Virus record (IMG/VR): IMGVR_UViG_3300042508_000428
Strand: one strand, 5' to 3'
DNA length: 64,000 nucleotides
Origin: a virus
Within the stretch, counting starts at the first letter, position 1; each line of letters begins with the position of its first letter. Under the pieces are notes generated by a model. It was not told the origin of the DNA and searched no databases. It saw nothing but the letters and a program-made list of their open reading frames with translations. The translations under genes and the position numbers were made by a program. Below are positions 1 through 64,000 of this stretch, one piece after another.

Positions 1-1089
1 GCTGCTGTTATCCCTGTTTCTAGAGAAGCCTTATTAAATCAATATTTAAGAGATTTAACAGTACCAAACATAGATAGTAAAAGAACTTTTTATAAAGGTT
101 TGGTGACTTTTATTGTAGACGAAAATAGTAGTGAATTTAGACTAGATGACATATTTTTGGATGCAATTGCAGAACAAGATAGAAATTCTAATACTAATAC
201 TACAAAAAATAACAAAAAACTACTATTTGTTCATATACCATTCTTTACAACAAGTAGTAGAATAAATACAACAGAGATATCAAATTATGATAACTTTAAT
301 AAACTAAAAGTCTTTTACAACGAAGATAAACCAATAAAAGTTGGAGATATAGCACTAATAGAATTTGAAACAAAACAAAATTTTTTGTTTCCAATAGTAA
401 AACAAATAATACCATCAGAAACAGCATTTAAACCTGGAAATACAGAAATATCATTAACCGCTTTTCAAGATGTACAACCATATCCCTCTTTAAATATATC
501 CCCTCCTGAGTCACAAGATCAAATACAAAAAAAAGAAATAACTCGTCCAGGTGGTGGGTATAGTGATGCTTTAAAAGAAATAGAAAAAGTTTTTCAATCA
601 GATTTTATAGAATATTACACAGAATTACTTCAAGATCCAGACAAAAAAGTTAAAATTAATTTAAAAATTGAAAAAGTTACTGCTCTTGAAGAATTATATA
701 ATTATTTAACAAGTTTACCAATAACAACAAATTATCAAATTATTCCGGAAAACGATCCAACAAAAAAAGATTATTTAGTATATATTTATGCTTCTTCACA
801 GACAGAAAACATAAATAATGTTGGATTTACTAATGGGTTTTTTAATTATATAAAACAATATTTTTCTTCTACTTTAAAGTTTAGTATAAATCCGATATCT
901 TTTGGAGATGATTTTAGGTTTTCTTTAGATGTAAATTTAAACGAATTAAACGGTTCTAGTAAAACTTTAAATAATTATTTAGAAATTTCAAAACAAACTT
1001 CTCTAGATGTTCAAAAAAATTATGTGTTTGAAAATATACCGCAAAAATCTATTCCGGGAATAATTACTGATAACACAGGTATAGCGTAA
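1..1089 (+). CDS. Hypothetical protein, 5'-truncated (probably baseplate-associated)
   Basis: Frame 1 is open from base 1 (AAVIPVSREALLNQYLRDL...) into the listed ORF 100..1089, so the true start lies upstream of the window. Function inferred only from position before the spike gene. Confidence 0.5.
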   Translation, partial: AAVIPVSREALLNQYLRDLTVPNIDSKRTFYKGLVTFIVDENSSEFRLDDIFLDAIAEQDRNSNTNTTKNNKKLLFVHIPFFTTSSRINTTEISNYDNFNKLKVFYNEDKPIKVGDIALIEFETKQNFLFPIVKQIIPSETAFKPGNTEISLTAFQDVQPYPSLNISPPESQDQIQKKEITRPGGGYSDALKEIEKVFQSDFIEYYTELLQDPDKKVKINLKIEKVTALEELYNYLTSLPITTNYQIIPENDPTKKDYLVYIYASSQTENINNVGFTNGFFNYIKQYFSSTLKFSINPISFGDDFRFSLDVNLNELNGSSKTLNNYLEISKQTSLDVQKNYVFENIPQKSIPGIITDNTGIA

Positions 1090-1105
1090 AATATAGGAAT
1101 TTTAT

Positions 1106-2164
1106 ATGTCCGTAATTAATACTTCAAATGTTGATTCTTTAGTTTTTCAGATGCAATCTATAGAGGCTGCATTAAAACAAAATATAGAGCAACAAAAAAA
1201 GACGGTAGAAAATTTTGTTAGAGCGCAAAAAGATAAAATTAAATCTTCAGAAAATTTAAGCAAAAAATTAGCAGAAGGATCAATTTTACCAGAAGAATAT
1301 CAAAAAAAGATAAAAGAAGTAGATGATAACTTAAATCAAATTTATCATCGCAGTCCGACACCGGATGTTCAAAAAGGTAAAAACGGCAGTATTGTTGCCA
1401 AACATAAAAATAAATTAGGTTTTATTTTTATTGGAGATACATTAAATGCAGAAGAAAATGATTTATTTAATGTAAATTCTCCTAAAATAACTCTTGCCGT
1501 TGGTGGCGCACTAGAGACCTCTTTCAATCCATTTAAAAACAATCCTGCATTTGTTGACCCTAGAGAAGAATTTATACCACAAGCATCGGCACAAATACAT
1601 CTCATTTCCAGTTCGGATATAGACGTGGAAGGAATAGCCGCTCAATCTGCGTTTAGAAACAAATCTGCTGTAAAAATTAGATCAGATGTGCTAGATTTTT
1701 CCGCCAATCAAGCAGTAATAATAAGAAGTTTAAACACTCCCTATATTGCTGGAGTTAGATCGTATTCTCCTGGCGGTGTTCATATAGTTTCTGGAAAGGG
1801 AGAAGGGTCAAATTTTAAAGAACCAGAACCAATGGTTTTAGGAACATCTTTAAATTTTGTTTTAAATGATATTATGAAATTAATTGGAGATATAATATCT
1901 GTAATTAAAGATATAAATACTGGAATAATTTCACTAAAAACGGTTTTATCTTTACACACACACATAGTTCCACTACCAACTCCAATACCAACAGCACCCT
2001 CTGTAGAATTAGTGACTCACAACACTACAACTGCTATTACAGAAGATCTGTTGAATACTGGAAATTTATATTCAATTTTGTTTAATGCAGAACTTTTAAA
2101 GTTAAATGATTTAATGGAAATGTCTCCAAAATCTTTTACAAGCAAATTTAATAGGGTAAATTAA
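1106..2164 (+). CDS. Baseplate central spike protein (gp5 C-terminal/gpV-like)
   Basis: Beta-repeat-like middle region (DVLDFSANQAVIIRS) and C-terminal HTH motif (SLHTHIVPLPTPIPTAPS) like the His-x-His metal-binding apex of contractile-tail spikes; upstream of gp25/gp6 wedge genes. Confidence 0.6.
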   Translation: MSVINTSNVDSLVFQMQSIEAALKQNIEQQKKTVENFVRAQKDKIKSSENLSKKLAEGSILPEEYQKKIKEVDDNLNQIYHRSPTPDVQKGKNGSIVAKHKNKLGFIFIGDTLNAEENDLFNVNSPKITLAVGGALETSFNPFKNNPAFVDPREEFIPQASAQIHLISSSDIDVEGIAAQSAFRNKSAVKIRSDVLDFSANQAVIIRSLNTPYIAGVRSYSPGGVHIVSGKGEGSNFKEPEPMVLGTSLNFVLNDIMKLIGDIISVIKDINTGIISLKTVLSLHTHIVPLPTPIPTAPSVELVTHNTTTAITEDLLNTGNLYSILFNAELLKLNDLMEMSPKSFTSKFNRVN

Positions 2165-5100
2165 TGGCAAGACAAATTCCTTTGAGCGAAATAAGGCAGT
2201 ATACTTCTAGAAGTAACGTAAATACTTGGTTGCCAAGTATTAGTGGTAATTTAGTTAATTTTGCAAAAACTTTTACTTTGAACGGCGAAAATTATAATGG
2301 AGCAAGCAGTTTAGGAGAAATTAATTCAAATACAATATTTGGAAAAGGTAAAGATGAACTTGGAAAAACATATGACAATACTAAAGTATTAGAAGAAAAT
2401 TTACTTAAATTTTATTTAACATTGTATTGCCTACTGCAAGATCCATTAAAAAACCAGAAATTTGCTGGACCTTCAATAGAAGGAACTGCAACAGTCAAAA
2501 ACGATCGTCTTTTTACAAAAGATTTACAAAATTTATTTTTTAATTTACAAACATATAATACAAATCTAATAACTCCAAACACAGAAATAGCGAAAAAAAT
2601 ATCAAGATCTATTACATGTGATGCAGTTAGATATTACAAAAAAGATTTGGTTGGCGATGTTGATCCTATTCAAGATCAAGTTAAATTTACAAATTTAATT
2701 AAATTTGCTCAAAAACTAAATGGAAATTATCAAAAGAATGTTGCAGGAGTTTTAGGAAAAGTTACTTACGATAGTATTATTAAACATACTTTATATTCAT
2801 TATTAAAACAAAATAATTTTATAAAAGATTTAGAATCAACTGATGCTTGGACAGTTAAAGCTTCAAAGGTACAACCAACAAAAACAGATATTTTTGTTGA
2901 CGTTGCAGGTGGACCTTATTTAAGAGCGTTTCCAGTTGCTTGTGTGGTTTTTAACGATACTTCTGGTAAAACTTTGAATGAATTATTGCCAACAGCAAAT
3001 AATTTAGTTGGACAAGCTTTTGGGAGAAAATTAGACGGGACAAATCAATTAGTTACAACAATAATTGATAAAGAAAAAAATTTCCTAGAAGTTCAAAATA
3101 GAGCAACAGGTTCCTCACTTTACTGTATTGTTTATGACTTAATAAAAGTATTGGTTTTAGATCCAATTCCAGAAGAAAACATCTTTTTAGATTTAATAAA
3201 AATAGGTCTTTCGCTATTAAGTCGTAAAGGCTTTACACAAAAATATAAATTTACTAAAGACAGTCTATTTAAACAAATAAGTGAAATTAAAAATTATTTA
3301 AATGCTAATTTTACTAATTTAGATAATAATAAATATAACATCTTATATCAAAATAAACATAATCTAGAAACATCATATATTTTAAAAGATGCCATAGAAT
3401 CAATAAAACCAAAAACAGCAAAAGAATTTTCTGTTCAAATACAAAATCTAGGTAATTCATTAGAAAATGTTTATCAACAAATCTTGCAAAGTGTTAATAC
3501 AGATGCCTTTTATCTACATTTTGACACTTTTTATAATTTGCTGGCGGTAACAGCCGACAAACAAATAACAGCATCTACACAATCTCCTCCTGCTGATGGA
3601 CCATTTGTCTTAGAAGAATACTCGGCTAAAGGATTGGAATCTGATCTAATAAAAACATTTTTTCAAAATTCAAACACATTACCAAAGTATGGAGATAAAG
3701 ACCTTTATGAGTTTAATCCAATCATTGCTCAAACACAAAAAATTATTTCTATAACTGATTCTTTTATTTCTGAATTTTATGGAATTTTAGACGATCAAGA
3801 GTCTTTATTATTATATGATACTGATGAAAATTCTACAGTTGATGATGTTAAGACAATTTTAAATATAAATTTATTAAAATTAATTGATGATAGAACGGGT
3901 GGGAAATATAAATTAAGTAAAAGTAATTATATTTCTAAAGATGCTCAAGGAAAGGTAAATACAGTTTCTTTGCCCCCTAGTATCAATAAATTAGATATAA
4001 ATACTTTAAACTATTCTTTTGACTCTGTCGGAATTCCAAAAATAAAATTACAAACTTTAAGTCACTTTTTGTTCACTGATTTAATTACAAACCCAAAAGA
4101 AGATGATTTTATAAAACTAATTTATTATCCAAGATTAAAGTTGTCTACTAGCACATCGTTACCTACTGATGAAACAGATAGAAGAAAATCCGAACCACCA
4201 GAAGATAAACGAGAAAGAAGTGGTTTGGAAGGTATACCAATACCAAAATTAGATGATGTGCTAAATCCAAAAGAAAAAAATAGAGATTTCTTAATAAATA
4301 ATATTATCACTAGCGAACTAGCATGTTATGAAGACATTGCTGAGAGTATAGATGCTTTAGTAAATTCTGATTTTTCACCAGAGGAAAAAATCTCTAAAGT
4401 TTTTAAAGTAATATATAACATAGGATTTCCGTTTCTATTGGCAACAGTTTCACAAATAATATCTTCTAAGTTATCAGAATTGCTAAAAGACGGGGAGACA
4501 ATAGATCCAGATCTTCTTGCTTGCGTAAATAAAGATCTAGATAAAGTTAAAAAAACAATTATAAATTATGCTGATCTTCTAGCAAACCTAGATAATGCAG
4601 AACAATTAGCAGGTTTATTTTTACAAGAAATTCCAGACATACCACAGATCCCAAATATACCATATTTATTAACTTTTGATTCAGAAGAGGAATTAAAAAG
4701 AAAAGTTATTCAATATGTTATAGATGGAGTAATGCAATTCTTGTCTGGGGCAATTAAAAAAGTTTTAAAGAATTTTATTGATATTTGTAATGCTGATAGT
4801 TATTTGTTTGCATTTTTACAAAGCGCCTTTGATTTAGGAGAGGATACTGGTAAAAAACTTAGTTCTCCAACTCCATCGGGCATGGTTGCAGGCAATATAA
4901 GCCCAGTCTATATACCAGTATCTATAACCGACATAAATGACTTGATAGATAAAAGTGGCATTGAGACAAAAGAGTTTGTTTATGAAGCTTTTAGAAAAAC
5001 ATTTTTTGTTAATAAAACAGAATATGGCGATCAAGAAATCTCTATATTCTTTTCAAAGATTAGTGAAGTTGTAGATGCTGGAGAAATGGCATCATTATTA

Positions 5101-6636
5101 AAAGGAACATCTAGTATTGAAACGAGAAATGTTGTTCTAGGTTTTATAAAAAATTATCTTGTTTCTTCATCTGGTGTTGGTAAATTTTATCTTGTAATTT
5201 CTGATGATCAAGGCATACAATTATTGTTTTCTTTTCTATCACAATATATAAATTATAGATTGTGTTATGAACAACTTAGTAAATCAATAGCAAATTTCAC
5301 TCCAACAGTTTGTTTTAATCCAAATTCAAAATTTGATGAGTATAACAAAATTTTTAACGAAGATGCTATTGAACAAGAAAAAAACAACTTGTTAAGATCA
5401 TTAGATGATTTATGTTCTACAAAATTACCTGATGTTTTTGATTTACTTGATAATGGACCAACTGTTGTAACAAAGAATTTTATAAAAACAATTGTAAATG
5501 CAGTAAGTGTTGCGACATCTTATAAGCCACAAATATTGTCTGTAGGACCGCAACCAGTAACTCCTCAATCAATATATGATTCTGCTCTTTTGTTAGAAGA
5601 AGGACAAAATACACTAAATTTAATAAAAAAATTAAAAGAAAAATCAAGTTATATATTGAACCAAGCGTTTAGGATTGGTATGTCATTTACTGATTATAAT
5701 TTTCTTATTACATATCCAGGAGGACAAGTTGCAGGAGTGACTTATAATGATTATCCAGAACCAACAATAAAAGATAATAAAATTATAGCAGTTCAATCCC
5801 CAACGGCAAGATTTTTTCAGAGAATTGGTTATGAAAATAATATTACTACAACAAAATATGTTGATTTTGAAAATGAATATGAATTTACTAAAAATTTTGT
5901 AACTCAATTTTTAGATGCTGTAAAATGGAAAAACATAGAAAAACCAGCATATCAAAATAATCCAACGCTTTCTCTTTATAATGAAAAAATTTCTGATAAT
6001 TTTATTTTTGATGAGTATTTTGCAAAACAATCTAAAGTTCCAGAAAATGTTGCAAAACTATGGAAAACTGTTAGAAAAGAAGGAATTTTAAACTATACGA
6101 ACATATCTAATGAAAAATATCAAGAAAATATTTTTATCTCTGAATTATTATGGCTTTATTATTTATATCTACTATCTAATTTTCATCAACCATTTATCGA
6201 TGAAGTTAATAAATCAGTCGGTTCAGAAGAAGAAGACAATACAATAAAACAATTATTTAAAGTAGTAAAAGAAACTCCATCTTTGGAACAATATTATATT
6301 TTCTCCGCAAAAATTTATGAAATGGCATATCAATTAGAGCAAGAATTATTAGGAGACAGCACTATAATAGATGAAGATTTGAAACCTTGGTTAAATTTAG
6401 AAATTAACAAATTCCCACTATATGCGATTAATCGTGGTAATTATAGTGAAGAAATAAAAACATATGTTAAAAATCTTGGTAACTATGCAATTAAAACAGA
6501 CATGGGAGCGATAGATGGATATTTAAAAGAATATGAAATTTTTAGAAAAACAGATACAAGAATATACGACTCAATATCTCCAGGAGTACCTGTTTCAGAT
6601 CCAAATTTGATAATAAACTTTATTGAGGAAGAATAA
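2164..6636 (+). CDS. Large hypothetical protein, likely virion/baseplate-associated
   Basis: 1490-aa intact ORF translationally coupled to the spike gene (TAATG overlap); no diagnostic motif recognised. Confidence 0.45.
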   Translation: MARQIPLSEIRQYTSRSNVNTWLPSISGNLVNFAKTFTLNGENYNGASSLGEINSNTIFGKGKDELGKTYDNTKVLEENLLKFYLTLYCLLQDPLKNQKFAGPSIEGTATVKNDRLFTKDLQNLFFNLQTYNTNLITPNTEIAKKISRSITCDAVRYYKKDLVGDVDPIQDQVKFTNLIKFAQKLNGNYQKNVAGVLGKVTYDSIIKHTLYSLLKQNNFIKDLESTDAWTVKASKVQPTKTDIFVDVAGGPYLRAFPVACVVFNDTSGKTLNELLPTANNLVGQAFGRKLDGTNQLVTTIIDKEKNFLEVQNRATGSSLYCIVYDLIKVLVLDPIPEENIFLDLIKIGLSLLSRKGFTQKYKFTKDSLFKQISEIKNYLNANFTNLDNNKYNILYQNKHNLETSYILKDAIESIKPKTAKEFSVQIQNLGNSLENVYQQILQSVNTDAFYLHFDTFYNLLAVTADKQITASTQSPPADGPFVLEEYSAKGLESDLIKTFFQNSNTLPKYGDKDLYEFNPIIAQTQKIISITDSFISEFYGILDDQESLLLYDTDENSTVDDVKTILNINLLKLIDDRTGGKYKLSKSNYISKDAQGKVNTVSLPPSINKLDINTLNYSFDSVGIPKIKLQTLSHFLFTDLITNPKEDDFIKLIYYPRLKLSTSTSLPTDETDRRKSEPPEDKRERSGLEGIPIPKLDDVLNPKEKNRDFLINNIITSELACYEDIAESIDALVNSDFSPEEKISKVFKVIYNIGFPFLLATVSQIISSKLSELLKDGETIDPDLLACVNKDLDKVKKTIINYADLLANLDNAEQLAGLFLQEIPDIPQIPNIPYLLTFDSEEELKRKVIQYVIDGVMQFLSGAIKKVLKNFIDICNADSYLFAFLQSAFDLGEDTGKKLSSPTPSGMVAGNISPVYIPVSITDINDLIDKSGIETKEFVYEAFRKTFFVNKTEYGDQEISIFFSKISEVVDAGEMASLLKGTSSIETRNVVLGFIKNYLVSSSGVGKFYLVISDDQGIQLLFSFLSQYINYRLCYEQLSKSIANFTPTVCFNPNSKFDEYNKIFNEDAIEQEKNNLLRSLDDLCSTKLPDVFDLLDNGPTVVTKNFIKTIVNAVSVATSYKPQILSVGPQPVTPQSIYDSALLLEEGQNTLNLIKKLKEKSSYILNQAFRIGMSFTDYNFLITYPGGQVAGVTYNDYPEPTIKDNKIIAVQSPTARFFQRIGYENNITTTKYVDFENEYEFTKNFVTQFLDAVKWKNIEKPAYQNNPTLSLYNEKISDNFIFDEYFAKQSKVPENVAKLWKTVRKEGILNYTNISNEKYQENIFISELLWLYYLYLLSNFHQPFIDEVNKSVGSEEEDNTIKQLFKVVKETPSLEQYYIFSAKIYEMAYQLEQELLGDSTIIDEDLKPWLNLEINKFPLYAINRGNYSEEIKTYVKNLGNYAIKTDMGAIDGYLKEYEIFRKTDTRIYDSISPGVPVSDPNLIINFIEEE

Positions 6637-6648
6637 GAAGGATTTAAT

Positions 6649-7356
6649 ATGCTTGGTTATGGATTAGCAAATTCTTATACGCAAAAATTTTCAGTAGAAA
6701 ATATAGTATATTCTTTTTTAAATCGATGTATTATTTCAAATCTAACGTATTTGTTAGGAATTAAAATTATTATTAATAGAAATATAAATCCAGATGTTTT
6801 ATTCTTATCTGATCTTCTAAAGCCGAACATAGAAAGCCTTGATGAATATCAAATTTATGTTGATGAATTATATAATTTATTTATAGAGGAAGAATATCAT
6901 CTAACAAGAGCAATAGAAGTTGACAACACAAATCTAGAGATAGATTATCAAAAAGAATTATATAAATATTTAATGTCTTCAAACGTCATAAACAACAAAG
7001 ATTATAATTTTGATAAAAAATTAAAAGAAGAAGTAATATTAGAAGGTGAAAATAATTTAAAAAAAATATTTAAAAACGTTTTACTACTATATTTAAACAG
7101 CTCCATACCTTTAACTGGAAACTCACCAGAAGTTAATAATCTTCTTAATAACGAAGGATCATCTTTATTTATAAGACCAGATCTTGAATTTGTTTTACCA
7201 CTAGTATTTACAAGATATAGGAAGGATTTATTACTACTTAAATCAAGTGGGTTTTTTAATTTTTATGATAAAAATAAATTTTTAGATATAAGAAATAATT
7301 ACTTAGAGATTCTAAAAAGACAAGTAAGTGGTCTGGGCGGGCAAAGGATTATATAA
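6649..7356 (+). CDS. Hypothetical protein
   Basis: 235-aa ORF, AGGA upstream of ATG, in operon. Confidence 0.5.
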   Translation: MLGYGLANSYTQKFSVENIVYSFLNRCIISNLTYLLGIKIIINRNINPDVLFLSDLLKPNIESLDEYQIYVDELYNLFIEEEYHLTRAIEVDNTNLEIDYQKELYKYLMSSNVINNKDYNFDKKLKEEVILEGENNLKKIFKNVLLLYLNSSIPLTGNSPEVNNLLNNEGSSLFIRPDLEFVLPLVFTRYRKDLLLLKSSGFFNFYDKNKFLDIRNNYLEILKRQVSGLGGQRII

Positions 7357-7357
7357 A

Positions 7358-7738
7358 ATGGCGCAAGGAATATCAGTTTCACTACCTCTTTTTTATGATA
7401 AGCAAGATGGACCATTTAAATTAAATAAAACAATACAAGAATCGGTCAAACAGAATTTTAAAAATTTAATTCTTACAAACAAAGGGGAAAGAATAATGGA
7501 TCCTCTGTTTGGAGTTGGTATTTATTCTTATTTGTTTGAAAATTATTCACAAGCAACTCAATCCATAATTAATGCAGAAGTGGTATCACAAGTAAATAAA
7601 TATTTACCATTTATTACAATACAACAACTTTTATTAAATGAAACCTCGACAAATTTAAATCAATTTTATATTTATATAAAGTACTCTATAAATTCTTTAG
7701 ATGTATTGGACGAACTTAGTTTTGTCGTAACAAGATAG
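7358..7738 (+). CDS. gp25: Baseplate wedge subunit, gp25-like (sheath initiator)
   Basis: Motif QNFKNLILTNKGERIMDPLFGVGIYSYLFE typical of gp25/GPW family; ATG at 7358 preferred to the track start 7328. Confidence 0.9.
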   Translation: MAQGISVSLPLFYDKQDGPFKLNKTIQESVKQNFKNLILTNKGERIMDPLFGVGIYSYLFENYSQATQSIINAEVVSQVNKYLPFITIQQLLLNETSTNLNQFYIYIKYSINSLDVLDELSFVVTR

Positions 7739-7750
7739 TGAGAAACAAAT

Positions 7751-9541
7751 ATGATTAAAACTAAACCACCTATTTCTTATACAAGCAGAGATTTTGCTTC
7801 TATCAGAAATGATTTAATAAATTATGTAAAGGTATATTACCCAGATACATATAAAGATTTCAACGAAGCGTCTTTCGGAGCTTTGATGGTCGATATGGTT
7901 GCATATGTTGGCGATATTTTGTCATATTATGTTGATTATCAGACAAATGAATCTTTTATAGAAACAGCAATAGAGAGAAATAATCTTATAAAAATTGCCA
8001 AACAAATGGGATACAAATTTACTGGATCCCCTTCCTCTACTGGTATTTCTGCATTTTATGTTTCTGTTCCTGCTTTGGCAAATGGTGGTGGAGAAAATAC
8101 AGATCTAATACCTGTCTTGAAAAAAGGTACTTTATTAGGATCGGATTCTGGAGCATCTTTTATATTGGCAGAAGATCTAGATTTTTCAAATCCAAAAGCG
8201 GAAAAGAAAGTAATAAAAGAAACTGCAAACAGCAATCCAACTGGTTATGCTTACAAAATGTATGGCAAAATAATCTCTGGTGAGGTTAGACAAAAGCAAA
8301 TTGTTATTGGAGATTATGAAAAATTTTTAAAATTACAAATTGATGATGAAAGAATATCAGAAGTTATTAGTGTTTACGATTCTGTTGGTAATGAATACTA
8401 TGAAGTAGATTATTTAACACAAGACACAATATATAGAGAAATTAAAAATACTTCCTCAGATTCAATAAATGCTCCATTTTTTTTGAAAGAATTTCAAACA
8501 TTTAGAAAGTTTGTTACTGAATTTGATGAAGATGGAAATTGTTATTTACAATTTGGATTTGGATCGGAAACAGAGTTTGTAGAAAACAATTTTCCAGATC
8601 CAAGCGACGTATCTTTACAACTATTTGGAAAAAACTATTATACAGATAGTTTATTTGATCCAAACGTAATATCAACAACAGAAACACTAGGAATATCTCC
8701 AGCAAATACAACTTTAACAATTGTATACAGAGTCAATACAAGTGATACAGTTAATGCAGCGGTTTCTACTGTTAATGTTGTTGTGGATCCTGTATTAAGT
8801 TTTCAAACAAACAATTATTCACAAACGGAAGCGTCTTCTTTGTTGCTAGGTCTAGAAGTTGATAACGAAGAACCGATTGTTGGGTCAGCAGAAATTGTAA
8901 GTAATCAGGAAATAAGATTAAGAGCGTATGGAGCTTTTGCAACTCAAAATAGAGCAGTTACAAAACAAGATTATGTTTCAATAGCATATAGAATGCCTTC
9001 TAAGTTTGGAACAGTTAAAAGAGTTTCTTTGGTGCAGGACTTAGATTCCTCCAAAAGAAATCTTAATCTTTATATCGTTTCTGTAACTTCTGATAATGAA
9101 TTAACTTTAGCTACTGACACTATAAAACAAAATCTTAAAACGTGGATTTCTAAGTATAAAATGTTAAACGATACAGTGGACATTCTTGATGCCACAATTA
9201 TAAATATAGGTATTAATTTTGAAATAATCACAGAACTTACAAAAGACTCTACGATTATATTAAATGATTGCCTAACAAAGTTAAAAGAAATGTTTACAGA
9301 AAAAATGAATATTGGTGAACCACTTTATTTAACAGAAATTTATAAAACATTAAATGCTGTTCCTGGAGTCGTTGATACAAAATCCGTATCCGTTTTCCAA
9401 AAAACAGGATCTGGATATAGTTCATCTCAGTTCCCAATATTTGATAATTTATCAAAGGACGGAAGATATCTGTCAGTACCAGAAAATGTAATATTAGAGA
9501 TTAAGAGTCTTGATGATGATATTACTGGAGTAACATTATAA
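7751..9541 (+). CDS. gp6: Baseplate wedge subunit, gp6/baseplate-J-like
   Basis: N-terminal YTSRDFASIRNDLINY...DFNEASFGALMVDMVAYVGDILSYYVD and C-terminal QNRAVTKQDY motifs of T4 gp6 family; follows gp25. Confidence 0.9.
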   Translation: MIKTKPPISYTSRDFASIRNDLINYVKVYYPDTYKDFNEASFGALMVDMVAYVGDILSYYVDYQTNESFIETAIERNNLIKIAKQMGYKFTGSPSSTGISAFYVSVPALANGGGENTDLIPVLKKGTLLGSDSGASFILAEDLDFSNPKAEKKVIKETANSNPTGYAYKMYGKIISGEVRQKQIVIGDYEKFLKLQIDDERISEVISVYDSVGNEYYEVDYLTQDTIYREIKNTSSDSINAPFFLKEFQTFRKFVTEFDEDGNCYLQFGFGSETEFVENNFPDPSDVSLQLFGKNYYTDSLFDPNVISTTETLGISPANTTLTIVYRVNTSDTVNAAVSTVNVVVDPVLSFQTNNYSQTEASSLLLGLEVDNEEPIVGSAEIVSNQEIRLRAYGAFATQNRAVTKQDYVSIAYRMPSKFGTVKRVSLVQDLDSSKRNLNLYIVSVTSDNELTLATDTIKQNLKTWISKYKMLNDTVDILDATIINIGINFEIITELTKDSTIILNDCLTKLKEMFTEKMNIGEPLYLTEIYKTLNAVPGVVDTKSVSVFQKTGSGYSSSQFPIFDNLSKDGRYLSVPENVILEIKSLDDDITGVTL

Positions 9542-10992
9542 TGAGCATTAGAAGATATATAGCAAACTCAGATAATACCATAACAAATGCTTTCGAAGCA
9601 GATCTTACTACTCGCGGTACAGGGTCAAACATGGGAGCTTCTGATATTCTTGAAGTGTTTACCATCTACGGGCAAACAAGCGGCGCTTCTGGTTATACGA
9701 GAGAGGAATCAAGAATTTTAATTAATTTTCCAATCTCAACAATTTCTTCGGATAGAACATCTAAATATATACCTGCTTCTGGTTCTGTGAGTTTTTTCTT
9801 AAAACTATACAATGCTATACATACATCCACAACTCCAACTAATTTTACTTTAAAAGTTGCCCCAGTTTCTGCTTCTTGGACTGAAGGCTTTGGTCTTGAT
9901 ATGGATGAGTATCAGGACCTTGGAGTATCAAATTGGATTTCTGCTTCTTTGACTTCTGGTTGGACTAATCAAGGTGGAGATTTTTTAACCGGTTCTGGGG
10001 CCTCTACTGGCTCTCAAACATTTGTTCTTGGAACTGAAGATTTAGATGTTGATATTACTGCTCAAGTTGAAAAATGGATCGCAGGAACAACTGGTTCATA
10101 CGGACTCGCGGTTTATCTAGATCCAGTACAAGCTACAGAGGCAAGATCATATTATACTAAAAAGTTCTTCGCAAGAACAAGTGAATTTCAATTATGGAGA
10201 CCACACATAGAAGCAAGATGGAATTCTCAAATTGCAGACGATCGTGGTAATTTCTATATAAGCAGTTCTTTACTATCCACAGAAAATGTAAATACAGTAT
10301 ATCTTTACAACTATAGAAACGGAAAAGCAACAGATATTCCATCAATAGGAACTGGAAATGTTTATGTAAAAATCTATGAAACTCTTGGTGGTTCTGCTTC
10401 CTCTATGCCAGTTGCTGGTGGTGTTTCTGCGGGCAATACGTCGGTTGTAACGGGCGGTTGGGTTTCTACCGGTGTCTACTCCGCCTCGTTTGCTTACACG
10501 GGTTCTGCGTCAACAATTTACGATGTATGGCAGAATCAAGCTGGTACAACTCTGTTTCACACAGGTACAATTTATCCAATAACTTACAATGCCTCTGGGG
10601 ACTCGGATATACCAAATTATGTATTAAAAGTCACAAATGCTCAACAAAAATATTATCAAAATGACAAGCCAAGACTAAGATTATTTGTTAGACAAAGGGA
10701 TTGGAGTCCGACAATATATAATGTCGCTTCTACAGAAATAGAGTCTACAATAATCGAAAAAGCTTACTACCGCCTATTTAGAGTACAGGACAATTTTGAT
10801 GTTGTCCCATATGGAACAGGAAGTACACAACACACTCTCCTGTCTTTTGATGTAAGCGGAAACTACTTTGATTTTGATATGTCTATTCTAGAAAAAGGAT
10901 ATATGTACGGTTTCAAATTTGCTTTTGACTTACAGCAAAATGGTCAAATAGAAGAACAACCATATATCTTTAAATTTAGAGTAGAAGAATAA
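9541..10992 (+). CDS. Putative virion structural protein (baseplate region)
   Basis: 483 aa, Ser/Thr/Gly-rich beta-sandwich-like (WTEGFG, WTNQGGDF, KKFFARTS); coupled to gp6. Confidence 0.5.
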   Translation: MSIRRYIANSDNTITNAFEADLTTRGTGSNMGASDILEVFTIYGQTSGASGYTREESRILINFPISTISSDRTSKYIPASGSVSFFLKLYNAIHTSTTPTNFTLKVAPVSASWTEGFGLDMDEYQDLGVSNWISASLTSGWTNQGGDFLTGSGASTGSQTFVLGTEDLDVDITAQVEKWIAGTTGSYGLAVYLDPVQATEARSYYTKKFFARTSEFQLWRPHIEARWNSQIADDRGNFYISSSLLSTENVNTVYLYNYRNGKATDIPSIGTGNVYVKIYETLGGSASSMPVAGGVSAGNTSVVTGGWVSTGVYSASFAYTGSASTIYDVWQNQAGTTLFHTGTIYPITYNASGDSDIPNYVLKVTNAQQKYYQNDKPRLRLFVRQRDWSPTIYNVASTEIESTIIEKAYYRLFRVQDNFDVVPYGTGSTQHTLLSFDVSGNYFDFDMSILEKGYMYGFKFAFDLQQNGQIEEQPYIFKFRVEE

Positions 10993-13900
10993 TGAGTATA
11001 AAAGACCTCTGGCAAAAACAAAAAGAAAACAAACTTTCTGTAAAAACAATTAATTCACAGAATTCTCAAGAATTCTTTAATGAAGTTGAATCACCAGATT
11101 ATGTAACTCAATATCAAAAAAGCATTAATTTATATCTCCAAGATGTTAATTTTGCTACAGCATCAAACTTTGCAAGATTTGGATCGGCAAGAAAATATTA
11201 TGAAAATTTAACTACAAGAATAACAGAAACATATACTGGCAAAGATGTTTATTATCCATATGATGGATCAAAAGCAAAACAATTAGAATTTGAAAATAAT
11301 TTAAATCCATATGAAAAATATATATTTCTTTACGAGTATCCAAGATCAACTGGATATGTTGAGTTCGGTAGAACGTGGGATGCGGTAGGGTCAGGGGTCA
11401 GTGGATTCGGCGCAACAAATACACCAGAGTATATTAAATTTTTTAATCAAAATAACGATAATATATACGATCCAGACAATGGACTTAGAGAAAATACTAG
11501 ATTTATTCCAGAATCTGGAAGTACAATAGAATTTTGGATGAAAAAAAATGCTTTTCCAAATTCAGCGACACAAACTGCTAAAGAATGTATTTTTTATACA
11601 AAAACATATGATTCTGATAAACTTTTAATAATTTATATAGATCAAGCGGTTAATACAGGTTCTTTTGTTATAAATTATAAATATTCTAATCTTGGAACTT
11701 CAGATCTAATTTATGTATCAAGCAGTCTTTCTACTCTTGCTGATTCTAATTGGCATCATCATGCTTTCGTATTTAGTACCTCTTCTGGAAAAACTAGCAT
11801 AGATTATTATTTAGATGGTGTTTATAGGAATACAAATTCTACTTCAACTACTTCTTTAACTTACAGTTTAACAGGATCATGCCTCAACGCGATCGGTGCG
11901 TTAGGCGGTAAGATAACTTCTGCTGGATCTGATTTGATTGGGTATGGTAAATTATCTGGATCAATTGATGAATTTAGATTTTGGAATACAAAAAGAAATG
12001 CAAAACAAATTGGTTTAAATTATTTTACTACTATTGGTGGCGGAAATAATGTAATTAATAATTCTAGTATTGGAATATATTACAAATTTAATGAAGGAAT
12101 ATATGGAGATTCTTCTGTGGATTCCGTGATTTTAGATTATGCAGGTGGAAATTGTAACGGACAATTTGTGGGTTATAATTCTAACTCTAGAAACACAGGT
12201 TCTGCCATAACTTCTACTCAAGATAACCCAGAACTTGGAACTCCCATATTGAGATATGGTGATCCGTTGGTTCAAACATTTTTAACAGAAAAATTGTATT
12301 ATGCTGATGAACATGATTTTACAAATAATTTTATGTTAAAAAACTCAATCCCATCATGGATCCTAGATCAGGATAATGATAATGGTGGAACATTAGTTAA
12401 TTTTCTTCAAACAATTGCAAGTTATTTAGATACTTTATATCTTCAAATAAAAACACAAAAAGATCTAAAAAATAAAGATTATTTAAATTACGAAGGTAAG
12501 GCTCCACCCTTTTCAGATTTATTGCTAACATCGGCAGGGTTTGATTTACCATCTCTATTTTTAAATACAGATATTGTACAATCTTTACTAAATCAAGATT
12601 CTAAAAAAACATACAACGAAAGTATAAATGATTTGAAAAATATTATTTATAAAAACATATATAATAATTTGGAATTGTTATATAAATCAAAAGGAACAGA
12701 AAATTCTATAAAGCAATTGATTAAAAATTTTGGTGTAAATCAAGATATTTTTTCATTAAATATTTATTCTAACAATACTCAATATGAGTTAGAAAATAAT
12801 TTTGTTAATAAATCAATTAAAAAAGATTATATAGATTTTACACCATTTTCTTCTTCGATAAATTCAACCGCAGTCGTCTACCAAATAAATACAGAGTCCG
12901 GTACTTCTCCATTTATAACTGGTACACTAAATAATCAATTGTCTTTTACTGCAGAGTGTGATGTTGTTATACCAAGTTTCCCTAAAAATTATGATTATTT
13001 ACAATATAAAACATTAACTTGGAATACTTCCTCCGTATTTGGCATTAGAACCGCTGGACCAGGAACAGTAGGACTAGGTGGAATAACATATGATACAATT
13101 GTACCATCTGGGGACCCTGCTGGATTAAAGGTTAGGTTTATCTACAGAGATAACAAAGGATATTTTTCTTTAAATTATCCTTCCGCAAGTGTAACATTAA
13201 CTTCATCTATTTTTGAAGATATAACAACAGATCAACATTGGAATTTATCTGTAAGATTAAAACCAGTTTATACTGGAAGTAGTTATGTATTAGAGTTTGC
13301 TGGTTATTCTAATTTTGTTTCAGATAATTTTAGATCCTTTTCTGTTTCCTCTAGTTTACCATCTACGAGTGGTTCTTTGTTACTCTCGACAAGCAAAAGA
13401 CTTTATGTTGGAGCAGAAAGAGATGATGTGACAGGATCTTTGGTATATAAATCTTTAATAAAAGGTTTGTCTGCTAAATACTGGGCAGATTATTTAACAG
13501 CGGAAGAACTAAAAGAACACGCAAAGAATCCAAACAATTATGGTCGTTTACAACCATATGAACCATACACATTAGCAACCTCAAGTTATATTCCAAAATC
13601 CGAAACACTTTTGTTACACTGGGATTTTACAAATGTTACTTCCAGTAATTCAAATGGAAATATAAATTTAATTTATGATTTAACAAGTGGAAATACTTTT
13701 GGAAATTCATACGCCAATACTCCGTTAGAATATTTAGTTGGGAGAAGATATGACGGAAAAGGTTATGGTTTTAACCCCAGTTCAACAATTAAAAATTATG
13801 AATTAGTATATTCTTCCGAGCAACAATCACCAGAAAATGTTTATTCCAATCAATTAGTTAATATTCTAGCAACCGATGATGATTATTATACAACTGCAAT

Positions 13901-14591
13901 AAGACCACAAAAATATTTTTTCTCTTTAGAAAACAGTATGTATGATGTAATATCAAAGAACATGTTAAATATGTTTGCATCAATTGTAGAATTTAATAAT
14001 TTTATTGGTGAGCCTGGAAATTTGTATAAAGCACAATATTCAAAACTTAAATTTTTCAGAAAAATATTCTTTGATAAAGCTTCAAACACACCAGATTTAG
14101 ATAAGTATGTTGGTATTTATAAATGGCTTGATGATGCATTAGATAGTATTTTGTTTAATTTAATACCCGCTTCTGCAAACGCTAATGATAAAATTAGAAC
14201 AATGGTGGAGAATCACGTTCTAGAAAGAAGCAAAATTCAATTGCATTTACTGCCAGACGAAGGAACAAATATTGTAGGAGGCAATACTCCAAATCCTGGT
14301 AATGCTAATGCGGTATTGCCTCCTCCCGGTTCCTCAATTAATATAACTCCGCTTCCTCCAATTTTTTTACCAGAGATTCCAATACCAGGAAAGCAACCTA
14401 AAAAGAGAGGATATGCCCAACCAAAAAATAAAAAGATTGATTATGTAGATGTTAGTGGATTGATACCTGCAGAAGGTTCATTCATAACTCTATATGAAAT
14501 TCCATCATCTTTTATATCATATTTGTCCTTTAATAAAAGAACGAGAGAGCAGAAAAAAACTATATCAGCTAGAATAGGAAGAGGAAGATGA
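10992..14591 (+). CDS. Baseplate wedge protein (gp7/P2-gpI-like) with LamG/concanavalin-like domain
   Basis: LYKSKGTENSIKQLIKNFG motif of gp7/gpI-like wedge proteins; LamG-type signatures STIEFWMK, NWHHHAFVF, YYLDGV, GSIDEFRFWN, YYKFNEG; Pro/Lys-rich C-terminus. Confidence 0.65.
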   Translation: MSIKDLWQKQKENKLSVKTINSQNSQEFFNEVESPDYVTQYQKSINLYLQDVNFATASNFARFGSARKYYENLTTRITETYTGKDVYYPYDGSKAKQLEFENNLNPYEKYIFLYEYPRSTGYVEFGRTWDAVGSGVSGFGATNTPEYIKFFNQNNDNIYDPDNGLRENTRFIPESGSTIEFWMKKNAFPNSATQTAKECIFYTKTYDSDKLLIIYIDQAVNTGSFVINYKYSNLGTSDLIYVSSSLSTLADSNWHHHAFVFSTSSGKTSIDYYLDGVYRNTNSTSTTSLTYSLTGSCLNAIGALGGKITSAGSDLIGYGKLSGSIDEFRFWNTKRNAKQIGLNYFTTIGGGNNVINNSSIGIYYKFNEGIYGDSSVDSVILDYAGGNCNGQFVGYNSNSRNTGSAITSTQDNPELGTPILRYGDPLVQTFLTEKLYYADEHDFTNNFMLKNSIPSWILDQDNDNGGTLVNFLQTIASYLDTLYLQIKTQKDLKNKDYLNYEGKAPPFSDLLLTSAGFDLPSLFLNTDIVQSLLNQDSKKTYNESINDLKNIIYKNIYNNLELLYKSKGTENSIKQLIKNFGVNQDIFSLNIYSNNTQYELENNFVNKSIKKDYIDFTPFSSSINSTAVVYQINTESGTSPFITGTLNNQLSFTAECDVVIPSFPKNYDYLQYKTLTWNTSSVFGIRTAGPGTVGLGGITYDTIVPSGDPAGLKVRFIYRDNKGYFSLNYPSASVTLTSSIFEDITTDQHWNLSVRLKPVYTGSSYVLEFAGYSNFVSDNFRSFSVSSSLPSTSGSLLLSTSKRLYVGAERDDVTGSLVYKSLIKGLSAKYWADYLTAEELKEHAKNPNNYGRLQPYEPYTLATSSYIPKSETLLLHWDFTNVTSSNSNGNINLIYDLTSGNTFGNSYANTPLEYLVGRRYDGKGYGFNPSSTIKNYELVYSSEQQSPENVYSNQLVNILATDDDYYTTAIRPQKYFFSLENSMYDVISKNMLNMFASIVEFNNFIGEPGNLYKAQYSKLKFFRKIFFDKASNTPDLDKYVGIYKWLDDALDSILFNLIPASANANDKIRTMVENHVLERSKIQLHLLPDEGTNIVGGNTPNPGNANAVLPPPGSSINITPLPPIFLPEIPIPGKQPKKRGYAQPKNKKIDYVDVSGLIPAEGSFITLYEIPSSFISYLSFNKRTREQKKTISARIGRGR

Positions 14592-17500
14592 AAAAGTTTG
14601 TTTTTAGAAGCAATAAATATAACGTCACTCATCAAGACCTTCAAAGAGGAATTGAGGATCGTGGGTATATAGATTCAAATCCTATTACCGATAGTGAGAC
14701 AAACCCTTTAAGTAAATGGAAAAAATATCAAGGCGAGAGAGACGATACAAATTTGTTTGTTTCTTCTAGCAACAATATTTCAAGAATTCAAATCCATCAA
14801 GCAATAAATAGATTGTATGATAGTTTGGAGTTTGGTCAAGTTAATGTAAGTGTAGATGTTGATCCAACATATAAGGTTGGATACAATTATAATAAACAAA
14901 AGTTTTTTAATTATGTTGAAGAGTATTTAGTTCAAAACCCATCAGAAACTTTGGCATTTGTAAAAGATCCTCAGCAATTTTTAGTAACTATTCCAGGATT
15001 AAATGTTAAAAATATTCTTGTTTATCAAGGTGGAAGTAACAAAACAAATACAACACTTCCTTTTTTAAAAACAAACACTGGAGACATTGTTGGTCATCAT
15101 AAAGATGGACAATTTGAGAGAGGTTTACAAGGACCATTTACAGAAGCAAATGTTGGTGGTTACAAACATAGACACCAGAGAGTTGGCAACACAACTGATA
15201 GACCAGAAAGATTTAAAATAACAGATGACGGTACAACAATTACTTTTTCCTCCCCTATTAGCGGAAATACAAACGCTCCATATGCTAGATTTAGTAGAGA
15301 AGGATTTACAAAATCTGTTGTTAATATTGCCAATATAAGAGCAACAGGATCCTTCGCTTTGGGAAATTTTCAAAGAAACTATGAAGTAGTCAGCGGGCTA
15401 CATAGAAGAGCACAAAACCTAGCATTAGTTGATCGTCCACAAAACTTTCAACAAAGAGCAATAGAAAATCCTCTTTTAACAGGATCTTCTGATTATGCTA
15501 TACCAGATAGAACCTTATTGGATGGAACTTATAATAAAACAGTTTTTGTGAACAAGTTTGGAGCGCCAGGAGATTCAAAATCATCTACTCCAATTCATAT
15601 GGATTTTGATTCGGAAGAATATTCAGTATATAACACGGTTAATTATAGAAATATATCTGGAAGATTGTTTTTAAAGAAGAATTTGTCAACTGGTTCATAT
15701 TTTGGAGGATATATATCTGGTTCTTATGGAATTACAACCTCCTATAATAAAACGCAGAGAAACAATAGAAGAATACCAATTTCCGGTACAACACAATTTA
15801 AGTTAAGACCAGATAATACATTTTTTAGTTACGGAATTCCCGCAAGAGATGGTGGATATTCTTGGATATTAAATTATACAACAGGCGGAAATAATCCAGG
15901 ACTTTATATAAATGGAGTTGATAATGATATAAACTTCATTACATCGTCAATTGATGGGAATTATTTTACAAATCTGTCAAGTAGTTATGTAACTTTTACA
16001 ACATCTTCTGTTTCTTTAAATACTTCAACTAATAATGTTTTAAGGAAGTTTAATGTTCAATTTAGTGGAATGTGGAAATTTACTCCAAAAAAACAATTAT
16101 CGCAAAATTATAATCCAATAATTGTTAGAAACAAAGCAAGAAATTATTTTGTTGATTATGTTCCGGATCCACAAACGAATACAAGACAAGATATTCGTTT
16201 TAAAGATTCTTTTATAAAAGATAAACATACAAACATTGTTAATGTTTATGTTGATGAAAACGGAAACGAAGAAAGATTGTCTTTACCATTTGGTCAAGAA
16301 TATGGATCATTAACTTCAGATTTTTATAGAGTCGAAACAGATCAAAATATTAATATATATAAAGACTACAGAAACATCAGACAATCAGATAAATCAAAAT
16401 CTTTATTTGCAAAACTATTCAAATTTGATAGATATACAAAAAAGAATAATTTAAATATTAAAAAAATTAAATCAATTATTCATGAAGAAAAAATTTATCC
16501 AAGAAGTCAAAATGTTTATAGAGATATTGCCAGAGTCAGAAACAATTATTCTAGTAAATGGGCAGATAATTTAGATAATAGATTGACAGAATTAACAAAT
16601 AGTCAAGGTCAAGTTTATGTAAGAACCGCTTTCTTAAACAAAGACAGTGGTGGAACAGAATATAAATTTAGTTATTGGCCAATGGATGCTAATGAGGATC
16701 CAACTTTTACTGGAGCGATCGTAAGAGATAAATCTGGTGAATTAATACAATTAGATAACATTAATTTTTATTTCAGCGCTTATGGTGTTAACCCTGGTTT
16801 AATCGTTCCATCTGGATCATATTATGGAGCAAGATTCGGTAGAAACTGGAATCGTAATCGACCAGCGAATGTTGTTCATGAACAAGCAGGCAGAGGACCG
16901 TTTAAAAATTCATATGAGCAGTTTTACTCGGATATTAAATTGATTGGTCAAGACTGTTCGGTGGTTCCAGAATACAGAATCAGTCCAAGACTAGACACAT
17001 TTTATAGTAGCAACATTTCATATTATAGTGATACATTTAATTCTTTAGAATTAACTGGAACAGTTGTTGAAGATGCAAGTTTGGCAATATCAACAAGTTC
17101 CGCTTTCTTGGAACAGAGAGTCAATTCCGACTATATTGATTTAAATGAATATCTCAATAAAGAACTAACAGAATTTAAATTAAACACGATTAAATTAAAA
17201 GTTAAAGGGATTAAGAAATTTTTGCCATATGATGGATTTTATCCACAGCAAAGAATGTTGCAATTGGCAAGTCAATTTTCTTCATCTTATAATGGATTGT
17301 TTACGTTGTTTGGCGTTCAATCAACATTTAGAACCGCTCTAACTCCATTCTACGCTCCAGGAATTGGATTCAATTCCATTAAAGCAGGAATGGGTATGCC
17401 ATTTAATGTTGCTACGGCAAGTATCGGATCAAACCCTTTTTCTGACATAACAAGCAGTATTGATTCTGCAAGTTTATTTTATCATAAATTACCTTGGGAT

Positions 17501-19447
17501 TCTATTTTATATCCTTATAAAAGATTGCAAGAAATATCTGGATTAAAGATAGTTGATATTGATCCTGATATGCCAATAAATTCAACGGCAAGTATCAATA
17601 GCAATAATTCGTCAACTACTCAAATAAAATACAACCTTGCCTATGATTATATGGCAAACAACTACTACTCAGAAGTAATAGATTTTTTTAAAGACTCTGG
17701 GAACTTATCGTCATTAAAATCAAGACCAAGCAATCAATGGTATTTTCCTGATATTTCAAAAAGATATGCAATGGACATTGTTATACTAAAACAAGGTTTG
17801 TACACGACATATTCTTCACATGAGAATTTTGGTCCAAAACCATATGGATTTCACGCTCCACCATGGAACTTTGCAGATCTATCAAATGCAACAACACCTG
17901 GATATAACTCAGATGTTTCTGAGTCGCCAAATAGTTTTAGAATCTCTGGACAAACATACGCTCAGATCATTTTTGATCCGCAATCTCTTGCAGTTGGTGA
18001 TCTCGATTATTATTTGAAAGGCAAGTTTAACATTGGAGATGTTTTAAGAAACAGTACTGTGAGTTATACTTCTTTTATGCTCGGGAACAATACATCATCT
18101 GCAACAGTTCAAATAAACGATCTTGTTGATCTGTTTTCTGTATCCGCAGATGGTTTAACTTGGCAACCACAAGTTAAATGGGAGTGCCCAACTGCTGACT
18201 TAAATTTCTATGCTCTTTCGGCAAAACTAACCAACTCTTCTGGAAATGATAGTGGAGGTGGTTCTAATGGTGATGCAATTAGAGGTATTTGGCATCAATA
18301 TGCTTCATTGTCTAACAATAATGATGGTCTTTTCTTGTCTGTAAGAAACTCAAATGTTAATACAGATTTAACGGGTTCGTTATTGGACGTTGTCGGATTT
18401 GACAAATCTGCTAGAACAAAAATAGGAAAGATTGCCTCCTCCAGGGTAATAAGTGAAACATTACTTGTCATTCCTTATTATCTAAATGATTGTGGCGAAG
18501 AAAAATATTTCGACATTGATATTGACACGTTTGAAAGATTATATACAACAAATACTGGTATAGTTGGAGAAATGAAGTTAATTTCAAGAAATTATGTTTT
18601 GCCTCCACAGATGGATTTTATAAGATTAAGAGATCAAACTAGAAGAAGATTAGAAAAACCAGACTATGGTAGTATTAAATCTCCATTTATAATGTTCCCA
18701 TTTGAGTTTAAGGCAACATTAACACAACAAGATCTTGCAGACATTTGGCAAGGAGTTTTGCCAACTTCAGCAGATGTTGCAGAAGTCGATTACCAAGAAA
18801 AAGAATTCTTCATAGGAAATTATCTAAAAGATTTAAATTATAAATTACCAGATAATACAAGATTTAAAGTCTTTAAAGTTAAAAAGAGAGCAGTTGTAAA
18901 CTATGAAGAAATCAATTACAAGTCTCTTGGATACGCTTATTCTGATACAAGTTATGGATATAATTGGCCTTACGACTTCTTCTCTTTACTGGAGATGGCA
19001 GAAGTTAGAGCAGAAATGACATATGGAACAGAGACCAAAGAAGATACAAGCAAAGTTGATATAAGTGACATTACAACACAACAGGTACAAACTATTTTAG
19101 AGAGATCTTCTATTTTGGGAACAGTATCACCAGAGGTTGCTTCTGTTTTACAAAGAGAGATTGGAACGCTAGGAGTTATTTCAGACTCTGAAGGTGTAGA
19201 TGCTACCGCAAGATTAAGAACTGGTTTAACATTGTCTACTGCAGATACAGTATTGGGATCGGCAGATTTATCAACAAACGTTGCTACGACTACAATTGGT
19301 AGAACAATAGATATTACAGGAACAACTCTCAACACGAATGGCGGTTCAACAAGTACGTTCATGCCGACATCAACAAATTCTGGTGGTTCAACGACAACGT
19401 TTATGCCAACTTCTACAACAGACACGGGAACAAATACTAGCGGGTGA
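14588..19447 (+). CDS. Very large putative virion structural protein
   Basis: 1619-aa intact ORF overlapping previous stop; Thr/Ser-rich C-terminal tail; no family recognised. Confidence 0.45.
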   Translation: MKKFVFRSNKYNVTHQDLQRGIEDRGYIDSNPITDSETNPLSKWKKYQGERDDTNLFVSSSNNISRIQIHQAINRLYDSLEFGQVNVSVDVDPTYKVGYNYNKQKFFNYVEEYLVQNPSETLAFVKDPQQFLVTIPGLNVKNILVYQGGSNKTNTTLPFLKTNTGDIVGHHKDGQFERGLQGPFTEANVGGYKHRHQRVGNTTDRPERFKITDDGTTITFSSPISGNTNAPYARFSREGFTKSVVNIANIRATGSFALGNFQRNYEVVSGLHRRAQNLALVDRPQNFQQRAIENPLLTGSSDYAIPDRTLLDGTYNKTVFVNKFGAPGDSKSSTPIHMDFDSEEYSVYNTVNYRNISGRLFLKKNLSTGSYFGGYISGSYGITTSYNKTQRNNRRIPISGTTQFKLRPDNTFFSYGIPARDGGYSWILNYTTGGNNPGLYINGVDNDINFITSSIDGNYFTNLSSSYVTFTTSSVSLNTSTNNVLRKFNVQFSGMWKFTPKKQLSQNYNPIIVRNKARNYFVDYVPDPQTNTRQDIRFKDSFIKDKHTNIVNVYVDENGNEERLSLPFGQEYGSLTSDFYRVETDQNINIYKDYRNIRQSDKSKSLFAKLFKFDRYTKKNNLNIKKIKSIIHEEKIYPRSQNVYRDIARVRNNYSSKWADNLDNRLTELTNSQGQVYVRTAFLNKDSGGTEYKFSYWPMDANEDPTFTGAIVRDKSGELIQLDNINFYFSAYGVNPGLIVPSGSYYGARFGRNWNRNRPANVVHEQAGRGPFKNSYEQFYSDIKLIGQDCSVVPEYRISPRLDTFYSSNISYYSDTFNSLELTGTVVEDASLAISTSSAFLEQRVNSDYIDLNEYLNKELTEFKLNTIKLKVKGIKKFLPYDGFYPQQRMLQLASQFSSSYNGLFTLFGVQSTFRTALTPFYAPGIGFNSIKAGMGMPFNVATASIGSNPFSDITSSIDSASLFYHKLPWDSILYPYKRLQEISGLKIVDIDPDMPINSTASINSNNSSTTQIKYNLAYDYMANNYYSEVIDFFKDSGNLSSLKSRPSNQWYFPDISKRYAMDIVILKQGLYTTYSSHENFGPKPYGFHAPPWNFADLSNATTPGYNSDVSESPNSFRISGQTYAQIIFDPQSLAVGDLDYYLKGKFNIGDVLRNSTVSYTSFMLGNNTSSATVQINDLVDLFSVSADGLTWQPQVKWECPTADLNFYALSAKLTNSSGNDSGGGSNGDAIRGIWHQYASLSNNNDGLFLSVRNSNVNTDLTGSLLDVVGFDKSARTKIGKIASSRVISETLLVIPYYLNDCGEEKYFDIDIDTFERLYTTNTGIVGEMKLISRNYVLPPQMDFIRLRDQTRRRLEKPDYGSIKSPFIMFPFEFKATLTQQDLADIWQGVLPTSADVAEVDYQEKEFFIGNYLKDLNYKLPDNTRFKVFKVKKRAVVNYEEINYKSLGYAYSDTSYGYNWPYDFFSLLEMAEVRAEMTYGTETKEDTSKVDISDITTQQVQTILERSSILGTVSPEVASVLQREIGTLGVISDSEGVDATARLRTGLTLSTADTVLGSADLSTNVATTTIGRTIDITGTTLNTNGGSTSTFMPTSTNSGGSTTTFMPTSTTDTGTNTSG
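19340..19417 (+). repeat. Imperfect 42-bp tandem duplication (GGSTSTFMPTSTNS / GGSTTTFMPTST)
   Basis: ggcggttcaacaagtacgttcatgccgacatcaaca at 19340 and ggtggttcaacgacaacgtttatgccaacttctaca at 19382. Confidence 0.85.
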
Positions 19448-19470
19448 TCTAATTATTTTAGGGAATCATA

Positions 19471-20847
19471 ATGGAATTTTTTAATAAAAAAGAAGAGGTA
19501 TTAGAAATAGTTTTAACCCAAAAAGGGAGAGAACTATATTCACAGGGAAAGTTTAAACCTACTTATTATTCTTTTCACGACACCGACATTACATATGATA
19601 ATGCATCCGGGGAAGAGCAGAATGATATTGTTTCAAGAATAAAAGATACCCCAACATTAAAGTCCATAGTTGGATTACAGAATCCTATTACATCGTTTAT
19701 AGATTATGCTTCTAACAAGAATAAACAAAAAGAGTTTGTTTTAAAGAATGAGATAGGATCTAAAACATTAGGCGATCAATATGCTCCATCCTGGAATTTG
19801 AAATTTTTAAAAACACCACCGTTTCAGTGGTATGGAACAAGCAGAGATCAAATAACAGATAATAAAAAATATCAATTAAATTTTAGCTCAAGTATTGATT
19901 TTGATAAAAGTTCACAAGAACTAATACCACAATTTAATATTCAAACTCTGTATCAAGTTTATGATGTAGATGATTTAACTCAAAACAAGTTTTCCATTCA
20001 ATTTCCTAAACAAGATTATTCTTTAAGTGGATTTTATTCTTTTGTAGCGAAAGAATTGGGAACAAAAGTCTCTTCAAGCGATAAGCCATTTATACAATTC
20101 ATACCAAAAAAAGTAAAAAAGAAATTTGGGTTCTCAGAGATTGAAGTAATAGAATATGATACGATAATAACTCCCACTAATCTTTTTGGATTTCCATCAG
20201 AAGAAAAAGAAATTTTTGGATCAAAAATAAAAACTTATAAAATATTTAATAAATCTTTAAAAATGGATTTATTTTTTTCTATATCACAATTTGAACAAGA
20301 ACTAAAAAATCTTTATGATGCTTCTATATTTGTTTTAACAAAATTGTTTAATGAACTTTTTCCTTTACAATTACAAACTACAGAAGAGTTTGTTAAATTA
20401 ATGAAAGATGGGTTTAGTACAGATTATAATTATGATTACGAACAAATTAAACAATTAAGCAAATCACTGATGAATGTTAGTTTTATTATTGATACATTTA
20501 AAATGTCAAGCATAGACGGGATTAATGTTGAATTTTATAATAGCAAAGATCAAGCAATAAAAATGCAAATTCCTAAATATGATATCCTAAAAAGCATGTG
20601 GTTGGTCAGAGATCCAAAACTTTTAATTGATTTTCAGGAATTAAACGCATATGAAACAAATGAAGAAAGTTTATATGAATTAAAATATTATGAGATTTTA
20701 AATAATTCTGGTTTATATAAAAAACTAAATACAGATGAGATTAGAGAATATGTTAGTATTTCTTTTGATTCTGTTGCTGATTTAGAAAATAAGCAATTAA
20801 CTAGAAATATATATGATACTAATTCGGCGGACGATACAACATGCTAA
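19471..20847 (+). CDS. Putative baseplate/tail-fibre attachment protein
   Basis: N-terminus EIVLTQKGRELYSQGKFKPTYYSFHDTDITYD resembles N-terminus of ORF 24457. Confidence 0.45.
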   Translation: MEFFNKKEEVLEIVLTQKGRELYSQGKFKPTYYSFHDTDITYDNASGEEQNDIVSRIKDTPTLKSIVGLQNPITSFIDYASNKNKQKEFVLKNEIGSKTLGDQYAPSWNLKFLKTPPFQWYGTSRDQITDNKKYQLNFSSSIDFDKSSQELIPQFNIQTLYQVYDVDDLTQNKFSIQFPKQDYSLSGFYSFVAKELGTKVSSSDKPFIQFIPKKVKKKFGFSEIEVIEYDTIITPTNLFGFPSEEKEIFGSKIKTYKIFNKSLKMDLFFSISQFEQELKNLYDASIFVLTKLFNELFPLQLQTTEEFVKLMKDGFSTDYNYDYEQIKQLSKSLMNVSFIIDTFKMSSIDGINVEFYNSKDQAIKMQIPKYDILKSMWLVRDPKLLIDFQELNAYETNEESLYELKYYEILNNSGLYKKLNTDEIREYVSISFDSVADLENKQLTRNIYDTNSADDTTC

Positions 20848-22076
20848 ACCTTTTTGATCAAAACAAAGTATATTATGATAATTTCAGTTATTATTTTGAT
20901 AGAGGTCAAAATTTAAATGTAATATTTTCTTTTAATTTCTATAAATTTATTTTAGATAATGTTCCAAACTCTACTATAGACTTTGCTTTATTAAACAAAG
21001 ACAGGTATTCTATAAAAGTTTTTTTGACAAAAGAAAATCAATTTAAAAATTACATAGAACTTTTTGATTCTTATACCAAAGTAAACTTAACAACAACACC
21101 ATTTTTCGTAGACACATATTTTTGTTCAAAAAGAGTTTCAAATCTAAGTGGAAATTATAGAGTAATGGTTAAAATTAGTTATGGTTCTATAGAATCAGAT
21201 TATCTTAATTATGAGATACCGCTTTCAATACAAAATTCTTCCAAGCTTAATAATCTTAAATATGAAAAAATTATAAATGAACCAAAATATGCATTTTTTG
21301 AACAAAAATCTAATAATGTAGAAAATCAATATATGTTCATGTCGGAAGATATTAATATAAATTTGAAAGATAAATATATTTACAACTTATACGATATATA
21401 TTCCAACAATATTACATATAACAATTTATCTAGTTATTTATCATCTTTAGAAGTGAATAGAGGCATAAAATACGATGGTTCTCTTACCACCAACAATTAT
21501 TATGACCAAGAACAAAAACCACTTGATTTTAATTTCATAAATAATTCCGGAGATAAAACAAATTATACAAATTTAGTAACAAAAATATTTCAGAATTCTT
21601 TACAAGAAAAACAATATAAAGAAATTTGTTATTCAAATAATCTATTTATACAAACTTCTAAGAACGATAGAAACAGAAAAGAATCAATTAAATCATACGA
21701 AGTTCTTGCTGGATCGCTCACGTCTACGGCATGTGAAAATGATTTATTCAACGAATATTCAAAAAAATCTGAAATTTTAAGTTCTGATATTCTTATGTTG
21801 TCTTTTTATTATGACAACATTTATAACTTGAGTATAAATGATTTTTGGAAAGACGATATAACACTATTACCTGTTTATGTTTTAGATGTTAAAACAAAAT
21901 ATAAAATGTATTATATGTCTAGTTTATTACCAGATAGTATGACACAAAATTGGAATTTGTTGGACAGGACAACTTTAGAAAATCTTACTAGTGGAAATTA
22001 TTTATGCAAGATAGTTAATGATGAGATATATCTCACAAATTTGTTAATGGAAAATTATTTTATCTTAAATAAGTGA
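20841..22076 (+). CDS. Hypothetical protein
   Basis: 411-aa Asn/Tyr-rich ORF in operon. Confidence 0.45.
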   Translation: MLNLFDQNKVYYDNFSYYFDRGQNLNVIFSFNFYKFILDNVPNSTIDFALLNKDRYSIKVFLTKENQFKNYIELFDSYTKVNLTTTPFFVDTYFCSKRVSNLSGNYRVMVKISYGSIESDYLNYEIPLSIQNSSKLNNLKYEKIINEPKYAFFEQKSNNVENQYMFMSEDININLKDKYIYNLYDIYSNNITYNNLSSYLSSLEVNRGIKYDGSLTTNNYYDQEQKPLDFNFINNSGDKTNYTNLVTKIFQNSLQEKQYKEICYSNNLFIQTSKNDRNRKESIKSYEVLAGSLTSTACENDLFNEYSKKSEILSSDILMLSFYYDNIYNLSINDFWKDDITLLPVYVLDVKTKYKMYYMSSLLPDSMTQNWNLLDRTTLENLTSGNYLCKIVNDEIYLTNLLMENYFILNK

Positions 22077-22083
22077 AAAAAGA

Positions 22084-24414
22084 ATGGCAACACCTAAAAC
22101 CTCACCAAAAGCTAAAGAAACATTCCCAAACGGAAATGTAATAGATGTTAATAAATTATTAGATCCAAGCGTTTCTGTATCAAATCAGTTTGAGGATAAG
22201 ATAAGAAAAGCAGTAAAATTTATAAATGATATAAATGTTTATACTTTTGATTTTAAACAAGCGGAAGAAACAAAAAAGTTTTTTAAAGATTTTAAACTTA
22301 CAGAGTATGGAGCAAAAACAGGTCCAGAACCACCAAAATTTATTTATGATGTAATAAAAACAAACATCATTGATCAATTATATAATTTCTTTAATAATAT
22401 ATTAAAAGAAGATTTTAAACAACTTGGATTGTCTCCAAATCAATTATTTAAGCAATTAATAGTTGGTCTTAAGGTAAAAACTTATGATCCAAAAGTGAAA
22501 GCAATAATTGATGAAAAAGCAAAAAATTTTAATACGAATCCTATTCCTGCATCTTTATTCATAAATTATGTTTATGATAATCCAAATGTATTGATTCCAA
22601 AAACAAGAATACCAAAACTTCTATTTATCACTGGTGATTCAAATCAATTTTATGATACTTCTCCAATAGTCATAAATCAAGAAGAAATAATTAAATATTT
22701 AAATATAAAAAATGCTCCTTTTGAGCAAATTGGATTTAAAATAGAAAATTATTTCTTATATAAAATAATTGATTCTAAAAAGTCAACTGAAAAATTAAGT
22801 GAAAAAACCGCAGAGGAGTATTTAAAAACAGTTAAGGAAATTTATCAGAGTTTTTTATTCGATATTGATCAAGTTTTTAATAAAGAGTCTGTTAATTCGC
22901 CAGCTGCTAAACAAAAAGTAAAAAATGCCATACAATTAGTAATAAACAAAATCAATGAAATTGATTCATATATTGCTATAAACGAAAATAAGATAATTTT
23001 TCCTCCTCAAGAACAAATTAAAGATAAAAAAGATTTATATAATTTTATTGTTAAATACGGATTGGATCAAAAAAATTTAATTGAGTCTCTTAAAGATATT
23101 TCATTAAATGCCATAAAATTAATGGAGCAAATAGGGCCTCTTTTACCCAAAAGTCCAAATCAAACATCTTCTGGATATTCAGAAACGCTAAAAGAGTTTG
23201 AAAAATTTTTAATAGATCCACTATTTCAAACAATAGATAGAAGATATAAAGATTTTGTAAAATATTATACAAAATTAGAAGAGGAAATAGGCAAAAAAGT
23301 ATTACCATATTTAAAAATTCTTTCTACATCATTTGTAAAATTTCCAATATACAAATATACAGAAGAGTTAGTAAATCCAAAATTTTATGGACCAACTCCA
23401 GATTTGGATATAGATTTATTATATGATAAAAAAGTTGATATATATAAAAACAAAGACCCAAAACTTTTGTTTACTTTTCAAAAACCTCAACTTTTATCGC
23501 ATGAGAAAATATTAGTCCCAATTTTTAATAAAGAAGGAAAAAATAATTATAAACCATCAAAAGAGCAAGAATTTATTAACGCTCTACAACCAACAAAAAT
23601 ATTTGTTTATAGAGCAGATTATGAAATAAAAAACCTAACTCCTGATTTATTATCTGATGGAAATTTGTTAAAAGAATTAGATGTAAAAAGTGATAATTTA
23701 TCTTTTTATGATATTTTAGAACCAAATAAAAATTATTATTATTTTTACGTTTCTAAATTTACAAAACCAACTGATGAAACAGTTTATTTAATAGACAACA
23801 ACTATGTTATTATAAGCGGAGAAGATTTATATTGGTTTTGCTCTCCAATTATAAAAGTTAAATTAGTTAAAGACTCAAATTTTTATTTTCTTGAAACTGA
23901 TACTTTGACTGAAAATGATTTTATAGAAACAAAATATGAAGAAAGTTTTAAAAACAAGATATCAATAACACCAAAATCAAAACCTTTTGGTTATGGTGGT
24001 AGTAGCTTTGCAAGCGGTCAAGAAAACTATTTAAAAATTAGAGTTACATCTTCGAAAACAAATAAAAAATTAGATTTAAATCTAAAATATACAATTAACA
24101 AAGAAAAGAAAAATATGAAAAATTATGAAAAAGAAAAACTAAAACCAGAAATGGTAGAAGATCTAAACGATGAAATAGTAAAAAATATTATAAAAAGCAA
24201 ATTTAAAAATCAAAATGTAACAGAACTTATAAACAACATAGTAAAAGCGGAAGAAAGTTCATTAAAGATTGAAACAACTAATTTAAAAATACCTGTTAAT
24301 TCTGTTCTAAATACAGCGTTAGCAGAGGCGATTATTATAGAATCAACAATAAATACTATAGATAATGTAGATAAAGAAATTGATGCAATAGGAAAATTGT
24401 TTCCAAAAAAATAA
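22084..24414 (+). CDS. Hypothetical protein
   Basis: 776-aa Lys-rich ORF; no motif recognised. Confidence 0.45.
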   Translation: MATPKTSPKAKETFPNGNVIDVNKLLDPSVSVSNQFEDKIRKAVKFINDINVYTFDFKQAEETKKFFKDFKLTEYGAKTGPEPPKFIYDVIKTNIIDQLYNFFNNILKEDFKQLGLSPNQLFKQLIVGLKVKTYDPKVKAIIDEKAKNFNTNPIPASLFINYVYDNPNVLIPKTRIPKLLFITGDSNQFYDTSPIVINQEEIIKYLNIKNAPFEQIGFKIENYFLYKIIDSKKSTEKLSEKTAEEYLKTVKEIYQSFLFDIDQVFNKESVNSPAAKQKVKNAIQLVINKINEIDSYIAINENKIIFPPQEQIKDKKDLYNFIVKYGLDQKNLIESLKDISLNAIKLMEQIGPLLPKSPNQTSSGYSETLKEFEKFLIDPLFQTIDRRYKDFVKYYTKLEEEIGKKVLPYLKILSTSFVKFPIYKYTEELVNPKFYGPTPDLDIDLLYDKKVDIYKNKDPKLLFTFQKPQLLSHEKILVPIFNKEGKNNYKPSKEQEFINALQPTKIFVYRADYEIKNLTPDLLSDGNLLKELDVKSDNLSFYDILEPNKNYYYFYVSKFTKPTDETVYLIDNNYVIISGEDLYWFCSPIIKVKLVKDSNFYFLETDTLTENDFIETKYEESFKNKISITPKSKPFGYGGSSFASGQENYLKIRVTSSKTNKKLDLNLKYTINKEKKNMKNYEKEKLKPEMVEDLNDEIVKNIIKSKFKNQNVTELINNIVKAEESSLKIETTNLKIPVNSVLNTALAEAIIIESTINTIDNVDKEIDAIGKLFPKK

Positions 24415-24456
24415 AAAGCAATTTCATACTATTTAGTAAAGAGCAGGAGATAAAAA

Positions 24457-25524
24457 ATGTCATTTTTAAATAACAGCGGTGATATAATTGTAGATGCGGT
24501 ATTGACTGATGTAGGCAGACAAAAATTAGCTCAAGGTGGCGGAAATTTTTTAGTGACGAAATTTGCCCTCGGTGATGCAGAAATTGACTATAGATTATAT
24601 AATATAAACAATCCAAGTGGTTCTGCATATTATGATTTAAGCATACTACAAACGCCCATATTTGAACCTTCTACATATGCAGTAGCAGACCTAACAAGCA
24701 AGTTAATAACTTTAACAGATAATAATTTATTATATCTTCCAGCGATGAAGTTGAATCAAAGTCAATTTACAACACAAACTCCAGTTTTAACAATTGATTC
24801 AAATACAGAAGCTCTTGATCTAATTGCCACTGACAACTTTGCGACTTTTATTTCCAACAATGTAACAACAAGTTTGTTGGACGGAAGAATTAATTTACCA
24901 AGCAATGTTGCAAATCCAGCAAACAATTTAGCATCCTCTGTAGCGTTTAGAAGTTCAGAGTTGGTGAAAAGAATAGTTAAAGTTTCTCAAGGATTTGATA
25001 ACCCATTAACAAATGTTTCTTTGAAAAACAACGGTACAAATCAGAATCCAGACCTAGAAGAAACATCTTTTTCTATTTATGTAAACAGACTTTTCTTACA
25101 AGTTGGAGACAACAACTTACAAACAGATACTGTTTTGCCAGTCTTTTCTACAAACACATTTAATAGAACTCAAACATCTGATGTCTATAAAGTGGATGTA
25201 GTTAATAATCCAAATTTCTTTGGTGAAGTAGAAACATATAATGACGGAACTGTCACAAAATTAGCAACAAGTTTAAATGCGCTTGGTATTGATCAGGTTG
25301 GAAAAGAATTACAATTTTCTTTAAAAATTTCTAATATTTTAGCAAGCAATCCATCATATTACTTTACTACATTTGGTTCTGCTCTAGGAACTGGTTATAT
25401 TGTTTCGGGAAAAACACTATCTAGTTCTGATAGTATTTATATGATTTCTACAACAGTAAGAGTGGTTGGTAATACATATGGGTACTCTATTGATATACCA
25501 GTCAAATTATTTTATAAGGCATAA
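24457..25524 (+). CDS. Putative baseplate/tail-fibre attachment protein
   Basis: N-terminus DAVLTDVGRQKLAQG...VTKFALGDAEIDY resembles N-terminal tail-collar (P2 gpH/DUF3751-like) motif; AGGAG SD and ACTATTTA motif upstream. Confidence 0.55.
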   Translation: MSFLNNSGDIIVDAVLTDVGRQKLAQGGGNFLVTKFALGDAEIDYRLYNINNPSGSAYYDLSILQTPIFEPSTYAVADLTSKLITLTDNNLLYLPAMKLNQSQFTTQTPVLTIDSNTEALDLIATDNFATFISNNVTTSLLDGRINLPSNVANPANNLASSVAFRSSELVKRIVKVSQGFDNPLTNVSLKNNGTNQNPDLEETSFSIYVNRLFLQVGDNNLQTDTVLPVFSTNTFNRTQTSDVYKVDVVNNPNFFGEVETYNDGTVTKLATSLNALGIDQVGKELQFSLKISNILASNPSYYFTTFGSALGTGYIVSGKTLSSSDSIYMISTTVRVVGNTYGYSIDIPVKLFYKA

Positions 25525-25536
25525 CGGAGAAAAATA

Positions 25537-26580
25537 ATGATTTATACAACATTAACAGCAGATCAGATTTCTACTGCCAGAGAAACACTTTATGAGTCAA
25601 TTCCAATTACAGGAACTCTTGTTTCTGGGACATACGGAACTTATCCAGATGATACAAACGTTTTAAAGTATACAGCAAGTCATGGATTGTTTGAATCTGT
25701 ATATGATTATCCGTATGCCAGTTCTTCGGCAAATAGTATATTTGATCTTACATACGGAGTTAGAAGCGGAAGTTCATTGACACCAGTAACACAGTCTGCT
25801 GAGAAATACAGAATTTATAAAGAGATGGCTCAAACTTTATTTGGATTTGATGTAACTGGTAATGTTAAAAACTTTGTTATTAACGGATCAACTGTAGACA
25901 GAATGTTTTTTGTTAATTTTTCTCGTCTTTTAACAAAAGACGGAATTAAAATTGGTAGTTTTTCTGCTTCTATGGGCACAAGTTCTTGGACAGCTCATAA
26001 ATTTGCAGGTCCTCTATTACAAATGAGTGACAATCCCAGCTCTACATATTTAACTGTTAACAGCGATTCTCCAGTAGGTCAATATTGGAAAATATATAGC
26101 GGCTCAACATATACAGACGCAAATCAAATTGGTTTCTTGTTTTACCAACAAGGAGTTTTAGCTTTAAATCAAGGTAATTCTGTATTTAATTCTTTGGCTT
26201 ATAGCAGTTCGGTTTCAAACCCTCCAGGAGGTTATTTAAGTGGTTCGTTATTGGCATCTACGGGAACTATTACTGAAATCTCTGATGCATTTAGAAAACA
26301 CGTTAATAATCTTCAATTTCAAAACACTGTTCAAATTAATTCAACAATTTATAATTGCCAAGTTGGATTAAATCAATACAATTACAGTTCAAACATCACA
26401 TATACATCTGCAAGTCAAATTGTTGTTAAGAATAGTGTTATTGACACTCCAGTAACTTATATAACAACAGTTGGTTTATATGATGACACAGATCAGCTTT
26501 TAGCAGTTGCTAAACTATCAGAACCACTAAGAAAGACCTCTGCCGATTCAATTAATTTAAGAGTAAGATTGGATTATTAA
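25537..26580 (+). CDS. Putative baseplate/tail protein
   Basis: C-terminal YITTVGLYDDTDQLLAVAKLSEPLRK motif, shared with next gene. Confidence 0.55.
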   Translation: MIYTTLTADQISTARETLYESIPITGTLVSGTYGTYPDDTNVLKYTASHGLFESVYDYPYASSSANSIFDLTYGVRSGSSLTPVTQSAEKYRIYKEMAQTLFGFDVTGNVKNFVINGSTVDRMFFVNFSRLLTKDGIKIGSFSASMGTSSWTAHKFAGPLLQMSDNPSSTYLTVNSDSPVGQYWKIYSGSTYTDANQIGFLFYQQGVLALNQGNSVFNSLAYSSSVSNPPGGYLSGSLLASTGTITEISDAFRKHVNNLQFQNTVQINSTIYNCQVGLNQYNYSSNITYTSASQIVVKNSVIDTPVTYITTVGLYDDTDQLLAVAKLSEPLRKTSADSINLRVRLDY

Positions 26581-26586
26581 AAGTGT

Positions 26587-27834
26587 ATGAAAAAACTTAC
26601 AAACAATGACATATTTTATAATGATATTTTGGCTAAACCAAAATATGTTATAACTATGCAATCTGGTTCTTTAAGAATTAATGATCAAATTAATCAGAAT
26701 CAAGAGAAAAGTTCTTCTATATCGATCATAGAATATCCAAGAACATATTCATATGAAAGCTCAAATAAAGCAAACTATTCTGGCTCATATCAATATAGTT
26801 CCTCTATCAATAGAGAATTTATATATGCAACAAGTTCTATATTTGGAACAATTTTTAACTCAAATTACACGGACTATTCCTCTCTAAAGAAAATTTTAGT
26901 TTTAAAAAATGTTTTTAAAGATTATGTCATAGAAAATGAATATGCAAAAATTGACTATTATCTTTTAAACAACGGCTTACCATTGGTGCAAAAAGTAGAA
27001 CCTGGTGATACAATAAACAAGTCTTTAGATATAAACAAATATGCATATTATATTAGACCCTCTTCTTCAATAAATTTAATTACAATTCCAAACTTCTTCT
27101 ATGGAAGTTATATAAACCCTGGAAGTGTTCATTTAAATATGTATGTCTCTGGCGTATTAACTGCGTCTGCGGTAGATACTAATAAAAATGGTAAATTGAT
27201 ACAAACATACGGCGGAACAACGGGTAGTGTTGTAGGAAGTGTTTTTTACGATCATGGAATAATACTTTTAACTGGATCACAGCAACTTTCTAGTCAGCAA
27301 GCTCCATACATACAACCACTTACATCATCTAACTCAGCGGTAAATGATTATTTGAAATGGATACACTTTGGGTCTTATATCGGAGTTACTGGATCTGCTC
27401 CAGAAACAAAATATGAATTGACATTTCAAGGAACAAATTATGTTCCAACATTAACGATGTTTTGTCACGCAGAAAAAAATGAATTATTTTGGAGCAACAA
27501 TAGATCATTTATAGAAGCAGGACAGGGTGAAGAATTATATGTTGGACAGTCAACTTCTTCTATGAACAACAGTGGTCAAGTTTATTACGCAGAAAGCGGA
27601 AGTTTTTTATTGCCCTCTGACAATACGTTTAAAGAAAATCCATATGTTATAATCAAAAATACAATTTCTAGTTCTTTTGCTCATTACAGTGCATCCTACC
27701 AACCACAAGTATTCATCAGTCAAATTGGTATTTATGATGAAGAAAAAAATCTAATAGGTATTGCTAAATTAGCAAATCCGGTGAGAAAAACAAAAGAATT
27801 GGATTATACATTTAAACTTAAGATTGATATGTAA
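26587..27834 (+). CDS. Putative baseplate/tail protein (paralogue of 25537)
   Basis: C-terminal FISQIGIYDEEKNLIGIAKLANPVRK; internal GSVFYDHGIILL matches GFLFYQQGVLAL of 25537. Confidence 0.55.
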   Translation: MKKLTNNDIFYNDILAKPKYVITMQSGSLRINDQINQNQEKSSSISIIEYPRTYSYESSNKANYSGSYQYSSSINREFIYATSSIFGTIFNSNYTDYSSLKKILVLKNVFKDYVIENEYAKIDYYLLNNGLPLVQKVEPGDTINKSLDINKYAYYIRPSSSINLITIPNFFYGSYINPGSVHLNMYVSGVLTASAVDTNKNGKLIQTYGGTTGSVVGSVFYDHGIILLTGSQQLSSQQAPYIQPLTSSNSAVNDYLKWIHFGSYIGVTGSAPETKYELTFQGTNYVPTLTMFCHAEKNELFWSNNRSFIEAGQGEELYVGQSTSSMNNSGQVYYAESGSFLLPSDNTFKENPYVIIKNTISSSFAHYSASYQPQVFISQIGIYDEEKNLIGIAKLANPVRKTKELDYTFKLKIDM

Positions 27835-27840
27835 TATAAT
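27835..27840 (+). promoter_or_regulatory. Candidate sigma70-type -10 box (TATAAT) 7 nt before ruvC ATG
   Basis: gtaaTATAATgttttt-ATG; weak -35; no SD. Confidence 0.35.
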
Positions 27841-27846
27841 GTTTTT

Positions 27847-28371
27847 ATGATTTTAGGACTTGATATTTCAACAACAACCACCGCCTTTACTGTCTTAGAC
27901 GAAGATGGTAAGATTGTCTTATGCGAAGCGGTGAGATTAGAAAAACTTAAAGATCTATTTGTTAAAGCTTCAAACATTAAAAAGTATGTCGAAAATATCA
28001 ACAAAACATACGATATTAAAGCAGTCTATGTAGAAGAGCCTCTCATGTCTTTCTCTGCTGGAATGTCTTCTGCTAAAACAATTTCAACACTAATGAGGTT
28101 CAATGGCATTGTGTCTTGGATCTGTTGTGATGTGATAGGTTTGGATCCTCAGTTTATCTCCGCAGGAACAGCGAGGAAAATGTATGGGATTAAACTGGAA
28201 AAAGGTAAGAAGGCAAAAGAAGTCGTATTTGAAGCAGTGCTTGACCGAGAACCCGACTTCAAGGTAGAATACACCGCCCATGGCAATCCAGTACCTGGAT
28301 CTATGGATAGAAGCGATAGTTTTATTATTGCTAAAGCCGGTTATTTACAATGGAAATCACTGAAAAGTTAA
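27847..28371 (+). CDS. ruvC: Holliday junction resolvase, RuvC-like (RNase H fold)
   Basis: ILGLDISTTTTAF (catalytic D), AVYVEEP (E), C-terminal DRSDSFIIA (D-x-x-D). Confidence 0.85.
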   Translation: MILGLDISTTTTAFTVLDEDGKIVLCEAVRLEKLKDLFVKASNIKKYVENINKTYDIKAVYVEEPLMSFSAGMSSAKTISTLMRFNGIVSWICCDVIGLDPQFISAGTARKMYGIKLEKGKKAKEVVFEAVLDREPDFKVEYTAHGNPVPGSMDRSDSFIIAKAGYLQWKSLKS

Positions 28372-29288
28372 ACATAGTTAGTTCATTTCTTGGGGATTAT
28401 CACAAGACAGGAAATGAATTTTTATTTTTTTGTCCCTTCTGTAAACATCACAAAAGAAAAATGTCCCTTAACTTTGACAAGGGCAAGTATAAATGTTGGG
28501 TCTGTGATACAGCAGGCAACATTCGCAAACTTGTTCGAAAGAAAGGTACATTTGAAGCATTCCAAAAGTGGAAGATGCTTGATGGTGAAATTGACCTAAA
28601 TACAAATTTAGATGATCTATTCTTAGACAAAGAGGAGTCTATCGAGGAAATCTTCTCTCTACCAGAGAAGTTCGTTTCTCTTACTGGTCTAGAGCATTCT
28701 CTTGCCCATACAAAGCCTTTAAACTATCTTAAGAAGCGAGGACTTACACAGCAGGATATTCTTTATTGGAAAGTGGGATTCTGTTTTGACGGAGAATATA
28801 AAAACAGAGTTGTCTTCCCGTCTTTCAACTCTAACGGAGACTTAAATTATTTTGTTGGTAGAACGATTACGGGTGAAAAATTTAATAAATTCAAGATGCC
28901 ACCAGCATCCAAAGATATTGTTTTTAATGAGTTGTATCTTGATTTTGACTCCGACATAATACTTACGGAGGGAATATTTGATGCCGTAAAGGCAGGACAG
29001 AATTCTGTTCCTCTTCTTGGTTCAACTCTAAGAGAAGAAAACAAACTTTTTCAAAGGATTGTAAATTATGATACGGCAGTTTATCTTGCTCTTGATCCAG
29101 ATGCGAAGAAAAAAGAAAATGAACTCATTAAAAAATTCATTAACTACGGAGTCGAAACATACAAAGTAGAAATTTCTCCATACAAAGACGCAGGAGAAAT
29201 GACAAAAGAAGAATTCCAAAAACGAAAGTCAGAAGCAAAACGAATGACTTATGAAACACTACTACAACAAGAATTAGAGGTTGCTTGA
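28350..29288 (+). CDS. dnaG: DNA primase (Zn-binding + TOPRIM)
   Basis: CPFCKHH...KCWVC zinc domain; ILTEGIFDAV and LALDPDA TOPRIM motifs; YFVGR. Confidence 0.88.
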   Translation: MEITEKLNIVSSFLGDYHKTGNEFLFFCPFCKHHKRKMSLNFDKGKYKCWVCDTAGNIRKLVRKKGTFEAFQKWKMLDGEIDLNTNLDDLFLDKEESIEEIFSLPEKFVSLTGLEHSLAHTKPLNYLKKRGLTQQDILYWKVGFCFDGEYKNRVVFPSFNSNGDLNYFVGRTITGEKFNKFKMPPASKDIVFNELYLDFDSDIILTEGIFDAVKAGQNSVPLLGSTLREENKLFQRIVNYDTAVYLALDPDAKKKENELIKKFINYGVETYKVEISPYKDAGEMTKEEFQKRKSEAKRMTYETLLQQELEVA

Positions 29289-32200
29289 TGAAATTTGCCC
29301 ACATAGCAGACATTCACATTAAAAATTTAAAACACCACAACACTTACGAACATATTTTTGGGCAACTATACAATGCCGTAGAAAAAGAAGAAGTTGATTG
29401 TATCGTATGTTGCGGAGACATTGCTCATACGAAAACAAACATTTCACCAGAATTTGTTGAGATGGCAAGTAGATTATTTAACAATCTTGCCGACATTGCT
29501 CCTCTTTATATTATTCTCGGCAATCACGACGGCAACTTAAAGAATGCCGATAGACAGGATGCTATTACTCCAATTGTGGAAGCAATCAATAATCCAAGAA
29601 TTAAGTTGCTTAAAAACTCCGGTGAGTTTCATATCAACGAAGAATTTTGTTTAAATGTTTTATCGATCTTTGATCGAGATAACTGGATTAAACCATCAAA
29701 CCCAGATAAAATTAACATTGCTCTTTACCACGGGGCAATTCAAGGAGCAAAAACGGATACTGGTTGGGCGATGAAAGATACGGACGATAGTATCAACATC
29801 TTTGATGATTTTGATTTTGCTTTTCTTGGAGACATTCATAAACAACAATTTTTAACAGATAGAGTTGCCTATTGTGGTTCAACAATTCAACAGAATTTTG
29901 GAGAAGAGATAAACAAAGGTATTCTTGTATGGACAATCAAAGACAAGAAAAACTTCTCTGTTAAACCAGTTAACTTTCAAAATCCAAGTCCTTTTATAAC
30001 TTGTGAATATTCTGGTGTTAATCCAGTGGTTCCTGCGGGTTCAAATGTTAGAATTGTTTTAGATAAGTATTATGATCAAGAGTTCATTGAAAAACTCAAG
30101 AGAGATATTCAACTTCGTTGTAATATAAAGTCAATTCTCATAGTTAATAAACATGCGAAGGAAGTAGAAAACAAAGTAGAAGATACCGATAAAACAAAAT
30201 TAAACTTGAGAGACAATAATGTTCAGCAGGATCTAATCAAAGAGTTCTTGTCCTCTGAGAATCTTACAGATGAACAATTACAACAGGTCCTAGATATTAA
30301 TACCAAGTTTAACCTTGATGCTGAAATCAAAGACGAAACAGCAAGAAATGTTAAGTGGGAACTGGCAAAGTTTGAATGGGACAATCTGTTCAACTACAAA
30401 GAAGGGAATAAACTAGATTTCTCTGAACTATCTGGTATTGTTGGTATTTTCGGTAAAAACTATTCAGGAAAATCAAGTGTAATCGATAGTTTACTTTATA
30501 CTCTGTTTAATACCACATCAAAGAATATTCGTAAGAATTTTGATGTGATAAATGAAAGAAAGAATTCTGGTAAAGGTAGAATTGAAATAAAAACGGGCAA
30601 CGGAGAATATGTTGTTTTAAGAGAGACAGAAAAGAATATTAAGAAGTCAAAGGGCAAACTGGTTGAAGAAGGAAAGACTTCTGTTGATTTTGAGTTTACA
30701 GATGTTTCTTTGAATATTAATTCTTTAAACGGAAATGATAGAAACGAGACAGATAAGAACATTCGCAAGGAAATAGGAACCTATGAGGACTTTTGTAATA
30801 CCTCCTTATCAACTCAACATGGATCCCTTGATTTCATTAATGAAGGTTCGGCAAGAAGAAAAGAAATCTTAGCGAATTTTCTTGATCTTCAAATATTTGA
30901 AAATAAATATAAACCAGCGAATCAATATGCAAATGAACTTAAGTCTTTAATTAAAAAATTAGAGATAAAAGATTATTCAAAGATTCTTGTAGATATTCAT
31001 TTTAAGCACCATGCTTCTCTTAATGTTTTGTCAGAGGTAAATGAGTCTGTTGAGTCGTTAAAACAAGAACAAGAGTTATTACAGGACAAACTCAACAAAT
31101 TAACAGCAGATCTAGCAAAAGTAGAGGACCCAATTGATATTGAGAAGATTACTTCTTTACAAGAACAACTTAACTCTAAATTATCTCAAATAGAATCTTT
31201 GATCAGTGATAAAAAAACTGAACTAAAAACTCACGAAGATACAATTGCTAAGATTAATGAAGTCATTGAAAGACTAAATGTTGAAGAACTTAAAAAGAAA
31301 CAAGAAACCTCCAAGAAAATTACAAAAGAAATCGATGCGATCTTGTATGATAAGAAACTAAAAAATAATTCTTTATCAATCTACAAGAAGTCAGCAGGAC
31401 TTATAGAGACTGTACCCTGCGGGAAAGATCAATACAAAGATTGTTCTTTTAAAAAGAATGCTTATGAATCATTAGAAGAGATTTCAATTGTTGAACTTGC
31501 TCTAAAGTCTCTAGAAGAAAAAGAAGAATTATTAAAAGGTGATCTTCTTAAGTTAGATACTGATAAAGTAAATGAATACTTAGACAAATATTCTAAACTT
31601 CAAATTAAGTCTGGCGACTCCTCAAAGAAAGTTGCTTCTCTTTTAAAAGAATTAGTTGATTTACAAGCAAAGCAATCAAAGATTCAGGAAGAACAGAAAG
31701 AAAACGAGAAACTAATGATTCGCTACGAATCAAATAGAGAACTGTACGAAAACATTGGTGAATTAGAAAAACAAAAAGAATCATTAATTAAAAGCAAATC
31801 ATCTTCATTTGTCCAATTAAAAGAAGAAGAAAACAGACAGAAGAAGGCAATTGCCGATCTTGCTTCAATTGAACAGCAAATAGATTCTTATGAGGAGCAA
31901 ATTGAAGAACTTAATAGATTAAAAAAAGAATACTCGTCTTATGAATTATTCCTTAAGTGTACACATAATAGCGGAATACCATTTGAATTAATCAAGAGAA
32001 CTCTTCCGATTATTAACGAAGAAATTAATTCATTGCTAGCAAATATTGTAGAATTTGAGGCAAGTTTTCAGAATGAAGATGGCAAGTTAGAGATCTATAT
32101 TAAACATCCTAATTCTTCTCCAAGAGCAATCGAAAACTGTTCGGGAGCAGAGAAGTCTCTAGTTGCTATGGCAATTAGATTAGCATTGATTAAATGCGGT

Positions 32201-32410
32201 AGTTTGCCCGTAAGCAACTTGTTTATTCTCGATGAACCAGCAACATCTCTTGATGCTGACCACTTAGAGAGTTTTATTAAGGTTCTAGAAATGATTAAAA
32301 CACAATTTAAGCTTGTATTATTAATCACTCACCTAGATACATTAAAAGATTCGGTTGATAAAATAATTGAGATCAACAAGGACGAAGAGGGATTTGCGTA
32401 TTTCAACTAA
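29288..32410 (+). CDS. sbcD-sbcC: Fused SbcD/Mre11 nuclease - SbcC/Rad50 ATPase (gp47-gp46-like) recombination endonuclease
   Basis: Phosphoesterase motifs ADIH, CGDIAH, GNHD, HG, GDIH in N-terminal ~250 aa; Walker A GKNYSGKSS, coiled coil, signature CSGAE, Walker B/D-loop FILDEPATSLD, H-loop ITH. Confidence 0.92.
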   Translation: MKFAHIADIHIKNLKHHNTYEHIFGQLYNAVEKEEVDCIVCCGDIAHTKTNISPEFVEMASRLFNNLADIAPLYIILGNHDGNLKNADRQDAITPIVEAINNPRIKLLKNSGEFHINEEFCLNVLSIFDRDNWIKPSNPDKINIALYHGAIQGAKTDTGWAMKDTDDSINIFDDFDFAFLGDIHKQQFLTDRVAYCGSTIQQNFGEEINKGILVWTIKDKKNFSVKPVNFQNPSPFITCEYSGVNPVVPAGSNVRIVLDKYYDQEFIEKLKRDIQLRCNIKSILIVNKHAKEVENKVEDTDKTKLNLRDNNVQQDLIKEFLSSENLTDEQLQQVLDINTKFNLDAEIKDETARNVKWELAKFEWDNLFNYKEGNKLDFSELSGIVGIFGKNYSGKSSVIDSLLYTLFNTTSKNIRKNFDVINERKNSGKGRIEIKTGNGEYVVLRETEKNIKKSKGKLVEEGKTSVDFEFTDVSLNINSLNGNDRNETDKNIRKEIGTYEDFCNTSLSTQHGSLDFINEGSARRKEILANFLDLQIFENKYKPANQYANELKSLIKKLEIKDYSKILVDIHFKHHASLNVLSEVNESVESLKQEQELLQDKLNKLTADLAKVEDPIDIEKITSLQEQLNSKLSQIESLISDKKTELKTHEDTIAKINEVIERLNVEELKKKQETSKKITKEIDAILYDKKLKNNSLSIYKKSAGLIETVPCGKDQYKDCSFKKNAYESLEEISIVELALKSLEEKEELLKGDLLKLDTDKVNEYLDKYSKLQIKSGDSSKKVASLLKELVDLQAKQSKIQEEQKENEKLMIRYESNRELYENIGELEKQKESLIKSKSSSFVQLKEEENRQKKAIADLASIEQQIDSYEEQIEELNRLKKEYSSYELFLKCTHNSGIPFELIKRTLPIINEEINSLLANIVEFEASFQNEDGKLEIYIKHPNSSPRAIENCSGAEKSLVAMAIRLALIKCGSLPVSNLFILDEPATSLDADHLESFIKVLEMIKTQFKLVLLITHLDTLKDSVDKIIEINKDEEGFAYFN

Positions 32411-32417
32411 CTATTTA
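32410..32417 (+). promoter_or_regulatory. ACTATTTA late-promoter-like motif
   Basis: One of at least 11 copies, 30 nt upstream of ATG 32440. Confidence 0.6.
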
Positions 32418-32439
32418 TATCACCACTAGGAGGTGCATC

Positions 32440-32508
32440 ATGGCAAAAGGTAATGGAAATGGCAAAAAGCCAGAAAAGAAAGAAGTAAAGAAACCAGTTA
32501 AGAAATAA
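32440..32508 (+). CDS. 22-aa basic peptide MAKGNGNGKKPEKKEVKKPVKK (not in ORF track)
   Basis: Perfect AGGAGGT SD 5-6 nt upstream, own ACTATTTA motif, followed by terminator. Confidence 0.6.
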   Translation: MAKGNGNGKKPEKKEVKKPVKK

Positions 32509-32525
32509 TTTTTCTTCACTTCTAG

Positions 32526-32557
32526 GGCACCAAGAATAAAACCTTGGTGCCTTTTTT
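32526..32557 (+). terminator. Rho-independent terminator
   Basis: GGCACCAAG-aataaaac-CTTGGTGCC 9-bp stem followed by TTTTTT. Confidence 0.85.
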
Positions 32558-32566
32558 ATTTGCGAT

Positions 32567-32574
32567 ACTATTTA
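32567..32574 (+). promoter_or_regulatory. ACTATTTA late-promoter-like motif heading the terminase operon
   Basis: Directly after terminator, 33 nt upstream of ATG 32600. Confidence 0.6.
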
Positions 32575-32599
32575 TTGTATAATCTCAGGAGGATTAGTT

Positions 32600-32764
32600 A
32601 TGGCAGATCAAAAACCAAAAGGACACGGACCAGCAAAAGTTGCTCCATTTACACAAAGCCCAGGTACAGGAAAAGGAAGTAATTGGCCAAAACCAGGTGC
32701 TCCAAATACAAAAGGTTTCAGTGAAAAAGTTGGCAAAGGCCACAGCGCTCCAAAGCCAAAATAA
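32600..32764 (+). CDS. 54-aa Gly/Pro/Lys-rich basic protein (MADQKPKGHGPAKVAPF...APKPK; not in ORF track)
   Basis: AGGAGG SD upstream; stop at 32764 followed by GAGGT SD of next gene. Confidence 0.7.
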   Translation: MADQKPKGHGPAKVAPFTQSPGTGKGSNWPKPGAPNTKGFSEKVGKGHSAPKPK

Positions 32765-32773
32765 GAGGTAGTT

Positions 32774-33130
32774 ATGCCTTTTGATCCAAAACAGATTCCT
32801 GCTCTTGAAAAAACAGTTGAGATCAAGTATGGCGAAAAAGCCATACTTGATCCTTCTGTATTTTGGACTGCAGAAAAAGAAAAGATATACCTTGAACAAG
32901 TTAAAGAAGTTGAGAAATATTATCGTCAACAGCCATACGAAAATTACAAAGATCAAGGTGGATTTATTGTTAAAGAAAAACTACTTAATAAGAGGAACTT
33001 TAAAAATTGTTCTTACTGCGGAGAGCAAGCATATAAGACAGACGACGAAGTTTATATGACCAAGTTTGATTGCTGTTCTAAATGCTATGTTATACACCTA
33101 GAAGGAAGAGAATACAAATGGCAGAAATAG
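32774..33130 (+). CDS. Small protein with CxxC...CxxC zinc-finger-like motif
   Basis: KNCSYCGE...DCCSKC; GAGGT SD. Confidence 0.6.
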   Translation: MPFDPKQIPALEKTVEIKYGEKAILDPSVFWTAEKEKIYLEQVKEVEKYYRQQPYENYKDQGGFIVKEKLLNKRNFKNCSYCGEQAYKTDDEVYMTKFDCCSKCYVIHLEGREYKWQK

Positions 33131-33708
33131 TAAACAACGAGGTCCAAAATGATATTTACGAAATTGTCCGTGGGATTAGTCAAGCAGCCTCATTGATGTA
33201 TGATGGACCAACTTATAACGAAGATTCAGATAATAGAGTTGGTCTTAGAAGAGAAGAAGGAAGTTATGCTTTTGATAAAAGAATAATGGATGGTCTTCAT
33301 GTTAAAATGGGTGGAAGAAAATTAACTATTAATTACCACACAGAAGTTCCCTTAGCGTATATTCACAAAGTAGGCGCTGGCAAATACGAAGATGAAGTAG
33401 AAGAAATGTTAGAAAGAGGATTAACTTTTATTAAAAAAGAATTTAAAAAAATTACTGGCAAAACTCTTTCAGTCAAAGAAGCAAAAAGAACTTTAAAGAA
33501 TGGTAAGACAGTTAAGGATTTCGATGTTTTGATTCAACCAGTTTCTCGCTTTAGAACTTCCGTAACAGCACACAAATGTTATGAACTTACGGGTATCCCA
33601 GAAGCAGAAGAATATAAGAGTGAGATTATCGCTCAATACGATAAGTACCATAGCAAACTCTTTAAGAACAAGAAGAAAGCAGAAGAAGCTCCTAAGCGAG
33701 TTGCATGA
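33118..33708 (+). CDS. Hypothetical protein preceding terminase
   Basis: ATG 33118 (MAEIVNNEV) preferred to 33082; stop overlaps terminase start. Confidence 0.55.
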   Translation: MAEIVNNEVQNDIYEIVRGISQAASLMYDGPTYNEDSDNRVGLRREEGSYAFDKRIMDGLHVKMGGRKLTINYHTEVPLAYIHKVGAGKYEDEVEEMLERGLTFIKKEFKKITGKTLSVKEAKRTLKNGKTVKDFDVLIQPVSRFRTSVTAHKCYELTGIPEAEEYKSEIIAQYDKYHSKLFKNKKKAEEAPKRVA

Positions 33709-35285
33709 GTGTCCAATTAACTAAGAAGGAAGTTGTTAAAGAAATAATTAAATGCGGGAAAGACCCCATTTATTTTATCAATAACTTTGTCAAAATTTCC
33801 CATCCAGTTCAAGGACTTATTAGTTTTAAACTTTATCCATTCCAAGAAGATTGTATAAAGCAATTTCAAGATTATAGATTTAATATCGTACTTAAAGCTC
33901 GTCAGATGGGTCTTTCGACTGCAACTGCGGGCTTTATTCTTTGGATGGTATTGTTTCATAGAGAAAAGACTGTCTTATCTGTTGCTACACAATTAAATGT
34001 TGCCGTTGGTATGGTTAAGAAAGTTAAGACCATGTACAAGAATCTTCCAGAGTGGATGAAAATTGCAAAGATTCAGGGAGACAACAAATCCACACTAGAA
34101 CTTAATAATGGTTCTTGGGTCAAGGCGGCGTCCACAACTGGCGACTCTGGTCGTTCTGAAGCACTCTCTTTGCTTGTCGTTGACGAAGCTGGCATCATCC
34201 AGGGTATGGATGAAATGTGGGCTGGTATTTACCCCACGATCGCTACTGGTGGTCGCTGTATTGCAGTATCAACTCCAAAGGGTGTTGGTAACTGGTTTCA
34301 TAAAACATATACTGATGCAGAACAAGGAAAGAATAACTTTAACCCTATTAAATTAAACTGGGACTCACACCCCGACCGAGATCAAAAATGGTTCGATAGC
34401 GAAACAAGAAACATGGGTAAAAAAGAAATTGCCCAAGAATATGAATGCTCTTTTAATTTCTCAGGAAATACGATTGTTGATGGAGAAATTATACAAGAAA
34501 TAAAAATAAACTGTATGAAACCAGATCGTCGTGGTGGATTCGACGGAAACTTGTGGATTTTTAAAGAACCAGAACCAGGTAGAAGATATTTACTTTCTGC
34601 TGACGTTGCCCGTGGCGATGCAGAAGATAATTCAGCATTCCACGTATTTGATGTAGATTCTATGGAACAAGTGGCAGAGTATCAAGGTAAAATAACTCCA
34701 GAACTTTATGCCGACCTTTTGTTTCAAATATCAAAAGACTATGGTCTATGTTTAACAATTGTAGAAAATAACTCCTTTGGATATGGTGTACTGGAAAAAC
34801 TCAAATCAATGAGACATCCATCCATTTACCACCACAAAAAATCAAGTTATGATTTTATTGAGCCAATGACAGCAACATATGATTCCAGCGCTGTTCCTGG
34901 TTTTTCTACTAATGTTAAGATGCGTCCTCTTGCTATTGCAAAAATGGAAGAGTTTTTACGAACCAAGTCTGTAAAAATCAATTCCGAAAGACTAATTACA
35001 GAGTTAGAAACATTTGTTTGGAATAACGGCAAAGCGGAGGCAATTAAAGGTTGTAATGATGATTTAGTAATGTCCCTTGCTATTGCCTGTTGGGTAAGAG
35101 AAGGGGCCTTAATTATTTCCCAAAGAGATGTACAATATCGTCAAGCATTCATAACAGGATTGTCAGTTGGCGGTAGAACATTTGAGTCATCAATACCAGG
35201 AATGCCTCAACATGCTACCGCCGAAAAAAGAAAAAGATGGGCAGAAGCCTACAACAATGCAAGAGAATTTTCTTGGTTAAAGTGA
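33705..35285 (+). CDS. gp17: Terminase large subunit (T4 gp17-like)
   Basis: LKARQMGLST Walker A, LLVVDEAG Walker B, VSTPKG, QEYECSF, nuclease LSADVARG and DDLVMSLAI. Confidence 0.95.
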   Translation: MSVQLTKKEVVKEIIKCGKDPIYFINNFVKISHPVQGLISFKLYPFQEDCIKQFQDYRFNIVLKARQMGLSTATAGFILWMVLFHREKTVLSVATQLNVAVGMVKKVKTMYKNLPEWMKIAKIQGDNKSTLELNNGSWVKAASTTGDSGRSEALSLLVVDEAGIIQGMDEMWAGIYPTIATGGRCIAVSTPKGVGNWFHKTYTDAEQGKNNFNPIKLNWDSHPDRDQKWFDSETRNMGKKEIAQEYECSFNFSGNTIVDGEIIQEIKINCMKPDRRGGFDGNLWIFKEPEPGRRYLLSADVARGDAEDNSAFHVFDVDSMEQVAEYQGKITPELYADLLFQISKDYGLCLTIVENNSFGYGVLEKLKSMRHPSIYHHKKSSYDFIEPMTATYDSSAVPGFSTNVKMRPLAIAKMEEFLRTKSVKINSERLITELETFVWNNGKAEAIKGCNDDLVMSLAIACWVREGALIISQRDVQYRQAFITGLSVGGRTFESSIPGMPQHATAEKRKRWAEAYNNAREFSWLK

Positions 35286-35294
35286 GAATAAAAT

Positions 35295-37346
35295 ATGGCA
35301 GACAAAAAACCAGATTATACAAAAAATATACAAAATCACAACTCTCCTTTGTTCAAGAGACTAACCAAGTTATTTTCTGGTCCTATTGTCAATTTTAGAG
35401 CGCAAAAACCAACAAGAGAAAGAAAATATCAATTAGATAAATATGCTAGTCGTTTTAATTCTCTCCAAGGTTTATCATACAAGAAAAACGTCTACAACCC
35501 ATTTGACTCACTGCGCTCTGGAAACATGGCAATCCAAAGCCGTGCGGAAAGATATGTTGACTTTGAACAAATGGAATTTTATCCAGAGTTAGCATCGGCT
35601 CTTGATGTTTATGCAGATGAAATGACGACCTTTACAGAGGTTTCAAAACTATTAAAGATTGATTGCCATAACGAAGAAATCAAGAACATTATTGACACAT
35701 TGTTCTACAAGACATTAAATATTGAATCAAACCTGTTTAACTGGGCAAGAACAATGTGCAAGTATGGAGATTTCTTTTTATATCTTGATACAGACGAAGT
35801 CTTGGGTGTTAAATCAGCAATTGGTCTTCCTTCTCAAGAGATTGAAAGACTAGAAGGCGAAGATCAAACCAATCCAAACTATATTCAGTTCCAGTGGAAT
35901 GCTGGTGGTTTAACTTTTGAGAACTGGCAGATTGCTCACTTTCGTGTACTGGGTAATGATAAGTATTCTCCCTATGGTACATCTGTATTAGATCCAGCAA
36001 GAAGAATTTGGAGACAATTAATTCTTGTAGAAGATGCAATGATGGCAGCGCGTGTTATTCGTGCTCCAGATAGAAAAGTATTTGAGATCGACGTTTCTGG
36101 TATTCCCCCAGAAGATGTTGAACAATACATGCAGAGAGTCATTACTCAACTCAAAAGACATCAAGTTGTAGATGATACAACAGGGCAAGTAGATCTTCGC
36201 TATAATCCTCTAAGCGTAGAAGAAGATTATTATCTGCCTGTCCGCGCTGGTTCGGCATCCAAGATCACTCCACTTGCCGGTCAAAAAGGTATTGATTCAA
36301 TTGATGATATTAAATACCTAAAAGATAAATTGTTTGCGGCGATTAAGATTCCAAAAGCTTATCTATCTCAATCAGATCAAGGAGGGGAAGATAAATCAAC
36401 ACTTGCTCAGAAAGACATTCGTTTTGCTAGAACAATTCAAAGACTACAAAGAGCAATGCTTTCAGAAATGGAAAAAATTGGTATTGTTCACCTTTATACT
36501 CTTGGATTTAGAGGTGATGATTTAATCTCATTTAAACTTACTCTTAATAATCCTTCTCGTATTGCTCAAATGCAAGAACTAGAGGGATTAAGTCAAAAAC
36601 TTGATGTTGCTTCAAAAGCGCTTGGTGCAAACTTTTTCTCTCGTCAATATGTTTCTAAGAATATATTTGGCATGTCTGACGAAGATTTCGAGAAGATTGA
36701 AAGACAGCGTTTCTACGATAAGAGAGTTGATGCTGCTCTTGAAGCATCTGCTCAAGATACTCCAACAGCAGGAGATATGAGTGGACTTGGCGCACCAGCA
36801 GGCGCAGAAACTCCAACAGCAGGAGCAGAGGCAACGCTTCCAACAGAAGCCCCGGGCGGACTAGGAGCAGGATTAACACCACCAACGCCCGAAGGAGAAA
36901 CACCAGCAGGAGAAACACCAGAGGCAGGAGCAGAAGCCCCACCCGCCCCAGGTGAAGAAGGCGGATCAGCACTATTAGCAGCGCCACCACCAACAGCACC
37001 AGCCAAAAGAGACAGTGTTGTAGCAAGGGACGACAAAGATAAACCAGTTAAAATTGAATATGCCGATGGAGCGTACATAACTCTTGGTTCAAAGGGCAAA
37101 AAATATAAACCAGTTGATGATGACAAAAGAGAAGATCGCGGACCATTTACAAGACATGTTAAATCTTTATGGGGAAGTCAAGCGTATGGTAAGAACTCCA
37201 AGAGAAATACTTTCGGATTTGGATATGTTACATCAGATCGTTTAGCAAAAGGTATTGCAGAGTCAATTGATACTAATTATAATAAGTCAGCCGAGGATCA
37301 ATTAAATAAACTTGACCGGGATTTAGAAACCATAATGGAAGAGTAA
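35295..37346 (+). CDS. gp20: Portal protein (T4 gp20-like) with long disordered C-terminal extension
   Basis: KYGDFFL, ARRIWRQLILVEDAMMAARVIRAPDRKVFEIDV, EEDYYLPVR, IDDIKYL, FARTIQRLQ. Confidence 0.95.
   Translation: MADKKPDYTKNIQNHNSPLFKRLTKLFSGPIVNFRAQKPTRERKYQLDKYASRFNSLQGLSYKKNVYNPFDSLRSGNMAIQSRAERYVDFEQMEFYPELASALDVYADEMTTFTEVSKLLKIDCHNEEIKNIIDTLFYKTLNIESNLFNWARTMCKYGDFFLYLDTDEVLGVKSAIGLPSQEIERLEGEDQTNPNYIQFQWNAGGLTFENWQIAHFRVLGNDKYSPYGTSVLDPARRIWRQLILVEDAMMAARVIRAPDRKVFEIDVSGIPPEDVEQYMQRVITQLKRHQVVDDTTGQVDLRYNPLSVEEDYYLPVRAGSASKITPLAGQKGIDSIDDIKYLKDKLFAAIKIPKAYLSQSDQGGEDKSTLAQKDIRFARTIQRLQRAMLSEMEKIGIVHLYTLGFRGDDLISFKLTLNNPSRIAQMQELEGLSQKLDVASKALGANFFSRQYVSKNIFGMSDEDFEKIERQRFYDKRVDAALEASAQDTPTAGDMSGLGAPAGAETPTAGAEATLPTEAPGGLGAGLTPPTPEGETPAGETPEAGAEAPPAPGEEGGSALLAAPPPTAPAKRDSVVARDDKDKPVKIEYADGAYITLGSKGKKYKPVDDDKREDRGPFTRHVKSLWGSQAYGKNSKRNTFGFGYVTSDRLAKGIAESIDTNYNKSAEDQLNKLDRDLETIMEE
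36740..37000 (+). repeat. Low-complexity Pro/Ala/Gly/Glu repeats in portal C-terminus
   Basis: Repeated ctccaacagcaggag / acaccagcaggag units encoding TPTAG, ETPAG, ETPEAG. Confidence 0.75.
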
Positions 37347-37348
37347 AA

Positions 37349-38167
37349 ATGAAGATAAACCACAATAAAAAAAGAAATACATTATTTTTATACGAAGCTC
37401 TTGTAAGAGAATACACAAAAGCAAAATTAGATAATGATCCAAGAAAATTACAAGAGATTCGTAATTTATTTGTGGAATATTTTTCAGAAGGAAAAGTTCT
37501 CAAAGAAGAACTAAAAATTTATAAAGCCGTTCTTGAAACAAAAAATGTAGATAAAGAATTGGCAGAAAGAATTTTATCAGAAGCGAAAAGAATGTATTCT
37601 GGTCTTGGAATGGATAAAGTGTTCCAACAACAGAGTTCTTTGATCGCTAAAGTTAATCGTTCGTTAACTCCTAAGTTTTTTGCAAATTATGTTCCAAACT
37701 ATAAAGATATTGCTACTCTTCAACAAATCTTTGGAGAAAAAGTTTCCATTCCAGCAAGAATGTTGATGGAGAGACAAGCGATTGAGAAGATGACAGTTGG
37801 TGAACAAACATTAGATCAAATTAATGAGAAAATTGATAAGTATGTTGTTCATAGTTATTTAAATGCTTTTAACAAAAAATACTCTGATCTATTAGAAAAC
37901 CAGAAGTCTTTATTGAAGAAATATATGACTGCAACAGAAGATGATAATACTGATTTTGTTGTTTTCTTAAACGAAGAATTACAAAACATTTCTTCTAAAT
38001 TAAATACTGCTCACAATGTTGCAGAGATTAAAGAAGACAAAGAAATTCTAAAGAAATTAGTCGAAGTCAAAAAGAGATTTAACACTCTCAAAGATGAAGA
38101 AATTGACGAGAAGTATCTACAAAAGATCCTTAAATTCCAAAAACTCGTCAATGAATTAGAGAACTAA
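37349..38167 (+). CDS. Conserved-type hypothetical head-module protein
   Basis: 272 aa, helical, N-terminal HNKKRNT...LYEALVRE; follows portal. Confidence 0.55.
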   Translation: MKINHNKKRNTLFLYEALVREYTKAKLDNDPRKLQEIRNLFVEYFSEGKVLKEELKIYKAVLETKNVDKELAERILSEAKRMYSGLGMDKVFQQQSSLIAKVNRSLTPKFFANYVPNYKDIATLQQIFGEKVSIPARMLMERQAIEKMTVGEQTLDQINEKIDKYVVHSYLNAFNKKYSDLLENQKSLLKKYMTATEDDNTDFVVFLNEELQNISSKLNTAHNVAEIKEDKEILKKLVEVKKRFNTLKDEEIDEKYLQKILKFQKLVNELEN

Positions 38168-38170
38168 AAT

Positions 38171-38782
38171 ATGGCAATAACTATTAAAATAACAGACAAT
38201 GAAGTTGCAGCTGCTGGTGTTAATCCAGAAGATATTGGAACACCTATAGGTGCAACTGAAGAACCAAAGAAAGAAGAAATTAAAATTATCTTTGGACCAA
38301 GGTTCTTAAAAGTTAAACTTAATATAAGAAAAACTTTGGACAATAATATTGTTATTTACGATCATCCTTTAATTGATATAGTAGTTATTCCATCTAAGAA
38401 TAAAATATTCACAATTCCAAAAGATAATGTAACATCTGATACATATCCTGCTCAAAATAGATATTTTAAGTTCCTAGATACCAAAGGAGTTTTGGTTAAA
38501 GGAACCATTAGAAGTGGAGCGATAATAAATTCACTAGAATCATTTTATCCGCCAAACGATAAGATTGATGTTTTACAAGTTATAATTCTTCTTACCAAGA
38601 GATTTCTTGAAAAAGAAATGGAGTTTATTGATATAGCAAAGAATTATGAAGAAAATGTAGAAGATATGTATGTCAATCCAGACGAAGAAGACACAACAGA
38701 ACTTGGTGAAGTTCCACAAAAACCAAGAAAGGGACATGTAAATATCTATCAAACTGCTTATGGTATTCTGTACAGAGTGTAG
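38171..38782 (+). CDS. Hypothetical protein
   Basis: 203 aa in head operon. Confidence 0.5.
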   Translation: MAITIKITDNEVAAAGVNPEDIGTPIGATEEPKKEEIKIIFGPRFLKVKLNIRKTLDNNIVIYDHPLIDIVVIPSKNKIFTIPKDNVTSDTYPAQNRYFKFLDTKGVLVKGTIRSGAIINSLESFYPPNDKIDVLQVIILLTKRFLEKEMEFIDIAKNYEENVEDMYVNPDEEDTTELGEVPQKPRKGHVNIYQTAYGILYRV

Positions 38783-38789
38783 GTGAAGA

Positions 38790-41414
38790 ATGCCTATTAA
38801 TAATTCAAACTTAAAAAAGGGCATTAGTTTAGTAGGTATTTCTTCTCCTGCTAATTTAAAGATTTATCCAACTGGATCTTATGTTATTCCACCAGGAACA
38901 GATGGTTATGTGTTACAATCTGATTCTACTTCTCTAACTGGATTCTCTTGGGTTTCTGCAAGCGGTGGAGGTGGTGGTGGCTCTCCTACTGGCAATGCAG
39001 GAGGGGATTTAACAGGTTCCTATCCAAATCCAACATTAAAGACAATAACTACCGCCGCAACATCTGGTTCTGCTTCCGTGGTTCCTGTCGTGACAGTGGA
39101 TGCAAAAGGCAGAGTAACAGGCATGTCCTCTGCAAACATTGCCATTTCTCAATCTGCTGTTGCAAATTTAACAACCGATTTGTCCTCTAAACTTGCCTTA
39201 ACTGGCGGAACAATGACAGGAAATTTAAATATTTCTGCCGGAAATCAATTGTTTTTACAGGGAGTAGGAAATCTTCGTCTTGGTGTTGGGTTTTCTGTTG
39301 GAAATTTTTCTAATGCAAATGCAGTTGTAGAATTTAAACCGAGCACTTCTTCTAGGTTTACCTTTTTGGATAATGTAAATGGAGCATTAAAAAATCCAGT
39401 TCTCGCCCTTTGTAATTTGGACGGAGCAGGAAAAGGAATGGCATTGTTTGCTGATTCAAATTCGTCAGCATTCATCTATAGTGATAACGGAAATTTTGAC
39501 ATTACAAGCGATACAAAGGCTCGCATTGAAGCATCAACCTTTGGTTTAGGAACTTTAAGATTTCGGGTTGATAATAGTGGTTCTGCTTATGTTACAAATA
39601 AAATGTATGTCGGTGGCACGGTTGTACCAACAGCATTAATACATCTTAAAGCAGGAACAGCGACAGCAAATACAGCGCCTTTGAAATTTGCATCTGGTTC
39701 TCTTCTGACCTCGCCAGAAGCCGGTGCTGTTGAGTTTAATGGAGATAATCTTTACCTAACTATTACAAGCAGCACTGCCCGTAAAAACATTCTTTTAGCA
39801 GATAATGGTCTAACATTCGGACAAATTCCTTTTACAACAGGAAGCGGCAGATTGGCAGGAAGCTCTGCTTTGACATACACAGCAAGCAATTCAACTTTGA
39901 ACATGTCTTTCAATCAAAGCGCAAGAACTGCTATGATTGTTACAAACAACAGCACAAATCCTGCTGGTGAAGCTGGATTTTCTGGTGTAACAACTGCGGG
40001 AACAGCTTTCTTCGGGATGGGAAGTAGCGCAAGCTCAAAATCCGCCGGTATTTTAATTTATACAAACGAGTCAGTTCCTGTGTCGTTTTGGAATAATAAT
40101 ACCCGCGCCATGACCATAAATACCTCACAGCAACTTGGTATTGGTGTTTCTAATGCTACTGCGAATTTACATATAAAAGCAGGAACGGCAACTGCAAACA
40201 CAGCGCCTTTGAAATTTAACTCTGGAACTCTACTTGGTACAGCAGAAGCGGGTGCTATTGAATTTTTAACTGATAAGTATTATGCTTCAATTACAACTGG
40301 TCCTTCAAGAAAAGAAATTGCTTTAAGCGAAGGTCTAACATCTGGTCGAGTTCCTTTTGCCACAACAAATGGAAGATTAACAGATAATGCCAATCTAACA
40401 TATAACACAACAAACCTAATGTTGATGAGTGGTTCGTTTATGACTTCGCCAACATCAGGTGTTACTGCTTCAATTAGTGTTTTTGGTTCTGGAACTGTTG
40501 GTGGTTCTACATACCTTGATTTTATGCGTGTTACAAATGCTTCTTCTGGGGCAGGAACTCCCGCTAAAACATTTAGAGTGGATAATAGTGGTTCGCTTGA
40601 AATAGTAAATAATGCTTATAATCAAGTATTACTTTCTTTAACCGACAACGGAAATCTTTCTGTAAACGGAACCACAGCAGCAACAGTTGTAAGCAATGAT
40701 GCAACTTCTGGTTCTTTGAGATTCAATAACAATAATAGTCAAATATATGACGACGGAAATTTCCACATTCATTCTAGAGGCACTGGACAATCATTGTGGA
40801 TTAATGCGAATAGTGGTTCAATTATTATAGGAAATCAAAGTCCCGTTTCTGGTGGAGCAGCAGCAACTGCAATCACAATGGGTTCTTCTACAACCGCAAC
40901 TGCATACGTAAGTATGTATGGTAGCAAAACTTACACCATAGGTAGTTATGGTTATGTTTTTGCCGGTGGTGCTGGTGGACCATTAAGCGGCACAACAGCA
41001 CCATATACTTTATATTGCGATAATCGTATTCAATGTTCAGAACTTGATGCAACATCTGATGAAAGATTAAAAGACATACAAGGAGAAATTCCGCTACAAG
41101 AAGCCATTGATTTGGTAAACAATGTAAAGCCTATCAAGTTTACTTGGAAAGACGGCGAAGATAAAGGATTAAAAACAGGTTTCTCTGCACAACAAACTCA
41201 TAAAGCCGGATTCGACCATTTAGTCGGAGCAATTAAAAATGAAAAGGTGAAAGAAGAGATTGACGAAGACGGATTTGTAAGCCCAGATCAAGTTCAACTT
41301 ACAATCGCTTATGACCAAGTAATCCCATATCACACAGCAGTAATAAAACATTTATTAGAGAAGATTGAAAAACTGGAACAAACTGTGGCAGAATTACAAG
41401 CAAAGAATAAATAA
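38790..41414 (+). CDS. Fibre/spike protein with C-terminal intramolecular chaperone (peptidase S74-like)
   Basis: Gly/Ser/Thr/Ala-rich body, GGDLTGSYPNPTL fibre motif, autocleavage motif TSDERLKD at ~41055, GFSAQQ and terminal coiled coil. Confidence 0.85.
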   Translation: MPINNSNLKKGISLVGISSPANLKIYPTGSYVIPPGTDGYVLQSDSTSLTGFSWVSASGGGGGGSPTGNAGGDLTGSYPNPTLKTITTAATSGSASVVPVVTVDAKGRVTGMSSANIAISQSAVANLTTDLSSKLALTGGTMTGNLNISAGNQLFLQGVGNLRLGVGFSVGNFSNANAVVEFKPSTSSRFTFLDNVNGALKNPVLALCNLDGAGKGMALFADSNSSAFIYSDNGNFDITSDTKARIEASTFGLGTLRFRVDNSGSAYVTNKMYVGGTVVPTALIHLKAGTATANTAPLKFASGSLLTSPEAGAVEFNGDNLYLTITSSTARKNILLADNGLTFGQIPFTTGSGRLAGSSALTYTASNSTLNMSFNQSARTAMIVTNNSTNPAGEAGFSGVTTAGTAFFGMGSSASSKSAGILIYTNESVPVSFWNNNTRAMTINTSQQLGIGVSNATANLHIKAGTATANTAPLKFNSGTLLGTAEAGAIEFLTDKYYASITTGPSRKEIALSEGLTSGRVPFATTNGRLTDNANLTYNTTNLMLMSGSFMTSPTSGVTASISVFGSGTVGGSTYLDFMRVTNASSGAGTPAKTFRVDNSGSLEIVNNAYNQVLLSLTDNGNLSVNGTTAATVVSNDATSGSLRFNNNNSQIYDDGNFHIHSRGTGQSLWINANSGSIIIGNQSPVSGGAAATAITMGSSTTATAYVSMYGSKTYTIGSYGYVFAGGAGGPLSGTTAPYTLYCDNRIQCSELDATSDERLKDIQGEIPLQEAIDLVNNVKPIKFTWKDGEDKGLKTGFSAQQTHKAGFDHLVGAIKNEKVKEEIDEDGFVSPDQVQLTIAYDQVIPYHTAVIKHLLEKIEKLEQTVAELQAKNK
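39627..40405 (+). repeat. Internal duplication (~85 aa) in fibre gene: ~39627-39880 and ~40155-40405
   Basis: HLKAGTATANTAPLKFASGSLLTSPEAGAVEF...GRLAGSSALTY versus HIKAGTATANTAPLKFNSGTLLGTAEAGAIEF...GRLTDNANLTY. Confidence 0.9.
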
Positions 41415-41426
41415 GGGAGCAATAAA

Positions 41427-41618
41427 ATGGAAATAACTGTTATTATAAAATTACCAGACGGCACTACAAAAACAGTAGAACTTGTAGGAGCAAATATAAA
41501 TACAACTTGGAACAGTACCGTACCATATAATCCATCTTTAACACCAGATGCTCCAATCGTAGGACATCTATCATTGCAAGGTATAATAAAAGATAGTTTA
41601 TTGGTTGGTTCAGTTTAA
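41427..41618 (+). CDS. Small hypothetical protein
   Basis: 63 aa, GGAG SD. Confidence 0.55.
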   Translation: MEITVIIKLPDGTTKTVELVGANINTTWNSTVPYNPSLTPDAPIVGHLSLQGIIKDSLLVGSV

Positions 41619-41628
41619 TAGAGGAACA

Positions 41629-41976
41629 ATGCTACAACTAATTTATTTTATTCTCGTTTCTTACGGTTTAACCCAAATACTTTGTTATGGTAGTATATTA
41701 AATCCAATAAGACCAACAAAAGGTAAACTTGGAGAACTATTCAAGTGTCCTATGTGTATGGGATTTTGGGTAGGAATGTTCCTATGTGGCATTTCGCCAT
41801 ATACAGAACTATTTAGTTTTGGACAGACATTTATTAATTTTATCCTGTTGGGGTGCTTAAGTTCAGGAACAAGCTACATACTGAACATGGGAGTAAGCGA
41901 TGACGGCTTTAATTTTAAAATCAAATCAGGGAGTCAACCTCTGGACAAACAAGTGGATGAAAAGACCACCAACTAA
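41629..41976 (+). CDS. Small membrane protein with CPMC motif (DUF1360-like)
   Basis: Three hydrophobic segments; ELFKCPMCMGFWVG; GAGG SD supports ATG 41629. Confidence 0.55.
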   Translation: MLQLIYFILVSYGLTQILCYGSILNPIRPTKGKLGELFKCPMCMGFWVGMFLCGISPYTELFSFGQTFINFILLGCLSSGTSYILNMGVSDDGFNFKIKSGSQPLDKQVDEKTTN

Positions 41977-41997
41977 TTGTAAGGGCGGGTGCTGACT

Positions 41998-42216
41998 ATG
42001 AAAATATCATATGAAAGATTAAATGAAATTATTGAAGAAGAAGTTTCTAGATTTAAAAATTTAAATGAACAAGTTGGTAATCCAACTCCTGTTGATTCTT
42101 CTACATTAAAACAACTAAATAGTTTGCTTGATGACGCAAGAAAATTTGCCACGATGAACCAAGCAAATGCTCTCGCAGTAATTTCAGCTGTTTCAAAATT
42201 TAAGGCAACACCATAA
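41998..42216 (+). CDS. Small putative internal head protein
   Basis: MKISYERLNEIIEEEVSRFKNLNEQ with L/I-x-E motifs; adjacent to prohead protease. Confidence 0.45.
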   Translation: MKISYERLNEIIEEEVSRFKNLNEQVGNPTPVDSSTLKQLNSLLDDARKFATMNQANALAVISAVSKFKATP

Positions 42217-42217
42217 T

Positions 42218-42808
42218 ATGAATAAATATGTTTTAACAGAATTTCTTGAACTTGATAACGATTCTTCTCTTCTAACAGAAGACGATAAGAGAATGATTGA
42301 AGCTGGCGATGTTATTCTTGCTGGCCGTTTACAAAAAGCAGATGCTAAGAACGGCAACGGCAGAGTTTATCCAAAGAGAACTCTCCAAAGAGAAGTGGAA
42401 AACTATAAAAAGCTTGTTCAAGAAAAAAGAGCATTAGGCGAATTAGACCACCCAGATTCTTCTGTTATTGAATTAAAGAATGCTTCTCACATTGTAACAC
42501 ACATTGAGATGAAAGGCGATGAAGTTGTTGGCAAACTAAGACTATTAGATACTCCAGCAGGTAGAATCGCTAAAGATCTTATTAAAGGTGGAGTCAAACT
42601 TGGTGTCTCTTCTCGCGGTCTTGGATCAACAAAAGAACAAAGCGGAGTTACGATGGTACAAGACGACTTCCAATTAATATGCTTTGACCTTGTTTCAGAA
42701 CCATCCACAACTGGTGCTTTCTTATTTAAAGAGCACAAAGAACCAAATATCTTTACAAAATCCGATAAGATTTATAGAGCAATAAACGACATTCTTATTG
42801 GAGAGTGA
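42218..42808 (+). CDS. gp21: Prohead core protease (T4 gp21-like)
   Basis: ADAKNGNGRVYP, ALGELDHP (catalytic His), GVSSRGLGS (catalytic Ser), FDLVSEPST. Confidence 0.95.
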   Translation: MNKYVLTEFLELDNDSSLLTEDDKRMIEAGDVILAGRLQKADAKNGNGRVYPKRTLQREVENYKKLVQEKRALGELDHPDSSVIELKNASHIVTHIEMKGDEVVGKLRLLDTPAGRIAKDLIKGGVKLGVSSRGLGSTKEQSGVTMVQDDFQLICFDLVSEPSTTGAFLFKEHKEPNIFTKSDKIYRAINDILIGE

Positions 42809-42810
42809 TA

Positions 42811-43662
42811 ATGCTGAATGAAGCAATATTACAGAAAGAACTTTACAAGGAGTTAGAACAATTTTTAGCAAGTTCTAATTTCCTAGACGAAGATAATGAA
42901 TTTACTGATTCTGTGAGAGTTGCTGGTTATGGAGAGATTGAACAAACAGAAAGTGCTACTGCATTATCAAAAGCATTAAAAACATTCTTCAAAACCAAAA
43001 AAGTTCCTTTATCTGTTGTTGTATCTACGATAAATCCATCAGATGTTAAAATGGAACCATCCTCACAGACTAACGAACATCCAAATAATTATTTAATCGC
43101 TGCCGAAGCAGGATTAGATCAAAAAGGTAAGATGCAGTTGATACTTCATACTGCGGAAACCTCTGAAGATTTTAATCCGAGCTTAATGAATAAAGATAAA
43201 ATTATTCACAGCATAGCAACAGCAATTAGGCACGAACTAATACACGATAGGCAATACACTGGGTTGTCTAAGAAAATGGGTATTACAAGACCAGAGGCAA
43301 AACAAAAATACGAAGACTGGGGACAAATACCAGGAGCAGATACAGATAGAAAACAATACTTAGGAGCAGACATCGAACTAGATGCTTTTGGTCATGAGTT
43401 TGCTGAATTGCTTGCTCGCAATTTTGGCATAGATAAAGCGATGGAATTGGTCGCCACATCAGATTCTACAGAACTACAAAAAGTAGCAAAAGATATAGAT
43501 TTTGGCGATAATCTTAGAGAATATTATATAGACCATCCACAAGAAAGATTTACAGGCAAATTACAAAAGAAAATAAGAAAATATTTAAAGCATTTTAAAG
43601 ATCAACAGATTTATGAAAACTATTTATATAGTGTTTTGAGAAAAAATTTATTAGAAGGTTAA
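42811..43662 (+). CDS. Hypothetical protein with HExxH zinc-metallopeptidase-like motif
   Basis: AIRHELIHDRQ at 43231-43245 and downstream YLGADIELDAF; GGAGAG SD favours ATG 42811. Confidence 0.55.
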   Translation: MLNEAILQKELYKELEQFLASSNFLDEDNEFTDSVRVAGYGEIEQTESATALSKALKTFFKTKKVPLSVVVSTINPSDVKMEPSSQTNEHPNNYLIAAEAGLDQKGKMQLILHTAETSEDFNPSLMNKDKIIHSIATAIRHELIHDRQYTGLSKKMGITRPEAKQKYEDWGQIPGADTDRKQYLGADIELDAFGHEFAELLARNFGIDKAMELVATSDSTELQKVAKDIDFGDNLREYYIDHPQERFTGKLQKKIRKYLKHFKDQQIYENYLYSVLRKNLLEG

Positions 43663-43663
43663 T

Positions 43664-44038
43664 ATGACAAAAAGTGAAATGAAAAAAATTATGAAACCAC
43701 TTGTAAAAGAATGTCTCCAAGAGATGCTTTTAGAAGAAGGTTTATTATCAAATCTTATTAGTGAAGTAAATAAAGGTAATAAAACTACCTTCTCTGAATC
43801 TTCTAGAAGAGATCCAACTCCTCTAAGACCAAGAGAGCAAGTTAAACCACAAGCAAAACCACAAATAAACGAAGTTAGAAGAAAATTAGCAGACTCCATA
43901 GGAAATGGAGCATATGCGAATGTCTTCGAAGGAATCGAACCAGCACCAAGTCCAAGTAATCTTGGAGGAGATAATGGAGATCCAGGACTGGATTTATCAG
44001 TCCTTAGTAACATCCCTGGATTAAAGGGATTTAAATGA
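43664..44038 (+). CDS. Hypothetical head-module protein
   Basis: MTKSEMKKIMKPLVKECLQEMLLEEG; ACTATTTA at 43619 upstream. Confidence 0.5.
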   Translation: MTKSEMKKIMKPLVKECLQEMLLEEGLLSNLISEVNKGNKTTFSESSRRDPTPLRPREQVKPQAKPQINEVRRKLADSIGNGAYANVFEGIEPAPSPSNLGGDNGDPGLDLSVLSNIPGLKGFK

Positions 44039-44044
44039 GGCGTT

Positions 44045-44287
44045 ATGGCAAACAAGAGAGTTAATGTCGAAGTTAAACTAAGACTAGGCGAACATCAAGA
44101 TAAAATGATCAAAAGATTTCTTAATAAAGTTAAGAAAGAAAAGATTGTTGAAGAGTTACAAAATAGAAGATATTATGAAACTCCAACAGCAAAAAGATCA
44201 AGATTGAAGAATCGTAGAAAGAAAGTACTTGCTAAACTTCGTAGAGAAAGAGAAGCAATCGACAGACCAAAAGAAAAGAAAGATTAA
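44045..44287 (+). CDS. rpsU: Phage-encoded ribosomal protein bS21 homologue
   Basis: VEVKLRLGEHQDKMIKRFLNKVKKEKIVEELQNRRYYETPTAKR matches the S21 pattern (V-x-V...E...ALKRF...E...R-x-YEKP); Lys/Arg-rich 80 aa; located in head morphogenesis cluster as known for phage bS21. Confidence 0.85.
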   Translation: MANKRVNVEVKLRLGEHQDKMIKRFLNKVKKEKIVEELQNRRYYETPTAKRSRLKNRRKKVLAKLRREREAIDRPKEKKD

Positions 44288-44295
44288 ACTATTTA
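44288..44295 (+). promoter_or_regulatory. ACTATTTA motif
   Basis: 30 nt upstream of ATG 44318. Confidence 0.6.
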
Positions 44296-44317
44296 TTGGA
44301 AACTAGGAGATTAAAAT

Positions 44318-44746
44318 ATGTCAAATATACAGTGGCCTTATGCTGGGCTTGGAAATGCCCCGTCTTATCAAGTAAGTGGTATTCCATTTGCAACAAGCAG
44401 TAATGCAATTCCTGCTCTTGGCACAGCTCCTTTGCAAATTAGCTTTCCTTATGTAACAAAGAATGTAACAATTCACCTTTTAAATAAAAATAAAAAATTA
44501 AGAGTAGGTTTTAGTCAAAACGGAGTTACTGGTTCTGGAACAAATTATTTTGTAATTGACAGCAATTCTCCTTCTGATCCAATAGTGACTTTTGATGTAA
44601 AGTGTTCCTCTGTTTTTTTATTGAGTGATAGTGCAGACATTTTAACAGGTTCTGTTTATGCAGCATTAACTGGAATACAAACATCCGAGTTACAAGCATC
44701 TGGACCAAATGGAGCAAATTGGTCTGGTTCGTTGGGAGTTGGATAG
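44318..44746 (+). CDS. Putative virion (head-associated) protein
   Basis: 142 aa, beta-rich, GLGNAPSYQVSGIPF; own motif and AGGAG SD. Confidence 0.45.
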   Translation: MSNIQWPYAGLGNAPSYQVSGIPFATSSNAIPALGTAPLQISFPYVTKNVTIHLLNKNKKLRVGFSQNGVTGSGTNYFVIDSNSPSDPIVTFDVKCSSVFLLSDSADILTGSVYAALTGIQTSELQASGPNGANWSGSLGVG

Positions 44747-44752
44747 TATAAT

Positions 44753-44760
44753 ACTATTTA
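44753..44760 (+). promoter_or_regulatory. ACTATTTA motif heading scaffold-capsid operon
   Basis: 33 nt upstream of ATG 44786. Confidence 0.6.
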
Positions 44761-44785
44761 TTATACAATAAGTGGAGAAACATAT

Positions 44786-46594
44786 ATGAGTTCAATGTTA
44801 GAGCAAGCAATTCTAGATGCTAAAGAATTAAAAGAAGCAGCAATTAAAAACGCCCAACAGTCCATTATCGAGAAATACTCTAATGAATTTGAAGGTGAGA
44901 TAGAAAAACTACTAGAACAAGCCGCTGCTCCAGCTGATCCCGCTGCGGCTGCTCCCGCTGCTGATCCAATGGCCGGTCTTGGTGCTGCTCCTGCGGCTGC
45001 TCCTATGCCCGGTATGACCATGCCAGGATCTGCTCCTGTTGATCCAGAAAAAGCAAAGTCAGACTCAGATAATAAATCTTCAATGTTTGATAAACTAAAT
45101 TATGCTTTTAAAGACGGAGAAGTAATTGAAGATAAAATTTTCCCAACAGGACTTGTTGAGGTAGATTTAGATTCTTTGTCAGAATTTAGTTTTGAAGATA
45201 ATAAAAAAACACCAGAACAAATGGCGTTACAAGAACTTAAAAACCTTTCTCTTAGAGAGCAGATTGAAGAAGAAATGAATGATGACGATGATTATGATTT
45301 CGATTCAGATTCTTTTCCATATGAAGACTCAGAAGAAGAAGATGATGAGAATGAAGAAGAATCAGAAGAAGACGAAGAACTAGACGACGAAGAATTCGAA
45401 GATGAAGACGAATTAGAAATGGACGATGAAGATTTTGAAGATAAAGATATGGAATCCGATTCGGATGAATTAGCAGATTTACAAGATTATAATGATGAAG
45501 GTAGTGTTGACCTAGAAGACGAAGAATCCGATATGGACATTGATATTGAAGACGAAGAGTTTACAGACGACGAAGATATGGAAGATGAAGATCTTTATGG
45601 CACAGAAGACGATGTAGGATTCCACGTTGATTACGATACAGACGAAGAGGATGAAGAATCCGAAGAAGACTATAATCCAGACGCTGACGTAGAAGATTTT
45701 GAAGATGAAGAGTCAGAAGAAGATGTAGACGAAGAAGAAGAGGACTCCGAGGAAGACGAAGAGGACGAAGAATATTATTATGACGACGAAGAGGAAGATT
45801 CTGAGGAAGACGAAGAAGATTCCGAAGAGGACGATGAGGAAGAATCAGAGGACGAGGAAGAAGATTTAGATGAAGCAAGAGATTTAACAGATAAAGAAAA
45901 GTCTAAACTTGACGATATTATTTCAAGATTAGAGAGAGCCTCTAAGTCTATCGAAAAAGGTAGTGCAAAGAATATGGTTGATGCTTCTGCTCGTCAACTA
46001 AAAGATCTACTAGATTCTCTTAAGGGTTCGGATAAAGAAGAACTACAAGAAGCTATTAAACTTGATTGGAAGAGATCTGGTCAAAGATCTCCATTCACCG
46101 GTATGTTTAAAGAAGAGGCAGAGCATGATTACATGCTAGAGCAAGTTCAAGCACAAATTGAAGCATTAGAACAAGAAGTCGAAGAACTTCAAGAATCTAA
46201 TAAAAAACTAAAAAGTGGTTTAAAAGAGTCAATTAATCTTGTTGAAAATTTAACTGATAAAGTTAAAAAATATGAACAAAAATTGCACGAATCAAGATTA
46301 TTGAATTATAAGCTACTATATACTAATAAGGCGCTATCAGATAGTTCCCTAAATGGACAGCAAAAAAATAAAATTGCTGAATCTATTGACGGTGCCAAGA
46401 CAGCTGAAGAAGTAAAATTGCTTTATGAAACATTAAAAAGCACAATGCGGGATGGAACCAGTAGAAGTACACCCAAATCATTGAGCGAGGCAGTTGAAAG
46501 ACGTTCTTCTTCACTTTTGCTAAGAGGCTCTCGTGCGGAGCCTAAGAAGCAAGATGATTTTGCTGAACGTATGAAACGGTTAGCAGGTTTATAA
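44786..46594 (+). CDS. gp22: Prohead core scaffold protein (gp22-like) with long acidic insert
   Basis: Directly upstream of capsid gene; coiled-coil C-half (LKESINLVENL...NYKLLYTNK...IAESIDGAKT), terminal ERMKRLAGL. Confidence 0.8.
   Translation: MSSMLEQAILDAKELKEAAIKNAQQSIIEKYSNEFEGEIEKLLEQAAAPADPAAAAPAADPMAGLGAAPAAAPMPGMTMPGSAPVDPEKAKSDSDNKSSMFDKLNYAFKDGEVIEDKIFPTGLVEVDLDSLSEFSFEDNKKTPEQMALQELKNLSLREQIEEEMNDDDDYDFDSDSFPYEDSEEEDDENEEESEEDEELDDEEFEDEDELEMDDEDFEDKDMESDSDELADLQDYNDEGSVDLEDEESDMDIDIEDEEFTDDEDMEDEDLYGTEDDVGFHVDYDTDEEDEESEEDYNPDADVEDFEDEESEEDVDEEEEDSEEDEEDEEYYYDDEEEDSEEDEEDSEEDDEEESEDEEEDLDEARDLTDKEKSKLDDIISRLERASKSIEKGSAKNMVDASARQLKDLLDSLKGSDKEELQEAIKLDWKRSGQRSPFTGMFKEEAEHDYMLEQVQAQIEALEQEVEELQESNKKLKSGLKESINLVENLTDKVKKYEQKLHESRLLNYKLLYTNKALSDSSLNGQQKNKIAESIDGAKTAEEVKLLYETLKSTMRDGTSRSTPKSLSEAVERRSSSLLLRGSRAEPKKQDDFAERMKRLAGL
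45271..45870 (+). repeat. ~200-codon Asp/Glu low-complexity tract
   Basis: Dominated by gaa/gac/gat/gag codons (EEEDDENEEESEEDEELDDEEFEDED...). Confidence 0.9.
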
Positions 46595-46625
46595 TTAACT
46601 TAACTTTAACAAAGGAGAAAACACA

Positions 46626-48455
46626 ATGGCAAGTATAGTCGAAAGATTAACAGAAAATATTGTTGAAAGAAATCTCCTTCGTGAAGGCGCTGCCCTCTCA
46701 AAGAAATGGGAAAGAACAGGTCTTCTAGAAGGAATCGATAGTGAGATGACAAAGACAACCATGTCTCGTCTTCTCGAAAATCAAGCAAAGGAACTACTCC
46801 GCGAAGCTTCCACAATGTCCGCAGGTGACGTTGAAGGTTTCGCAGCAGTTGCATTCCCAATTGTTAGACGCGTATTCGGTGGTCTAATTGCAAATGAACT
46901 CGTTGCAGTTCAACCAATGAGCCTCCCAAGCGGTCTAATCTTCTTCCTTGATTTTACCTATAGCAATGACACAGGAAACAAAACATTCGCTGGTGCAGTC
47001 GGTGGCCAATCTATTTACGGCGGTAACGTTGTAGCTAGCCAAATCACTGGTGGTGTTAGCTTAACTGGTGTTGATGCAAGTGGCGTACAAAACCTAGAAA
47101 AGAGCTTCTACTCTTTAAATAACGGTTTCTCAAGCGTAACTGGCTCAAGAGTGCTTAATCATTCTTGGAATTATGGCAACGCTGGTAAGGCTGGTGCATC
47201 TTCTACGGTTGTTGTTTACCAAACTTCCAGCTGGACAGACGTTGGTCTATCAACTGCTACAGGTAGTTCATTAACTGGCTCAACAGATGCAGCGTTCGTC
47301 GCATACGATCCAGATGTTCTTGCAGACACTTCTGCTTTAACATACCAAAAATTAAGACTATTCTTTGATTTGGGAACTTGGAATCAACTAGATAGAAATA
47401 ATCTAGTAGCAATCAACATTACTGGTTCAACAATTTCTGGTTCATTGGTTAGAAGACTAACTAAATTGGGTCCAGTAAGCCAATCTTTAGATGTAGTTGT
47501 TAAAACAGATGCTGGTGCTCCAATTTCAGAAGTTGGTGTTGCCCCATCTATTGCATCAACAACTTTTGCAATTAGGGATACATTAACAACTGGTAATTCT
47601 ATAGGTTCTGTTCTTACCGATCTATATGGTCTAGAAGGCGCTGGATCTGGTTCAACATTGAATGGTCAGGATATTCCTGGGGCTAACTTTACAATTCCAG
47701 AGATTGACATCAAAGTTGATAGCATCGCTGTAACAGCTCAAACCAAGAAACTCAAGGCCAAGTGGTCACCAGAATTAGGTCAAGACCTAAATGCTTACCA
47801 TAATCTTGACGCCGAAGTTGAGTTAACAAGCATCCTCTCCGAGCACGTTGCTCTTGAAATCGATCAAGAAATCCTCAACGATCTCGTTAAGGGTGCAACA
47901 GCTGGTACTAAGTACTGGAGCCGTAGACCAGGTAAGTTTGTCAACCGTGACACAGGTGCAAGCATCACATCAGTTGGTGCCCCACCAGACTTCACAGGTA
48001 ATGTCAGCATGTGGTATGAAACACTCATTGAAACAATCAATGACGTTTCTGCTCAAATCCACAGAAAGACAAGACGTGGTGGTGCAAACTTCCTCGTAAC
48101 TTCACCAGAAGTTGCTAACCTCCTAGAGTTCACCTCTGGTTTCCGCGCTGATGTCAGCATGGAAGACCTAAAGGGCGGTTCAGTTGGCGCAGTCAAGGCT
48201 GGTAGCCTCAGCAAGAAGTTTGATCTTTATGTTGATCCATATTTCCCACGCAACCTAATCCTAGTTGGTCGTAGAGGCAAGGCATTCCTCGAAAGCGGTT
48301 ATGTCTACGCTCCATACGTCCCACTAATGATTACACCAACAATCTTCGGTACAGAAGACTTTGTACCAAGAAAGGGTCTAATGACTCGCTACGCCAAGAA
48401 GATGGTTCGTCCAGACATGTATGGCCTAGTAGTTTGCCAAGACCTAATTGGTTAA
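46626..48455 (+). CDS. gp23: Major capsid protein (T4 gp23-like)
   Basis: AFPIVRRVFGGLIANELVAVQPMSLPSGLIFFLDF, IPEIDIKVDSIAVTAQTKKLKAKWS, EIDQEIL, GYVYAPYVPL, GLMTRYA. Confidence 0.96.
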   Translation: MASIVERLTENIVERNLLREGAALSKKWERTGLLEGIDSEMTKTTMSRLLENQAKELLREASTMSAGDVEGFAAVAFPIVRRVFGGLIANELVAVQPMSLPSGLIFFLDFTYSNDTGNKTFAGAVGGQSIYGGNVVASQITGGVSLTGVDASGVQNLEKSFYSLNNGFSSVTGSRVLNHSWNYGNAGKAGASSTVVVYQTSSWTDVGLSTATGSSLTGSTDAAFVAYDPDVLADTSALTYQKLRLFFDLGTWNQLDRNNLVAINITGSTISGSLVRRLTKLGPVSQSLDVVVKTDAGAPISEVGVAPSIASTTFAIRDTLTTGNSIGSVLTDLYGLEGAGSGSTLNGQDIPGANFTIPEIDIKVDSIAVTAQTKKLKAKWSPELGQDLNAYHNLDAEVELTSILSEHVALEIDQEILNDLVKGATAGTKYWSRRPGKFVNRDTGASITSVGAPPDFTGNVSMWYETLIETINDVSAQIHRKTRRGGANFLVTSPEVANLLEFTSGFRADVSMEDLKGGSVGAVKAGSLSKKFDLYVDPYFPRNLILVGRRGKAFLESGYVYAPYVPLMITPTIFGTEDFVPRKGLMTRYAKKMVRPDMYGLVVCQDLIG

Positions 48456-48478
48456 TCAACTAAGGGTTAATTAAGCAG

Positions 48479-48510
48479 AACCCCTGTCAGGGAAACTTGA
48501 CAGGGGTTTT
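48479..48510 (+). terminator. Rho-independent terminator after capsid gene
   Basis: AACCCCTGTCAGG-GAAA-CTTGACAGGGGTTTT (one G.U pair, GNRA loop, U tail). Confidence 0.9.
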
Positions 48511-48523
48511 GTGTTTCTGATAA

Positions 48524-48531
48524 ACTATTTA
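48524..48531 (+). promoter_or_regulatory. ACTATTTA motif heading the envelope cassette
   Basis: Between terminator and AGGAG SD, 23 nt upstream of ATG 48547. Confidence 0.6.
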
Positions 48532-48546
48532 TCAAAAGGAGAAACT

Positions 48547-50418
48547 ATGAAAAAACTTTTATTATCTTTATTATTGTTGACTGCATGTGGCGACGATTTA
48601 GGTTGGGAACACAAAGAAACAAAACACGATTGTGCTGATGCAGTTGTTGGAGACAGCGGTGTTTGTAATTTATGTCAAGACGTAACGGAGACAAAAGATG
48701 AGCAATCTGGAACAGAAGAAGTTGTTAGCGATGTTGCTGACAGTACCCAAAGTGACGTTCTCGCTGACAGTGGGAGCGATGACGCTGACGTTTCTGTCCC
48801 TGATGGCGTTACAGGAACGGACACAGAAGATACGCAAGATGCACAAGATGTACCAGAAGATGTAACTCAGGACGTTGCTCCACCACCAGAATGTGTTACG
48901 GCGACCGATTGTGTCGTTATAGCTTTGCCTTGTGTGGCACCAGATTGCCAAGAAGGTAAGTGTGTTAAAGTTCCATTTGATACACCATGTTCCGATAATA
49001 ATGAATGTACGGCAGGCGATCAATGCCAACTTGGTGTATGTGTTGCTGGTATTCAAATTAATTGTGACGATCTAGAATCTTGCACATTAGATTCTTGCGA
49101 GGCAGATAAAGGTTGCGTACATTTGCCAGTTGATGCAACTTGTGTCGATGGAGATGGTTGCACCGCAGAAGATATTTGCAAAGATGGTAAATGTGTAGGC
49201 GGTAAACCATTTAATTGCGATGATGGAAATGTTTGCACAGATGATACTTGCGAGACATTTGGTAAGGATGAAATTCATGTTTGTAATCATTTGCCAAATC
49301 AAGCGACTTGTACAGACAACGATGTTTGCACATTAGATGATGCCTGTGAGGGTGTTGTTTGCAAATCAAAAGCAGTTGCTATTTGTGATGATAATAATGT
49401 TTGTACAGACAATACTTGCGATCCAGCAAATGGTTGTGTTTATTTAGCAAATGTAGCAACTTGTACCGACAATGACGCTTGTACTGTGAATGATTTATGC
49501 TCCGAAACTGTTTGTAAATCTGGATTAGTATTAAGTTGTGCAGATAATAATGAATGTACAACTGATCTATGCAAGTCAGAATCAGGTTGTTATTTTGAGA
49601 ATAACACAAATGTTTGTAGCGATAATAATGTTTGTAGCATTGACGATAAGTGTGAGGCAGGATCATGTATTGCTGGCGCTCAAAAGGTTTGTGATGACGC
49701 TAATCTTTGCACCGTTGATTCATGTGATGCTGTAAATGGATGTGCTTCCGTAAATGCTGTTGATGGTACAAAATGTGCTGAAGGCGTCTGTAAAGACGGC
49801 TCTTGTGCTTGTGTAAGCGGGTTTGGCTGTGCTTTGCCTGCCTTCGTATATACTGGCGATGTGACTGCTGGTATGTTAGGAGGAATGGGTGGTGGTGTCG
49901 GTCCAAAGATGGGTTGCCCTGCTACTGATGTTTTAATCGGTTTAGGTTTTGATTTCAGTAATGGTCAAAAAACAGCCACTAGAACAACTGCCGTTTGTGG
50001 TAAAGTTACAATTGAACAAAATGGAACTGTCATAACAACTCAAACAACTACACAAAAATCAGGTGGTTCTGGATGTTTTGGTTGGGATCCTTCAACTCCA
50101 ACTCCGCTTGTAGTTTGCAAGAGTGGTTGGGCTGTTGTTGGTATTAAAGGCAAAAAACCCGGAGGCACTCTATTCAATTCTGTAAAAGTTGTTTGTGGTA
50201 AACTCGATGTTGCTGGCAAACCAACTGGCGAGACAGAAGTTTTAAATGTAGAAGGAACACTAGGCTCAGGTGTTGATCAAGAAGTATTATGCCCAGAAAA
50301 AACAATTGCTCGTTATTTTGAGACAAGAGCTGGTTGTGGGCAAGATGCTTTGACTATGTATTGTGCTACTGCAACACCAGATTGTACTGGTCAAGAATTA
50401 ATTTGTAAGGATTTATAA
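48547..50418 (+). CDS. Lipoprotein with Cys-rich tandem repeats and C-terminal threefold (beta-prism-like) domain
   Basis: True start ATG 48547 (AGGAG SD); MKKLLLSLLLLTA-C lipobox; acidic linker; ten CxDxNxCTxDxC-type repeats. Confidence 0.8.
   Translation: MKKLLLSLLLLTACGDDLGWEHKETKHDCADAVVGDSGVCNLCQDVTETKDEQSGTEEVVSDVADSTQSDVLADSGSDDADVSVPDGVTGTDTEDTQDAQDVPEDVTQDVAPPPECVTATDCVVIALPCVAPDCQEGKCVKVPFDTPCSDNNECTAGDQCQLGVCVAGIQINCDDLESCTLDSCEADKGCVHLPVDATCVDGDGCTAEDICKDGKCVGGKPFNCDDGNVCTDDTCETFGKDEIHVCNHLPNQATCTDNDVCTLDDACEGVVCKSKAVAICDDNNVCTDNTCDPANGCVYLANVATCTDNDACTVNDLCSETVCKSGLVLSCADNNECTTDLCKSESGCYFENNTNVCSDNNVCSIDDKCEAGSCIAGAQKVCDDANLCTVDSCDAVNGCASVNAVDGTKCAEGVCKDGSCACVSGFGCALPAFVYTGDVTAGMLGGMGGGVGPKMGCPATDVLIGLGFDFSNGQKTATRTTAVCGKVTIEQNGTVITTQTTTQKSGGSGCFGWDPSTPTPLVVCKSGWAVVGIKGKKPGGTLFNSVKVVCGKLDVAGKPTGETEVLNVEGTLGSGVDQEVLCPEKTIARYFETRAGCGQDALTMYCATATPDCTGQELICKDL
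48988..49810 (+). repeat. Ten ~25-aa Cys-rich repeats in alternating A/B pairs
   Basis: CSDNNECTAGDQC, CDDLESCTLDSC, CVDGDGCTAEDIC, CDDGNVCTDDTC, CTDNDVCTLDDAC, CDDNNVCTDNTC, CTDNDACTVNDLC, CADNNECTTDLC, CSDNNVCSIDDKC, CDDANLCTVDSC. Confidence 0.9.
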
Positions 50419-50420
50419 CA

Positions 50421-51371
50421 ATGAAAAAACTGCTCTTAACTCTCTTTTTATTACTATTATCAAATACTGCCAATGCTTGGGAAGCAACAGTTGGGCTTGG
50501 TGGCTATGGTAGGATTTTTGACGAAAAGGATCAGTTAGGAGCAGTTTCAAAACATGAAAGTTTAATTCCAGAATTTTCAGGTGGGTTGGCATTGAATGGA
50601 TCATTTCTGTTTGATGCCAGCCCTTCTTTTAGAATTGGTCCAGATTTAATGCTTGGATACGGCTGGTTGTCTGCCCAAGTAAATGAAAGGTTTGGAACAA
50701 GTTTGCAAAATCAAACTATTATTACCTCTCTAAATGTTCAGTATCAAATTTATGATTTTAGAGTTTCTGTAAAGCCCGGCTTTGTTGTCAATACTCTAAC
50801 CGCTGGATACACAGATAAAATTGACTCTGACACAGGTTTCTCTTCGTCCTTAAGATTTTCAACGGATCTATTTTCATCAGCAAGATTTTTTTTTGAGCCA
50901 CAGGTTTTATTCTCTCCCTCTGTAGAATCAAAGAATTCTTTTGTTCCATCGTATAGTTTAACTTTGGGCTTTGAAAAAATCTTTTCGCCAAAGAAGGTTC
51001 CTGCTCCCGTTGTGGAGAAACCAGTAGAAGTAAAGCCAGCAGTGAAAACACCAGAACCAGTTGTTGAACCTATTAAACTTCCAGAACCAGCAACCCCAGT
51101 TAAGCAACCAGATCCACCAGTTAAAGTTGAGGAAACTAAAGTAGAACCTCAATTAAATGTTGAGTCAAAAGGATACTTGGAAAACATATTAAAGGTTCAT
51201 AAAGTATTAAAATCATCCATTAAAATAATTTATAGTGAAGATAAGATTCTTAAAGAAAAGGCAGAAAAATTAGCAACTTGGTTTGCAGAGCGTGGAGTAA
51301 GTAAAGAAGATATTGTTCTAACAAACACGCTTGAAACAAAAGGCATAAGAATAGAAATTCTCAAAAAGTAG
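50421..51371 (+). CDS. Secreted outer-membrane beta-barrel-like protein with Pro-rich linker and short OmpA-like C-terminus
   Basis: Signal peptide MKKLLLTLFLLLLSNTANA; alternating hydrophobic strands ending YSLTLGFEKIF; P/V/E/K linker; KEKAEKLATWFAERGVSKEDI resembles OmpA C-domain helix. Confidence 0.6.
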   Translation: MKKLLLTLFLLLLSNTANAWEATVGLGGYGRIFDEKDQLGAVSKHESLIPEFSGGLALNGSFLFDASPSFRIGPDLMLGYGWLSAQVNERFGTSLQNQTIITSLNVQYQIYDFRVSVKPGFVVNTLTAGYTDKIDSDTGFSSSLRFSTDLFSSARFFFEPQVLFSPSVESKNSFVPSYSLTLGFEKIFSPKKVPAPVVEKPVEVKPAVKTPEPVVEPIKLPEPATPVKQPDPPVKVEETKVEPQLNVESKGYLENILKVHKVLKSSIKIIYSEDKILKEKAEKLATWFAERGVSKEDIVLTNTLETKGIRIEILKK

Positions 51372-51377
51372 GATAAT

Positions 51378-53441
51378 ATGTTAAAGAAAATAATACCGCT
51401 TTTATTTTTAGTCTCCTGTTCGCAAGAGACAGCAGCGCCCACTATTCAAGGGGGCATTGGCTTTGACATACAGCAAGACACCACCATCATTGTTAAAGAT
51501 ATAGAACAACCAGATGTTATTGAATCAGACACAGAACCAGTGGAAGATACACAGGTAGAAGACGCGGAAAATGACCTAGAAAATACGGAAATAATAGAAG
51601 TAGAAGAAGATGCGGTCGAAGATGTTGAGCCTCCTGTAGAGGACACAGAAGAGCCTGAATGTATTGATGAAGACGGCGATGGGTTTGGTGAAAACTGCAA
51701 CTTTGGTATTGATTGCGATGACTTCAATCCAAACTTTGGAGATGTATGCCCAGATTGCTCAAAGGCTGGAACTATAGGCTGTACTTGTTCTGGCAAGCCT
51801 TTATCGTGTTATGAATACGATCCAGCGACAGTAGGAAAAGGCTTGTGTAAAAAAGGTCAGCAATTATGTACAGACGGCTTCTGGAAAGCATGTAGCGGGA
51901 GCATTGGACCAGCACCAGAACTCTGCGACTTCAAAGACAACGACTGCGATGGCGAAACAGACGAGGGCGTAAAATCAACTTGTGGTAATTGTGATCTAAC
52001 TTGTAATCAACAAACTATTGGTTCTGGTGGTAAAGGATGGAATCTAAATAGTGAAAATGCTACAGGGCTTGGTTTGGATCCACAAGGTAATGTAACTCTT
52101 GATTTATCAGCGATCTCGCTCAACTTGAAGTTTATTTGGATCGCAAACTCACCAAATAACACTGTATCCAAAGTTGATTGTAAGACCATTACAGAAGTTG
52201 GTAGATTCCAAGTTTGCTCAGACCCTTCAAGAACTTCTGTTGACCTTGAGGGAAATGTTTGGGTTGCTTGCCGTGGCGATGGTGCCGTAACAAAAATTAT
52301 CGCAGATAAAACAAAATGTGCTGATAAAAACGGCAATGGTATTATTGAAACATCGACAAGCTCACAGCCAATAGGCAATGATGAGTGTATCAAGTTTATT
52401 GTAAACCCCGGCAAAGGATCTTATGCTAGAGGTGCCGCTGTAGATAAAGAAAATCATGTATGGATAGGTTATTGGAACCAAAAAACAATGGTTCGTCTTA
52501 ATGCCAACACTGGCGCAACGATGACGGAAATTCCATTGGGTGTATCGCCCTATGGTTTAGTAATTGACCAAAAGGGAATGATCTGGGCGCAAGGTGAGTT
52601 CAACACGCTGGTCATGATAGACCCTTTGACACAAGTCGTTACAAAGAATAATACCTTACCACAACTAAAGTTCCCTGCTAGTGCTTACGGGCTTAATGTA
52701 GATAAGTATGGTCGTTTGTGGGTTGCTTCGGGCAACAAAGCATCTGTTTATGATCCCAAGACATTACAATGGAAGGTCGTTAACATGAACTGGGGTGGTG
52801 GTCGTGGTGTTGCTACATCAAATGATGGTTATACTTATGTCGCCGTAGATGGTTCAGGCGGGGCAGTAAAAATAAATGGCAATGTTGATCCACCACAAGT
52901 AGAAGGTTTTATCAAGGGAGCAGGAAGCCCTGTCGGTGCTGCTATTGACTATGATGGTTTTGTTTGGGTCGTAAATCAAGGTGGTTCAAGCGCAACAAAG
53001 ATGGATCCAAATACAATGTCTGCGGTAGGAACTGTTTCAGTTGGTTCATCTCCATACACATACTCAGACATGACTGGTTATACTCTAAACTACTTTACTG
53101 CGCCAAAAGGTCAATACAGCACAGTATTCTTTGGAAGTGTATCATCAAACCCAATAACAACTTCCACAATGAAACAAGTGTGGCAGTCAATTTCAGCAGA
53201 AGCGGATCTTCCAGAAGGGACAGCATTGAGGTTTAGATTAAGAGCGGGCAATACAAAAGTAGAACTAGAAAATGCTAAATGGTCTGAGCCTATTGATTTT
53301 CCGCCAGAAGTATTTCCTTATGATCTTACCAAGGCAAATATTATCGGCAACATGCTACAAGTTGAAATACAGTTGACAACAAAAGATAAAAAGGTTGCTC
53401 CAACTCTAAAATCTATAACGGCGAAGTCCAAACTGATTTAA
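51378..53441 (+). CDS. Lipoprotein with Asp/Cys metal-binding-type repeats and Vgb/NHL-like beta-propeller
   Basis: MLKKIIPLLFLVS-C lipobox; CIDEDGDGFG...DCDD and ELCDFKDNDCDGETDEG; propeller blades (VDLEGNVWV, VDKENHVWI, IDQKGMIW, VDKYGRLWV, IDYDGFVWV); SPYTYSDMTG. Confidence 0.75.
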   Translation: MLKKIIPLLFLVSCSQETAAPTIQGGIGFDIQQDTTIIVKDIEQPDVIESDTEPVEDTQVEDAENDLENTEIIEVEEDAVEDVEPPVEDTEEPECIDEDGDGFGENCNFGIDCDDFNPNFGDVCPDCSKAGTIGCTCSGKPLSCYEYDPATVGKGLCKKGQQLCTDGFWKACSGSIGPAPELCDFKDNDCDGETDEGVKSTCGNCDLTCNQQTIGSGGKGWNLNSENATGLGLDPQGNVTLDLSAISLNLKFIWIANSPNNTVSKVDCKTITEVGRFQVCSDPSRTSVDLEGNVWVACRGDGAVTKIIADKTKCADKNGNGIIETSTSSQPIGNDECIKFIVNPGKGSYARGAAVDKENHVWIGYWNQKTMVRLNANTGATMTEIPLGVSPYGLVIDQKGMIWAQGEFNTLVMIDPLTQVVTKNNTLPQLKFPASAYGLNVDKYGRLWVASGNKASVYDPKTLQWKVVNMNWGGGRGVATSNDGYTYVAVDGSGGAVKINGNVDPPQVEGFIKGAGSPVGAAIDYDGFVWVVNQGGSSATKMDPNTMSAVGTVSVGSSPYTYSDMTGYTLNYFTAPKGQYSTVFFGSVSSNPITTSTMKQVWQSISAEADLPEGTALRFRLRAGNTKVELENAKWSEPIDFPPEVFPYDLTKANIIGNMLQVEIQLTTKDKKVAPTLKSITAKSKLI

Positions 53442-53444
53442 CAA

Positions 53445-53452
53445 ACTATTTA
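53445..53452 (+). promoter_or_regulatory. ACTATTTA motif
   Basis: Starts only 13 nt upstream of ATG 53458, no SD between. Confidence 0.5.
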
Positions 53453-53457
53453 TAGTA

Positions 53458-53973
53458 ATGTTAGTTATTTTTAAGCTGAGTTTCTGGATCAGCTTATTGT
53501 TCTCTTGTAGACCAGTAGATCCAGTAATAAGCAACAAAATAATTGATTCAGTTGAGTTTCAGGAATCGAGAGGTGTAGCTTCTGTAAGAGATAATGGTTA
53601 TTGTGTTGGGTTAATGCAGATAGATAGAAGATATTCTCCAATACAAAAACCTTATTTAAAAATTCCTTATCTCAATCGAATCATTGGCGTGCGAATGCTT
53701 CGATATTGGCATAAGCAGGCGAGAGGTGATATGAATCATGCTCTTGCGGCCTATAATTGTGGATATGCTGGATTAAATACCACTTGCGGTTCTGGATATG
53801 CCAGCGCCGTTTTAAATAGAAATCTTGTTCGTAAGAGAAAGAATCCCGAAAGTTGTTTTATTATGGGAAATATTATTAATTATTATTTCGACAATAAACA
53901 CTATTTAGTTAAGTGGAGAAATAAATTATGGCATTACCAACAATCACCCCGGCATCAACGACAACAACGGTAA
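53458..53973 (+). CDS. Lytic transglycosylase (SLT domain) with N-terminal hydrophobic segment/lipobox; candidate endolysin
   Basis: SLT motifs FQESRG (catalytic Glu), GLMQ, ALAAYNCG; N-terminus MLVIFKLSFWISLLFS-C. Confidence 0.8.
   Translation: MLVIFKLSFWISLLFSCRPVDPVISNKIIDSVEFQESRGVASVRDNGYCVGLMQIDRRYSPIQKPYLKIPYLNRIIGVRMLRYWHKQARGDMNHALAAYNCGYAGLNTTCGSGYASAVLNRNLVRKRKNPESCFIMGNIINYYFDNKHYLVKWRNKLWHYQQSPRHQRQQR
53900..53907 (+). promoter_or_regulatory. ACTATTTA motif heading neck genes
   Basis: Inside 3' end of SLT gene, 28 nt upstream of ATG 53928. Confidence 0.55.
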
Positions 53974-55178
53974 GATTATCATCTTCCGCAACAGCAACAG
54001 AAGCTTCAACCGCTTCAAACTATCCGTTCAGCATATACACAACAGATCAATACTTCTTGACTGGAGCGGCGGAGCAAGTTGCCTTTGTTTATAAAATGTT
54101 AGGCGGCGATGTATTAGATATTGAATTAAGAAATCAAAATGTATTTTCTGCTTACCAAGCCGCTTGTATGGAATATTCCTACCTTGTAAACATTCATCAA
54201 GCAAAGAACTCTCTACCAAATATGCTTGGTGCAACAACAGGAACTTTTGATCATAAGGGTTCTCTTTTGTCTGGTCCAACCGGCTCAAACGTTGCATTAA
54301 AGTTTCCAAGATTCCAAGCACAACTACCAAGAAATGTTGCCAAAGGTTTTGGAGCCTCTGTTGGGGTTGGCGGTGATGTTCCTGTTTATTCAGCATCAAT
54401 TAATTTAACCTCAAGTGTTCAAGATTATGATTTACAAGCAGCAGCAGACGAAGCATTAACTGCTGCTGGAAAATCAAATTTAGTTGGCAAAAGAGCAGTT
54501 GTAACAAAAGTTTATTATGTAACTCCAAGAGCTATGTGGAGATTCTTTGCTTATTACGGTGGTATTAATGTCATTGGTAATATGACAACCTATGGTATGT
54601 ATACCGATGATTCTACGTTTGAAGTCGTTCCCACTTGGCAGAATAAGCTTCAAGCTATGATGTATGAGGATTCAATCTATACAAGAACTTCTCATCACTC
54701 TTATGAGATTGTGGACAACAAATTAAGACTATATCCAGTGCCAGCAGTTACAGACGTAACAAAGATGTATTTTAGATTTTACATCGTTCCCGACGCTTGG
54801 GAAGCAGGAACTTCAAATGATGGTATTGGTGGCATCAATAACCTAAACACTCTACCTTTCGAGAATATACCCTATACTAACATCAATAGCATAGGAAAGC
54901 AATGGATCAGAAGATATGCATTAGCTTTGTCAAAAGAAATGCTTGGTCAAATTCGTGGTAAGTTTGGAGGAAATGTTCCATCTCCAGGAGTTACAATCAC
55001 TCTTAATGCAACCGCTTTATTAGGTGAAGCCGAGAAAGAAAAGACTGCATTAAGAGATGAATTGGTTAAAGTTCTTGATGAATTAACATATACCAAGATT
55101 ACAGAAACACAAGCCAGCATAGCCAAGAATGCTGCGGAAACAATGAAATACGCACCACTACCAATCTTTGTAGGATAA
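53928..55178 (+). CDS. Neck/head-tail adaptor protein (gp13-like)
   Basis: YKMLGGDVLDIEL, WIRRYALALSKEMLGQIRGKF...GVTITLNATALLGEAEKE motifs; position before gp14/gp15-like genes. Confidence 0.8.
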   Translation: MALPTITPASTTTTVRLSSSATATEASTASNYPFSIYTTDQYFLTGAAEQVAFVYKMLGGDVLDIELRNQNVFSAYQAACMEYSYLVNIHQAKNSLPNMLGATTGTFDHKGSLLSGPTGSNVALKFPRFQAQLPRNVAKGFGASVGVGGDVPVYSASINLTSSVQDYDLQAAADEALTAAGKSNLVGKRAVVTKVYYVTPRAMWRFFAYYGGINVIGNMTTYGMYTDDSTFEVVPTWQNKLQAMMYEDSIYTRTSHHSYEIVDNKLRLYPVPAVTDVTKMYFRFYIVPDAWEAGTSNDGIGGINNLNTLPFENIPYTNINSIGKQWIRRYALALSKEMLGQIRGKFGGNVPSPGVTITLNATALLGEAEKEKTALRDELVKVLDELTYTKITETQASIAKNAAETMKYAPLPIFVG

Positions 55179-55182
55179 TTAA

Positions 55183-55680
55183 ATGGCAAAAAAGAATCAG
55201 TTTACACAACCAGCAGCTCCTCCGCCTCCGATGTTTATTAACCAACCGGAGAGAGACTTTAATAAACAAATAGTTACAGAGGTCGCTGAAAGAGTTAGTG
55301 GTCAACCTATTCTTTATTATCCAATTGATATTGATTCAACAGATTTTCATCCTCTTTATGGTGAAGCAATAACAAAGACATTTCTTCCACCAGTTAGAGT
55401 ATACGCCTTTGTTGAATTTTCTGGCAAGTACATAGAAACAAAAGTAGATAAGTTTGGTTTAGAAAAAGATACAACGATGACAGTTCATTTCCACAAGAGA
55501 AGATTAACAGAAGATCAGGATCTTTATGTTAGAGAAGGTGATTTTATTCTACACAATGGAGTTCTCTACGAGATTGTAAAATTATCCGAACCACCTTCTC
55601 CTTATGGTCAAACAGAGAACAGAGTAGAAATAACAGCAACATGTATTAAGAGCAGAAAGGGTCTATTCAACGCACAATAA
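55183..55680 (+). CDS. Head closure/neck protein (gp14-like)
   Basis: GQPILYY...LYGEA...KFGL...REGDFI pattern. Confidence 0.75.
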   Translation: MAKKNQFTQPAAPPPPMFINQPERDFNKQIVTEVAERVSGQPILYYPIDIDSTDFHPLYGEAITKTFLPPVRVYAFVEFSGKYIETKVDKFGLEKDTTMTVHFHKRRLTEDQDLYVREGDFILHNGVLYEIVKLSEPPSPYGQTENRVEITATCIKSRKGLFNAQ

Positions 55681-55690
55681 AGGTATATAA

Positions 55691-56536
55691 ATGGACACAT
55701 CATATAAACAACAAGACAATCCAACACCAGTTTCTACTTTTGAAACAATTGATATGGCAATGTTTACTTGGTTAAATGAAACTCTTGATGTTCATGCCAC
55801 AACGAACGAAGGTATTAAGAAAGTTCCTGTTGTTTGGTTTACAAGAGAAAGAGCATTTCAAATTAAAGAAGAAAGAGATAATAGAGATAATAATGGATTT
55901 TTAGATTTTCCACAAATTCAATTAGCAAGAACTACAATGGCATTAACAACAAAAGCAGAAAGTCCATTACCAGGGATATTTAGAAAAGGCATAGATTATA
56001 AAAATAATCAGTTTGGATTCTGGAGAAAAGTACAACAAGATAAAACAAAAAACTTCGCTAATGCTAAATCACAAAGAGTCTATGGTCAACCAAATTTTAA
56101 GTTTAATAATAATGAAATTGTATATGAATGGGTATTTACTCCATATCCATCATATTATGACATAACTTACGAAGTGTCAATGAAGTCAATTTATATACAG
56201 CAAATTAATGAAATGATGGCTCCGCTACAAAGAATTATTGTTCCATATAATGCTGGTGTATTTATGTTGAGGTATGGAGGTTTTAAGTATGAAGCCTTTG
56301 TTGATAAAGCAATGAATTTTACAACAAACTCTCCAGACATAGGAGAGGCAGAAAAAATTTATGAATCCAAATTTACAGTTAAAGTTTTAGGGTTTACAAC
56401 GACGAGTGATACTAATCAGACAACTCCAAATACTGTTTACAGAGAGACTCCGGCAAAAGTCAGGATCAATCGTGAGAGAACTATTTTGGGAGATATAAAT
56501 ACAAATGGTGATCCAGATACTCCATATAGAGAATGA
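55691..56536 (+). CDS. Tail terminator/completion protein (gp15-like)
   Basis: KVPVVW...ERAF, PSYYDITYEVSM, QQINEM; between neck and sheath. Confidence 0.7.
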   Translation: MDTSYKQQDNPTPVSTFETIDMAMFTWLNETLDVHATTNEGIKKVPVVWFTRERAFQIKEERDNRDNNGFLDFPQIQLARTTMALTTKAESPLPGIFRKGIDYKNNQFGFWRKVQQDKTKNFANAKSQRVYGQPNFKFNNNEIVYEWVFTPYPSYYDITYEVSMKSIYIQQINEMMAPLQRIIVPYNAGVFMLRYGGFKYEAFVDKAMNFTTNSPDIGEAEKIYESKFTVKVLGFTTTSDTNQTTPNTVYRETPAKVRINRERTILGDINTNGDPDTPYRE

Positions 56537-56552
56537 TTTTGAGATTCTTAAA

Positions 56553-56560
56553 ACTATTTA
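56553..56560 (+). promoter_or_regulatory. ACTATTTA motif heading sheath/tube operon
   Basis: 36 nt upstream of ATG 56589. Confidence 0.6.
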
Positions 56561-56588
56561 TTAGGAGTTACTCATAGGAGAAAAGTAA

Positions 56589-59528
56589 ATGGCAGTAAAA
56601 GCTTTCAAGTTTGCATCCCCAGGCATCTTTTTAAATGAAATAGATCAATCACAAGTTGCAGAATCTCCTGCATCAGTTGGACCAATCATCATTGGTAGAG
56701 CAGAAAGAGGGCCAGCAATGCGTCCTGTTACAGTTGCTTCTTACGATGAGTTTGTACAAACGTTTGGTGAACCGGTTGCTGGTGGAGATTCTTCTGGAGA
56801 TGTTTGGAGAAGTGGTATTCCTTCTGGTCCAACATATGGTGGTTATGCTGCTCAAGCTTGGTTGGCAAACAACCCAACAGTTACATTCGTAAGATTATTA
56901 GGAACACAAGCTGATAATCCAGAATCTACAAGTTTAAATAATCAAGGGAAAGCAGGATGGACAGTTGGAAGCCCAACGCCTTCTGCCCCTAAAGGTGCTT
57001 ATGGATTATTTGTTTTTCCTTCATCATCTGAATCTTCTGTTATAATGGCTGGTTGTTTAGCTGCTGTTTGGTATTGCTCTGGTACTGTTCCAGTGCTCTC
57101 TGGTACTTTGTATGGTACGTCATCTCCAAAACAAAATAATGGTATTATGATTAATAGTACTAGTGGTCTTTTTTCTGTATATATGAGTGGAACTTCTGGT
57201 CAAGGAGTTGATACAAATACTGTTAAGTATTTCGATTTTAGCCCAACAAGTGATAAATTTGTTAGAAAAGTGTTTAACACAAATCCACAAAATGCAAATA
57301 CAGATTCTACCTCTGGTCCTTCAAATACAAGTACTTCTTTTTATGGATATTGGTTAGGAGAAACTTTTGAAAATGAATTACCATTTATGGTTATATCGGG
57401 GTCTTCTTCTTATCCGCTAAACGGGGTTAATGGCGTATTAACAAATTCTGTTGGTATAATTTTACCAATTAAATTTGAAAATAGATTAGACAAACAAGCA
57501 AATGAAAGCAATGCAGCTAGAACAGGCTGGATCATTGGTCAGGGATCTTCTGGAGTTGTAGCTGACTTTTCAGCCAAAAATCAGAAGAAATTATTTAGAT
57601 TTATTTCTCTTGATTATGGTGATTGGACAAGAAACAATTTAAAAGTAACAATCAATAATATTATTGCTCCACAAAATGATGCGCAAAAATATGGAACATT
57701 TGATGTTGAAGTTCGAAGAGTGTATGACACTGATGCAAATAAAATTATTGTAGAAAGTTTTGTCGGTTGTACACTAGATCCTGATTCTCCTAGTTATATC
57801 GCAAGAAAAATTGGAGATACATATTACAGTTGGGATGAATCTAATAGAATATTATCTGAAGTTGGGGAGAATCCAAACAATTCTCAATTTATCAGAGTCG
57901 AAATGGCTCCTGACTATGTATCAAATGCAGGAGATATTCCGTTCGGCGTATTAGGTCCGCTAAAATATGACATTGCTACTTTCGCTTCTCAGGCGAACGT
58001 TACAAATGGTGTTGGATTTGTTTACGGAACTTCAAGTTGTTTCGCACAAACTTCATCAGTCAATTTAACTGCCAGTGGTGGTCCATCAGATCAAGCATTT
58101 AGATTTAATTTTCCATCATTAAGAACAAGAGTGTCTTCATCAGAAGATTCTTTAACAACTTACAAATTAGCTGATTGGGGAGCTGCCACCACAAGAGCTG
58201 CTTCTTCTATTCTTTATAATGAAGGCGTTAATGATATTTTAAGATTACCATTGACTGGGTCTGGATTTTATACTGGTATGGAAGGTGGTGGCTTATCTTA
58301 TGCTTGGGCATTTAGCTTAGACGATGTTCGCGTAACCGGTTCACAGCTTACAGGAAGCACTTGGCAAAATAAATATTTTATTTGGACTGCTGGGTCAAAA
58401 ACAAATTCTGGTATAAATGGTTCTTATACTGCTGTTAGTGGTACATTTGCACAACTTTTAAACACCGAAGGTGTAAATTCTTTCACAACCACTTTCCAAG
58501 GTGGTACTGATGGATTTAACGTTATGGAAGGTGAGCCACTAAGAAATTCTGCAATGACAGTCGGATCTTCAACAGATCAAAACAGCTATATCTACAATAC
58601 ATACAGAAGAGCAATTGATACGGTAAGAGATCCAGAATTTGTTCAAGGCAATCTCTTTACCATTCCAGGATTAGCTTATGAGCCATTAACTCTATATGCT
58701 GCACAAATGGCAGAAAGTAGAGCAGATGTAATGGCAATTATTGATGCGTCTGGAGTAGGAGCCAATTTAGCTTCTTATGTAACCAAACAAGAAAAAAGTG
58801 ACAACGCACAAGGAACAGCAACTCCAAGAGTTGCTCCTGTTAGTGATGTTGTTACAAGAATGAAAGCTAGAAATTTAAATACAAGTTATGCTGCAACATA
58901 TTATCCTTGGGTTCAAATTTCTGATTCTGTAACGGGTAAGATTGTTCCAATTCCATCATCAGTTGTTGCTCTCGGCGCAATGTCCTACAATGATAGTGTT
59001 CAAGCCCCTTGGTTTGCTCCAGCAGGATTTAATCGTGGTGGTTTATCAACCGGCAATGCAGGCGTAAACGTTGTTAACATTGTTAAGAAATTAACATCTG
59101 CAGAAAGAGATCAACTCTATCCAGTCAACGTTAATCCAATCGCATCATTCCCAAATGAAGGAATTGTAATCTTTGGACAGAAGACACTACAGGCAACTCC
59201 ATCTGCTCTGGACAGAATTAATGTTCGTAGATTAATGCTCTACATCAAGAGAGGAATTAACATAATCTCAACAAGAGTTCTATTTGAACCAAATGTTCAA
59301 GATACTTGGAACAACTTTAAAGATCAAGCAGAACCATTCCTTGCAGATGTAAAAGCAAGATTCGGTTTGACGGATTATAGATTAATTCTAGATGAGACAA
59401 CAACAACTCCAGATTTAATCGATCAAAATATCTTGTATGCAAAGATTTTCTTGAAACCAACAAAAGCAATCGAATTCATTGCAGTTGACTTCTTTATTAC
59501 AAAATCAGGAGCTTCATTCAATATTTAA
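56589..59528 (+). CDS. gp18: Tail sheath protein (gp18-like)
   Basis: FASPGIFLNEID, GRAERGP, ATYYPWV, PWFAPAGFNRG, SALDRINVRRL, FEPN, AIEFIAVDF. Confidence 0.96.
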   Translation: MAVKAFKFASPGIFLNEIDQSQVAESPASVGPIIIGRAERGPAMRPVTVASYDEFVQTFGEPVAGGDSSGDVWRSGIPSGPTYGGYAAQAWLANNPTVTFVRLLGTQADNPESTSLNNQGKAGWTVGSPTPSAPKGAYGLFVFPSSSESSVIMAGCLAAVWYCSGTVPVLSGTLYGTSSPKQNNGIMINSTSGLFSVYMSGTSGQGVDTNTVKYFDFSPTSDKFVRKVFNTNPQNANTDSTSGPSNTSTSFYGYWLGETFENELPFMVISGSSSYPLNGVNGVLTNSVGIILPIKFENRLDKQANESNAARTGWIIGQGSSGVVADFSAKNQKKLFRFISLDYGDWTRNNLKVTINNIIAPQNDAQKYGTFDVEVRRVYDTDANKIIVESFVGCTLDPDSPSYIARKIGDTYYSWDESNRILSEVGENPNNSQFIRVEMAPDYVSNAGDIPFGVLGPLKYDIATFASQANVTNGVGFVYGTSSCFAQTSSVNLTASGGPSDQAFRFNFPSLRTRVSSSEDSLTTYKLADWGAATTRAASSILYNEGVNDILRLPLTGSGFYTGMEGGGLSYAWAFSLDDVRVTGSQLTGSTWQNKYFIWTAGSKTNSGINGSYTAVSGTFAQLLNTEGVNSFTTTFQGGTDGFNVMEGEPLRNSAMTVGSSTDQNSYIYNTYRRAIDTVRDPEFVQGNLFTIPGLAYEPLTLYAAQMAESRADVMAIIDASGVGANLASYVTKQEKSDNAQGTATPRVAPVSDVVTRMKARNLNTSYAATYYPWVQISDSVTGKIVPIPSSVVALGAMSYNDSVQAPWFAPAGFNRGGLSTGNAGVNVVNIVKKLTSAERDQLYPVNVNPIASFPNEGIVIFGQKTLQATPSALDRINVRRLMLYIKRGINIISTRVLFEPNVQDTWNNFKDQAEPFLADVKARFGLTDYRLILDETTTTPDLIDQNILYAKIFLKPTKAIEFIAVDFFITKSGASFNI

Positions 59529-59542
59529 TAGGAGAGTAATAT

Positions 59543-60118
59543 ATGGCACAGCCACCAGTTAAACCAATTTGGGCAGCAGATGCATCAGGTCTTGATCCAA
59601 AAAGATCATATAGATTTATTTTATATCTAAATGAAATTCCATCTTATTTTGTAAAATCAACAGGAGTTCCATCTTTAACAATTAATGATGGTGGAACACA
59701 TAAGTTCCTTGGACATGAATTTAAGTTTCCTGGTGGTGTGAAATGGGAAGGTGATATTACAATTAAGTTGGTTGATACAATTGACTATAACATGGCTCAA
59801 AAGTTCATCGATCACATTAGAAAAGCTGGTTATGTTTATCCATCTAATTTCAGTGAATCATCAACGAGTCCAGAATTCTATAAGAAAACAATTTCAAAAG
59901 CAAAGTTTCCCTTCAAGCAAATTAAAATACAAAGATTAAATTCCGAGGGTTCAACTTTTGAAACATGGGTTCTTAATAATCCTTGGATTTCTAAAGTTGA
60001 TTTTGGAACTGCAAGTTATGATGACGAAAAACTACTCGAAGTTTCTGTAACCTTTAAGTATGACTGGGCAGAACTAAGAGAAGGCGATTCAGGAAACCCA
60101 CCAGCATTCCCAAAATAA
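59543..60118 (+). CDS. gp19: Tail tube protein (gp19-like)
   Basis: DPKRSYRF, KFPGGVKW, WVLNNPWISKVDFG..SYDDE...VSVTFKYDWA. Confidence 0.85.
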   Translation: MAQPPVKPIWAADASGLDPKRSYRFILYLNEIPSYFVKSTGVPSLTINDGGTHKFLGHEFKFPGGVKWEGDITIKLVDTIDYNMAQKFIDHIRKAGYVYPSNFSESSTSPEFYKKTISKAKFPFKQIKIQRLNSEGSTFETWVLNNPWISKVDFGTASYDDEKLLEVSVTFKYDWAELREGDSGNPPAFPK

Positions 60119-60130
60119 TAGGAGGTAAGA

Positions 60131-60823
60131 ATGCCCCTATTTTCTAATAAAAGTTCATTAACAAATGGTAAACAGGCTCAACAAGTATATCGTTTTTTGT
60201 TGAGAATAAAAGGCATTGATGCTGCTTTAATACAAGATGTTACTGCTCCATCCTTTTCAATTGGAACAGAAACTGTTAGTATGTTAGAGTATAAATTCAA
60301 GTATCCAACTAAACTAGATTGGAATGGTGAAGTTACATTTAACATAATACAAATTATTGATGATGATTTAATAACTTCCACTCTTGGATATTTTATGCAG
60401 AAGATATATAATTCAAGTTACTATGCAAGTCCGATGGGCATAGGAACTGGGGATAGAGATCTAGTTCTTCCAAATGCATTATTTACTATAAGAGAAAATA
60501 TTTCCAACTTTGCTAATAATGGTCCAAATAATGGTTATTCTAGAAGACCATCGGAAGGAACTGTATTAGATTTATCAAAACAAAAACTTTCTTATTCTTT
60601 GGGAACTGTTGAAATAAGATCATTGGATACAGAAGGAAAAACTTATGAAAGTTGGAAATTAAATAATGCATTCATAACAAGTGTTACACCAGATAATTTT
60701 AGTTACGGCAGTGAAACAATATCTAAAATTTCTGTGAAAGTAAGTTATGATTGGGCATCCTATGGCTTTAGAGGTGTTTATGCCGAAGAAGATGCTGTTT
60801 CAAGAATACTAGGGGTATTCTAA
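60131..60823 (+). CDS. Second tail-tube-like protein
   Basis: QQVYRF, KYPTKLDW, WKLNNAFITSVTPDNFSY...ISVKVSYDWA; paralogue of 59543. Confidence 0.75.
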   Translation: MPLFSNKSSLTNGKQAQQVYRFLLRIKGIDAALIQDVTAPSFSIGTETVSMLEYKFKYPTKLDWNGEVTFNIIQIIDDDLITSTLGYFMQKIYNSSYYASPMGIGTGDRDLVLPNALFTIRENISNFANNGPNNGYSRRPSEGTVLDLSKQKLSYSLGTVEIRSLDTEGKTYESWKLNNAFITSVTPDNFSYGSETISKISVKVSYDWASYGFRGVYAEEDAVSRILGVF

Positions 60824-60835
60824 TAAGAGGTAAAA

Positions 60836-61666
60836 ATGAGTAATGTGAATAAATTTGGATTACCAAATAACTTTGGTAATCAGCAACCTTTTTCAAGACC
60901 AGCCGGGTTCTACCAAGTTCCAACTGATTTTGTAGAACTACCATCTCAGGGAAAATTTTATTCAAAAGATTCTCCTTTGTACGGTTTAGAAAAATTAGAA
61001 ATTAAATATATGACAGCGAGAGAAGAAGATTTATTGGTTTCTCCATCGTTAAAAAAAGAAGGGGTTGCTATTGATAGAGTAATAGAATCATTATTAGTAG
61101 ATAAAAATATTAGAACAAATGATTTATTAGTTGGAGATAAAACAGCAATATTAATTAATGCAAGAAAGAATGCTTATGGAGCAGAATACAAATTTCCGTT
61201 TGTTTGTACAAAATGTGGTCACTTAAACGAACAAGAAGAATCCTTAGAGAATGTTAAATCTAAAGAAATAAAAGAAGATGAATTTAGCAAAATTACAGAA
61301 AATGGAACAATTTTAATAACTCTTCCAAAGTCTAAAGCTACAGTTGAATTAAAAATTTTAACGAGCGAAGACGAGCAAATGATTACCAAGGCGATAGAAA
61401 AAAGATCAAAAAATAATCTACCACCAGAATCCCTGTTAACAAGATATCGCCAGATGTTTGTATCTGTAAATGGAGATACGGACATAGAATTTATTGTTAG
61501 TTTTATTGCAAATATGCCAATTGCAGACTCTGCTTTCCTAAAGAAAAGATATGTAATGTTAACTCCAGATGTTGAATTTAAATATTCAAAACATTGTTCA
61601 GAATGTTCTACTCTGAATGAAGGAGAAGTGCCTATTTTGGCGAACTTTTTTTGGCCGGACTTATGA
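60836..61666 (+). CDS. Tail/baseplate-hub assembly chaperone (gp26-like)
   Basis: VELPSQGKFY, YMTAREEDLL, LLVGDKTAILINARKNAYG, CTKC and CSEC pairs, terminal NFFWP. Confidence 0.8.
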   Translation: MSNVNKFGLPNNFGNQQPFSRPAGFYQVPTDFVELPSQGKFYSKDSPLYGLEKLEIKYMTAREEDLLVSPSLKKEGVAIDRVIESLLVDKNIRTNDLLVGDKTAILINARKNAYGAEYKFPFVCTKCGHLNEQEESLENVKSKEIKEDEFSKITENGTILITLPKSKATVELKILTSEDEQMITKAIEKRSKNNLPPESLLTRYRQMFVSVNGDTDIEFIVSFIANMPIADSAFLKKRYVMLTPDVEFKYSKHCSECSTLNEGEVPILANFFWPDL

Positions 61667-61838
61667 TTTTATGTATCTTCCTACTGAATATATAAATGCT
61701 CTCTATGAAAAAATTTATTATATGAAAACATATATGAATTGGTCTTTTGAAGAAGTATATATTTTACCAATTGTTCTTAGAAATTGGTTTTTTCAAAAAT
61801 GGATAGAAGAAAAATCAAAAAATTTAGAAAGAGAATAA
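61644..61838 (+). CDS. Small chaperone partner (gp51-like / frameshift extension)
   Basis: YEKIYYMKTYMNWSFEEVYILPIVLRNWF; overlaps 3' end of previous gene in +1 frame; in-frame ATG 61671 lacks an SD. Confidence 0.65.
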   Translation, partial: TFFGRTYDFMYLPTEYINALYEKIYYMKTYMNWSFEEVYILPIVLRNWFFQKWIEEKSKNLERE

Positions 61839-61859
61839 TTAATAATAGAGGGATAAATA

Positions 61860-63566
61860 ATGGCAACTCCACCAGCAACTCCACCAGCAACCGGTAGTGA
61901 ATTAGCAGATACAATTGTTGATTTTGTTAAAAGCGTTCTTAGTAAAGCTACTGTAACTGCAACAGAAGGATATGGTGATGCTATACAAAAAGCAGGTGCG
62001 GGCGCTCAAACACTTATACCATTAACAGATGCTCTTGAAAAATTTAGTGAAGCAAGCAACGCCGGAGCGATAAGTCTTGCTACAACAACTTTAAAATTAA
62101 AATTATTTGCAGATGCTGTTGAGACTAATTTACCAAAGTTTGGAAAAGAAGCTGCTTTAGAAATTAGAAATTTAAGCGCAGGAATCAATACTTTAGCGGC
62201 TGTTACAGAAAAAGAAACAAAAATTATTGCATCATTAGGTGAACTGGTAACTGGTAAATTTGGAACTGCGTTTAAAAATCTTGCTCCCCTCATGACTGCC
62301 GCTGCTCAATCTGCTCAAGAGTTTGAAGTCAGAATGAACAAACTTGGTCAAGAAGAACAAGTAATTACAAACCTTAGAAAACAAGCAGATGAATTAAAAA
62401 TGATGGGGATTTCTTATACGTCGCTTAAAGATGCAGCAGCGGAAGCTGTGGCTCAAATTAATTCATCTATAAAAGTAAATCAGGAATCTACAACTTCTTT
62501 TGATAATAATAGAAAGTCTATCCAAGAATTGTTGGCATTTAATAAAAAATTTGGAATTGAGATGGGAGAATCAGCAAAGGTTGTTAATTTAGTTAATGAC
62601 GCTTTTGGAGAAGGAGTTGTCGGAGCAAATAAATTTTCTGATTCTATTATTAGATTTGCCCAGAAAACAGGGCAAGATGCAAGCAAGGTTTTTCAAGCGT
62701 TTAATGGTCAATTAGATTATTTTGCAACAATGTCCTCAGAGAGAGCATTGCAAGCCTTTTCTAGTTTAGAAGCATATGCAAAAAGAACTGGTGTTGAATA
62801 TTCAAAAGTAATAAGCAACATGCAAGAGTTTGATGACATTGCATCTGGTTATGAAAAGATAGGAAAAATAAATAGACTTCTTATGCAATTTGGCGCTTCA
62901 ATAGATCCACAAGCGTTTCTTGAAGCAAGTCCAGAAGAAAAACAAAAATTACTATCAGAAGCAATGGCAAAAGCGGGAGAAACTTATGGAACATTTACGT
63001 CAGAAACAGCAAAAAGACAAATAGCATCTCAATTTGCTGGTCTTCTAGGAACGTCAGTTCAAGACGCGGCTGCAACTTTATCAGGTAATCAGGAATATAT
63101 TAGAGCAAAAACAGCTGCTTTGGAGACAAAACCAACATTAGAATCTTATACGTCAGAAGATAGACAAAAATTAGCAGTAAGTCTATCCACAACAAAAGAC
63201 CTACAAGAGGTAAGAGATGCTTTATTCGAGACAACTGAAGCAGTTAAGTATTTGGCAGACGGAATGAGAAGAGAACAACAGATGAATATTAACCAAGTTT
63301 CTCAAGTATATAAAATGATAGGTGGTTTAGATGGACTTTTAGACAAAATTGCAAGGAGAAATGTTGAAGGAGTTGCAAAAATATCAGGTGAATCCATAAA
63401 GGCATTTGGTAGTGCAGTGGGAGATGTGTTAAATACTCCTATTAGAGATATGACTGATGCAACAAAAATGTCCGCCAAAGCAAGCGAAGTTGTTGCAAAT
63501 ATGCTACCTAAGCTTGGTAAAATTCTCGCGGGTGAAAGCGTTCAAAGCGCAACAACAGGTCAATAA
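61860..63566 (+). CDS. Tape measure protein (putative)
   Basis: Ala/Lys/Glu-rich helical protein directly after chaperone pair. Confidence 0.65.
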   Translation: MATPPATPPATGSELADTIVDFVKSVLSKATVTATEGYGDAIQKAGAGAQTLIPLTDALEKFSEASNAGAISLATTTLKLKLFADAVETNLPKFGKEAALEIRNLSAGINTLAAVTEKETKIIASLGELVTGKFGTAFKNLAPLMTAAAQSAQEFEVRMNKLGQEEQVITNLRKQADELKMMGISYTSLKDAAAEAVAQINSSIKVNQESTTSFDNNRKSIQELLAFNKKFGIEMGESAKVVNLVNDAFGEGVVGANKFSDSIIRFAQKTGQDASKVFQAFNGQLDYFATMSSERALQAFSSLEAYAKRTGVEYSKVISNMQEFDDIASGYEKIGKINRLLMQFGASIDPQAFLEASPEEKQKLLSEAMAKAGETYGTFTSETAKRQIASQFAGLLGTSVQDAAATLSGNQEYIRAKTAALETKPTLESYTSEDRQKLAVSLSTTKDLQEVRDALFETTEAVKYLADGMRREQQMNINQVSQVYKMIGGLDGLLDKIARRNVEGVAKISGESIKAFGSAVGDVLNTPIRDMTDATKMSAKASEVVANMLPKLGKILAGESVQSATTGQ

Positions 63567-63578
63567 GGATAAAAATAT

Positions 63579-64000
63579 ATGGCATTAGAATTTGATATAG
63601 AAAAAATAATAGGTCAAGATACATCCAGCAAATTTGCTCCAAATTATGAAAATAATATTCGGAATAAAATGCTCGGATATAACATTGTTTTTAAATTTCC
63701 AAACAATAATAATCCTGAAGAAAATTCTGTATCATTCCCTGCTTATACCAGCAAAGTAGACGATAGTTACAATACCAATTTTAATTCGGAAAAAGTTTAC
63801 GGTAGAATGGATCCAATACCAGTATACCAAGGAACATCAAGAACAATATCATTTGATCTTTCAATCCCATCAAATGGCCTTGCTCACTCCCAGGAAATTG
63901 CAAAAAAATTAAATATATTAGTTAAAAATACATATCCAATATATCAGAAATATAGTGATACAACAAATATAATAGCATCTCCTCCATTAGTTGCAGTTTT
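63579..64000 (+). CDS. Tube-initiator/baseplate tube-like protein, 3'-truncated (not in ORF track)
   Basis: Open frame MALEFDIEK...FPAYTSKVDDSY...VYGRMDPIPVYQGTSRTISFDL runs off the window; motif typical of gp48/gp54-type tube-fold proteins after tape measure. Confidence 0.6.
   Translation, partial: MALEFDIEKIIGQDTSSKFAPNYENNIRNKMLGYNIVFKFPNNNNPEENSVSFPAYTSKVDDSYNTNFNSEKVYGRMDPIPVYQGTSRTISFDLSIPSNGLAHSQEIAKKLNILVKNTYPIYQKYSDTTNIIASPPLVAV

Follow-up and report, generated by a model that had tools for sequence, protein, structure and literature searches.

The question raised by this locus is what four consecutive genes with export signals do between the capsid and neck genes of an uncultured T4-type lake phage, and it was addressed within the stretch of 64,000 nucleotides available for the phage (hereafter the window, to which all coordinates refer). 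The answer that we tentatively favour, as a reading that is quite possible though short of probable, is that the locus is composite, with a resident exported protein (P4) and a mobile trio of late surface proteins (P1-P2-P3) serving a masking role. Gene order on the + strand ran from a gp23-type capsid gene over a hairpin terminator to P1, P2, P3, P4 and a neck/adaptor-like gene, with the following features:

46626-48455, + strand: gp23-type major capsid protein, flanking the variable site on the left (Pfam Gp23, E = 2e-69; phrog_138)
48475-48512, + strand: intrinsic-terminator-like hairpin and T run behind the capsid gene (17-pair stem, terminator scan)
48521-48534, + strand: AAACTATTTAT, late-promoter-like motif, left direct-repeat copy bounding the trio (motif enrichment, placement before late genes, junction alignment)
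48547-50418, + strand: P1, predicted lipoprotein (Cys14) with a CGDDLGW motif (PF00526, E = 4e-19; repeat count)
50421-51371, + strand: P2, predicted OmpA-like outer-membrane barrel protein (AlphaFold model; Foldseek)
51378-53441, + strand: P3, predicted lipoprotein (Cys14) of 687 aa (Pfam SGL and Reg_prop, sub-threshold MopE motif; AlphaFold)
53442-53455, + strand: second copy of AAACTATTTAT, right boundary of the trio insertion (motif enrichment and positions, junction alignment)
53458-53973, + strand: P4, lytic transglycosylase of the SLT family, its hydrophobic N-terminus ending in LFS-C (Cys17; PF01464)
53900-53907, + strand: ACTATTTA motif within the 3'-terminal part of P4 and 20 nt upstream of the neck gene (motif scan)
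53928-55178, + strand: neck/head-tail adaptor-like gene, right flank (phrog_211, E = 5.5e-9)

The 3' end of the capsid gene and the terminator were near-identical in relative L212, the hairpin being kept in L211 as well, and the neck gene was conserved among relatives (46-88% identity). None of the four proteins between these flanks had a match among 50,697 deposited phage genomes.

Export signals were read by rule (positive n-region, short h-region, lipobox [LVI][ASTVI][GAS]-C). By this reading P1 (MKK...LTA-C, Cys codon at 48586), P3 (MLKK...LVS-C, Cys codon at 51417) and P4 (...K...LFS-C, Cys codon at 53506) fit the sequence pattern of Sec/SPase II lipoproteins, while P2 begins with a Sec signal peptide (MKKLLL...ANA, followed by WEA). 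A comparable N-terminus was found in only one other + strand ORF (approximately 49 non-overlapping ORFs in the window; Fisher p = 2e-5). The signals were conserved: P1 relatives retained the lipobox together with CGDDLGW, the leader and A-W-E site were retained by 31 of 31 aligned P2 relatives, and a simple pattern detected the lipobox in most of about 120 P3 relatives. Homologues of P4 fit partly, in that the Cys was kept but was preceded by S, T or V, and the P4 lipobox is less canonical for this reason. The cysteine content of P1 (64 residues), P3 (22) and P4 (four conserved outside the signal) fits a periplasmic life. The initial annotation had placed the four-gene block after the capsid terminator, given all four genes export signals (lipobox Cys at the same three codons, and a signal peptide on P2) and regarded the products as exported envelope proteins; these points held, and the domain identities it proposed were borne out by Pfam, AlphaFold models and motif reading.

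The same annotation had proposed late expression, which is plausible because the locus and the structural genes have a promoter-like motif in common. The core ACTATTTA occurred 14 times in the window (5.9 expected; 14 was reached in 0 of 100 shuffles), 12 of these copies being on the + strand, and lay 15-37 nt ahead of the starts of three prohead-module ORFs, P1, the neck gene and the sheath gene. In the left copy of AAACTATTTAT the core is at 48524-48531; in the second copy it is at 53445-53452 and stops 5 nt ahead of the P4 ATG, a spacing kept in most P4 homologues, including one in a different genomic context (L214), with 7 nt in L217 and an ambiguous start call in L215. There is no Shine-Dalgarno sequence at the P4 start, and the geometry of the motif suggests a late, almost leaderless mRNA for P4.

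P4 is a resident gene of the phage lineage. It was located between capsid and neck genes in seven relatives (L209-L213, L215 and L216), and in L209-L213 the order was capsid, 84 bp, P4 and an overlapping neck gene (87-88% identity), without P1-P3; in the window, P4 and the neck gene share 46 nt. Its assignment to SLT family 1 was based on PF01464 (E = 7.4e-8, 32.4 bits against a cut-off of 21.3 bits) and on the motifs ES (in FQESRG), GLMQ and AYNCG, mostly kept in homologues with variants (GVMQ, YKES, SYNCG). Relatives such as L177, L131 and L083 had no P4, so the wider group does not share it as a universal endolysin.

P1-P2-P3, on the other hand, is by the alignments a mobile trio inserted at a duplicated AAACTATTTAT motif. 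The window tracked L212 up to AAACTAYTTAT and then diverged, and the motif was repeated ahead of P4. In L178 and L189, homologues of P1 (70%), P2 (45%) and P3 (48%) were present in the same order in another genomic context, with the same spacing of 3-7 nt between genes as in the window. The L178 trio was directly upstream of a gene for a 312-aa PG_binding_1 protein matching endolysin PHROGs, which was followed by genes for a transmembrane coiled-coil protein (weakly Rz-like, E = 0.004) and a signal-peptide protein. P3 without P1 and P2 was the commonest form, and the three proteins may accordingly work separately rather than as a unit. Altogether, the P1-P4 block was found in 0 of 72 relatives having both capsid and neck genes, 42 of which had the two directly adjacent, and P3 was absent from two CheckV-complete relatives and is thus accessory. 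The block is therefore accessory rather than core, as initially annotated, but it is not the single four-gene cassette that had been described, P4 being resident in the nearest relatives and P1-P3 a separate insertion.

P3 consists of an acidic disordered tether (aa 15-94), a Ca-type Cys knot (aa 95-215) with DxDxDG and CDxxDNDCDG motifs, a YVTN/NHL-type propeller (approximately aa 220-565) and a beta-sandwich (aa 575-687), the latter two being reproduced in the AlphaFold model (pLDDT 74). The top structural match was 1L0Q, an archaeal S-layer YVTN propeller with a PKD domain, with Lp49, YncE and the surface lipoprotein BtuG among the further matches; the propeller match is generic, with Foldseek E values of about 1e-10 to many unrelated propellers. 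Of 301 sampled Myxococcota genomes, 74 carried a member of the family, with identities reaching 73%. Identity was 64-73% to the copies in G181, G161, G226, G301 and G001, with full-length alignments (from residues 24-107 to 686) for the first four and residues 219-686 covered in G001, whose copy is cut by a contig end. With full-length collinear similarity, shared invariant motifs and about 150 invariant columns in the family alignment, P3 belongs to a Myxococcota family of Cys-knot/propeller lipoproteins. This family is often automatically annotated as 'streptogramin lyase' (COG4257-like). As a virginiamycin B (streptogramin) lyase P3 was rejected, PF24684 scoring 21.3 bits against a cut-off of 50 bits and no His being present among the invariant family columns.

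In the P3 tree, phage copies branched at four or more separate places, phage monophyly was rejected (AU p = 3e-6) and the clade of the window was nested in a ladder of Myxococcota sequences; P3 thus appears, from its phylogeny, to have been swapped repeatedly between phages and Myxococcota. GC3 of the locus was 0.21-0.32, as in the flanking phage genes, compared with 0.84-0.87 in the bacterial homologues, and such a fully phage-like codon composition implies that the transfers are old. Of the host-derived module that had been postulated, the Myxococcota-type character of P3 and parts of P1 stood; the sampled Myxococcota genomes yielded neither P2 nor P4, and the composition relative to the flanks contradicts a recent host capture. 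A Myxococcota host of the phage is plausible, although the difference in GC3 (0.2-0.3 in the phage, 0.84-0.87 in the bacterial homologues) counts against it. The initial annotation had suggested a host resembling Myxococcota or Bdellovibrionota, and nothing in the results pointed to Bdellovibrionota. The bacterial P3 homologues were ordinary chromosomal genes, and in two of the six bacterial neighbourhoods looked at they adjoined a TonB-dependent receptor (L198) or flanked an OprB porin (L201).

P1 (623 aa, 10% Cys) has an acidic tether (approximately aa 15-125), Cys repeats (aa 148-400) and a C-terminal globular domain (approximately aa 430-623) ending in ...LICKDL with no membrane tag. The repeats are of the Dicty_CTDC type (PF00526, 68.5 bits against a 27-bit cut-off), about 10 in number, and the ten CxDxxxC[TS] units with a spacing of about 25 residues identify P1 as a tandem-PF00526 protein. 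Homologues of the C-terminal domain fell into two groups, phage-like proteins (64-99% identity) and DUF4215/MYXO-CTERM proteins (46-52%), and 3 of 301 Myxococcota genomes contained the domain. In P2, the signal is followed by an 8-strand barrel (aa 20-188), a Pro-rich hinge (aa 193-248) and an alpha/beta domain (aa 247-316), with a mean pLDDT of 78 and mostly above 90 in the barrel. The best Foldseek match was full-length E. coli OmpA, followed by OmpX, OmpW and Ail, and the viral structural matches were phage proteins annotated as OmpA-like or outer-membrane. The N-terminal 8-strand barrel of the OmpA family was thus recovered by both AlphaFold and PDB matches. P2 had no Pfam hit, its family is small (21 clusters among 1.84 billion representatives), and no relatives were found in 401 genomes. 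Several candidate identities were rejected. P2 has OmpA-like architecture rather than OmpA-family membership, since its C-terminal domain is about 70 aa long and PF00691 (OmpA_C, peptidoglycan-binding) had no match in the phage record at E <= 1; the same unmatched domain speaks against P2 being TraB. P1 is not TraA (no PA14 match, TIGR04201 below cut-off, no MYXO-CTERM tag), and neither P1 nor P3, at 623 and 687 aa, qualifies as a spanin (Rz/Rz1), with none of the four proteins matching a spanin PHROG.

Our best guess, by analogy, would be a module for late display at the cell surface, masking a receptor or mediating adhesion, beside an exported endolysin. P4 would be the lineage's own exported, membrane-tethered lytic transglycosylase, most likely an endolysin or an endolysin-like wall cutter entering the periplasm via Sec with no holin. 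The assembly covers 33% of the phage genome, and other lysis genes may lie outside it. Recombination at the late-promoter motif would have brought in the P1-P2-P3 operon, behind the capsid terminator and ahead of P4. Sec would carry its products out of the cytoplasm, with P1 and P3 lipid-modified and sorted to the outer membrane, P2 inserted as an OmpA-like barrel and the Cys-rich parts folding in the oxidising periplasm. Late in infection, the cell would display two adhesin-like heads, that of P1 (a compact C-terminal domain on a Cys-repeat stalk) and that of P3 (propeller and Ig-like domain), each on a long acidic tether beside the P2 barrel anchor. As P3 keeps the invariant residues of the Myxococcota family, it would in our view perform the binding job of the host protein for the phage. 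The most likely use would be to cover a surface or outer-membrane component and so keep further phages, or the phage's own progeny after lysis, from attaching to the infected cell or to the debris left by it, with the T5 lipoprotein Llp as the model; what counts against this masking role is its dependence on analogy, on the generic propeller match and on two bacterial neighbourhoods of six.

A rather unlikely alternative is a lysis role, in which the trio and the exported wall-cutting enzyme together breach the outer layers at the close of infection, replacing or assisting spanins, perhaps through weakening of the outer membrane or of its attachment to the wall. In two unrelated contexts a muralytic gene directly follows the trio (P4 in the window, PG_binding_1 in L178), the endolysin-like gene of L178 is followed by the weakly Rz-like and signal-peptide proteins, distant P3 genes in L179 and L188 are placed among small membrane or signal-peptide proteins, the operon is preceded by the late motif, and no spanin pair was seen in the window. 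However, P3 had no muralytic neighbour in L177, L083, L131 and L134, lysis does not need P3 given the two complete relatives lacking it, bacteria carry its homologues as ordinary chromosomal genes, hits of spanin or holin type in the neighbourhood of P4 or P3 are weak, and the trio proteins are large and adhesin-like, unlike spanins or disruptins.

It also seems unlikely that P1 and P2 form an inverted TraA/TraB pair hijacking adhesion or outer-membrane exchange, by which the infected cell would stick to, or fuse outer membranes with, its kin, and the phage would gain new hosts beside the burst or pass its lipoproteins to them. TraA comprises a signal peptide, a PA14 head, a Cys-rich repeat stalk and MYXO-CTERM, and TraB has an OmpA-like domain; the resemblance of the TraA repeats to PF00526 was noted by the TraA authors (PMC3325183). 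P1-P2 likewise combine an anchor, a Cys-rich stalk of PF00526 repeats and a distal head, which recurs in MYXO-CTERM proteins, with an OmpA-type partner gene 3 nt downstream, and the ancestry of P3 points to Myxococcota. The polarity of P1 is nevertheless reversed, with an N-terminal lipid anchor in place of MYXO-CTERM; the TIGR04201 score of 15.2 bits fell short of the 25-bit cut-off and was equalled in control genomes, and the PA14 and OmpA-domain models were likewise unmatched at threshold. Moreover, the P1 head was rare (3 of 301 Myxococcota genomes), P2 relatives were found in 0 of 401, and P3, the commonest member, has no TraAB counterpart.

Distinctly improbable is a role as auxiliary genes for nutrient capture, with P3 as a ligand-binding surface lipoprotein and P2 as a small channel boosting uptake. 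In cyanophages, an exported PstS has been proposed to aid phosphate uptake. The B12-binding BtuG among the structural matches of P3, the TonB-dependent receptor and OprB porin near its homologues at two Myxococcota loci, and PhoH at the capsid-neck junction of Flavobacterium phage immuto, which marks this junction as an auxiliary-gene site, are consistent with such a role. Against it, a late-promoter motif is poorly suited to uptake whose benefit has to come before assembly, the similarity to propellers is generic, no ligand-site residues were identifiable, and 8-strand OmpA-type barrels, P2 included, as a rule have no sizeable pore. That the four are ordinary components of the virion or cytoplasm, with hydrophobic N-termini that do not act as signals, is very improbable, for although the genes lie inside the structural block and have its promoter motif, the n-h-c architecture and lipobox Cys are conserved in most P3 homologues (including bacterial ones), signals are kept in all complete P1 and P2 homologues examined, P1 is 10% Cys, P2 is a barrel of outer-membrane type, and the genes are absent from most relatives, complete genomes among them.

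Among known systems, the Myxococcota Cys-knot/propeller lipoproteins resemble P3 in lipobox, acidic linker, DxDxDG Cys knot, propeller, C-terminal sandwich and an invariant PYTYSDMTGY...APKG segment, with genomic copies at up to 70-73% identity, while P3 differs in that a phage encodes it, its codon usage is that of the phage and its signal peptide is short and of phage type. Holin-independent export of endolysins is described as a known strategy in PMC7143992. Like Sec-exported endolysins and the MltE/EmtA lipoprotein transglycosylases, P4 is a small SLT-fold enzyme with the ES motif behind an export or anchor segment; unlike in SAR endolysins, this anchor is lipobox-like, with a variable residue before the Cys in homologues, and not a Gly/Ala-rich SAR helix. 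P2 has the same predicted architecture as phage OmpA-like barrels (Cellulophaga phage phi17:2, uncultured Myoviridae, Synechococcus phage S-CBWM1; Foldseek E = 1e-8 to 1e-10 in BFVD, sequence identity 13-16%), from which it is set apart by its short C-terminal alpha/beta module (about 70 aa), which the OmpA-domain model did not match. Phage envelope morons include lambda Lom (an 8-strand outer-membrane barrel), lambda Bor (a lipoprotein), Cor and T5 Llp, of which Llp, a receptor-blocking lipoprotein, and Cor block a receptor. The trio had no sequence similarity to these four and differs from them in forming one three-gene operon in a virulent-type T4-like phage and in the far larger P1 and P3 (623 and 687 aa) with their tethers, the P1 Cys-repeat stalk and the P3 propeller. 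Like the morons, it consists of extra self-contained genes in a late or structural region, and would place an outer-membrane barrel and lipoproteins in the host envelope.

A single fixed P1-P4 cassette, as proposed in the initial annotation, was ruled out, because the transglycosylase gene P4 is resident at the locus, the P1-P2-P3 trio is a separate insertion, and P3 often stands alone. The virus record containing the window (74.9 kb, IMG/VR) is 33% complete according to CheckV, meaning that one third of the genome is assembled; complete relatives have genomes of 185-190 kb, and, judged by capsid protein, the closest phages in culture (40-49% identity) are Flavobacterium phage immuto, Microcystis phage Mel-JY01 and Rhodothermus phage RM378. 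The region forms a T4-type late block with prohead genes, a gp23-type capsid gene, a neck/adaptor-like gene and a sheath gene. The initial observation of a terminator, a motif and four consecutive genes with export signals was right in every checkable detail.

Features of the capsid-to-sheath region (window positions)
46626-48455, gp23-type capsid gene
48475-48512, hairpin of 17 pairs with a T run, behind the capsid gene
48547-50418, P1, Cys-repeat lipoprotein (N-terminus MKK...LTA-C)
50421-51371, P2, OmpA-like barrel (N-terminus MKKLLL...ANA/WEA, the slash marking the end of the leader)
51378-53441, P3, Cys-knot/propeller lipoprotein (N-terminus MLKK...LVS-C)
53458-53973, P4, SLT transglycosylase (N-terminal hydrophobic stretch leading to LFS-C)
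53928-55178, neck/adaptor-like gene
56589-59528, sheath gene

The window contains 14 copies of the motif ACTATTTA (5.9 expected; 0 of 100 shuffles reached 14), 12 of them on the coding strand. Three prohead-module ORFs, P1, the neck gene and the sheath gene each have a copy 15-37 nt upstream of the start, and P4 has one 5 nt upstream. The positions of the motif make it a reasonable late-promoter candidate for this lineage.

In line with the initial annotation, P1-P4 did not prove to be a conserved core block: of 72 capsid relatives (53-61% identity) in which both the capsid and the neck gene are present, none has them. The two genes are adjacent in 42 of these, and the others carry 0.4-2.2 kb of mostly signal-less genes in between. 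Searching with P4 brought up the closest relatives, whose neck and capsid proteins are 87-88% and 70-78% identical to those of the window, respectively. Four of them (L209, L211-L213) show the order capsid, 84 bp, P4 and overlapping neck gene, and in two more (L215, L216) an extra 1.3 kb separates capsid from P4; P1-P3 are missing from all six. The proposed insertion between capsid and neck genes therefore holds for P1-P3 but not for P4, which is resident there in the closest relatives. In the junction alignment the window follows L212 through the terminator as far as AAACTAYTTAT, after which P1 begins in the window and the P4 ATG in L212; as the same 11-mer is found again immediately before P4 in the window, the promoter motif must be the point of entry of the trio, which left a direct repeat behind. 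A late-promoter motif serving as a recombination site would offer extra genes a way into a structural operon.

The capsid-neck junction was rejected as a general hotspot for envelope proteins, since in the 30 of 72 relatives with inserts (L003-L082) the recurrent genes are signal-less except for one lipoprotein, in L080 (314 aa, VLS-C). Two families recur there, one of about 140-230 aa with the N-terminus MGTKRVGLAR..ALIENLKR and one of small, very basic proteins starting with MGKKRR. Close relatives also contain insertions between P3 and P4 or neck (L140:374-2182 and L141:340-753), with N-termini of the inserted proteins such as MREILLEWRKY... and MNSRQLKRIILEEIRN.... At L133:396-803, a 135-aa Cys-rich ORF with CxxC pairs lies between a capsid 3' end (96% identical) and P3 (68% identical); it is possibly a zinc-finger or HNH-type homing endonuclease, and a mobile nuclease may help to shuffle the site.

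Export signals, read from sequence, are retained across the families: the lipobox/signal N-terminus in most P3 relatives, the leader in 31 of 31 aligned P2 relatives, and the signal plus CGDDLGW after the Cys in complete P1 relatives. Among about 49 window ORFs, such an N-terminus is present in just one other on the + strand. This ORF of 123 aa lies upstream of the prohead genes (41605-41976; 85% identical in L212), has a single hydrophobic segment and could encode a holin-type protein. P1 and P3 contain 64 and 22 Cys, respectively, and mature P4 has four that are conserved, a content that would fit folding outside the cytoplasm.

In P1 an acidic tether is followed by ten repeats of the Dicty_CTDC type (Pfam E = 4e-19) and, at the C-terminus, by a head domain of about 190 aa without a Pfam family match; weak ESM Atlas leads to beta-prism folds (VOMI, Jacalin) scored 0.82-0.88, under the 0.9 level, and were set aside. 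The high-confidence P2 model shows an 8-strand barrel of outer-membrane type, joined through a disordered hinge rich in Pro to a small alpha/beta domain. Its best structural match is full-length E. coli OmpA, and phage proteins annotated as OmpA-like or outer-membrane also match; the OmpA peptidoglycan-binding domain itself was not detected, and the P2 profile had no match among PDB sequences. In P3 a disordered, acidic tether (aa 15-94) leads to a Cys knot carrying motifs of the DxDxDG type, followed by a propeller of the YVTN/NHL type and, at the C-terminus, a beta-sandwich. Its best structural match is an archaeal S-layer propeller-PKD protein, beside many generic propeller matches that include the surface lipoproteins Lp49 and BtuG as well as YncE; the source label of streptogramin lyase was not supported, this function being rejected on the Pfam score and the lack of a conserved His. 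Residues 559-578 of P3 (window 53052-53111), PYTYSDMTGYTLNYFTAPKG, are invariant or nearly so in phage and bacterial family members. This segment, at the propeller-sandwich junction, has the lowest model confidence of the folded part (pLDDT <50 for 565-574); its role may be that of a functional loop or of a processing site. P4 belongs to the SLT transglycosylase family, with motifs ES, GLMQ and AYNCG present.

The trio recurs with the same order and spacing in two phage contigs, L178 and L189 (P1 70%, P2 45% and P3 48% identical), far from capsid and neck genes; behind it lie an endolysin-like gene of the PG_binding_1 type and a membrane protein with weak likeness to Rz. Placement beside a muralytic gene, seen both here and with P4 in the window, favours a reading of the trio as a lysis accessory; the wider, dispensable distribution of P3 counts against it. 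Partial arrangements comprise capsid-P2'-P3 (L130), capsid-P3-neck (L134, L177), P3-neck (L083, L131), P3-other-P4 (L140) and a P3-P4 junction (L132); further phage contigs carry P3 at unrelated sites (41-49% identity), and two complete relatives lack it. None of the four proteins had a match among 50,697 deposited phage genomes, and literature searches found no description of such a module.

Near the distant P3 genes of several phage contigs, a small exported family recurs (signal peptide, then K.KFYDFSDQ[LM]IDG; L181:5106-5339(-), L183:5220-5453(-), L186:5938-6180(-), L190:11943-12185), alongside further lipoproteins and, immediately 5' of P3, a membrane protein of 117 aa. P4 homologues outside the capsid-neck site were seen in two phage contigs (L214:1400-2175, L217:3868-4650), close to a membrane protein (71 aa) and a lipoprotein (66-71 aa) with weak PHROG matches of Rz-like and Cor-like type (E about 1e-3); this may be a small lysis cluster.

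Relatives of P3 number in the hundreds, and those that are named are Myxococcales or 'Deltaproteobacteria' MAG proteins. Matches (E <= 1e-30) were found in 74 of 301 sampled Myxococcota genomes, often several per genome, the best copies at 64-73% identity. In a tree with 15 sequences from phage contexts and 19 from genome contexts, the window's clade is nested in a ladder of Myxococcota sequences and phage copies occupy at least four positions; forcing phage monophyly cost 480 log-likelihood units (AU p = 3e-6), which points to repeated exchange between phages and bacteria. DUF4215/MYXO-CTERM proteins contain the P1 head domain (46-52% identity), but it turned up in just 3 of the 301 genomes. 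The P2 family comprises 21 representative clusters in 1.84 billion, with relatives in 0 of 401 Myxococcota genomes in a strict first look, and P4 relatives were found in 0 of 301; neither the P2 family nor the P1 C-terminal domain was found in the genomes holding the closest P3 copies. The host derivation initially suggested for all four genes therefore fits P3 well and P1 partly, but does not fit P2 and P4. Codon and GC comparison gave no signal of recent capture either: GC3 of P1-P4 (0.21-0.32) is as in flanking phage genes, bacterial homologues have 0.84-0.87, and recent capture from a high-GC host was thereby ruled out, so that the transfers must be old and the protein strongly constrained. 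The raised GC of the region was discarded as a sign of foreign origin, being due to codon positions 1 and 2, with the capsid gene equally GC-rich.

The neighbours of P3 homologues in Myxococcota often include Cys-repeat lipoproteins and DUF4349 pairs; one locus has a TonB-dependent receptor directly alongside, and in another an OprB porin is flanked by the homologues. Cys-repeat proteins were present in 5 of 8 loci, their likeness to P1 being limited to the repeats. A conserved divergent cluster adjoins some homologues (L197:2518-5889(-), L201:4013-6186(-)), consisting of two DUF4349 proteins and a Cys-repeat lipoprotein of about 800-1000 aa with 11-13% Cys, with an aldehyde dehydrogenase downstream. 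One contig, CAZLMW010000005.1 (L085/G002), is titled 'uncultured Enterobacteriaceae bacterium' at NCBI; its label looks wrong, as it has 65% GC and groups with the phylum of Myxococcota MAG G001.

The observed anatomy, distribution and ancestry of the locus suggest the following model. P4 would be the lineage's own endolysin-like enzyme, exported through Sec; its late transcript may be leaderless, because the motif ends 5 nt before its ATG in most homologues. The trio would be a late operon delivering two tethered adhesin-like lipoproteins and a barrel to the outer membrane, and P3, since it retains the invariant residues of the bacterial family, would perform the same binding act for the phage. 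The role we tentatively prefer, though at rather less than even chance, is that the trio masks a surface or outer-membrane component, for exclusion or for protection of progeny from debris. An adhesion or membrane-exchange device like TraA/TraB is suggested by a similar architecture, but all three family models fail, and membership of P1 and P2 in those families was ruled out. Nutrient capture is a further rival role for the trio.

Repeated P3 exchange makes a Myxococcota host plausible, the chances being roughly balanced; the composition gap between phage and Myxococcota is extreme, with a GC3 difference of about 0.55. Myxococcota would be a concrete host lead for uncultured T4-type phages of lakes and the sea, a large clade that had lacked one. 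The locus adds a class of large adhesin-like exported proteins to the short list of envelope proteins with which lytic phages equip their host, and the P3 family represents uncharacterised, highly conserved surface lipoproteins in roughly one in four of the Myxococcota genomes sampled. A masking or adhesion role, if true, would be a new phage means of managing adsorption or contact as infection ends. It is an improbable further step that large aquatic T4-type phages of planktonic Myxococcota repeatedly steal a host surface lipoprotein and that some lineages build from it a TraA/TraB-like device with stalked head and barrel, by which the dying cell adheres to, or exchanges outer membrane with, its kin, reaching or preconditioning the next hosts; if true, the phage would be manipulating bacterial social contact. 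Compared with known systems, P1 and P2 are similar in architecture to TraA/TraB, although they do not match the family models, and the masking of a surface component proposed for the trio resembles that by Llp of phage T5.
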